DNA from: Escherichia coli | GTDB lineage: Bacteria > Pseudomonadota > Gammaproteobacteria > Enterobacterales > Enterobacteriaceae | Strand: one strand, 5' to 3' | Length of the DNA stretch: 64,000 nt | Assembly: GCF_002854065.1 (NCBI RefSeq) | Contig: NZ_CP024147.1 | In this document: piece after piece, positions 1 through 64,000 of the stretch | Numbering within the stretch: position 1 is the first letter of the stretch | Layout: every line of letters starts with the position of its first letter | The notes under the pieces: generated by a model | Seen by the model: the letters and a program-made list of their open reading frames with translations, nothing else | Told to the model about the DNA's origin: nothing | Database searches by the model: none | Made by a program: the position numbers and the translations under genes

Positions 1-11222: not shown

Positions 11223-14200
11223 TCATGACTGATTAAAGCGAAACAGCGGTAACAGGAAACGTTGCGACTGTTCAACGATTGCCTCCATTGTCTCTGGTGT
11301 TAATTGCCGCCAGAGCCTTTGATACCAGATATCATCACCTTCGCCACGCACCATCATGTTGCCTTCGTAAGCCTGAAGGAATTTCGTACGGGCTTTTTGC
11401 AACGTGGAATCGTCATCCAGCATGGCATCGTTTTGCGCGTCATAACAGGTTTTTAGCCACGCGCCGCCACTTTCAGGTAACACCAGCAATGGCGCGGACA
11501 TCCCTTCACGATACCCCTCAATCAGTTGTGAGAGGTAATGCAAAGCCTGTTCGGCTGCAAGCGGCGGAAAACGCCACTCGCCGTCTTTGCGTAGAAAAAG
11601 GCGACTTTCACCATTACCACCGCTGGCACAGTAGACAAGGTGTTCCAGCCAAAGTTGCATTCCCTGCGCCACACTTAATAAAGAGGGACGCCAGCGCAAC
11701 AAGCCATCCGGCTGCACCTGCGGCAACCAGCCAGTTATCTGCACACCGTTGCAAGCGAGATCAATTTCCATACTCTGCCCCGGCTGGCGACAGGCAATGA
11801 CTCTGTCGGCAAGCTGCTGCATCTCCTGGCACTGTGTTTCCCAGAAAATTTCACCAAAAGCGCCATACGGTAAATCCCCTGCCGCCCGGAAGCGGCGGAA
11901 CAAGCGTTCGGCATCATCCTGCTCAACCAGTGCATTCAATAACTGCTGATTGATTTGATAACGGCTAAGTCCTTCCAGAATAAATGGCTCGGTGTCGGGG
12001 ATTTCGCTGTCTTCAGTACGGAAGTTCACCTGCAAACGCATCTGGAAGAACGCCCGCACCGGATGTGCCCAGAATCGTTGTAGCGTTTCCAGCGGCACGG
12101 TTTCCGGTAAGGTAAACGGCAGCGGCTGAACAAATTCAGAATGTGCTTTACCAGCCTGGCTGGCCGCAGGTAGCCATTCACGAGCATAGCTTTGTCGTTC
12201 GCCTGGCTGGTAGTTTTGCGGATCAAACGGCATCCGGGTATGGAGGCAAGTAAGATGCGCTTTTACCCTTGCCTCGCTTTCATCACAGTTGAGCGCTTCA
12301 TCGCCCGGTAGATAATGACTTTGCCCGATGTAGTCGATCAGTTCCTGCACCAGTACCGACGGGAAACGTTCACTGTTATCCTGAATGGAACGCCCGATAT
12401 AGCTGATATAGAGTTTTTGCTGCGCGGAAATTAACGCTTCCAGGAACAGGTAGCGGTCGTCATCGCGACGGCTACGGTCGCCACGCTTCGGTTTCTGGCT
12501 CATCAGGTCAAAGCCCAATGGCGCAAGCTGACGTGGATAAACGCCGTCGTTCATTCCCAGCAGGCAAACCACTTTGAACGGAATTGAACGCATTGGCATC
12601 AGAGTACAAATGTTAACCGGTCCGGCGAGAAAACGCTGGCTGATACGTTCTTGATCCAGACGCTGTGCCAGTTCATCACGCAATAGTGACAGCGGCACCG
12701 CGTCGCCATACTGCGCACCTAAACCTTCGGCGATAATCGCCTGCCATTGTTGTTCGATCAGCGTCATCGCCGCTTCGGTTTCCGCATCCGGCAGGAAGAA
12801 GGCGTTGAGCATATCGCGACAAACCGGCAACCACTCTTCCAGCGGACGCTCCTGTGCCAGCCCGCGACGCCAGATGTTTAGCTGCATTAGCAGTGAAGCC
12901 AGATGCCCCACCAGTTCTGCAATTAAGCCGCTCGATTCATCATAAGGTAGAACCGATTGCCACTCGCCCTGCGCGCTCTCCATCGCGTAGCCCAACAACA
13001 TACGCGTCAGGCCAAATCGCCAGGTGTGTTGTCCGGTGGCGGGGAGTTCCAGCTCGCGAACGTTGTCGTCATCTATGCCCCAACGAATGCCGGACTCGTT
13101 GGCCCACTGGCGTAAATAACGCAGCCCTTCTTCGGTGATGTCAAACCGCGCCGCCAGCACCGGCACATCCAGCAGCGCCAGCACATCCTCTGACACAAAG
13201 CGACTGTCAGGCAGTGATAACAGGCTGATAAACGCTTCCAGTACCGGATGTGACTGCCGCGCACGACGGTCGGAAATGGCGTAAGGCAGGTAACGATCCG
13301 CAGGTGCGCTACCAAACACTGCCTGAATAAACGGACTGTAGCTGTCGATGTCGGCCACCATCACGATGATGTCGCGCGGAGTAAGTGTCGGGTCTTCCTC
13401 CAGCATCGCCAGCAGGCGATCGTGCAAAACTTCAACTTCACGCTGCGGGCTATGGCAAACGTGGAAGGTGATACTGCTATCCAGTGGATCAAGCGGGCGT
13501 TTGTTATCGCTACGGGAAAAATCTTCGATGTTCACACCAGCAACGGCGCGGTTTTCCAGTTCCAGAATGTCAGACTGAATGTTATGCAGCAGGTTATCTG
13601 GCGTGACATCGACAAAGGCGTCCAGCTCCTGGCTGCTCTCCAGGTCAGAAAGGAGATAAATGTAGTCGCGCCCAAGCTTACCCCATGAAGCCAGCAGCGG
13701 GTTGCCGACATCCTGTTCACCATCGCTGTTAAAGAGCTGCCCGGCATTTTCGCTATCGCGAAATAGCGGCAATTCGCGATCTTCAAAACTGTGTCGACGC
13801 TGACGGGTCAGCAGTTTCGCCAGATAAGCAGGATCTTTAATATCGCCCCAGTAATAACGGCAGGGGTTGGTAAACAGGAGATGGATTTCAATATGTTTAC
13901 CCAGCGCCTGGAGCGCCTGGAGATAAACAGGCGGTAACGCGGAAATACCGCATATAAAGACGCGCGAAGGTAACCCCGGCGGGCAGGTCGTCGCGGACTC
14001 CAGCGTTTCGATAAAGCGCTGATAGAGATTGGCGCGGTGCCAGCGCGGTTGTCCGAGTTCATGTGTATATTCCACCAGCGCCTTCCACAACGGCGCTTGC
14101 CAGGCCTGTGCCTCTCCCAGCCCTTCAACCAAATGTCCTGTTTCCCACTGTGCCAGCCAGTCCGGACGATAGACCAGATACTGGTCAAACAGGTCCGCCG

Positions 14201-14591
14201 CTTTTGAAGAAAGCTGAAACAGTTTTCGCTTGTCGCTATCGTCAGTCAGATAATGCCGCAACAGGGTAAAGTCTTCGCGATCCAGCAATTGCGGCAGCAG
14301 AGTCATCAGTTTCCAGCTCATGCTCTGTTTGTTAAAGGCGCTCTCTTTGGGGATCTCCGGTAACACCCGGACGAACATATCCCAGATAAAGCTCGCAGGC
14401 AGCGGAAAATCAATGTTTGCCGCAATACCAAACTTTTGCGACAGAGTCATTTGCAGCCACTGTGCCATACCGGTACTTTGCACCAGAATCATCTCTGGTT
14501 CGAAAGGATCGTCCAGCCGTTCGCGTTCGACAATAAACTCCATCAACGCTTCCAGCACGTCCAGACGATTGGAATGGTAGACCCTTAACAT
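11223..14591 (-). CDS. recC: Exodeoxyribonuclease V gamma subunit RecC
   Basis: 1122-aa ORF starting MLRVYHSNRLDVLEALMEF; position between ptrA and the ppd genes. Confidence 0.95.
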   Translation of the reverse strand: MLRVYHSNRLDVLEALMEFIVERERLDDPFEPEMILVQSTGMAQWLQMTLSQKFGIAANIDFPLPASFIWDMFVRVLPEIPKESAFNKQSMSWKLMTLLPQLLDREDFTLLRHYLTDDSDKRKLFQLSSKAADLFDQYLVYRPDWLAQWETGHLVEGLGEAQAWQAPLWKALVEYTHELGQPRWHRANLYQRFIETLESATTCPPGLPSRVFICGISALPPVYLQALQALGKHIEIHLLFTNPCRYYWGDIKDPAYLAKLLTRQRRHSFEDRELPLFRDSENAGQLFNSDGEQDVGNPLLASWGKLGRDYIYLLSDLESSQELDAFVDVTPDNLLHNIQSDILELENRAVAGVNIEDFSRSDNKRPLDPLDSSITFHVCHSPQREVEVLHDRLLAMLEEDPTLTPRDIIVMVADIDSYSPFIQAVFGSAPADRYLPYAISDRRARQSHPVLEAFISLLSLPDSRFVSEDVLALLDVPVLAARFDITEEGLRYLRQWANESGIRWGIDDDNVRELELPATGQHTWRFGLTRMLLGYAMESAQGEWQSVLPYDESSGLIAELVGHLASLLMQLNIWRRGLAQERPLEEWLPVCRDMLNAFFLPDAETEAAMTLIEQQWQAIIAEGLGAQYGDAVPLSLLRDELAQRLDQERISQRFLAGPVNICTLMPMRSIPFKVVCLLGMNDGVYPRQLAPLGFDLMSQKPKRGDRSRRDDDRYLFLEALISAQQKLYISYIGRSIQDNSERFPSVLVQELIDYIGQSHYLPGDEALNCDESEARVKAHLTCLHTRMPFDPQNYQPGERQSYAREWLPAASQAGKAHSEFVQPLPFTLPETVPLETLQRFWAHPVRAFFQMRLQVNFRTEDSEIPDTEPFILEGLSRYQINQQLLNALVEQDDAERLFRRFRAAGDLPYGAFGEIFWETQCQEMQQLADRVIACRQPGQSMEIDLACNGVQITGWLPQVQPDGLLRWRPSLLSVAQGMQLWLEHLVYCASGGNGESRLFLRKDGEWRFPPLAAEQALHYLSQLIEGYREGMSAPLLVLPESGGAWLKTCYDAQNDAMLDDDSTLQKARTKFLQAYEGNMMVRGEGDDIWYQRLWRQLTPETMEAIVEQSQRFLLPLFRFNQS

Positions 14592-14603
14592 AGCGGCTCC
14601 TGA

Positions 14604-14927
14604 CTACTGACGATTCGGGCAATGCAGGCGAGTCATCTCGCCTTCTCTGCCCCCGGGTGAAACTAGCGTAACGCTGATGCTGACACATCCCGCCTGCGAT
14701 GTCTGCATTCGGTTGACCTGCCAGTTGGCAGGTGGCGAAATCGCGCGCAGTTGCGTTTGCTGCCAACCATGCCGCCAGAGCTGTTGGTACTGGTTTCTGC
14801 TGGCAAGACTGTTCATTAATGTTCGCTGGAAACCCGATAACGCAGTGACAATCACCACCATCAACACCATCGCCAACATTACCTCCGGCAGGCTAAAGCC
14901 TTGTTGATTCTTCAGGGAAGCTGACAT
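14604..14927 (-). CDS. ppdC: Prepilin-type (type IV pilin-like) protein PpdC
   Basis: Internal ATG at 14927 preceded by AAGAGGG Shine-Dalgarno; product [25 protein letters not shown] has a prepilin leader and G|FSLPE cleavage/methylation motif; 107 aa. Confidence 0.85.
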
Positions 14928-15320
14928 AACGCCGCCCTCTTTCAGCGGACAAAAATCGCTCCAGCCGCATGGCGAAAAAACGATGTTTCCATTGATGACT
15001 TCGCCTGTTCGCCACAACGAAACGCCTTCATAACCGGCAATCAATAAGGCTTCATTATCTGCCAGTAAACGCAAACAAACCCGGGCATCGGTTCCAGCGT
15101 ACTGCGAGCACTGAACTGCTGGCTGCGTCTGCCAGGAGTGCATTTTTCCCCACGCCAGCGCCGACTGAACGATGGCCTGGCGGCGCAATGACTGACTTTC
15201 CATGCTCACGCGAGAGGCAAAACTGCGATCCTGTTGGCTCATTCCTTGTAATAGCAAGCTACCCAAAACCAGCAGCATCAGGACCAGAGCCAGTGACGAA
15301 ACACCCTTTTCGCGGTTCAC
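14928..15320 (-). CDS. ygdB: Putative pseudopilin-operon protein YgdB; here in one continuous frame with ppdC
   Basis: GTG at 15320 overlaps the ppdB TGA (GTGA); product starts [24 protein letters not shown] (hydrophobic N-terminus). No stop codon separates it from the ppdC start in this sequence, so the 3' boundary is uncertain. Confidence 0.55.
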
Positions 15321-15880
15321 AGGTTGAATCCTGTCACGCTATAGCTGGCATTCACCACGGTTTGCGGTTCAGACTTACTGGCAGCACGCATATTAACCGT
15401 CAACACCGGCGAGAAGCCGCTGACATCCTGACGTACGACCTGAAAAGTGTCGATAATGATGGCATCCGGATTAGTGACTTTATCCCAGCCCTTACCTTCA
15501 CAGGATGTCGCACCGCGTAGCGTTTCCAGCACATGCTCCTTCAGACGAAATCCAATCTGGTCGGACTCTTTTACCGGTTCGCGATCCCAGATACCGTTAC
15601 TGTTCGCATCCCACTGCACAATGATACAGTCACCCTGTCCGACAATTTCCAGCCCTTCGCCGGTACAGCTGCCATGACAATAACCCGCCCTCTGGAGATG
15701 CTTCGCGACGGTAAATACCCGCAGCCAGATTTCATCTTCCAGCGCCAGCTTACGGGTGCCCGTTAAACTTTCACGCTGTAACGCAGGCAGAAAGCGTGCC
15801 GCTCCCAGCAACAATACGCTACTGATCGCCATAGCAATCAACACTTCCAGCAGAGAAAAACCTTGCTCTTTTACAGGCAT
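15317..15880 (-). CDS. ppdB: Prepilin-type protein PpdB
   Basis: Internal start [27 protein letters not shown] (prepilin N-terminal motif) inside ORF 15317..16120; 187 aa. Confidence 0.85.
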
Positions 15881-16341
15881 CCTTCTGTTTCTCCTTGCTG
15901 ACAAAGCCGGAGTCTTCCCCACGGCGAAACCACCAGCCACCACTCGCCCGTTGAGTTTTTGAAGCGAATATGCCCGGCCCATGCGGTATTGCGCAGGCCA
16001 AAGAAAGCAAGCGAAGGTGTCAGGTCGCTCATTTCGACTTCGGGCCAGCGTGGCACAAAGACCAATGGTGAACTGCCATGACAGGTATTCGCCCCAGCAA
16101 CGGAACTCACAAGGCACCATAACGTCCCCTCCCTGATAACACTGATACTGTGGTCGCGGTTATGCCAGTTGGCATCTTCACGTAAATAGAGCAAATAGTC
16201 CCGCGCCTGGCTGGCGGTTTGCCATAGCCGTTGCGACTGCTGCCAGTATTGCCAGCCATAGAGTCCACTTGCACTTAGCATGACCAAAATCAGCATCGCG
16301 ACCAGCGTTTCAATCAGCGTATAACCACGTTGTGTTTTCAT
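15871..16341 (-). CDS. ppdA: Prepilin-type protein PpdA
   Basis: Internal start [26 protein letters not shown] (prepilin motif G|YTLIE) inside ORF 15871..16359; 156 aa; overlaps ppdB start by 10 nt. Confidence 0.85.
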
Positions 16342-16525
16342 GCCGGCAGTATGGAGCAAGGAGAAAAAAAGACGAGGGCCAGTTTCTATTTCTTCGGCGC
16401 ATCTTCCGGACTATTTACGCCGTTGCAGGACGTTGCAAAATTTCGGGAAGGTGTCTCGAAGAATTTAATGGAGGGTAAAAAAAACCGACGCACACTGGCG
16501 TCGGCTCTGGCAGGATGTTTCGTAA

Positions 16526-17320
16526 TTAGATAGCCACCGGCGCTTTAATGCCCGGATGTGGATCGTAGCCTTCAATCTCAAAATCTTCGAAACGGTAGTC
16601 GAAGATGGATTCGGGTTTACGTTTGATAATCAACTTCGGCAGCGGACGCGGTTCGCGGCTTAATTGCAGATGAGTTTGATCCATATGATTGCTGTACAGG
16701 TGCGTGTCGCCCCCCGTCCAGACAAAATCGCCCACTTCCAGATCGCACTGCTGCGCCATCATATGCACCAGTAACGCGTAGCTGGCAATGTTAAACGGCA
16801 GGCCGAGGAAGACGTCACAGGAGCGCTGATAAAGCTGACAAGAGAGTTTGCCGTCTGCCACATAGAACTGGAAGAATGCATGGCACGGTGCCAGCGCCAT
16901 TTTATCCAGTTCGCCTACGTTCCACGCTGAAACAATAATGCGGCGCGAATCCGGGTCGTTTTTCAGCTGGTTCAGTACCGTAGTGATCTGGTCAATATGA
17001 CGACCATCCGGCGTTGGCCAGGCGCGCCACTGTTTACCATACACTGGCCCGAGGTCGCCGTTTTCATCGGCCCATTCGTCCCAGATGGTGACATTGTTTT
17101 CGTGTAGATAAGCAATGTTAGTGTCGCCCTGCAAAAACCACAGCAGTTCATGGATGATGGAACGCAGGTGGCAACGTTTAGTTGTCACCAGCGGGAATCC
17201 ATCCTGCAGGTTAAAACGCATCTGATGACCAAAAATGGAAAGCGTTCCGGTTCCGGTACGGTCGTTTTTCTGTGTGCCTTCGTCGAGCACTTTTTGCATC
17301 AGTTCTAAATACTGTTTCAT
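16526..17320 (-). CDS. thyA: Thymidylate synthase
   Basis: 264-aa ORF starting [63 protein letters not shown]. Confidence 0.96.
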
Positions 17321-17326
17321 GGTTCC

Positions 17327-18202
17327 TCAGGAAACGTGTTGCTGTGGGCTGCGACGATATGCCCAGACCATCATGATCACACCCGCGACAATCATCGGGA
17401 TGGAAAGAATTTGCCCCATGCTGATGTACTGCACCCAGGCACCGGTAAACTGCGCGTCGGGCTGGCGGAAAAACTCAACAATGATGCGAAACGCGCCGTA
17501 GCCAATCAGGAACAAGCCTGAGACAGCTCCCATTGGGCGCGGTTTACGAATATACAGGTTGAGGATAATAAACAGCACCACACCTTCCAGCAGCAGCTCG
17601 TAAAGCTGTGATGGGTGGCGCGGCAGCACACCGTAAGTGTCGAAAATGGATTGCCACTGCGGGTTGGTTTGCAGCAGCAAAATATCTTCTGTACGGGAGC
17701 CAGGGAACAGCATGGCAAACGGGAAGTTCGGGTCAACGCGGCCCCACAATTCACCGTTAATAAAGTTGCCCAGACGCCCGGCACCAAGACCAAACGGAAT
17801 GAGCGGTGCGATAAAATCAGAGACCTGGAAGAAGGAACGTTTAGTACGGCGGGCGAAGATAATCATCACCACGATAACGCCAATCAGGCCGCCGTGGAAG
17901 GACATGCCGCCGTCCCAGACACGGAACAGATACAGCGGATCGGCCATAAACTGCGGGAAATTGTAGAACAGAACATAACCAATACGTCCCCCGAGGAAGA
18001 CGCCGAGGAAGCCCGCATAGAGTAAGTTTTCAACTTCATTTTTGGTCCAGCCGCTGCCCGGACGATTCGCCCGACGTGTTGCCAGCCACATTGCAAAAAT
18101 GAAACCCACCAGATACATCAGGCCGTACCAGTGAAGCGCCACGGGTCCTATTGAGAAAATGACCGGATCAAACTCCGGAAAATGCAGATAGCTACTGGTC
18201 AT
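17327..18202 (-). CDS. lgt: Prolipoprotein diacylglyceryl transferase
   Basis: 291-aa polytopic membrane ORF starting [34 protein letters not shown]; 6 nt upstream of thyA. Confidence 0.96.
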
Positions 18203-18352
18203 CTGTCACCACAAGTTCTTGTTATTTCGCTGAAAGAGAACAGCGATTGAAATGCGCGCCGCAGGTTTCAGGCGCTCCAAAGGTGCGAATAATAGCACAA
18301 GGGGACCTGGCTGGTTGCCGGATACCGTTAAAAGATATGTATATGATCCGCG

Positions 18353-20599
18353 CTATAACCCTCCGCGAATCAGCCCGCCCATGCCGCGACGCTCCATAAA
18401 GGCTGCAACCTGATGGCGAACTTCGGTCGCCAGTTGCGCTTCCAGACTACGCTGCGCAAGATTTTCTGCTTCGGCAAAATCAATGCGCCGCAGCAGGTAT
18501 TTTACGCGCGCTACAGAACGTCCGTTCATAGACAGATGGCGATACCCAAGCCCAATGAGGATTGCCACGCACATGGGATCGCCCGCCATTTCACCGCACA
18601 AACGGAGATCGATTCCATGTATTTCCGCTTCCCGGGCGATCATCGCCAGAGCTCGTAACATTGCAGGATGAAGACTGTCATAAATGTTCGCCACCCGGGT
18701 ATTGTTACGATCAACGGCCAGGATGTATTGAGTCAGATCGTTGGTGCCAACAGAGATAAAATCGACCCGCTTTGCCAGATGCGGCAGCATAAATACCATT
18801 GACGGTACTTCCAGCATGATGCCGATACGTGGTTTGGGAATTTCGTAACCGATCATCTCCTCGACTTCACGTCCGGCACGTTCAATCAGGCGGCGAGCTT
18901 CGTCAACTTCATCGAGGCTTGTGACCATCGGCAACAGAATATTCAGGTTGCCCGTAGCGGCGTTAGCACGCAGCATCGCCCGCACCTGGATCAAGAAGAT
19001 CTCCGGCTGATCGAGCGTAATGCGAATCCCACGCCAACCCAGGCATGGATTCTCTTCGCTGATCGGCATGTAAGGCAGCTGCTTATCTGCTCCGACATCC
19101 AGCGTACGCAAGGTGACGGGTTTATCATTGAACATTTGCAGCATCCCCTGATACTGCGCCACCTGTTCTTCTTCCGACGGAAAACCACTTTGCAGCATGA
19201 ATGGGATTTCAGTGCGATAAAGACCGATGCCATCAATACGGCTGCCCAGTTTTTCTTCATGTTCCGGGCTTAAACCAGCATTGAGCATGACTTTTATACG
19301 CTCACCGCTTTTTAACTGCGCGGGTAAATTGACGTCATCTTCCGCCAGACGGCTAAGCTCAATCTCTTCACTAATTAGCCGCTGATATTCTTGCAGCAGT
19401 ACCGGCTCCGGATCGACCAGCAATTCACCGCGATAGCCATCAACGATCAGCGTCCTACGATGCAGCACCGAAGGCTGAATATCCGCGCCCATCACGGTAG
19501 GGATCCCCAGCGCACGTACCATGATCGCAGCATGGGAGTTGGCTGCGCCATCTCGCACGACAACACCGACTAAGCGATCCTGGGGCAGCTCAGCAAGAGT
19601 TGTCGCTGACAGTTCATCTGCCACCAGAATGAAACGTTCCGGCCAGGCGTTCGGCCCTTGATTAGCGTCATCAAGATGAAACAGCAATCGCTGACCCAGC
19701 GCACGTAAATCGCCAGCCCGCTCTTTGAGATAGTTATCGCTTAGCGCGGCAAACTGTTCGGCAAATTTTTCAATGACCGTTTTTACCGCCCACTCTGCCA
19801 CCGAGCCTTTATCAACCTCGGCAAACAATTCGCGACGCAGCCGGGTGTCCGAAAGCAGGTGCGAGTAAAGATCGAAAATAGCCGCCGTTTCTTTTTGTGC
19901 ACCGGCGGCAAAGCGTTTGCTGTAGCGGCGAAACTCGTTTGCCGCTTCTTCCAGCGCCCCGGTCAGTCGTTCGCGTTCCAGAGCCGGATCCAGCGTTGAT
20001 GCCTGATACACCTGTTCCATTAAAGGTAACGTGGCATCCTGCCAGCCTTCGGCAATCGCCACACCAGGTGCTGCCGGTAATGCGCGGATTCGCGTCTGGC
20101 GATATTGCCCAAACAAGGCAGTCAACTGCGACTGAGAAAGAATCGCTGCCATCTGGGTGGCAAGCGTCACCAGGAAGGATTCTTCACTTTCGTCATACTG
20201 GCGCAACTCTCGTTGCTGTACCACCAGTACACCAAGCAACTGGCGACGTTGAATAATTGGTACGCCTAAAAACGCGCGGAAACGTTCTTCTTTTACGGAG
20301 GGGATGTATTTGAAGCTGGGGTGCTTTTGCGCATCTGCAAGGTTTATCGGTTCCGCCAGCCTGCCAACCAGGCCGACGATCCCTTCATCAAACGCGAGCG
20401 TTACAGTGCGACCGCGTGGTTTTTTCAGCCCCCGGGTCGCCATCAGGTAGTAACAACGTCGATCATGATCGGCCAGGTAGACCGAACAGACCTCGGTATC
20501 CATCGCAAGACAGATGTCGGTAACCAGAATATTTAACGCCTCATTCAGGCGTGGTGCGCTGGCTACCTTTTCGACTATTTCGCGCAGGCGAGTGAGCAT
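18353..20599 (-). CDS. ptsP: PEP-protein phosphotransferase enzyme I-Ntr (GAF domain plus EI domain)
   Basis: 748-aa ORF starting MLTRLREIVEKVASAPRLNEALNILVTDICLAM. Confidence 0.95.
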   Translation of the reverse strand: MLTRLREIVEKVASAPRLNEALNILVTDICLAMDTEVCSVYLADHDRRCYYLMATRGLKKPRGRTVTLAFDEGIVGLVGRLAEPINLADAQKHPSFKYIPSVKEERFRAFLGVPIIQRRQLLGVLVVQQRELRQYDESEESFLVTLATQMAAILSQSQLTALFGQYRQTRIRALPAAPGVAIAEGWQDATLPLMEQVYQASTLDPALERERLTGALEEAANEFRRYSKRFAAGAQKETAAIFDLYSHLLSDTRLRRELFAEVDKGSVAEWAVKTVIEKFAEQFAALSDNYLKERAGDLRALGQRLLFHLDDANQGPNAWPERFILVADELSATTLAELPQDRLVGVVVRDGAANSHAAIMVRALGIPTVMGADIQPSVLHRRTLIVDGYRGELLVDPEPVLLQEYQRLISEEIELSRLAEDDVNLPAQLKSGERIKVMLNAGLSPEHEEKLGSRIDGIGLYRTEIPFMLQSGFPSEEEQVAQYQGMLQMFNDKPVTLRTLDVGADKQLPYMPISEENPCLGWRGIRITLDQPEIFLIQVRAMLRANAATGNLNILLPMVTSLDEVDEARRLIERAGREVEEMIGYEIPKPRIGIMLEVPSMVFMLPHLAKRVDFISVGTNDLTQYILAVDRNNTRVANIYDSLHPAMLRALAMIAREAEIHGIDLRLCGEMAGDPMCVAILIGLGYRHLSMNGRSVARVKYLLRRIDFAEAENLAQRSLEAQLATEVRHQVAAFMERRGMGGLIRGGL

Positions 20600-20611
20600 A
20601 ATTGGCGTGAC

Positions 20612-21142
20612 TTAACCTCTTTTACGTCGATAAGCAGATGCGTTTTGTGGTTTTGGCGTATTTTCCTGCAGTGACATCACCACACTCGCGAACTCTTTCA
20701 TTACCCTACGGTAGACATCACGTTTAAATGACACCACCTGTCTGACCGGATACCAGTAACTTACCCATCGCCAGCCGTCAAACTCTGGTGTACTGCTGGT
20801 TTGCATATTGATTTCTGCATCGCCGCTCACCAGCTGCAAGAGAAACCATTTTTGTTTTTGGCCGATACAAACCGGCTTCGTGTCCCAACGCACCAAACGT
20901 TTCGGTAATTTGTAGCGCAACCAGTTACGCGTTGAAGCAAGGATTCGAACGTCTTTGCGGCTTAATCCTACTTCTTCAAACAATTCACGGTACATCGCCT
21001 GCTCTGCGGATTCTCCGGGGTTAATTCCGCCTTGCGGAAATTGCCAGGAGTGCTGACCAAATCGCCGGGCCCACATTACCTGCCCCTGGCGATTACAAAT
21101 CACGATACCTACGTTTGGGCGGTAGCCATCGTCATCAATCAC
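20612..21142 (-). CDS. rppH: RNA pyrophosphohydrolase (Nudix)
   Basis: 176-aa ORF starting [60 protein letters not shown] (Nudix box); 12 nt upstream of ptsP. Confidence 0.95.
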
Positions 21143-21299
21143 CGGACTACCTCAATATAAAGCTTTATATACGAATGATTGTTTCATACTCCAGGAAGAC
21201 GGTAAACCACTCTCTGCAGGGCATTACACACTAATAACAATTGAATAACTCACAGTTATGTGCAGAGTTATAAACAGAGGAAGGGGTGGATAGCCGTTT

Positions 21300-21650
21300 T
21301 TATTCACCTTTTCTGTGGATAGAGTTGTGAAGAACTACGGAATTACTACGGGAAAACCCGGAGCATTCTGAATAAGCCCGATATAGACATTTTAAAATAT
21401 TCATTATCAGTCAATGCATTACATGTAATTTAAGTAATAAAAAAGAGTAATTCGTGACCCAGGTCACACCTCTCATTTACGGGTTGGCGAAAGATCAACC
21501 AATGCGGTATTTATCCACAGAATGTGCCACTAAGTTAAGCACTGAACCACTAAAAACTGGAGTTTCGTCGCACGTCAAGGCTGTAAATGGAAACAGTAGT
21601 GGAGGTTTTTCACAGTTATCCCAGCTTTCTGTGGATAACATAGTGTAAGA
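21300..21650. promoter_or_regulatory. DnaA-box cluster consistent with DARS2 (DnaA-reactivating sequence 2)
   Basis: Perfect TTATCCACA at 21511..21519, perfect TGTGGATAA at 21630..21638, 8/9 match TGTGGATAG at 21314..21322, in the 684-bp rppH–mutH gap where DARS2 is known to lie. Confidence 0.6.
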
Positions 21651-21826
21651 TCCTGTTTATTTTCAGTGACCAGATTTGGAAAACCCGTTGCAGTGTTGCG
21701 CAACTCGATTACCGGCAACCTAAAAAGCAATATAAATCAGAGAATTGAACAACGCATGTGGAAAAAGTTACACTGCGAATATTCGGCACATAATTGCTGT
21801 TTGTTTTTTAACCAAGGTATCATGAC

Positions 21827-22516
21827 ATGTCCCAACCTCGCCCACTGCTCTCTCCTCCCGAAACTGAAGAACAGTTGTTAGCGCAAGCACAGCAACTTTC
21901 TGGTTATACATTGGGAGAACTGGCGGCACTTGCCGGGCTGGTTACGCCAGAGAATTTAAAACGCGATAAGGGCTGGATTGGCGTGTTACTGGAGATCTGG
22001 CTAGGTGCCAGCGCAGGGAGTAAACCTGAGCAAGATTTTGCTGCTCTGGGCGTGGAACTTAAAACTATCCCTGTGGATAGTCTTGGTCGTCCGCTGGAAA
22101 CAACATTCGTTTGTGTTGCCCCGTTAACGGGCAATAGCGGGGTGACCTGGGAAACCAGCCACGTGCGCCACAAACTCAAACGCGTACTGTGGATACCGGT
22201 TGAAGGCGAGCGCAGCATCCCGCTGGCGCAGCGTCGCGTTGGATCACCGTTGCTGTGGAGCCCGAATGAAGAGGAAGACCGGCAGCTACGCGAAGACTGG
22301 GAAGAATTAATGGATATGATTGTTCTCGGTCAGGTTGAGCGGATTACCGCTCGTCACGGGGAGTATTTACAGATACGACCGAAAGCAGCGAATGCGAAAG
22401 CGCTTACCGAAGCCATTGGTGCCCGGGGCGAACGGATTCTGACGCTGCCGCGCGGCTTTTATTTGAAGAAAAATTTCACCAGTGCGCTGCTGGCCCGTCA
22501 TTTTCTGATCCAGTAG
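21827..22516 (+). CDS. mutH: DNA mismatch repair endonuclease MutH
   Basis: 229-aa ORF starting [37 protein letters not shown]. Confidence 0.95.
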
Positions 22517-22584
22517 CCATCGCTTTGACCTGCCGCTTTCCGGGCATATAATTACCGCTTCATTTTTTTGGCAGGGCTTTTTAG

Positions 22585-23298
22585 ATGTTATTTGCATGGA
22601 TAACCGATCCTAACGCCTGGCTTGCGCTCGGTACGCTGACGCTGCTGGAGATCGTTCTTGGGATCGACAATATTATTTTCCTTTCTCTGGTGGTGGCAAA
22701 GCTTCCCACAGCACAACGTGCTCATGCGCGCCGTCTGGGGTTGGCGGGAGCCATGGTTATGCGTCTGGCGCTGCTGGCATCAATCGCCTGGGTTACGCGC
22801 CTGACAAATCCGCTTTTTACAATATTCAGTCAGGAAATTTCTGCCCGTGACTTGATTCTGCTTCTGGGTGGCTTGTTCCTTATCTGGAAAGCCAGCAAGG
22901 AAATCCACGAATCCATTGAAGGTGAAGAAGAAGGGCTGAAAACACGCGTTTCATCATTCCTCGGCGCTATCGTGCAGATTATGCTGCTGGATATTATCTT
23001 CAGCCTCGACTCGGTGATTACCGCTGTGGGTCTGTCAGATCACCTGTTTATTATGATGGCCGCCGTGGTGATTGCCGTAGGCGTGATGATGTTCGCCGCG
23101 CGCTCGATTGGTGATTTTGTCGAACGCCATCCTTCGGTAAAAATGCTGGCGCTCTCTTTCCTGATTCTGGTGGGCTTTACCCTGATTCTGGAAAGTTTCG
23201 ACATCCACGTACCGAAAGGTTACATCTACTTCGCGATGTTCTTCTCTATTGCGGTTGAAAGCCTCAACCTGATTCGCAACAAAAAGAATCCGCTCTGA
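22585..23298 (+). CDS. ygdQ: TerC-family inner membrane protein
   Basis: 237-aa multi-span hydrophobic ORF ([37 protein letters not shown]). Confidence 0.88.
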
Positions 23299-23435
23299 TA
23301 CTCCGTACGCTCTCCTGCGGGAGGGCGTACTCACTCCTGTTACCCTCACAGTTTAAGATTTTCCTGCTTTCAAGATATATAACGTCGGTTTATAAACAGA
23401 CTATTATCATAGGTGGGCCAAATGAGGATAACCGG

Positions 23436-23654
23436 ATGAAAAAATGGGCAGTAATAATTTCTGCAGTCGGACTGGCGTTTGCTGTTTCCGGGTGTTCCAG
23501 TGATTACGTCATGGCGACCAAAGATGGCCGTATGATTTTGACCGATGGAAAACCTGAAATTGATGATGATACCGGGCTGGTGAGTTATCACGATCAGCAA
23601 GGTAACGCGATGCAAATTAACCGTGATGATGTTTCGCAAATAATTGAACGTTAA
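23436..23654 (+). CDS. ygdR: Small lipoprotein YgdR
   Basis: 72-aa ORF; lipoprotein signal [20 protein letters not shown] with lipobox VSGC. Confidence 0.85.
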
Positions 23655-23761
23655 CAAATAAGGTCAGCATCCGGCTGGCCTTAAGATTTTTCTCTTTCCC
23701 TTTTCCCTTCCCTCTGCCATTTTTATATTCCTTATGTCGTGATTATAAAAAGGAAACGGCT

Positions 23762-24802
23762 ATGCAATATCACCGTATACCCCACAGTTCGCTGGAAGTC
23801 AGCACGCTGGGGCTTGGCACGATGACGTTTGGTGAACAGAACAGCGAAGCCGACGCCCACGCACAACTCGACTATGCCGTCGCTCAGGGCATTAACCTTA
23901 TCGACGTTGCCGAAATGTACCCAGTACCTCCGCGCCCCGAAACGCAAGGGTTAACCGAAACCTACGTCGGCAACTGGCTGGCGAAACATGGCAGCCGCGA
24001 AAAGTTAATTATCGCCTCCAAAGTGAGCGGACCGTCGCGCAATAATGACAAGGGCATCCGCCCGGATCAGGCGCTGGATCGGAAGAATATCCGCGAAGCG
24101 CTGCATGACAGCCTCAAGCGTCTGCAGACTGATTACCTCGATCTTTATCAGGTGCACTGGCCGCAGCGCCCAACCAACTGCTTCGGCAAACTCGGTTATA
24201 GCTGGACAGATTCTGCGCCTGCGGTTTCGCTGCTGGATACGCTGGACGCACTGGCAGAGTACCAACGAGCGGGAAAAATTCGTTATATCGGCGTGTCGAA
24301 CGAAACTGCATTTGGCGTAATGCGCTACCTGCATCTGGCGGACAAACACGATCTGCCGCGTATTGTCACCATTCAGAACCCCTACAGTCTGTTAAACCGC
24401 AGTTTTGAAGTAGGTCTGGCAGAAGTCAGCCAGTATGAAGGGGTCGAACTGCTGGCCTATTCGTGCCTAGGTTTCGGCACGCTGACCGGGAAATATCTCA
24501 ACGGTGCAAAACCCGCTGGCGCACGTAATACGCTCTTTAGTCGGTTCACCCGCTATAGCGGTGAGCAAACGCAAAAAGCCGTCGCGGCGTGTGTTGATAT
24601 TGCCAGACGTCATGGACTGGATCCTGCTCAGATGGCGCTCGCTTTTGTACGCCGTCAACCGTTTGTTGCCAGCACTCTGCTGGGCGCAACCACGATGGAG
24701 CAGCTGAAAACTAACGTCGAAAGTTTGCATCTGGAGTTGAGCGAAGAAGTTTTAGCTGAAATTGAAGCGGTGCATCAGGTTTATACTTATCCTGCACCAT
24801 AA
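23762..24802 (+). CDS. tas: Aldo-keto reductase Tas
   Basis: 346-aa ORF starting MQYHRIPHSSLEVSTLGLGTMTFGEQNSEADAHAQLDYAVAQGINLIDVAEMY. Confidence 0.93.
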   Translation: MQYHRIPHSSLEVSTLGLGTMTFGEQNSEADAHAQLDYAVAQGINLIDVAEMYPVPPRPETQGLTETYVGNWLAKHGSREKLIIASKVSGPSRNNDKGIRPDQALDRKNIREALHDSLKRLQTDYLDLYQVHWPQRPTNCFGKLGYSWTDSAPAVSLLDTLDALAEYQRAGKIRYIGVSNETAFGVMRYLHLADKHDLPRIVTIQNPYSLLNRSFEVGLAEVSQYEGVELLAYSCLGFGTLTGKYLNGAKPAGARNTLFSRFTRYSGEQTQKAVAACVDIARRHGLDPAQMALAFVRRQPFVASTLLGATTMEQLKTNVESLHLELSEEVLAEIEAVHQVYTYPAP

Positions 24803-24804
24803 GA

Positions 24805-24830
24805 TTAACGCCGGTTAAAACCGGCGTTAA
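24805..24830. terminator. Perfect palindrome between convergent tas and lplT (probable bidirectional terminator)
   Basis: ttaacgccggttaaaaccggcgttaa in the 31-bp gap between two convergent stops. Confidence 0.5.
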
Positions 24831-24833
24831 ATA

Positions 24834-28200
<3,367 letters not shown>

Positions 28201-28266
28201 TCAGTAAAAGCGAATGGAGGGAGATTACACGAGATAAAGAACGCGAGCGACAGTAAATTAGGTGCG

Positions 28267-28354
28267 AAAAAAAACCTGCGCATCCGCGCAGGTTGGTGCA
28301 AGAGACAGGGTACGAAGAGCGTACCGAATAATCTCACCAATCAATACCTCTGGG
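28267..28354 (-). ncRNA. omrA: OmrA small regulatory RNA
   Basis: Minus strand reads CCCAGAGGTATTGATTGGTGAGATTATTCGGTACGCTCTTCGTACCCTGTCTCTTGCACCAACCTGCGCGGATGCGCAGG followed by a U-run; GC-rich terminator hairpin; aas–galR intergenic location. Confidence 0.85.
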
Positions 28355-28469
28355 ATCTTGATTGTGGTCTGCACGACGACTCTTCGCCAGCGAGAAAACG
28401 CAAAGGAATGAAGGGAAATGCAACGAGGTGTGTAAATTGTCGGTTACTGTTACAGTTTGATGACCGGCA

Positions 28470-28551
28470 AAAAAAAACCTGCGCATCTGCGCAGGCTGGT
28501 GTAATTCATGTGCTCAACCCGAAGTTGACTTCACCTATCAATACCTCTGGG
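28470..28551 (-). ncRNA. omrB: OmrB small regulatory RNA
   Basis: Minus strand reads CCCAGAGGTATTGATAGGTGAAGTCAACTTCGGGTTGAGCACATGAATTACACCAGCCTGCGCAGATGCGCAGG followed by a U-run; shares 5' and 3' ends with OmrA. Confidence 0.85.
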
Positions 28552-28764
28552 ATCACCACTTTAGCAACCTGAAGCCAAACGCCACCAGCGGTCAATCGCA
28601 ACAGCGTTTCGCAAAGTGTAACCAAAGGTTTGCAATCTCTTTTTTTGTCTTACTTATTTGCGTTTGGCTCACATTCCCACGATGAAAACACGCCGCCCCT
28701 TGAACCAACGGGCGTTTTCCGTAACACTGAAAGAATGTAAGCGTTTACCCACTAAGGTATTTTC

Positions 28765-29796
28765 ATGGCGACCATAAAGGATGTAGCCCGACTGGCAGGC
28801 GTTTCAGTCGCCACCGTTTCCCGCGTCATTAATAATTCACCCAAAGCCAGCGAAGCGTCCCGGCTGGCTGTGCATAGTGCAATGGAGTCTCTTAGCTATC
28901 ACCCGAACGCCAACGCCCGTGCGCTGGCGCAGCAGACCACTGAAACGGTCGGTCTGGTCGTTGGTGATGTTTCCGATCCGTTTTTCGGTGCAATGGTGAA
29001 AGCGGTCGAACAGGTGGCTTATCACACCGGTAATTTCTTATTGATTGGCAACGGTTACCACAACGAACAAAAAGAGCGTCAGGCTATTGAGCAACTGATC
29101 CGCCATCGCTGTGCTGCGTTGGTCGTCCATGCCAAAATGATCCCAGATGCTGATTTAGCCTCATTAATGAAACAAATGCCCGGTATGGTGCTGATCAACC
29201 GTATCCTGCCTGGCTTTGAAAACCGTTGTATTGCTCTGGACGATCGTTACGGTGCCTGGCTGGCAACGCGTCATTTAATTCAGCAAGGTCATACCCGCAT
29301 TGGTTATCTGTGCTCTAACCACTCTATTTCTGACGCCGAAGATCGTCTGCAAGGGTATTACGATGCCCTTGCTGAAAGTGGTATTCCGGCCAATGACCGG
29401 CTCGTGACATTTGGCGAACCAGACGAAAGCGGCGGCGAACAGGCAATGACCGAGCTTTTGGGACGAGGAAGAAATTTCACTGCGGTAGCCTGTTATAACG
29501 ATTCAATGGCGGCGGGTGCGATGGGCGTGCTCAATGATAATGGTATTGATGTACCAGGTGAGATTTCGTTAATTGGCTTTGATGATGTGCTGGTGTCACG
29601 CTATGTGCGACCGCGCCTGACTACCGTGCGTTATCCAATCGTGACGATGGCGACCCAGGCTGCCGAACTGGCTTTGGCGCTGGCGGATAATCGCCCTCTC
29701 CCGGAAATTACTAATGTATTTAGTCCGACGCTGGTACGTCGCCATTCAGTGTCAACTCCGTCGCTGGAGGCCAGTCATCATGCAACCAGCGACTAA
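28765..29796 (+). CDS. galR: Galactose operon repressor (LacI family)
   Basis: 343-aa ORF starting MATIKDVARLAGVSVATVSRVINNSPKASEASRLAVHSAMESLSYHPNANARALAQQ (LacI-type HTH). Confidence 0.95.
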   Translation: MATIKDVARLAGVSVATVSRVINNSPKASEASRLAVHSAMESLSYHPNANARALAQQTTETVGLVVGDVSDPFFGAMVKAVEQVAYHTGNFLLIGNGYHNEQKERQAIEQLIRHRCAALVVHAKMIPDADLASLMKQMPGMVLINRILPGFENRCIALDDRYGAWLATRHLIQQGHTRIGYLCSNHSISDAEDRLQGYYDALAESGIPANDRLVTFGEPDESGGEQAMTELLGRGRNFTAVACYNDSMAAGAMGVLNDNGIDVPGEISLIGFDDVLVSRYVRPRLTTVRYPIVTMATQAAELALALADNRPLPEITNVFSPTLVRRHSVSTPSLEASHHATSD

Positions 29797-29802
29797 CCGC
29801 AG

Positions 29803-31065
29803 TTAAAGCAATTCCAGCGCCAGTAATTCTTCGATGGTCTGGCGACGGCGAATCAACCGCGCCTGACCATTATCAAACAGAACTTCTGGTAACAGCGGAC
29901 GGCTGTTGTAGTTGGATGACATTGATGCGCCATATGCCCCTGTATCATGCAGTACCAGATAATCACCCGCCTTCACTTCCGGCAAGGCGCGGGTTTCAAC
30001 ATTTCCCCCTTCCTGCTGGGTAAAGACATCGCCCGATTCACATAACGGCCCGGCGACGACGGTTTCCACCGTTGGCGCGTGTTCCAGAGAACGACCATCA
30101 GCTGCCAGGGCACTGATATGGTGGTAACTACCGTACATTGCCGGGCGCATCAGATCGTTGAACCCGGCATCAACCAGCACAAAGTGGCGGCTACCCATTT
30201 GTTTGACGCTCCGCACCTGAGTAATTAACACGCCAGACTGCGCTACCAGAAAGCGACCCGGTTCAATTTCCAGTTTCACAGGGTGGCCCAAATGGCTGGC
30301 GATTTGCTCACGCGCGGCATTCCACAGACCATAATAATGCTCGGTATCAACCGCCTCTTCACCCTGTTGATAAGGAATAGAAAGCCCACCGCCTGCAGAA
30401 ATAGCCTGTAAATCCTGACCGAATTCGATGACCTGACGTACCATAGCACCACACACCTGTTCCAGATGGGCATAATCAACGCCAGAACCAATGTGCATGT
30501 GAATGCCGACCAGCTGCAGATGATGACGTTGTATCACGTCCAGTGCGGCGGGCAGATCGGTGTACCAGATACCGTGCTTGCTGTTTTCGCCACCGGTATT
30601 GGTTTTTTGGCTATGTCCGTGACCAAACCCCGGGTTAACGCGCAGCCATACCCGATGCCCTGGCGAAACCTGGCCCAGTTGGTCGAGCATATCAACAGAA
30701 CCCGCATTCACCGGAATTTGCAATTCACTGACGCGTTCAAGCGTCGCCTGATCGATAACATCTGCCGTAAAAACAATATCATCGGGGTGCGTTTGCGGAT
30801 TGTAACCCGCCGCCAACGCACGCTCTATTTCGCCTAACGAGACGGAATCCACTTTCACGCCCTGCTCACGCATTAAGCGCAAAATATGAATATTGGAACA
30901 GGCTTTCTGTGCAAAGCGCACCACATCAAACTGTTTCAGCGCTGCAATCTGCCCACGAATAATTTGCGCATCGTAGACCCACACCGGGCAGCCAAATTCT
31001 GCGGGCAAACGCAGCAGATTTTCGGCGGTGAGATCGGTATCGGTGCTGAACAGTGAATGTGGCAT
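29803..31065 (-). CDS. lysA: Diaminopimelate decarboxylase
   Basis: 420-aa ORF starting MPHSLFSTDTDLTAENLLRLPAEFGCPVWVYDAQIIRGQIAALKQFD; divergent from lysR. Confidence 0.95.
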   Translation of the reverse strand: MPHSLFSTDTDLTAENLLRLPAEFGCPVWVYDAQIIRGQIAALKQFDVVRFAQKACSNIHILRLMREQGVKVDSVSLGEIERALAAGYNPQTHPDDIVFTADVIDQATLERVSELQIPVNAGSVDMLDQLGQVSPGHRVWLRVNPGFGHGHSQKTNTGGENSKHGIWYTDLPAALDVIQRHHLQLVGIHMHIGSGVDYAHLEQVCGAMVRQVIEFGQDLQAISAGGGLSIPYQQGEEAVDTEHYYGLWNAAREQIASHLGHPVKLEIEPGRFLVAQSGVLITQVRSVKQMGSRHFVLVDAGFNDLMRPAMYGSYHHISALAADGRSLEHAPTVETVVAGPLCESGDVFTQQEGGNVETRALPEVKAGDYLVLHDTGAYGASMSSNYNSRPLLPEVLFDNGQARLIRRRQTIEELLALELL

Positions 31066-31188
31066 AGCAAACTCCAGATAAGTGCTTTTTTTTATGATTA
31101 CGCCACATCATAAAAAGAATAAAAAATATCGATTTATGTCGAGTCTATGCAAAAATGATATGGATTACCGGATTGCGAGAGAGCGCTA

Positions 31189-32124
31189 ATGGCCGCCGTT
31201 AACTTACGTCATATTGAAATTTTTCATGCGGTAATGACCGCCGGAAGCCTGACTGAGGCAGCACAACTGCTACACACCTCACAGCCAACCGTCAGCCGCG
31301 AACTGGCGCGCTTTGAGAAGGTGATCGGGCTGAAATTGTTTGAGCGCGTACGTGGACGATTACATCCTACCGTGCAAGGACTGCGTCTGTTTGAAGAAGT
31401 GCAACGATCCTGGTACGGACTGGATCGCATTGTCAGCGCCGCAGAAAGTCTGCGCGAGTTTCGCCAGGGAGAACTGTCTATTGCCTGCCTGCCGGTCTTT
31501 TCGCAATCTTTTTTACCGCAGCTCCTGCAACCCTTTCTGGCACGTTATCCCGATGTCAGCTTAAATATCGTGCCCCAGGAATCACCGCTACTTGAAGAGT
31601 GGCTCTCGGCCCAGCGTCATGATTTAGGACTCACTGAGACACTCCATACGCCTGCGGGAACAGAACGTACCGAATTACTCTCTTTAGATGAAGTGTGTGT
31701 GTTACCTCCGGGTCATCCGCTGGCGATAAAAAAGGTATTAACGCCGGATGATTTTCAGGGTGAGAACTACATCAGCCTTTCCCGTACTGACAGCTATCGC
31801 CAGTTGCTGGATCAGCTATTTACTGAACATCAGGTTAAACGACGCATGATCGTAGAAACCCACAGCGCCGCGTCAGTCTGCGCAATGGTACGGGCGGGGG
31901 TAGGTGTTTCGGTGGTTAACCCGCTCACCGCACTGGATTATGCGGTAAGCGGTTTAGTGGTGCGGCGGTTCAGTATTGCGGTTCCGTTCACCGTCAGCCT
32001 GATCCGCCCCCTGCACCGCCCGTCATCAGCGCTGGTGCAGGCGTTTAGTGAGCATTTACAAGCAGGATTACCGAAACTGGTCACTTCTCTTGACGCTATT
32101 TTGTCGTCAGCTACGACAGCATAA
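31189..32124 (+). CDS. lysR: LysR-type transcriptional activator of lysA
   Basis: 311-aa ORF starting [54 protein letters not shown] (LTTR HTH). Confidence 0.95.
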
Positions 32125-32803
32125 AAGCGACAGCATCCTCGGCATGGATCGCCGCAGTATCAAACACAGGCAAAACACTGCGCTTTTCTGGCACCAGTAA
32201 ACCAATTTCTGTGCAGCCCAAAATGACGCCCTGTGCGCCCTGTTCTGCAAGGCGAGCAATCACTTGCGCATAATAAGCGCGTGACGCTTCGGTAAATTGC
32301 CCCAGACACAGTTCTTCAAAAATAATCTGATTAATCTTCGCCCGTTCATCCGCTTCAGGAATAAGACAATTGATGGAAAATTGTTCCGTCAGCCGCCCGC
32401 GATAAAAATCCTGTTCCATGGTGTAACGCGTACCCAGCAGCGCCACACGAGTCATTCCGGCCCCGGTAATTGCACGTCCGGTGGCATCCGCAATGTGTAA
32501 GAAAGGCAGAGAGCAACGAGACTCTATAGCATCCGCCACTTTGTGCATCGTATTGGTACATAACACAATGCCTTCTGCGCCCGCCCGCTGTAAGCCAAGC
32601 GCCGCCTCAGCCAGAATATCCCCGGTTTTGTCCCACTCACCGCGACGCTGGCACTCTTCTATTTCATGAAAATCGACGCTATGTAGCAGCACTTGCGCAG
32701 AGTGAAGCCCACCAAGCCGCTGTTTAATGCCTTCATTTATCAAACGATAGTAAGGAATAGTGGATTCCCAGCTCATTCCTCCCAGCAAACCAATTGTTTT
32801 CAT
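32111..32803 (-). CDS. ygeA: Asp/Glu/hydantoin-racemase family amino-acid racemase
   Basis: Internal ATG at 32803 gives 230 aa starting [27 protein letters not shown] inside ORF 32111..33178; the upstream part of that ORF is treated as non-coding; 3' end overlaps lysR by 14 nt. Confidence 0.85.
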
Positions 32804-32931
32804 TCCTCTCTCCTGATGTGTGTTACCGCAACAAGGCTGAATAAGGAACGAGACAAACGCCTCAACGGCCAGGTGCCCAATCTCTATTAACGAAAAAAGG
32901 GCCGGATGTACAGCACATCCGGCCCGTGAAA

Positions 32932-34350
32932 TCAGACGCCGATATTTCTCAACTTCTCGCCTGCCATCAGTTTGCGTTCGATATGTTCCAGGGTGACATT
33001 TTTGGTTTCCGGAATGAGCCAGAAAGTGATGCACACAAACGCAATGTTCAGCGCAGTGTAGAGCCAGAACGTACCGGCAGCGCCAATGCTGTCGAGCAGC
33101 GTCAGGAAGGTCGCGCCGATAATCATATTCGACACCCAGTTCGTGGTGGTCGAACAGGTAATACCGAAATCGCGGCATTTCAGCGGCTGAATTTCAGAGC
33201 ACAGGATCCACACCACTGGCGCGGCGCTCATCGCATAACCGGCAATACACATCATCGTCATGCCAACAGAGAGCCAGGACAAGCCACTGGAAGCCGTACC
33301 GTTATCAAACTGCATCAGGCAATAGCCCAGCACCAGAGTGCCTAACGCCATCACGCTGAAACCAATTTTCAGAGCCGGTTTACGACCTGCTTTATCTACC
33401 GTAAAGACCGCAATGAAGGTCGCGAACATAAAGGTCAGTCCCACGACCAGAGTCGCAATCATCTGTTGTTCTGTGGTCGTAAAGCCCGCCATTTTGAAGA
33501 TACGCGGCGCGTAGTACATGATGATGTTCATACCGGTAAACTGCTGCATCGCCTGCAACAACATACCGAGAAACACAGCACGACGGACGTTACGGTTGAT
33601 CTTAAACAGTGCCCAACCGCCCTGTTTTAACTTCAGGCTTTCACGAATTTCGTTGAGTTCTTCTCGCGCTTTTTCCGACGTATCGCGCAGCATACGCAAC
33701 ACTTCTTCCGCCTCAATATGACGCCCCTTTTCCGCTAGCCAGCGCGGGCTATTTGGCAGGAAGACCACCAGAATAATCAGCAGGACTGCTGGTAAAGCAA
33801 GAACCCCCAACATTGCGCGCCAGTTACCGCTATAACTGAACGCTGTATCGGATAAAAACGCCAGCACGATGCCGAGTGTGACCATCAACTGGTACATACT
33901 GATCATCTTACCGCGAACGTTTTCACTTGCCATTTCAGAAAGATACAGAGGAGCGGTGTAAGACGCGATCCCGACAGCAATGCCCAGCACCACACGAGCG
34001 GCGATTAACATCTCTACGCTGGTCGCAAAAGCGGACCCTATAGAACCGAGTACAAACAGGATGGCCCCCGCCATCAGGCTGTATTTACGCCCCAGGCGGA
34101 ACGACAGCCAACCATTAAACAGCGCACCAATTGCTGCACCGAGCATCATGCTACTAACCACCCATTCCTGCAAACGACTGGTCAGCACAAAGTGATCGGT
34201 AATGAACGGCAACGCTCCGGCGATTACGCCGATATCAAGACCAAATAACAATCCTGCGACCGCAGCAGCTACCGAAACAAACATATTCATACGCCGCGTA
34301 TCCCGCAAAGAACGTGGCGTTAAAGCAGATTCCGTATTGATAGTAACCAT
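32932..34350 (-). CDS. araE: Arabinose:H+ symporter (MFS sugar porter)
   Basis: 472-aa product from internal Met [49 protein letters not shown] inside ORF 32932..34404; sugar-transporter signatures. Confidence 0.95.
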
Positions 34351-34664
34351 TTTTTCCTGCCAGCAGAGAGTAAGACATAGTGAAAAAATACGTGAACAAC
34401 TCACACAGGTGTCAGGTCGGAAACAGCATAAATATGGATTAAATTGCTACGACATGTCGTTATGTGATGGATATTCCAATTTTCAAATTAAGTTGAATTA
34501 TTGAGATTATTATTAACCACCTAATTTTACAGCAGATAAAATTCATAAAGTTCATTAATTGATAATTGATATGGATTATTTCATAACCATGATATGGATT
34601 ATGATGATCTACAGATATAAAAAACCCTGCCATGCGGCAGGGTCATAAAAGTAAGAAGAATGAA

Positions 34665-35426
34665 TTAACGCGCCAGCCAACCGCCATCCACGGCAATGGT
34701 ATAACCATTCACATAATCTGAAGCGCTGGAGGCAAGGAACACTACCGGCCCCATCAGGTCACTCGGCAGTCCCCAACGGCCAGCTGGAATGCGGTCGAGG
34801 ATTTCCGCGCTACGTTGTTCATCTGCCCGTAGTTGTTGAGTATTGTTGGTCGCCATGTAACCCGGGGCTATCGCATTAACATTAATGTTGTGTTTAGCCC
34901 ATTCGTTCGCCATCAATCGCGTCACGCCCATAACACCGCTTTTTGATGCGGTATAAGAAGGCACACGGATCCCGCCCTGGAAGGAGAGCATTGACGCGAT
35001 ATTGATAATCTTGCCGCCATTGCCTTGCGCGATAAAGTGTTTCGCCGCTGCCTGAGACATGAAGAATACGCTCTTGATATTCAGGTTCATGACATCGTCC
35101 CAGTCTTTTTCGCTGAACTCGAGAGCATCTTCGCGGCGAATCAATCCGGCGTTATTCACCAGGATATCAATATGACCAAACTCAGCTACCGCGCGATCCA
35201 GCAGTGCTGGAATACCATCAATCTTTCGCAGATCGGCGGTCAGGCTTAAAAAACGACGCCCCAGCGCCGTGACCTGCTTGATGGTTTCAGTCGGTTCAAC
35301 GATGTTAATGCCAACAATGTCACAGCCCGCTTGCGCCAGCCCCAACGCCATCCCCTGGCCCAGTCCAGTATCACAACCAGTGACGACCGCAACTTTACCT
35401 TCGAGAGAAAATGCACTTAAAATCAT
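34665..35426 (-). CDS. kduD: 2-dehydro-3-deoxy-D-gluconate 5-dehydrogenase (SDR)
   Basis: 253-aa ORF MILSAFSLEGKVAVVTGCDTGLGQGMALGLAQAGCDIVG (Rossmann TGxxxGxG). Confidence 0.95.
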   Translation of the reverse strand: MILSAFSLEGKVAVVTGCDTGLGQGMALGLAQAGCDIVGINIVEPTETIKQVTALGRRFLSLTADLRKIDGIPALLDRAVAEFGHIDILVNNAGLIRREDALEFSEKDWDDVMNLNIKSVFFMSQAAAKHFIAQGNGGKIINIASMLSFQGGIRVPSYTASKSGVMGVTRLMANEWAKHNINVNAIAPGYMATNNTQQLRADEQRSAEILDRIPAGRWGLPSDLMGPVVFLASSASDYVNGYTIAVDGGWLAR

Positions 35427-35455
35427 AACAATACCTTATTCGTTTATGCCCACAA

Positions 35456-36292
35456 CTAGCGCAAATCTTTAACGGCCACATGGTCCATATCATCAAAGAC
35501 CTGGTTTTCACCGACCATGCCCCAGATAAAGGTATAAGCTTTGGTTCCGACGCCGGAATGGATCGACCAGCTCGGGGAGATCACCGCCTGCTCGTTATGC
35601 ATCACAATGTGACGCGTTTCTTGCGGCTGCCCCATCATGTGGAAAACGCAGGCGTCATCATCCATATTGAAATAGAAATAAACTTCCATCCGGCGCTCGT
35701 GAGTGTGACACGGCATGGTGTTCCACAAGTTACCTGGAGCCAGCTCCGTCAGCCCCATACTCAATTGGCAGGTTTCCAGCACATCCGGGACAAAATATTT
35801 GTTAATCGTGCGACGGTTACTGGTGAGGTTATCGCCTAACGTGACTGGAGATACTTCGTCCGGTGTGACTTTTTTGGTGGGATACGTCGTATGCGCGGGT
35901 GCGCAATTGTAATAAAACTTTGCCGGAGTGGCGGTATCAATACTGGCAAAGACAACTTCTTTTGCACCTTTACCCACATACAGGGCGTCGCGGTGACCGA
36001 TTTCATAGCATTGACCATCGACAGTAATCGTACCGGCACCGCCAATATTGATAACACCTAACTCGCGACGTTCAAGGAAATAGCTTACGCCGAGTTGTTT
36101 ACCAACTTCCCCGCCAACGGAAACCGTTTTAGTTACCGGCATAATGCCGCCAACAATAATACGGTCAATGTGGCTGTAAACCATGGTGTACTCATCGGCG
36201 ACAAATACCTTTTCAACCAAAAATTCATTGCGCAGCCCCTGGGTATCCAGTGTTTTTGCGTGCGCACTGTGGATGCTCTGTCTTACGTCCAC
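35456..36292 (-). CDS. kduI: 5-keto-4-deoxyuronate isomerase
   Basis: 278-aa ORF starting [49 protein letters not shown]; 29 nt upstream of kduD. Confidence 0.95.
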
Positions 36293-36336
36293 ATCAACCT
36301 CCGATAATCAGTGAAGCGTGAAAATAGAAAACGATA

Positions 36337-36422
36337 GTGAAACACTGTTTCGTTTTCTCTATAAGGGGATGATATGCCCATGGGATAGGGTTTTCAATTA
36401 AAAATAAAACAATGTTTCATTT
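36337..36422. promoter_or_regulatory. Two KdgR-operator-like palindromes upstream of kduI
   Basis: GTGAAACACTGTTTCG (36337..36352) and AAATAAAACAATGTTTCATTT (36402..36422) resemble the KdgR box AAATGAAACANTGTTTCATTT. Confidence 0.5.
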
Positions 36423-36578
36423 TTAAGTTAAGGATTAAAAAAAGTGCAGTGTCGATCACGAATATGTCATGAGAATAGAAAAATCAGGGAGTCCTGAAAA
36501 GGTATGTCGACTCACCAGCCATCATTATTCAACAGATTAATGACGGCAGATATTTATCGGTAAGGAGGAAATGCAGAG

Positions 36579-64000: not shown

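Follow-up and report, generated by a model that had tools for sequence, protein, structure and literature searches.

A +1 frameshift at the ygdB-ppdC junction in a lineage of Escherichia coli

The minor-pilin locus and its 238-codon reading frame

The window, that is, the whole stretch of 64,000 nt of Escherichia coli DNA analysed here (contig NZ_CP024147.1 of assembly GCF_002854065.1), carries the genes thyA, ppdA-ppdB-ygdB-ppdC and recC in this order, on one strand and with overlapping gene boundaries. The features of the locus are as follows:

15871..16341, minus strand: ppdA, first gene of the ppdA-ppdB-ygdB-ppdC operon, with a 10-nt overlap with ppdB
15317..15880, minus strand: ppdB, the stop of which shares 4 nt (cctGTGAacc, 15317-15320) with the GTG of ygdB
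14604..15320, minus strand: fused ygdB-ppdC open reading frame, GTG start, 238 codons (from the list of open reading frames and the minus-strand sequence of 14400-16600)
14928..15320, minus strand: ygdB-derived part of this frame, 131 codons, with residues 1-128 colinear with YgdB, followed by Gly-Gly-Val
14932..14937, minus strand: site of the frameshift, GGGCGG in the window versus GGGGG in close relatives and GAGGG in K-12
14912..14914, minus strand: ancestral ygdB stop TGA, 14-16 nt inside ppdC, out of frame in the window
14604..14927, minus strand: ppdC, 107 codons, with its own ATG at 14927-14925
11223..14591, minus strand: recC, starting 13 nt past the ppdC stop

A Pfam scan found the prepilin N-terminal methylation motif in PpdA, PpdB and PpdC, and the families DUF2509 (YgdB) and T2SSppdC; within the single 238-aa product, DUF2509 covers residues 15-128, N_methyl residues 137-161, and T2SSppdC residues 164-235. 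The overlaps among the four minor-pilin genes amount to 10, 4 and originally 16 nt, and AGGAG is present in the 12-nt gap (14592-14603, minus strand) between ppdC and recC; together, these overlaps and the AGGAG suggest a single, translationally coupled minor-pilin transcript continuing into recC.

In E. coli K-12 the operon encodes the core minor pilins of a type IVa pilus, which are homologous to FimU-PilW-PilX-PilV, to GspH-J-K-I and to comNOPQ of H. influenzae. YgdB corresponds to PilX/GspK and PpdC to PilV/GspI; EHEC requires the core minor pilins to assemble its pilus efficiently (PMC7248040). PpdAB-YgdB-PpdC are able to prime PulG pseudopilus assembly (PMC5131608), and for engineered pilus expression the operon is used as a cassette of minor pilins (bioRxiv 10.1101/856302); it is under the control of Sxy and shows synteny with comNOPQ-recC of Pasteurellaceae (PMC12616744).

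A sequence-only reading of the window had noted that ygdB and ppdC lie in one uninterrupted frame of 238 codons, that the ygdB GTG overlaps the ppdB stop, and that ppdC nevertheless has its own Shine-Dalgarno sequence and prepilin leader. All of this is borne out: the translation of the fused frame spans the junction ([26 protein letters not shown]) without any stop, the overlap is seen as GTGA (4 nt), and ppdC is preceded by a Shine-Dalgarno-like AGAGGG at 14935-14940, upstream of its ATG, and begins with a prepilin-type leader/N-methylation motif ([15 protein letters not shown]). What is lacking is a separate ygdB of about 135 codons, ending in xALCxxP 16 nt inside ppdC; instead, the frame reads through. 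The same reading left two alternatives, a fusion peculiar to the strain or a reference ygdB of another frame or length, which, by alignment to K-12, both hold and describe the same fact.

Junction alleles and their distribution

The likeness to the K-12 operon is close: both lie at the thyA-recC locus, with the same gene order, overlapping starts and Pfam families, and with a nucleotide identity of about 98.6%. In the reference annotation of K-12 MG1655, ygdB comprises 408 nt (135 aa, the length also given in the sequence-only reading) and shares 16 nt with ppdC, which lies in the -1 frame (ygdB 1631..2038 and ppdC 2023..2346 in the extracted locus). The base-by-base comparison proposed in that reading, in search of an indel of 1-2 nt, gave a net gain of 1 nt in the window shortly before the ppdC ATG (nucleotide alignment with K-12, Sakai, XJ34 and GDSC2227PM). 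The window thus differs from K-12 by an extra base before the ppdC ATG, and its ygdB continues through ppdC with the tail changed to GGV. The tract lies 7-12 nt upstream of the ppdC ATG, and what sets it apart in the window is a C at position 14934, which is a G on the plus strand. The junctions read:

K-12: AAAGA-GAGGG-CGTTATG, ygdB of 135 aa, separate
Sakai, XJ34 and GDSC2227PM: AAAGA-GGGGG-CGTTATG, ygdB of 135 aa, separate
Strain 100416: AAAGA-GGGGGG-CGTTATG, 238-aa fusion
Window and CUWW06: AAAGA-GGGCGG-CGTTATG, same 238-aa fusion as in 100416

A 951-nt query from the window matched 5,425 of 5,426 complete E. coli genomes, yet nearly all of the matches are 950 nt long. The alleles were counted in the 5,426 complete genomes with junction-spanning queries too short to seed across another allele; genomes outside the five counts carry other SNPs within the junction query:

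K-12-type allele: 4,470 genomes
G5 allele: 494 genomes
G4 allele: 20 genomes
G6 allele: 1 genome, strain 100416
GGGCGG allele: 1 genome, CUWW06

The extra base is absent from 5,424 of the 5,426 genomes. The reference is therefore not identical to the window, as it would have been if the 135-aa annotation had been mistaken and the arrangement seen here were the normal one; with the K-12 ygdB being 135 aa long and in another frame, that explanation can be discarded.

By its structure, ygdB of the window has the form of a frameshifted pseudogene, as it differs from intact orthologues by an indel not divisible by three and has an altered C-terminus. The allele is already in public data and flagged as such: PGAP calls ygdB a "frameshifted" pseudogene in CUWW06 (the equivalent of 14912..15320) and in 100416, and annotates ppdC in both as an intact, separate CDS (WP_032222473.1). 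CUWW06 (NZ_CP182139.1; ygdB pseudogene ACNHKQ_RS18365) has the GGGCGG junction in common with the window and is 100% identical to it over 25 kb; with no difference between the two, the window comes from CUWW06 itself or from a clone-mate. While the PGAP model for CUWW06 is a pseudogene ygdB plus an intact ppdC, other records list the 238-aa protein (EZJ83808.1, KEO30703.1).

An extra base in a G tract invites the suspicion that a homopolymer was miscalled during sequencing or assembly and that ygdB and ppdC are truly separate, the more so as some other fused database entries, with several frameshifts, look error-laden (P0054, P0056). Against this, GGGCGG is not a simple change of homopolymer length, and CUWW06 shares the identical junction, as do four independent drafts from NCBI, with 0-1 SNP relative to the window over 3.7 kb. 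Moreover, the public protein collection has the exact 238-aa protein on 178 contigs, and 250 index blocks (NCBI, ENA, Logan) list it, mostly from contigs of 20-50 kb, typical of short-read drafts. On these grounds the allele of the window is genuine and clonally inherited, and an artefact is hardly conceivable. The closest unfused progenitor protein is found on 133 contigs, as compared to the 178 for the fused one, from which it is clear that the fused allele is not strongly deleterious; this wide occurrence fits neutrality of a cryptic system, and it fits retained function as well.

Origin of the extra base at a short G tract

Within 25 kb, the window differs from strain 100416 (G6) by 11 SNPs, one of which is the junction base 14934, and from GDSC2227PM (G5) by 25 SNPs and the junction indel. 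The most economical history would be that the tract slipped from G5 to G6 in an ancestor shared by 100416 and the window lineage, and that the latter then underwent a G-to-C substitution, which would have changed GGG to GGC, synonymously in the fused frame. Such a substitution would interrupt the homopolymer, and reversion by slippage would become less likely. Direct insertion of a C together with an independent G6 in 100416 requires an equal number of events and may account for the junctions as well.

The tract has been struck elsewhere. A G6 fusion also occurs on a different ygdB/ppdC background (P0015; L011, L012) and is of independent origin. Loss of one G yields the G4 allele, whose YgdB has 141 aa with an aberrant tail ending inside ppdC, without fusion; the 20 complete genomes that carry it are O145:H28 and related strains (e.g., L019, NZ_CP007136.1), where PGAP also speaks of "frameshifted". 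The O145:H28 allele thus resembles that of the window in the mutational hotspot, the label and the clonal inheritance, but is a -1 change that leaves the genes unfused, as opposed to a +1 change that fuses them. Fusions of 237 aa (P0046, P0047) arose by a -2 change in the GAGAG repeat of K-12-type strains, and other fused entries (P0048-P0056) stem from frameshifts further upstream, where a T6 run lies; these can give rise to fusions because the ppdC frame has no stop in at least about 70 codons before its ATG. Some of the fused entries, those with several frameshifts (P0054, P0056), resemble products of error-prone assemblies.

Length changes in both directions, +1 in the window lineage and independently in P0015 and L011/L012, and -1 in O145:H28, are what would be expected if the tract were a phase-variable (contingency) switch that toggles ygdB by slipped-strand mispairing. 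However, the tract has only five G and is interrupted in the window, it is shifted in only 22 of 516 G-tract genomes, which fall into about two clonal groups, and a tract is altogether absent from the 4,470 K-12-type strains. A long, uninterrupted repeat whose length often differs among close relatives, as is typical of contingency loci, was not found. Phase variation is therefore very improbable; the tract is a low-rate mutational hotspot and not a switch.

A programmed -1 ribosomal frameshift was considered as well and rejected because no slippery heptamer (X XXY YYZ) is present at the junction of the unshifted alleles, which read CUG AAA GAG GGG GCG UUA or GAG AGG GCG. In the window no shift of the ribosome is needed since the DNA itself is in frame. 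The 238-codon frame is thus neither a new fusion protein family nor a case of phase variation or recoding; it results from a +1 frameshift in a known gene and is specific to a lineage.

Predicted products and the fate of YgdB

Homologs of YgdB from Escherichia, Citrobacter, Salmonella and Enterobacter have 133-136 aa and end in [17 protein letters not shown]; in the family alignment, L131, C132 and P135 of the ALCxxP tail are invariant across the four genera. In the fusion of the window the conserved tail xALCQLP is replaced by GGV. In the normal arrangement, the codons of Leu131-Cys132, TTATGY, include the start codon of ppdC (14925-14930, minus strand). The TG of the Cys132 codon TGY is thus also part of the ppdC ATG, so that the conservation seen in the tail is partly forced by dual coding. 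The argument that an invariant Cys132 proves function was downgraded for the same reason.

Elsewhere in the protein, residue 118 (14967-14969, minus strand) is Cys in the window lineage and in the unfused relatives XJ34 and GDSC2227PM, and Arg or His in the other sequences from Escherichia, Citrobacter, Salmonella and Enterobacter; Cys118 is a fifth cysteine of YgdB, beside four invariant ones.

Pilin-like proteins insert into the membrane with the N-terminus inside and the C-terminus outside, and prepilin peptidase works at the cytoplasmic face. Ribosomes initiating at the ygdB GTG would read through ppdC and make a chimera of 238 aa, YgdB(1-128)-GGV-prePpdC, which is hydrophobic in two segments (residues 6-24 and 146-164). 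The leader and hydrophobic helix of PpdC would thereby be placed after the exported periplasmic domain of YgdB, and the helix may act as a stop-transfer segment; this would leave the G|F cleavage site of prepilin peptidase on the periplasmic side and the globular domain of PpdC in the cytoplasm. The chimera is thus predicted to have the wrong topology, and because of the presumed inverted insertion of the PpdC helix it would be unable to serve as a normal tip subunit. Given the lost tail and this topology, it is very probable that the chimera does not function as a pilin and that ygdB is effectively a pseudogene.

PpdC itself may fare better. As its Shine-Dalgarno sequence is retained, free PpdC is probably still made from its own start in the fused allele, though without termination-reinitiation coupling to ygdB. 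Pairing of the Shine-Dalgarno sequence with the anti-Shine-Dalgarno is predicted at -7.3 kcal/mol for the window, compared to -8.3 for K-12 and -11.1 for the G5 progenitor. Ribosomes elongating from ygdB may also occlude the ppdC start. A scan of 14400-16650 for promoter and terminator consensus sequences returned nothing above shuffles and thus no sign of an internal ppdC promoter. With 2 mismatches or fewer to the CRP-S consensus TGCGA-N6-TCGCA, 41 sites are present in the whole window, versus a chance expectation of 44, and the interval from thyA to ppdA (16342-16530) has none; the true CRP-S site of this operon, reportedly regulated by Sxy/CRP-S, must be more degenerate than the consensus searched.

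The other components that were checked appear to be in order. Among the pilus and DNA-uptake genes of CUWW06 (NZ_CP182139.1; L015-L018), no pseudogene flag is attached to ppdA, ppdB, ppdC, ppdD, hofB (annotated gspE), hofC, hofMNOPQ or gntX, and ygdB is the only broken component among the genes inspected. Decay of the whole pilus system in the window lineage was accordingly rejected for the genes checked, their CUWW06 counterparts being free of such flags.

With a carrier lineage that is common (178 contigs versus 133 for the unfused progenitor allele), an intact internal leader and cleavage motif, the remaining pilus and DNA-uptake genes checked in CUWW06 intact, and a tract-interrupting G-to-C change that would stabilize the fused frame, it might be asked whether the fusion is adaptive, either as a functional tandem minor pilin (a covalently linked GspK-like/GspI-like tip module) or as a precursor processed at the internal prepilin site into two working subunits. 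Yet fusions are sporadic and always a small minority as compared to the thousands of separate ygdB sequences, which in four genera keep to about 135 aa; two pilin-like helices presumably cannot both be N-in/C-out in one chain; the conserved tail of YgdB is gone; and O145:H28 tolerates the non-fusing G4 frameshift (141 aa) equally well, which speaks for plain tolerance of the loss of ygdB. An adaptive fusion is therefore quite improbable. Similarly slim are the chances of a related scenario, in which the chimera would be expressed and active in a successful clone, as a tethered variant of the tip module or as a dominant-negative product that stops assembly of the pilus and DNA-uptake machinery, with the G-to-C change locking this state.

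The reading preferred here, to which we assign a probability of roughly 0.87, is that the +1 frameshift allele of ygdB in the window is real and clonally inherited, and that its chimeric product is very probably non-functional, leaving ygdB effectively a pseudogene. The fused frame is then a lineage marker, with ygdB frameshifted and ppdC retained, of little relevance beyond correct annotation. As to the gene, its 3′ end is a small mutational hotspot, a G tract beside an overlapping gene start that was struck independently in several E. coli lineages. Natural E. coli appear to tolerate the loss of this PilX/GspK-like minor pilin, as would fit a type IV pilus/competence system that in many habitats is cryptic or can be dispensed with.

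What the first reader, a model, noticed from the sequence alone, without database searches (positions are those of the whole stretch)
21300..21650. Cluster of consensus DnaA boxes in the rppH–mutH gap (DARS2)
Two perfect and one 8/9 DnaA boxes lie within about 330 bp of non-coding DNA, matching the known DARS2 element that reactivates DnaA-ADP. The two 64- and 71-aa ORFs the track calls here are therefore probably not protein-coding.
Basis: partly seen in the sequence, partly recalled or inferred. Interest (0 to 1): 0.3.

Follow-up and report, generated by a model that had tools for sequence, protein, structure and literature searches.

The report
DARS2, the known DnaA-reactivating site
The DnaA-box cluster between rppH and mutH is the well-studied E. 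coli element DARS2, which recharges the replication initiator DnaA with ATP, so the finding is correct but already known, and the small reading frames lying on it do not look like genes.

Summary
Confirmed, and already known. The window is E. coli: the 684-bp rppH–mutH spacer (21143-21826) is 99.1% identical to K-12 and is found in 5424 of 5426 complete genomes.

Published primers and oligonucleotides place every named DARS2 part on the window:
- core boxes I-III: 21300-21334
- box IV: 21367-21375
- IHF sites IBS1-2: 21393-21421
- the essential 21-mer holding Fis sites FBS2-3: 21490-21510
- box V: 21511-21519
- box VI: 21630-21638

They are box II (8/9), box V and box VI (both 9/9). Only box II lies in the essential core. 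Boxes V and VI were dispensable for activation on plasmids, and box V is the published ATP-DnaA negative-feedback site.

Box order and spacing are kept from Escherichia to Vibrio.

The 64-aa ORF, the 71-aa ORF and RefSeq's ygdT show no codon periodicity and are broken or truncated in related genera, so they are probably not coding.

Side observations:
- A CRP box already recorded by genomic SELEX sits inside DARS2.
- The "dispensable" right half is the best-conserved part of the spacer in the enteric species compared.
- DARS-core-like triple boxes are common upstream of priA in other proteobacteria.

The parts
21277..21731 (.). Full-length DARS2 (the 455-bp fragment of the literature)
   Evidence: The left end is fixed by primer MutH-4 (GAGGAAGGGGTGGATAGCC, which starts at 21277). 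The right end is inferred from the stated 455 bp; the right primer's sequence was not recovered.
21277..21509 (.). Minimal active DARS2 (the published 'DeltaRight' construct)
   Evidence: [quoted passage not shown] Kasho 2014 found this fragment sufficient to stimulate initiation.
21300..21334 (.). DARS2 core. Box I TTATTCACC (21300-21308, plus), 5-bp spacer, box II CTATCCACA (21314-21322, minus), 3-bp spacer, box III TTCTTCACA (21326-21334, minus)
   Evidence: This is exactly the segment removed by the published core deletion (primers MutH-14/MutH-15; MutH-9/-10). It is identical to K-12. It is nearly invariant in 9 Enterobacterales and 4 Vibrionaceae species.
21367..21375 (-). DnaA box IV (TTATTCAGA, 8/9)
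   Evidence: Flanked by the box-IV substitution primers Ksh-30/Ksh-31; found in the scan.
21393..21421 (.). IHF sites IBS1 (21393-21405, plus, TAAAATATTCATT) and IBS2 (21409-21421, minus, TAATGCATTGACT), 3 bp apart
   Evidence: Each has one mismatch to TAAnnnnTTGATW. The 3-bp separation matches Kasho 2014. Substitution primers Ksh-16/Ksh-19 flank 21398-21414. The PciI site ACATGT at 21422-21427 lies beside the IBS, as stated in the 2025 paper.
21445..21459 (.). Fis site FBS1 (GAGTAATTCGTGACC), non-essential
   Evidence: Perfect match to GnnYAnnnnnTRnnC. Oligonucleotide FIS-1U maps here.
21453..21468 (.). CRP-type palindrome cGTGA-CCCAGG-TCACA, overlapping FBS1
   Evidence: 9 of 10 half-site bases match. 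The identical box, TGTGACCTGGGTCACG, is listed for 'rppH-ptsP< <ygdT' in the CRP genomic SELEX supplement of Shimada 2011. Where the box is kept, the half-sites sit at the same offset (+153 from the core) while the 6-bp spacer varies. It is kept in 6 Escherichia/Citrobacter/Enterobacter species and absent in 7 other species.
21490..21510 (.). Essential 21-mer containing Fis sites FBS2-3
   Evidence: This is exactly the segment removed by the Delta21 primers MutH-24/MutH-25. Kasho 2014 found it essential. The window differs from K-12 by C to G at 21506, which is an 'n' position of the Fis consensus. The AAAGATC block lies exactly 21 bp before box V in 11 of 13 species.
21511..21519 (+). DnaA box V (TTATCCACA, perfect)
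   Evidence: Flanked by primers Ksh-32/Ksh-33. It lies in the 52-mer FBS2-5 oligonucleotide (21481-21532), which matches the window at 51 of 52 bases. Miyoshi 2021 describes it as the ATP-DnaA nucleation site for negative feedback. It is invariant in 12 of 13 species.
21573..21600 (.). Conserved block CGTCAAGGCTGTAAAT.GAAACAGTAGT, function unknown
   Evidence: Nearly invariant from Escherichia to Yersinia and Acerihabitans. Not found in Vibrio. I found no name for it in the DARS2 papers read.
21616..21650 (.). Core-like module TTATCCCAG – CTTTC – TGTGGATAA (box VI) – CAT – (G/A)GTGTAAGA
   Evidence: It has the same layout as the core: box (plus), 5 bp, box (minus), 3 bp, box (minus). 23 of 35 bases are identical by my count. 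The 12-mer TTTCTGTGGATA is repeated exactly at 21310-21321 and 21626-21637. There is also an inverted repeat GTTATCC/GGATAAC. The two outer 'boxes' are poor matches (6/9 and 7/9).
21630..21638 (-). DnaA box VI (TTATCCACA, perfect)
   Evidence: Flanked by primers Ksh-34/Ksh-35. Invariant in all 13 species aligned; the 118-120 bp box V-to-VI spacing was measured in the 12 that keep a perfect box V.
21642..21662 (.). Conserved block GGTGTAAGATCCTGTT(C/T)ATT, function unknown
   Evidence: Invariant in the other 8 Enterobacterales apart from the C/T position shown; the window itself has A for G at 21642.
21687..21701 (.). Fis site FBS6 (GTTGCAGTGTTGCGC), non-essential
   Evidence: This is the segment between substitution primers Ksh-10 and Ksh-9.
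21495..21641 (-). ygdT, a 48-aa ORF annotated in RefSeq; probably not coding
   Evidence: Annotated as 'protein YgdT'. Codons 2-4 are box VI, the residues VDK are box V, and the stop codon lies in the 21-mer (read). Variable sites by codon position are 16/17/10, against 57/33/187 for mutH. The frame is broken or truncated in 6 of the 8 other species compared. No NCBIfam family matches.
21454..21648 (+). 64-aa ORF (GTG start); probably not coding
   Evidence: Variable sites by codon position are 26/23/19. It ends 19 codons earlier in Citrobacter and E. cloacae and has no counterpart in Yersinia. No family matches.
21666..21881 (+). 71-aa ORF (GTG start), running out of frame into mutH; probably not coding
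   Evidence: Variable sites by codon position are 36/34/31. It is cut to 41 aa in E. albertii and interrupted by stops in Citrobacter. It overlaps the first 55 nt of mutH in another frame.
21767..21794 (+). Promoter-like site GTTACA-16-CATAAT, a candidate mutH promoter, with box TTTTCCACA (21757-21765, minus) just upstream
   Evidence: Consensus scan only; not verified.

Best explanation
This is DARS2, the second chromosomal DnaA-reactivating sequence of E. coli.

How it works, taken from the published work rather than tested here. Three ADP-DnaA molecules bind core boxes I-III (21300-21334). Boxes I and II face each other across 5 bp, so the two bound AAA+ domains meet head to head and release ADP. 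Box III supports them head to tail. The freed apo-DnaA binds ATP and becomes initiation-competent.

At DARS2 the core is weak on its own. It is switched on when IHF bends the DNA at IBS1-2 (21393-21421) and Fis binds FBS2-3 in the 21-mer (21490-21510), which brings Fis onto the core-bound DnaA dimer. When ATP-DnaA is high it nucleates on the perfect box V (21511-21519), spreads over weak neighbouring boxes, displaces Fis and shuts the site off.

Box VI and the conserved right half have no assigned role. The ORFs lying on the element, including ygdT, are most likely by-products of conserved non-coding blocks that happen to lack stop codons.
For: Shown here:
- The gap is the K-12 rppH–mutH spacer at 99.1% identity, between the same genes.
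- Each published construct boundary maps to the base: core deletion 21300-21334, Delta21 21490-21510, substitutions of boxes IV/V/VI, IBS1-2, FBS1 and FBS6.
- The box I–5 bp–box II–3 bp–box III layout is present.
- IBS1 and IBS2 are 3 bp apart with the PciI site beside them.
- Spacing is conserved. Core to box V is 210-212 bp in Enterobacterales and 217-219 bp in Vibrio. Box V to VI is 118-120 bp in all. AAAGATC to box V is 21 bp.
- The ORFs carry a non-coding signature.

From the literature:
- ADP-release mechanism and head-to-head dimer: PMC6868365.
- IHF/Fis activation and the minimal region: PMC4245941.
- Box V negative feedback: PMC8682772.
- Supercoiling and Fis-DnaA contact: PMC11724364.
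- Conservation in 59 E. coli genomes and fitness effects: PMC4585315.
Against: Nothing contradicts the identification.

Caveats:
- Activity was not and cannot be measured here.
- This strain carries a C-to-G change at 21506 inside the essential 21-mer. It falls on an unspecified position of the Fis consensus, and Frimodt-Moller 2015 reports natural FBS-3 variants in 9 of 59 strains.
- The right end of the 455-bp fragment is inferred from its length.
- The strong conservation of the right half is not explained by the published model, which calls that half dispensable.
Confidence: 0.97

Rival explanations
1. The boxes are mainly transcriptional operators: DnaA bound at V, VI and the box at 21757-21765 regulates the mutH and/or rppH-ptsP promoters, and DnaA reactivation is secondary.
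For: Hansen and Atlung 2018 describe DARS2 as lying 'in the mutH promoter', and say the fragment was first fished out as a high-affinity DnaA binder. A promoter-like site (21767-21794) has a TTTTCCACA box directly upstream. Boxes V and VI are deeply conserved although dispensable for activation on plasmids.
Against: The core layout, the IHF and Fis sites and their spacing match DARS2 base for base. Published deletions of the core lower cellular ATP-DnaA. The 21757 box is not conserved in Enterobacter, Yersinia or Acerihabitans. The two roles are not mutually exclusive.
Confidence: 0.15
2. ygdT (21495-21641, minus strand) is a real small-protein gene, and part of the conservation of the right half reflects its coding sequence.
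For: RefSeq annotates it in all sampled E. coli genomes. A 48-aa frame is open in E. albertii and in Citrobacter sp. FP75. An AGGA motif lies about 10 nt before the ATG (read).
Against: There is no third-position excess: 16/17/10 variable sites, against 57/33/187 for mutH and 22/9/104 for rppH. The conserved 'residues' coincide with box VI, box V and blocks that are invariant at all three codon positions. The frame has a stop after 11 codons in E. cloacae. It has no ATG and a frameshift in Yersinia. It is truncated in C. werkmanii, Enterobacter Bisph1 and Acerihabitans. The block holding the AGGA is still invariant in Yersinia, where the ATG is gone. No NCBIfam family matches. The microbiology hits for 'YgdT' that I opened were misprints for YdgT; other hits were unrelated uses of the string.
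Confidence: 0.07
3. The conserved right half (about 21563-21682) encodes a small RNA or a structured mutH leader.
For: It is the longest nearly invariant stretch of the spacer among the Escherichia, Citrobacter and Enterobacter species compared. It contains an inverted repeat GTTATCC/GGATAAC.
Against: Rfam gives no match even at E-value 1, apart from a chance miRNA hit. Folding z-scores are only -1.76 and -1.29. The alignment fold has a positive covariation term and 1 compensatory pair out of 38. No flanking promoter or terminator pair was predicted.
Confidence: 0.05
4. The cluster is a chance accumulation of DnaA-box-like words in AT-rich intergenic DNA.
For: The relaxed consensus is not enriched over the window as a whole: 9 matches against 6.6 expected.
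Against: The only two perfect TTATCCACA sites in 64 kb lie 119 bp apart here. Only 1 of 300 simulations reaches the cluster score. Boxes and spacing are conserved across two bacterial orders.
Confidence: 0.01

Closest known systems
DARS2 of E. coli K-12 (Fujimitsu 2009; Kasho 2014; Miyoshi 2021; Kasho 2025)
   Same: Same locus, same flanking genes. The core, box IV, IBS1-2, FBS1, boxes V and VI and FBS6 are all identical to K-12.
   Different: Six single-base differences in the 684-bp spacer, at 21156, 21432, 21439, 21506, 21642 and 21812. 21506 lies inside the essential 21-mer at a non-consensus position. 21439 lies in the FIS-1U oligonucleotide but outside the 15-mer Fis site. 21642 lies in the conserved block after box VI.
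DARS1 (bioD–uvrB spacer)
   Same: Same core layout: box I and box II head to head across 5 bp, then box III 3 bp further. DARS1-type cores next to uvrB were recovered by the same search pattern in 14 species.
   Different: DARS1 needs no IHF or Fis. Its box II is a perfect consensus, whereas DARS2 box II has one mismatch. It lies outside this window.
datA (DnaA-inactivating locus)
   Same: A non-coding cluster of DnaA boxes with an IHF site that tunes the nucleotide state of DnaA.
   Different: datA promotes ATP hydrolysis on ATP-DnaA oligomers built on head-to-tail boxes. Here the defining head-to-head I–II pair and the Fis sites mark a DARS element.

Membership tests
DARS2 | Core of three DnaA boxes: I and II head to head with a 5-bp spacer, III head to tail with II | tested here: met
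   TTATTCACC (plus) – TTTTC – TGTGGATAG – AGT – TGTGAAGAA at 21300-21334. Identical to K-12 and exactly the published core deletion.
DARS2 | Two IHF consensus 13-mers (IBS1-2), 3 bp apart, between the core and the Fis sites | tested here: met
   21393-21405 and 21409-21421, one mismatch each. The published substitution primers and the PciI site map here.
DARS2 | Essential 21-mer carrying Fis sites FBS2-3 | tested here: met
   21490-21510 equals the Delta21 deletion. There is one natural C-to-G change at 21506, at an unspecified consensus position.
DARS2 | Perfect DnaA box V immediately after the 21-mer, inside the FBS2-5 fragment | tested here: met
   TTATCCACA at 21511-21519. The 52-mer FBS2-5 oligonucleotide matches at 51 of 52 bases.
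DARS2 | Chromosomal position between rppH (ygdP) and mutH | tested here: met
   The gene order ptsP–rppH–[DARS2]–mutH–ygdQ in the window matches the RefSeq annotation of K-12 EMG2. The same order is found in Enterobacterales and Vibrionaceae.
DARS2 | IHF- and Fis-dependent release of ADP from DnaA, and an effect on initiation timing | not testable with these tools
   Biochemical and genetic property. Inferred from near-identity to the K-12 element, for which it was shown.
Small-protein gene (ygdT, 64-aa ORF, 71-aa ORF) | Excess of substitutions at third codon positions across species | tested here: not met
   Variable sites by codon position are 16/17/10, 26/23/19 and 36/34/31. The controls are mutH 57/33/187 and rppH 22/9/104.
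Small-protein gene (ygdT, 64-aa ORF, 71-aa ORF) | Open frame of similar length kept in related genera | tested here: not met
   ygdT is intact only in Escherichia and one Citrobacter. It is broken or truncated in 6 of the 8 other species. The 64- and 71-aa frames end at different places or are interrupted.
Small RNA | Conserved secondary structure with compensatory changes, or a match to an Rfam family | tested here: not met

The most novel reading that the evidence does not exclude
DARS2 may carry regulatory inputs beyond IHF, Fis and DnaA.

First, a cAMP-CRP site (21453-21468) sits between the IHF and Fis sites. It is recorded by genomic SELEX and kept at a fixed offset in Escherichia, Citrobacter and Enterobacter. 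It could tie DnaA reactivation to carbon supply, either by bending the IHF–Fis loop, by competing with Fis at FBS1, or by driving transcription through the IHF sites and the core. The published subFBS1 mutant also destroys one CRP half-site, so its slight over-initiation phenotype could be a CRP effect.

Second, the deeply conserved right half, with its core-like box VI module, could be a second DnaA-handling module that plasmid assays missed.
Probability: 0.15. Interest if true: 0.5.

Novelty: already known. Interest (0 to 1): 0.1.

Why it matters
DARS2 is a central part of how E. coli times chromosome replication, but it has been dissected base by base since 2009, so finding it again adds nothing new.

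The useful outcomes are practical:
- The window can be annotated with exact coordinates for every DARS2 part.
- The ygdT annotation and the two ORF calls can be flagged as probable artefacts of a conserved non-coding element.
- Three loose ends are recorded for specialists: the CRP box inside DARS2, the unexplained conservation of the right half, and the recurrence of DARS-type cores upstream of priA and other DNA-metabolism genes in other proteobacteria.

Tried and rejected
- Small RNA in the right half: no Rfam hit, weak folding z-scores, no covariation. Rejected.
- Protein coding for ygdT and the 64-aa, 71-aa and 51-aa ORFs: no family match, no codon periodicity, frames not conserved. Rejected as unlikely.
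- Literature on YgdT: the microbiology hits I opened were misprints for the H-NS partner YdgT; other hits were unrelated uses of the string.
- LexA box in CCTGTTTATTTTCAGTG: checked by eye. The half-site spacing is 8, not 10. Rejected.
- Promoter assignment for the conserved blocks: I could not find a convincing -35/-10 pair by eye or with the scan. Left open.
- The founding paper, Fujimitsu 2009, could not be read. What it says about DARS candidates in other species is known to me only through a citation.
- Supplement of the 2025 paper: not held.
- The literature search linking DARS2 with CRP found nothing relevant to replication.

Full report
**What is there.** The window is Escherichia coli. 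The 684 bp between rppH (20612-21142, minus strand) and mutH (21827-22516, plus strand) are found in 5424 of 5426 complete E. coli genomes at 95-100% identity. They differ from K-12 strain EMG2 at six single bases.

- CTATCCACA (8/9) at 21314-21322, minus strand
- TTATCCACA (9/9) at 21511-21519, plus strand
- TTATCCACA (9/9) at 21630-21638, minus strand

The two perfect boxes are the only perfect ones in 64 kb. A cluster this dense arose in 1 of 300 simulated windows.

**Mapping onto published DARS2.** I mapped the element base by base using primer and oligonucleotide sequences. These came from the supplements of Kasho et al. 2014 (PMC4245941) and Miyoshi et al. 2021 (PMC8682772), and from the methods of Frimodt-Moller et al. 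2015 (PMC4585315).
- The left primer of the 455-bp DARS2 fragment starts at 21277.
- The published core deletion removes exactly 21300-21334. That segment reads TTATTCACC (box I, plus), TTTTC, TGTGGATAG (box II, minus), AGT, TGTGAAGAA (box III, minus).
- Box IV is 21367-21375.
- The two IHF 13-mers are 21393-21405 and 21409-21421. They are 3 bp apart, as published, with the PciI site beside them.
- FBS1 is 21445-21459.
- The essential 21-mer with FBS2-3 is 21490-21510.
- Box V is 21511-21519, box VI is 21630-21638 and FBS6 is 21687-21701.
- The minimal active fragment ends at 21509.

**Mechanism (from the literature, not tested here).** ADP-DnaA bound to boxes I and II meets head to head and releases ADP, and box III stabilises the complex (PMC6868365). 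IHF at IBS1-2 and Fis at FBS2-3 are both required (PMC4245941). Negative supercoiling stabilises IHF and lets Fis contact DnaA (PMC11724364). ATP-DnaA nucleating on box V displaces Fis and closes a negative feedback loop (PMC8682772). Boxes IV-VI and the right half were dispensable for stimulating initiation from a plasmid.

**Conservation.** I scanned one genome per species with a degenerate core pattern and sorted the hits by neighbouring genes. Twenty sampled species, all Enterobacterales or Vibrionaceae, have the core next to rppH and/or mutH.

In 13 aligned spacers the spacing is held tightly:
- core to box V: 210-212 bp in Enterobacterales, 217-219 bp in Vibrio
- box V to box VI: 118-120 bp in all that have a perfect box V
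- the AAAGATC block of the 21-mer: exactly 21 bp before box V in 11 of 13

**The ORFs.** Three ORFs lie on the element: the 64-aa ORF (21454-21648, plus), the 71-aa ORF (21666-21881, plus, running out of frame into mutH) and RefSeq's ygdT (21495-21641, minus).

Variable alignment columns by codon position among Escherichia, Citrobacter and Enterobacter:

| ORF or gene | position 1 | position 2 | position 3 |
|---|---|---|---|
| 64-aa ORF | 26 | 23 | 19 |
| 71-aa ORF | 36 | 34 | 31 |
| ygdT | 16 | 17 | 10 |
| mutH (control) | 57 | 33 | 187 |
| rppH (control) | 22 | 9 | 104 |

Other points on ygdT:
- Its codons 2-4 are box VI, its VDK residues are box V and its stop codon lies in the 21-mer.
- Its frame is stopped after 11 codons in E. 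cloacae.
- It lacks the ATG and is frameshifted in Yersinia.
- It is truncated in three further species.

No protein family matches any of the ORFs. I found no real literature on YgdT.

**Loose ends.**

(a) A CRP-type palindrome, cGTGA-N6-TCACA, lies at 21453-21468 and overlaps FBS1. The same 16-mer is listed as a CRP genomic SELEX site for rppH-ptsP in Shimada et al. 2011 (PMC3105977). Where the box is kept, its half-sites sit at the same offset while its spacer varies. It is kept in six Escherichia/Citrobacter/Enterobacter species. It is absent in Enterobacter sp. BIGb0383, Yersinia, Acerihabitans and Vibrio. I found no paper connecting it with DARS2. The published subFBS1 substitution also destroys one CRP half-site.

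(b) The "dispensable" right half (about 21563-21682) is the best-conserved part of the spacer among the enteric species compared. It contains two unnamed invariant blocks. It also contains a module around box VI with the same box–5–box–3–box layout as the core. RNA explanations found no support.

(c) The core pattern has 19 specified bases. By my own calculation it should occur about twice by chance in the whole collection, yet the scan hit its 120-locus limit. Eighty-two hits lie outside the mutH and uvrB contexts. They come from Pseudomonas, Xanthomonas, Legionella (up to five copies on one contig), Nitrosomonas and other beta- and gamma-proteobacteria. Sixteen of them, plus Xanthomonas cucurbitae identified separately, lie just upstream of priA, always with the gene's 5' end facing the box I side. 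Sugiyama et al. [quoted passage not shown] This is therefore at least partly known, but I could not read that paper.

**Verdict.** The element is already known and thoroughly characterised, so interest is low.

Noticed in passing
window 21453-21468: A CRP-type palindrome cGTGACCCAGGTCACA lies inside DARS2, overlapping Fis site FBS1 and sitting between the IHF sites and the essential Fis 21-mer. The identical box is listed as a CRP genomic SELEX hit for rppH-ptsP in Shimada 2011. Where the box is kept (6 species), the half-sites sit at the same offset while the spacer varies; it is absent in 7 others. No DARS2 paper in the library mentions it. The published subFBS1 mutant also destroys one of its half-sites.
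   Followed up: partly
window 21563-21682: The right half of DARS2, reported as dispensable on plasmids, is the most conserved stretch of the whole rppH–mutH spacer in the enteric species compared. It includes the unnamed blocks CGTCAAGGCTGTAAAT.GAAACAGTAGT and GGTGTAAGATCCTGTTYATT. I found no support for an RNA or a coding explanation.
   Followed up: partly
window 21616-21650, compared with 21300-21334: The sequence around box VI (TTATCCCAG-CTTTC-TGTGGATAA-CAT-GTGTAAGA) copies the box–5 bp–box–3 bp–box layout of the core. It shares an exact 12-mer, TTTCTGTGGATA, with the core. The outer two 'boxes' are weak, so this may be a relic or a low-affinity module.
   Followed up: partly
loci L002-L121, for example L103:9057-9088, L030:2210-2241, L011:6306-6337, L049:4826-4857, L020-L023: DARS-core-like triple boxes (TTATCCACA-N5-TGTGGATAA-N3-TGTGNA) are widespread in gamma- and beta-proteobacteria that lack the mutH context. 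In 16 loci, plus Xanthomonas cucurbitae (L030), they lie just upstream of priA in a fixed orientation. In 6 loci they lie between xseA and exbB. In Legionella rowbothamii one lies beside an HhH-GPD glycosylase gene, and that genome has five copies. The neighbours are often DNA-repair or replication genes, as with uvrB (DARS1) and mutH (DARS2).
   Followed up: partly
window 21506 and 21642: This strain differs from K-12 by C to G inside the essential 21-mer, at a non-consensus position of the Fis site. It also differs by G to A at the first base of the block after box VI, which is otherwise invariant in the 8 other Enterobacterales.
   Followed up: no
window 21757-21794: A further consensus-type DnaA box (TTTTCCACA, minus strand) sits directly upstream of the only promoter-like site in the spacer (GTTACA-16-CATAAT), about 30 bp before the mutH start codon. 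DnaA control of mutH is possible. The box is conserved only in Escherichia and Citrobacter.
   Followed up: no
window 28267-28354, 28470-28551 and 46443-46513: Rfam finds the two OmrA/OmrB small RNAs (minus strand) and one tRNA gene (minus strand) elsewhere in the window, as expected for this part of the E. coli chromosome.
   Followed up: no
window 37833-37848, 54331-54346 and 63947-63962: Other CRP-type palindromes occur in the window: 6 with at most one mismatch, against 1.8 expected. At least three of them (AGTGATTTTTATCACA, TGTGATCAACCCCACA, TGTGAGTTCATTCACA) appear in the same SELEX table as sites near kduI/yqeF, ygeV/ygeW and ygfJ/ygfK.
   Followed up: no

What the first reader, a model, noticed from the sequence alone, without database searches (positions are those of the whole stretch)
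28267..28551. Tandem paralogous sRNAs OmrA and OmrB between aas and galR
Two adjacent sRNA genes share near-identical 5' ends (CCCAGAGGTATTGAT) and terminators but have divergent central regions. This is a known arrangement, noted here because the ORF track cannot see it.
Basis: established knowledge. Interest (0 to 1): 0.2.

Follow-up and report, generated by a model that had tools for sequence, protein, structure and literature searches.

The report
OmrA and OmrB small RNAs

Summary
Confirmed and already known. Rfam's OmrA-B model (RF00079, gathering score 40 bits) matches full length twice on the minus strand. One match is at 28354..28267 (96.6 bits, 88 nt) and the other at 28551..28470 (86.1 bits, 82 nt). 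Both are 100% identical to the annotated omrA (b4444) and omrB (b4445) of E. coli K-12 MG1655. They lie in the same aas–galR intergenic region.

The two RNAs share 20 of their first 21 nt and 32 of their last 35 nt. Their central parts (32 and 26 nt) do not align. In 147 distinct copies from 120 Enterobacterales loci, the terminator helix is paired in every copy, with compensatory changes at 4 of its 8 pairs.

Published K-12 experiments carry over because the sequences are identical. These are Hfq-dependent RNAs whose transcription OmpR~P activates. Their 5' end pairs with mRNAs such as ompT, cirA and ompR and represses them. In my own duplex calculation, nt 1-9 landed on the published ompR and ompT sites.

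The only difference from K-12 near the RNAs is a ninth T in the OmrB tail. Interest is low.

The parts
28267..28354 (-). omrA, 88-nt small RNA (5' end at 28354, 3' end at 28267)
   Evidence: RF00079 match of 96.6 bits over model positions 1-87. 100% identical to MG1655 omrA b4444. Folds at -29.5 kcal/mol, z -2.68 against shuffles, with nt 1-15 unpaired.
28470..28551 (-). omrB, 82-nt small RNA (5' end at 28551). The T run continues one base further, to 28469, in this strain.
   Evidence: RF00079 match of 86.1 bits over model positions 1-87. 100% identical to MG1655 omrB b4445. The extra base at 28469 relative to K-12 comes.
28334..28354 (-). OmrA nt 1-21, the conserved 5' target-pairing region (CCCAGAGGTATTGATTGGTGA)
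   Evidence: 20 of 21 nt identical to OmrB. Unpaired in the predicted fold up to nt 15. Nt 1-9 pair in silico with ompR -19..-11 and ompT +12..+20, the sites shown by compensatory mutation in PMC2588501.
28531..28551 (-). OmrB nt 1-21, the conserved 5' target-pairing region (CCCAGAGGTATTGATAGGTGA)
   Evidence: and PMC2588501.
28267..28294 (-). OmrA intrinsic terminator: hairpin 28273-28294 and T run 28267-28274
   Evidence: Terminator scan. In 147 family members the 8-pair helix is paired in 100% of cells, with both-side changes at 4 pairs.
28469..28497 (-). OmrB intrinsic terminator: hairpin 28476-28497 and a run of 9 T reaching 28469
   Evidence: Terminator scan, covariation count and comparison with K-12.
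28361..28428 (-). omrA promoter region. The -10 hexamer CACAAT is at 28361-28366, with C at -13 (28367). Conserved upstream blocks TTTGCGTTTT (within 28392-28406) and GTTGCATTT (within 28412-28428) are inferred OmpR sites.
   Evidence: Positions. Conservation across 45 tandem loci. No consensus sigma-70 promoter was found, as expected for an activator-dependent promoter. OmpR-P activates the -114..+50 fragment in vitro (PMC5175337). RpoS dependence of omrA is reported in PMC12692685. Assigning the blocks to OmpR is inference.
28558..28625 (-). omrB promoter region. The -10 hexamer TAAAGT is at 28558-28563. Conserved upstream blocks GTTGCGATTG (within 28589-28603) and GGTTACACTTTG (within 28609-28625) are inferred OmpR sites.
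   Evidence: and PMC5175337. Assigning the blocks to OmpR is inference.
26020..28179 (-). aas, the flanking gene downstream of omrA on the same strand (context, not part of the RNAs)
   Evidence: 719-aa ORF. Annotated aas in the matching E. coli records. A co-oriented aas starts within 400 nt of the last Omr copy in 58 of 76 loci.
28765..29796 (+). galR, the flanking gene divergent from omrB (context)
   Evidence: 343-aa ORF. Annotated galR.

Best explanation
The region holds two independently transcribed, tandem paralogous small RNA genes on the minus strand: omrB (28551..28470) followed by omrA (28354..28267). Each has its own weak-consensus promoter, activated by phosphorylated OmpR, and its own intrinsic terminator. 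omrA also depends on the stationary-phase sigma factor RpoS.

The RNAs bind the chaperone Hfq. They use their shared, unpaired 5' end to base-pair with short complementary stretches near or upstream of the ribosome-binding sites of many mRNAs. Targets include ompT, cirA, fecA, fepA, ompR-envZ, csgD, flhDC, flgM, dgcM and btuB. Pairing blocks translation, and for ompT and cirA it also triggers RNase E-dependent decay. Because ompR is itself a target, the pair forms a negative feedback loop on its own activator. The divergent central parts and promoters give each RNA some targets and inputs of its own.

Shown here: the identity of the sequences, family membership, the anatomy, conservation of the terminator structure, synteny, and in-silico pairing at the published ompR and ompT sites. 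Taken from published K-12 experiments on identical sequence: Hfq dependence, OmpR and RpoS control, and target repression. Inferred: that the conserved GTTRCA-type blocks at about -50 and -70 are the OmpR sites.
For: Family and identity:
- Two full-length RF00079 hits of 96.6 and 86.1 bits against a gathering score of 40. No other family reaches its threshold in the intergenic region.
- Both RNAs are 100% identical to MG1655 omrA and omrB (annotation).
- The whole aas-galR spacer differs from K-12 at only 3 positions (28456, 28469, 28695). All lie outside omrA -101..+88 and omrB -143..+82.
- The 701-nt stretch is present in 5423 of 5426 complete E. coli genomes, at 99% identity or more in 5315.

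Structure and conservation:
- Each copy has a strong terminator hairpin plus T run.
- Across 147 distinct copies from 120 Enterobacterales loci, the terminator helix is 100% paired with compensatory changes at 4 of 8 pairs. Slid controls give 17-53% paired cells over the whole tested structure (13 pairs), against 96.0% in register.
- TTnCACC before the terminator is invariant although it was not part of the search pattern.
- Nt 1-15 of OmrA are unpaired in the predicted fold.

Pairing:
- RNAduplex puts nt 1-9 on ompR -19..-11, overlapping the Shine-Dalgarno GGGAG. For OmrA this is -22.1 kcal/mol, matched or beaten by 3 of 300 shuffles.
- It puts nt 1-9 on ompT +12..+20, at -22.0 and -20.2 kcal/mol for OmrA and OmrB, matched or beaten by 9 of 300 shuffles each.
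- These are the regions proven by compensatory mutations in PMC2588501.

Promoters:
- The promoters lack a consensus sigma-70 match.
- They carry conserved blocks at about -50 and -70 in 45 tandem loci.
- OmpR-P activates both promoters in vitro (PMC5175337).
- RpoS dependence applies to omrA only (PMC12692685).
- Separate transcription units in the aas-galR region are described in PMC13425233.
Against: Nothing in the sequence argues against it. There are four limits.
- No expression data exist for this strain, so transcription, Hfq binding and OmpR dependence are carried over from K-12 on the strength of sequence identity.
- The cross-species invariance of nt 1-21 is largely imposed by the search pattern used, so it is not independent evidence.
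- The GGUG/CACC helix never varies, which says nothing for or against that pairing.
- Unrestricted duplex prediction did not recover the published short cirA site and was not better than shuffles. The OmrB-ompR duplex was also not clearly better than shuffles (31 of 300).
Confidence: 0.97

Rival explanations
1. The repeats are the starts of small protein-coding genes rather than non-coding RNAs. An example is the mechanical ORF 28340..28104 (78 aa, TTG start), which begins inside OmrA.
For: The ORF list shows minus-strand ORFs of 78 aa (28104..28340) and 50 aa (28334..28486) overlapping the RNAs.
Against: The 78-aa ORF runs through the strong terminator and into the aas start region. Family members range from 72 to 112 nt, with lengths of every remainder modulo 3 between the fixed 5' and 3' blocks. 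The central parts do not align between paralogs, so no reading frame is conserved. What is conserved is a helix with compensatory changes.
Confidence: 0.01
2. Only one copy is functional and the other is a decaying duplicate.
For: The two RNAs share targets and were first described as redundant (PMC2588501). Some Enterobacteriaceae carry only one copy (PMC13425233).
Against: Both copies match the full model. Both keep intact terminators and conserved promoter blocks. Both are identical to the K-12 genes, which are each expressed and have specific regulators and targets: RpoS for omrA; RstA in multicopy, dgcT and RydC for OmrB. OmrA-type and OmrB-type bodies each stay recognisable across many genera, which indicates selection on both.
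Confidence: 0.02
3. The elements act mainly in cis, as a leader or attenuator for the co-oriented downstream gene aas, through terminator read-through, rather than as trans-acting RNAs.
For: In 58 of 76 loci with enough sequence, a co-oriented aas starts within 400 nt of the last copy. The median gap is 97 nt; it is 87 nt in the window.
Against: Each copy ends in a 9-pair, GC-rich hairpin followed by 8-9 T, which suits efficient termination. Trans-regulation through the 5' end is proven by compensatory mutations on unlinked targets (PMC2588501). Read-through was not tested here. This could be an additional property, not a replacement.
Confidence: 0.03

Closest known systems
omrA (b4444, formerly rygA/sraE) and omrB (b4445, formerly rygB) of Escherichia coli K-12 MG1655; Rfam RF00079
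   Same: Identical sequence (88 and 82 nt), order, strand relation and flanking genes. Identical core promoters, with the nearest difference at omrA -102.
   Different: The OmrB T run is 9 T here against 8 in K-12, from an extra base at 28469. There are two further substitutions in the spacer, at 28456 and 28695. None lies inside the annotated RNAs.
Omr loci of other Enterobacterales (Citrobacter, Enterobacter, Kluyvera, Serratia, Edwardsiella, Hafnia, Pantoea, Erwinia and others)
   Same: The same 5' 21-mer, the TTnCACC motif, the terminator helix and, usually, linkage to aas. In Enterobacteriaceae the copy on the galR side has the OmrB-type body and promoter, and the copy on the aas side has the OmrA type.
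   Different: Elsewhere the central parts differ and the terminator stem carries compensatory variants (CCTACGC/GCGTAGG, CCCACGC/GCGTGGG). Some genera have one copy. Pantoea and Erwinia have two copies about 2 kb apart. Some single-copy Enterobacteriaceae have an OmrA-type body behind an omrB-like promoter, as reported in PMC13425233.
RybB, another Hfq-dependent enterobacterial sRNA that represses outer-membrane protein mRNAs through a conserved 5' end (comparison made in PMC2588501)
   Same: A 5'-end seed, multiple envelope-protein targets, and dependence on Hfq and RNase E (otherwise established knowledge).
   Different: An unrelated sequence and a different regulator (sigma-E rather than OmpR; established knowledge, not tested here). 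It is a single gene, not a tandem pair. No Rfam RybB match occurs in this window.

Membership tests
OmrA-B sRNA family (Rfam RF00079) | Score at or above the curated gathering threshold of the covariance model, over the full length | tested here: met
   96.6 and 86.1 bits against 40, covering model positions 1-87 of 87 for both.
OmrA-B sRNA family (Rfam RF00079) | Conserved 5' end CCCAGAGGUAUUGAU(N)GGUGA, which is the target-pairing region | tested here: met
   Present at 28354..28334 and 28551..28531, with 20 of 21 nt identical between the copies. Pairs in silico with the published ompR and ompT sites.
OmrA-B sRNA family (Rfam RF00079) | 3' intrinsic terminator hairpin plus poly-U, preceded by UUnCACC | tested here: met
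   Terminator scan. The helix is 100% paired with 4 compensatory pairs in 147 members. TTnCACC is invariant.
OmrA-B sRNA family (Rfam RF00079) | [quoted passage not shown] | tested here: met
   aas at 26020-28179 (-) and galR at 28765-29796 (+). Synteny in related genomes.
OmrA versus OmrB assignment | Sequence identity of the central region to the K-12 reference genes | tested here: met
   28267-28354 is identical to omrA and 28470-28551 is identical to omrB, both at 100%.
OmrA-B sRNA family (functional definition) | Transcription activated by EnvZ-OmpR | not testable with these tools
   Only indirect evidence. The core promoters are identical to K-12, and OmpR-P activates those in vitro (PMC5175337). 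GTTRCA-type blocks at about -50 and -70 are conserved.
OmrA-B sRNA family (functional definition) | Hfq binding and Hfq-dependent repression of targets | not testable with these tools
   Shown for the identical K-12 RNAs (PMC2588501). Here only the terminator and U tail typical of Hfq-binding sRNAs are seen.

The most novel reading that the evidence does not exclude
The most novel reading not excluded is a functional coupling between the Omr RNAs and the lysophospholipid-recycling operon aas-lplT. The Omr genes lie directly upstream of a co-oriented aas in 58 of 76 Enterobacterales loci that extend at least 1.5 kb downstream, with a median gap of 97 nt. They do so even in loci where galR is not adjacent. 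This could reflect partial terminator read-through that puts aas under OmpR/RpoS control. Such coupling would sit on top of the known trans-acting role. A smaller variant of the idea is that the 9-U OmrB tail of this strain changes termination or Hfq binding relative to K-12.
Probability: 0.05. Interest if true: 0.3.

Novelty: already known. Interest (0 to 1): 0.05.

Why it matters
It matters only as annotation. OmrA and OmrB are important, well-studied regulators of outer-membrane composition, iron uptake, motility and biofilm formation in E. coli. Automatic protein-centred pipelines, including PGAP records identical to this stretch, leave them unmarked. Marking them prevents the 585-bp aas–galR spacer from being read as empty, or as containing spurious small ORFs. 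No new biology follows from this window.

Tried and rejected
1. The sigma-70 consensus promoter scan of 28100-28800 found nothing. I do not read this as absence of promoters. Both are known activator-dependent promoters with poor -35 elements, and their -10 hexamers (CACAAT, TAAAGT) sit at -12..-7.

2. Unrestricted RNAduplex of the first 30 nt against cirA -130..+40 chose a long, non-significant duplex far upstream (z -0.3 and +0.5). It did not choose the published 9-bp site at the ribosome-binding site. Short seeds cannot be separated from chance by this statistic. The OmrB-ompR duplex was also weak (31 of 300 shuffles as good).

3. A permissive Rfam search of the spacer gave only sub-threshold chance matches, such as Leu_leader at 27.8 and 23.2 bits against 50. 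These come from the terminators.

4. The GGUG/CACC long-range helix of the Rfam model could not be tested. Four pairs never vary, and the fifth pair (nt 16 with nt 61) is unpaired in 77 of 147 copies.

5. The coding reading of the overlapping ORFs was rejected.

6. A hairpin upstream of galR (28686-28722) was folded. It is unremarkable on the + strand (z -0.45) and moderately stable on the minus strand (z -2.7). I did not pursue it further.

Full report
**Observation**

Reading 27900-28900 shows the reverse complement of CCCAGAGGTATTGAT, that is ATCAATACCTCTGGG, twice on the + strand. The copies end at 28354 and 28551. A GC-rich inverted repeat next to an A run lies about 60-80 nt to the left of each. 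The features are therefore real but lie on the minus strand.

A scan of the whole window against Rfam 15 at gathering thresholds gives three hits.
- RF00079 OmrA-B at 28354..28267: 96.6 bits, E 6.4e-18.
- RF00079 OmrA-B at 28551..28470: 86.1 bits, E 2.3e-15.
- A tRNA at 46513..46443.

Both OmrA-B hits cover model positions 1-87 of 87, against a gathering score of 40 bits. The finding's coordinates are exactly the outer limits of these two hits.

The two copies share 20 of their first 21 nt and 32 of their last 35 nt. Their central parts are 32 and 26 nt long and do not align. The terminator scan reports a 9-pair, 6-GC hairpin followed by a T run for each.

**Identity**

The 701-nt stretch 28100-28800 occurs in 5423 of 5426 complete E. 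coli genomes. It is at 99% identity or more in 5315 of them, almost always once per genome, under aas and galR annotations.

In NC_000913.3 the same spacer carries ncRNA features omrA (b4444, 88 nt) and omrB (b4445, 82 nt), both on the minus strand. The gene order is aas - omrA - omrB - galR. The window's two sequences are base-for-base identical to those features.

The whole aas-galR spacer differs from K-12 at three positions.
- 28456: T versus A, which is omrA -102.
- 28469: an extra base that lengthens the OmrB T run from 8 to 9.
- 28695: G versus A, which is omrB -144.

The RNAs and their core promoters are therefore unchanged. A PGAP-annotated RefSeq record that is 100% identical over the stretch lists only aas and galR.

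**Related sequences**

All that carry an informative organism name are Enterobacterales; two MAGs are labelled only 'Proteobacteria bacterium'.

From these loci I extracted 145 further distinct family members of 72-112 nt, which with the two window copies make the 147 rows of alignment A2. The invariance of nt 1-21 in this set is imposed by the search pattern and is not independent evidence.

Three features are independent of the pattern.
- The TTnCACC motif before the terminator is invariant.
- The 8-pair terminator helix is paired in 100% of cells.
- Four of its pairs show changes on both sides, for example CCTGCGC/GCGCAGG against CCTACGC/GCGTAGG and CCCACGC/GCGTGGG.

Sliding the 3' partners by 1 to 3 columns drops pairing over the whole tested structure (13 pairs) from 96.0% to 17-53%. 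The GGUG/CACC helix of the Rfam model never varies, so it is neither supported nor contradicted.

A co-oriented aas starts within 400 nt of the last copy in 58 of 76 loci with enough sequence, with a median gap of 97 nt. A divergent galR lies within 400 nt in 54 of 84 loci.

In Enterobacteriaceae tandem loci, the galR-side copy has the OmrB-type body and promoter and the aas-side copy has the OmrA type. Several single-copy loci combine an OmrA-type body with a promoter closer to omrB. This reproduces what PMC13425233 reports. It would fit a deletion by recombination between the shared 5' ends, which is my inference.

**Mechanism**

The predicted folds leave nt 1-15 of OmrA single-stranded. They show a central hairpin and the terminator, at -29.5 and -26.6 kcal/mol with z -2.7 and -2.9.

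Using K-12 target sequences, RNAduplex places nt 1-9 (CCCAGAGGU) on two published sites.
- ompR -19..-11, overlapping the Shine-Dalgarno GGGAG. For OmrA this is -22.1 kcal/mol, matched or beaten by 3 of 300 dinucleotide shuffles.
- ompT +12..+20. The energies are -22.0 and -20.2 kcal/mol for OmrA and OmrB, matched or beaten by 9 of 300 shuffles each.

These are the regions for which PMC2588501 proved pairing by compensatory mutations. That paper also showed dependence on Hfq and RNase E. The published short cirA site was not recovered by unrestricted duplex search.

No consensus sigma-70 promoter is found. The -10 hexamers CACAAT and TAAAGT lie at -12..-7. Blocks resembling GTTRCA at about -50 and -70 are conserved in 45 tandem loci. 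OmpR-P activates both promoters in vitro on -114..+50 templates (PMC5175337). omrA is additionally RpoS-dependent and omrB is not (PMC12692685). RstA in multicopy activates omrB specifically (PMC13425233). Because the window's sequence is identical to K-12 over these regions, these results apply directly. Assigning the conserved blocks to OmpR is my inference.

**Rivals**

*Coding ORFs.* The mechanical ORFs overlapping the RNAs are rejected. Family members vary in length by non-multiples of three, the centres do not align, and the 78-aa ORF crosses a strong terminator.

*One dead copy.* This is rejected because both copies match the full model, keep conserved promoters and equal the expressed K-12 genes.

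*A cis role for aas.* Read-through into aas cannot be excluded but has no direct support.

**Comparison and novelty**

This is the reference OmrA/OmrB locus itself, not a variant. Every sequence-level defining feature of RF00079 was tested and met. The functional features (OmpR control, Hfq binding) cannot be tested with these tools, but they were established on identical sequence.

Novelty: already known. Interest: low (0.05).

**Seen in passing**

The rest of the window is collinear with K-12 from amiC to yqeG and from xdhA onwards. The ETT2 remnant is rearranged and carries three identical IS1 copies and an IS2.

Noticed in passing
window 39419-48204: Relative to K-12, the ETT2 segment yqeH..ygeO (K-12 2987252-2996360) is missing. 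In its place are two tandem, 100%-identical IS1 copies (39419-40188, 40212-40979). After them come a type III secretin N-terminal fragment ORF cut by IS1 (40975-41922, minus) and an AraC/EivF-like regulator (41919-42668, minus). Next is a 559-aa GH15-like ORF (43260-44939, minus) abutted by an IS2 (44912-46243), which is inverted relative to K-12 IS2H. A third IS1 lies in inverted orientation at 47435-48204. No complete E. coli genome in the collection covers 80% or more of 39000-48400 in one place.
   Followed up: partly
window 46443-46513 (-): A tRNA gene (Rfam tRNA, 71.6 bits) with anticodon CCC. It corresponds to glyU of K-12.
   Followed up: partly
window 28469: The T run of the OmrB terminator is 9 T in this strain against 8 in K-12 MG1655. 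Many E. coli genomes share the window's version, since twelve listed records are 100% identical over 28100-28800.
   Followed up: partly
window 28686-28722: An imperfect hairpin flanked by an A tract and a T tract (GAAAACACGCCGCCCCTTGAACCAACGGGCGTTTTCC), 43-79 nt upstream of the galR start codon. It carries one difference from K-12, at 28695. Its loop is too long for the terminator scan. The 71-nt minus-strand context folds at z -2.7 and the + strand at z -0.45. Its function is unknown.
   Followed up: partly
L011 2747-4879 (Pantoea stewartii); also L024, L038, L056, L060, L069, L084, L112: In Pantoea and Erwinia the two Omr copies are about 2.0-2.1 kb apart instead of about 200 nt. In L011 the interval holds a 579-aa ORF on the same strand (2936-4675). 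By eye it looks like a class B penicillin-binding protein (FtsI-like); it was not searched. The second copy has a distinct terminator stem, CCCACGC/GCGTGGG.
   Followed up: partly
L040, L083, L117 (Mangrovibacter and relatives); L050 (Hafnia): Both tandem copies have nearly the same central region, rather than one OmrA-type and one OmrB-type. This suggests a separate duplication or homogenisation by gene conversion in these lineages.
   Followed up: no
E. coli genome collection: Three of 5426 complete E. coli genomes have no match to the aas-galR stretch. Two matching places lie on records labelled as plasmids.
   Followed up: no
NZ_CP032986.1 (L002) and other PGAP records: RefSeq PGAP annotation does not list omrA or omrB, although the sequence is 100% identical to the window. 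Only the curated NC_000913.3 record does.
   Followed up: yes

What the first reader, a model, noticed from the sequence alone, without database searches (positions are those of the whole stretch)
36337..36422. Paired KdgR-type operators upstream of kduI
Two palindromes of the GAAACA-N-TGTTTC type lie in the kduI leader, consistent with KdgR control of the kduI-kduD pair.
Basis: partly seen in the sequence, partly recalled or inferred. Interest (0 to 1): 0.15.

Follow-up and report, generated by a model that had tools for sequence, protein, structure and literature searches.

The report
Two KdgR operators flanking kduI promoter
The two small palindromes upstream of the E. coli kduI-kduD sugar-acid genes are real, conserved binding sites of the KdgR-repressor type that bracket the gene's promoter, and this regulation is already in the literature, so the finding is correct but ordinary.

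Summary
The window is E. coli chromosome. kduI (35456-36292, minus strand) is followed by kduD.

Two palindromes lie in the 286-bp yqeF-kduI spacer:
- Proximal: GAAACA-C-TGTTTC, centre 36345.
- Distal: AAAACA-A-TGTTTC, centre 36412.

I built a weight matrix from five other E. coli KdgR-regulon sites. It ranks these two sites first and second in the whole 64-kb window (26.9 and 19.7 bits). About 0.035 such sites are expected by chance.

Both sites keep their position in 80 Enterobacteriaceae kduI loci. The distal site is always 15 nt from the -35 hexamer.

The sites bracket a sigma-70 promoter, TTGAAA-17-TATCAT, which has been published as an RNA-polymerase-binding promoter. Relative to the inferred start site the distal operator sits at about -50 and the proximal one at about +18.

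Published work already reports:
- KdgR boxes at kduI.
- Derepression of kduI and kduD when kdgR is deleted.
- Binding of the paralogue PlaR to the same region.
- CRP binding to the promoter region.

Novelty: already known. Interest: low.

The parts
36402..36422 (.). Distal KdgR-type operator. On the kduI strand it reads AAATGAAACATTGTTTTATTT. Core 36406-36418, centre 36412, about -50 from the inferred start site. This is the stronger and universally conserved site.
   Evidence: Scores 26.9 bits, rank 1 of the window and within the range of the training sites, 23.4-28.6. At least 17.5 bits in 80/80 orthologous loci, and always 15 nt from its centre to the start of TTGAAA. Invariant in sampled divergent E. 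coli strains. Matches the published consensus at 19/20 positions.
36335..36355 (.). Proximal KdgR-type operator. On the kduI strand it reads AAACGAAACAGTGTTTCACTA. Core 36339-36351, centre 36345, about +18 from the inferred start site and 53 nt before the start codon. This is the weaker site.
   Evidence: Scores 19.7 bits, rank 2 of the window. The core CG[G/A]AAC-N3-GTTTC is conserved in position, with spacing of 67-68 bp in 72/80 loci, but the median score is only 12.1 bits and Escherichia scores highest. Rare variants occur within E. coli.
36369..36397 (-). Sigma-70 promoter of kduI: -35 TTGAAA (36397-36392), 17-nt spacer, -10 TATCAT (36374-36369). The inferred start site is near 36362.
   Evidence: It is the only promoter-like match on the minus strand in 36200-36650, matching 10/12 consensus positions. 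ATTGAAAA and T.A..AT are invariant across genera. The same TTGAAA-17-TATCAT is listed for kduI among RpoD-holoenzyme-bound promoters in PMC3946193. The start site itself is inferred, not measured.
36445..36460 (-). CRP-like element CGTGA-TCGACA-CTGCA, centre about -90.5. The left half, TCGTGATC, is strongly conserved.
   Evidence: CGTGATC is invariant in 7 genera and at least 90% conserved over 81 sequences. It matches TGTGA-N6-TCACA at only 6/10 positions in this window. CRP bound the kduI promoter in a gel-shift assay and kduI is listed as CRP-activated in PMC8085971. Assigning that binding to this element is my inference.
36298..36302 (-). Shine-Dalgarno sequence GGAGG of kduI.
   Evidence: Read directly from the sequence. 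Invariant in the alignments.
35456..36292 (-). kduI coding sequence (5-dehydro-4-deoxy-D-glucuronate isomerase, 278 aa, GTG start).
   Evidence: ORF list and RefSeq annotation of identical DNA.
34665..35426 (-). kduD coding sequence (2-dehydro-3-deoxy-D-gluconate 5-dehydrogenase, 253 aa). It starts 29 nt after kduI and is presumably co-transcribed with it.
   Evidence: No KdgR-like site above 0.3 bits anywhere in 34665-36292. kduD mRNA rises in a kdgR deletion strain (PMC6958661).

Best explanation
These are two operators for the IclR-family repressor KdgR, and they bracket the sigma-70 promoter of the E. coli kduI-kduD operon.

The high-affinity distal operator covers about -60 to -40 and abuts the -35 hexamer. 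The weaker proximal operator covers about +8 to +28. KdgR dimers bound at these positions would exclude or trap RNA polymerase and keep kduID off. The inducer is 2-keto-3-deoxygluconate, the common end product of hexuronate and pectin-fragment catabolism. When it accumulates, KdgR leaves the DNA and the promoter fires. CRP, probably bound at the conserved CGTGATC element near -90, assists.

Shown here: the sites exist, score like other regulon sites, are far above chance, are conserved in position, and flank a conserved promoter.

Taken from the literature: derepression in kdgR deletion strains, the promoter itself, CRP and PlaR binding, and induction by hexuronates.

Inferred: the exact start site, which protein occupies which site in vivo, and the steric mechanism.
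For: - Sequence.
- Independent weight matrix (kdgT, kdgK, eda, tabA and ygjV sites, found): ranks 1 and 2 of 64 kb, with 0.035 expected by chance; 0 of 5000 spacer shuffles give two sites.
- Matrix specificity control: 163 of 169 hits of at least 15 bits in 372,639 positions of 79 related loci fall inside the kduI upstream spacer, and 41 of 43 loci with a divergent ogl gene carry a third site on the ogl side.
- Phylogenetic footprint: operators, -35, -10 and Shine-Dalgarno sequence are the conserved blocks.
- Within E. coli, the 88-bp operator-promoter block is at least 95% identical in all 5418 genomes that hold it. The adjacent 88 bp of spacer is 90-95% identical in 3453 genomes and undetected in 852.
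- kdgR is present in 5424 of 5426 complete E. coli genomes.
- Literature: KdgR box at kduI and kduD mRNA up in a kdgR deletion (PMC6958661); kduI and kduD up in a deletion that removes kdgR (PMC6892915); promoter TTGAAA-17-TATCAT (PMC3946193). A kduI promoter fusion was induced 7- to 54-fold by hexuronates (PMC3578941); by primer mapping that fragment corresponds to window 36260-36616 and so contains both operators.
Against: - I found no paper in the searchable library showing purified E. coli KdgR bound to these exact sites by footprint or gel shift. The direct in vitro binding reported for this region is for PlaR and CRP.
- The proximal site scores below all five training sites and is degenerate in many genera, so it may contribute little.
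- The start site is inferred from the promoter hexamers only.
- The training sites were picked by pattern match upstream of literature-named regulon genes. They are not footprinted sites.
Confidence: 0.9

Rival explanations
1. The sites are primarily operators of PlaR (YiaJ), the IclR-family paralogue of KdgR, which answers to galacturonate and ascorbate. On this reading KdgR is secondary or acts indirectly.
For: In PMC6958661 the kduI region is a PlaR target by genomic SELEX. The reported PlaR box, ATnTGAAACnnnGTTCAnTT, is almost the same motif. kduD mRNA rises in a plaR deletion. plaR and kdgR affect each other's mRNA levels.
Against: - PlaR gel shifts in that paper used 1-5 micromolar protein.
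- PlaR's own strongest operator lies in the plaR-yiaK spacer and contains TGAAATCAAGTTTCG. Nothing in the 10-kb plaR locus, which includes that spacer, scores above 8.0 bits with the KdgR-regulon matrix. The kduI sites score 19.7 and 26.9.
- The other genes that share this motif (kdgK, kdgT, eda) are classic KdgR targets.
- KdgR and PlaR are only 34% identical.

Co-binding by both proteins is likely. Exclusive PlaR control is not.
Confidence: 0.07
2. One KdgR tetramer bridges the two operators and forms a repression loop that encloses the promoter, so the pair works as a single cooperative unit rather than as two independent sites.
For: IclR-family proteins can act as tetramers (PMC8222616). 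The spacing between the sites is narrowly kept at 67-68 bp in 72 of 80 loci.
Against: - A spacing of 67-68 bp is about 6.4-6.5 helical turns, so the two sites face roughly opposite sides of the helix.
- The constant part of the spacing is explained by the promoter between the sites; the distal site is fixed relative to the -35 hexamer.
- Spacings of 65-73 bp also occur.
- The proximal site decays in many genera while the distal site does not.
- The tandem spacing typical of the IclR family is 18-22 bp.
Confidence: 0.1
3. The proximal palindrome acts at the RNA level, as a hairpin in the kduI leader that affects mRNA stability or translation, rather than as a DNA operator.
For: The inferred leader can fold into an extended hairpin, AGAAAACGA...UCGUUUUCU, that encloses the palindrome, at -16.7 kcal/mol.
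Against: - The fold is not unusual: z-score -1.73, and 12 of 200 shuffles fold at least as well.
- The extended arms are not conserved outside E. coli.
- No meaningful Rfam match.
- What is conserved across genera is the half-site sequence, with no compensatory changes in the stem.
Confidence: 0.02
4. The palindromes are chance matches in AT-rich intergenic DNA.
For: The spacer is only 36% G+C, and short A/T-rich palindromes are common in such DNA.
Against: Of 5000 composition-matched shuffles, 0 give two sites and 2 give one. Both sites keep their position across genera.
Confidence: 0.01

Closest known systems
KdgR boxes of the gamma-proteobacterial KdgR regulon. Consensus AAATGAAACAnTGTTTCATTT, from Rodionov et al. 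2000 and 2004 as quoted in PMC5559549 and PMC6958661. Defined experimentally in Erwinia chrysanthemi/Dickeya (my recollection: Nasser et al. 1994 and related work).
   Same: Same motif, at 19/20 and 17/20 positions. Same target gene: kduI is a KdgR-regulon member in Dickeya and in E. coli. Same repressor logic, with KDG as inducer. In 43 of 80 related loci the divergent neighbour is ogl, which carries its own box, as in the pectinolytic clusters.
   Different: Nothing essential. In E. coli ogl has been replaced by yqeF, which points the same way as kduI, so only the two kduI boxes remain. The E. coli proximal box is a better palindrome than in most relatives.
PlaR (YiaJ) box, ATnTGAAACnnnGTTCAnTT (PMC6958661).
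   Same: Nearly the same palindrome. The kduI region is reported as a PlaR target by genomic SELEX, and kduD mRNA rises in a plaR deletion.
   Different: PlaR's cognate plaR-yiaK operator scores poorly with the matrix that fits the kduI sites. The effectors differ: galacturonate and ascorbate for PlaR, KDG for KdgR.
Tandem operators typical of the IclR family, with centres 18-22 bp apart and bound by one tetramer (PMC8222616).
   Same: Two palindromic sites for one IclR-family protein at one promoter.
   Different: The centres here are 67 bp apart with the core promoter between them, so this is not the tandem-tetramer layout.
CRP plus KdgR antagonistic control of pectinolysis genes in Erwinia chrysanthemi, including kduI (Nasser, Reverchon and co-workers 1997). 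This is recalled from my own knowledge and was not retrieved here.
   Same: A CRP-like element lies upstream and KdgR operators lie at the promoter. CRP binding to the E. coli kduI promoter is reported in PMC8085971.
   Different: The E. coli CRP site has not been mapped. My assignment to 36445-36460 rests on conservation only.

Membership tests
KdgR operator (KdgR box) | A/T-flanked palindrome that matches AAATGAAACAnTGTTTCATTT | tested here: met
   The distal site matches 19/20 and the proximal site 17/20 specified positions (sequence; consensus quoted).
KdgR operator (KdgR box) | Weight-matrix score comparable to other regulon sites and well above genomic background | tested here: met
   The distal site scores 26.9 bits, inside the training range of 23.4-28.6. 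The proximal site scores 19.7 bits, below the training range but rank 2 of 64 kb. About 0.035 sites are expected per 64 kb.
KdgR operator (KdgR box) | Located at the promoter of a gene of KDG, hexuronate or pectin catabolism | tested here: met
   The sites flank the TTGAAA-17-TATCAT promoter of kduI-kduD.
KdgR operator (KdgR box) | Conserved upstream of orthologous genes in related genomes | tested here: met
   The distal site is present in 80/80 loci. The proximal core is conserved in position, with 47/80 loci scoring at least 10 bits.
KdgR operator (KdgR box) | The repressor gene kdgR is present in the organism | tested here: met
   kdgR is found in 5424 of 5426 complete E. coli genomes. It lies outside this window, so it was not checked for this particular strain.
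KdgR operator (KdgR box) | Physical binding of KdgR to these sites, and release by KDG | not testable with these tools
   Only in vivo evidence was found: kduD and kduI are derepressed without kdgR (PMC6958661, PMC6892915). No footprint of E. coli KdgR at kduI turned up in the searched library.
PlaR (YiaJ) operator | Resemblance to PlaR's cognate high-affinity operator in the plaR-yiaK spacer | tested here: not met
   No position in the plaR locus scores above 8.0 bits with the matrix that gives the kduI sites 19.7 and 26.9. PlaR binding to the kduI region in vitro is nevertheless reported.
IclR-family tandem tetramer operator | Two palindromes with centres 18-22 bp apart (about two helical turns) | tested here: not met
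   The centres are 67 bp apart here and 65-73 bp apart in the orthologous loci. The definition comes from PMC8222616.
CRP site (for the adjacent element 36445-36460) | Match to TGTGA-N6-TCACA at a class I distance from the start site | tested here: inconclusive
   The match is 6/10 in the window and 7/10 in the family consensus. The left half is invariant. The centre is at about -90.5 from an inferred start site. CRP gel-shift binding to the promoter fragment is reported, but the site was not mapped in the text available to me.

The most novel reading that the evidence does not exclude
The two operators may be functionally specialised. The invariant distal box would be the KdgR site. The fast-evolving proximal box, which is unusually strong in Escherichia, would be tuned for the paralogue PlaR or for KdgR-PlaR cross-talk. 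E. coli kduID would then integrate two different plant-sugar signals, KDG and galacturonate/ascorbate, at one promoter.
Probability: 0.1. Interest if true: 0.3.

Novelty: already known. Interest (0 to 1): 0.08.

Why it matters
It matters little beyond correct annotation. The result confirms that a reader working from sequence alone identified genuine repressor operators. It also gives a tidy map of the kduI control region: a CRP-like element, the distal operator, -35, -10, the proximal operator and the Shine-Dalgarno sequence.

kduID expression in gut E. coli responds to diet and osmotic stress (PMC3578941). A precise operator map is therefore useful for reporter design and for separating the KdgR, PlaR and CRP inputs. 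No new principle is involved.

Tried and rejected
- **RNA element:** an Rfam scan of 36100-36800 gave only a meaningless sub-threshold plant microRNA hit. The leader fold is not significant.
- **Small ORFs:** ORFs of 21-34 codons exist in the spacer. One preprint predicts a 23-aa microprotein next to kduI. I could not tie it to a specific ORF and did not pursue it.
- **Original sources:** the Rodionov 2004 paper is not held in the library. A four-term literature search for KdgR operator biochemistry found nothing. Supplements that might give the mapped CRP site are not held.
- **Locus L002:** a 'Deltaproteobacteria' MAG contig with 99% identical KduI lacks the operators. Its upstream 545 bp match no E. 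coli genome. I treated it as a chimeric or contaminated assembly and excluded it.
- **Third-best matrix hit:** position 23385 scores 16.2 bits but lacks the GAAAC core and is within the range of random top scores (mean 13.4, maximum 21.7). I rejected it as a site.
- **yeeO:** a predicted regulon member, but no site within 300 nt of the annotated start.

Full report
**What is there**

The window is Escherichia coli chromosome. A 501-bp stretch around the finding matches 5418 of 5426 complete E. coli genomes, and the flanking genes are annotated yqeF and kduI. The local gene order is lysR-ygeA-araE-kduD-kduI-yqeF-yqeG.

kduI is the minus-strand ORF 35456-36292 (278 aa, GTG start). kduD follows at 34665-35426, after a 29-nt gap. 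The 286-bp spacer between the yqeF stop codon and the kduI start holds the reported feature.

On the plus strand, GAAACACTGTTTC lies at 36339-36351 and AAAACAATGTTTC at 36406-36418. The centres are 67 bp apart, and both sites fall inside the reported 36337-36422.

**Is it more than chance?**

These are the only exact matches to RAAACANTGTTTY in 64 kb.

From these I built a symmetric 21-bp weight matrix.

- The kduI sites score 26.9 bits (distal) and 19.7 bits (proximal), ranks 1 and 2 of the window. The next best site scores 16.2 bits.
- The training sites score 23.4-28.6 bits.
- First-order Markov sequences of 64 kb contain on average 0.035 sites of at least 19.7 bits.
- Among 5000 dinucleotide-preserving shuffles of the AT-rich spacer (36% G+C), 2 gave one such site and none gave two.

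As a specificity control I scanned 372,639 positions in 79 related loci. The matrix gave 169 hits of at least 15 bits, and 163 of them lie in the spacer upstream of kduI.

**Conservation**

A genome-collection scan with the KduI protein returned 80 loci, almost all Enterobacteriaceae.

- The distal site is present in 80 of 80 usable sequences (79 fetched loci plus the window; locus L002 excluded) at 17.5 bits or more (median 24.5). Its centre is always exactly 15 nt from the start of a TTGAAA hexamer.
- The proximal site keeps its position, with spacing of 67-68 bp in 72 of 80. It is weaker (median 12.1 bits) and scores highest in Escherichia.
- Column-wise conservation shows the real core is GAAAC-N3-GTTTC with A/T-rich flanks. 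The central three positions vary freely.
- The conserved blocks of the spacer are, in order: TCGTGATC, the distal box, ATTGAAAA, a -10-like T.A..AT, the proximal box and GGAGG.

Within E. coli, the 88-bp operator-promoter block is at least 95% identical in all 5418 genomes that have it. The neighbouring 88 bp of spacer is 90-95% identical in 3453 genomes and not detected in 852. In sampled divergent strains the distal box is invariant, and the proximal box shows occasional single changes.

**Promoter geometry**

The only sigma-70-like match on the kduI strand is TTGAAA (36397-36392), a 17-nt spacer, then TATCAT (36374-36369). The same TTGAAA-17-TATCAT is listed for kduI among promoters bound by RpoD holoenzyme in genomic SELEX (PMC3946193).

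Taking the A at 36362 as the start site is an inference from the hexamers. On that basis:

- The distal 21-mer covers -60 to -40, centre -50.
- The proximal 21-mer covers +8 to +28, centre +18.
- The conserved CGTGA-N6-CTGCA element is centred near -90.5.

Only the proximal site is therefore in the leader. The distal site abuts the -35 hexamer.

**What the literature already says**

- Shimada et al. 2019 (PMC6958661) state that kduID, eda, kdgK and kdgT carry KdgR boxes, citing Rodionov et al. 2000 and 2004. They show by Northern blot that kduD mRNA rises in a kdgR deletion and call it a known KdgR target. They also report that the paralogue PlaR/YiaJ selects the kduI region in genomic SELEX and represses kduD.
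- Sastry et al. 2019 (PMC6892915) saw kduI and kduD overexpressed in a strain deleted for kdgR.
- Rothe et al. 2013 (PMC3578941) found a kduI promoter fusion induced 7- to 54-fold by galacturonate or glucuronate. By primer mapping, their fragment corresponds to window 36260-36616 and contains both operators.
- A 2021 study (PMC8085971) lists kduI as CRP-activated, with CRP binding the promoter in gel shifts.
- kdgR itself is present in 5424 of 5426 complete E. coli genomes.

**Mechanism**

The best-supported reading is classical repression by KdgR at two operators that bracket the core promoter. It would be relieved by 2-keto-3-deoxygluconate and superimposed on CRP activation. The inducer identity comes from established knowledge of KdgR in E. 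coli and Dickeya and is summarised in PMC5559549.

The distal site is the primary, conserved operator. The proximal site is auxiliary.

A single tetramer looping the two sites is possible but not favoured. A spacing of 67-68 bp is about 6.4-6.5 helical turns, the proximal site decays in many genera, and IclR-family tandem sites normally lie 18-22 bp apart (PMC8222616).

Exclusive control by PlaR is unlikely. PlaR's own operator in the plaR-yiaK spacer scores poorly with the matrix that fits the kduI sites (nothing above 8.0 bits in that locus). The reported PlaR gel shifts needed micromolar protein. Co-regulation by both paralogues, which are 34% identical, is plausible.

An RNA-level role for the proximal palindrome is not supported.

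**Limits**

- I found no paper in the searchable library with a footprint of E. coli KdgR on these exact sites.
- The start site is inferred.
- My training sites are motif matches upstream of literature-named regulon genes, not footprinted sites.

None of these changes the verdict.

**Verdict**

The feature is already known and of low interest.

Noticed in passing
window 36445-36460 (minus strand): A conserved TCGTGATC block sits about 90 nt upstream of the inferred kduI start site. It is a CRP-like half-site with a weak right half. It probably accounts for the published CRP gel shift on the kduI promoter (PMC8085971).
   Followed up: partly
L050:368-1543 and 42 other related loci; window 36579-37763: In 43 of 80 related Enterobacteriaceae loci the gene divergent from kduI resembles oligogalacturonide lyase (ogl). 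That identification is from my reading of the L050 protein sequence; it was not checked against a protein-family library. In 41 of these 43 loci a third KdgR-type box lies on the ogl side. In E. coli this position is occupied instead by yqeF (acetyl-CoA acetyltransferase), which points the same way as kduI, and the third box is absent.
   Followed up: partly
window 35383-35831: The fragment that Rothe et al. 2013 used as a separate 'kduD promoter' lies inside kduI. It has no KdgR-like site (best matrix score -0.8 bits), yet it was reported to be induced 3- to 20-fold by hexuronates. The operators described here do not explain that induction.
   Followed up: partly
window 36325-36361 (minus strand RNA): The proximal palindrome is nested in a longer imperfect inverted repeat, AGAAAACGA...TCGTTTTCT, which could form a leader hairpin. 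The fold is not statistically unusual (z-score -1.73), and the arms are not conserved outside E. coli.
   Followed up: yes
window 39421-41000: Two identical direct copies start 791 bp apart; the aligned segment is 300 nt at 100% identity. Duplicated 167-aa ORFs lie at 39436-39939 and 40227-40730. A matching strain has an IS1 element annotated just past yqeG, so these look like tandem IS1-type insertion sequences. K-12 has yqeH and yqeI here instead.
   Followed up: no
L002:1-560: A contig labelled as a Deltaproteobacteria MAG encodes a KduI 99% identical to E. coli's. Identity to E. coli starts only about 20 nt before the start codon, and the upstream 545 bp match no E. coli genome. It is probably an assembly chimera or contamination.
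   Followed up: partly
L010, L017, L036, L044, L053, about 2060-2150 nt (L017: about 1800 nt) after the kduI start: Further KdgR-type hits of at least 15 bits lie a few hundred nucleotides downstream of kduD in some Citrobacter and related loci. They may belong to the promoter of another regulon gene.
   Followed up: no
window 36293-36578: Several ORFs of 21-34 codons lie in the spacer on both strands. A preprint (PMC11188072) predicts a 23-aa microprotein next to kduI in E. coli 536 that docks onto KduI. I could not identify which ORF is meant.
   Followed up: no
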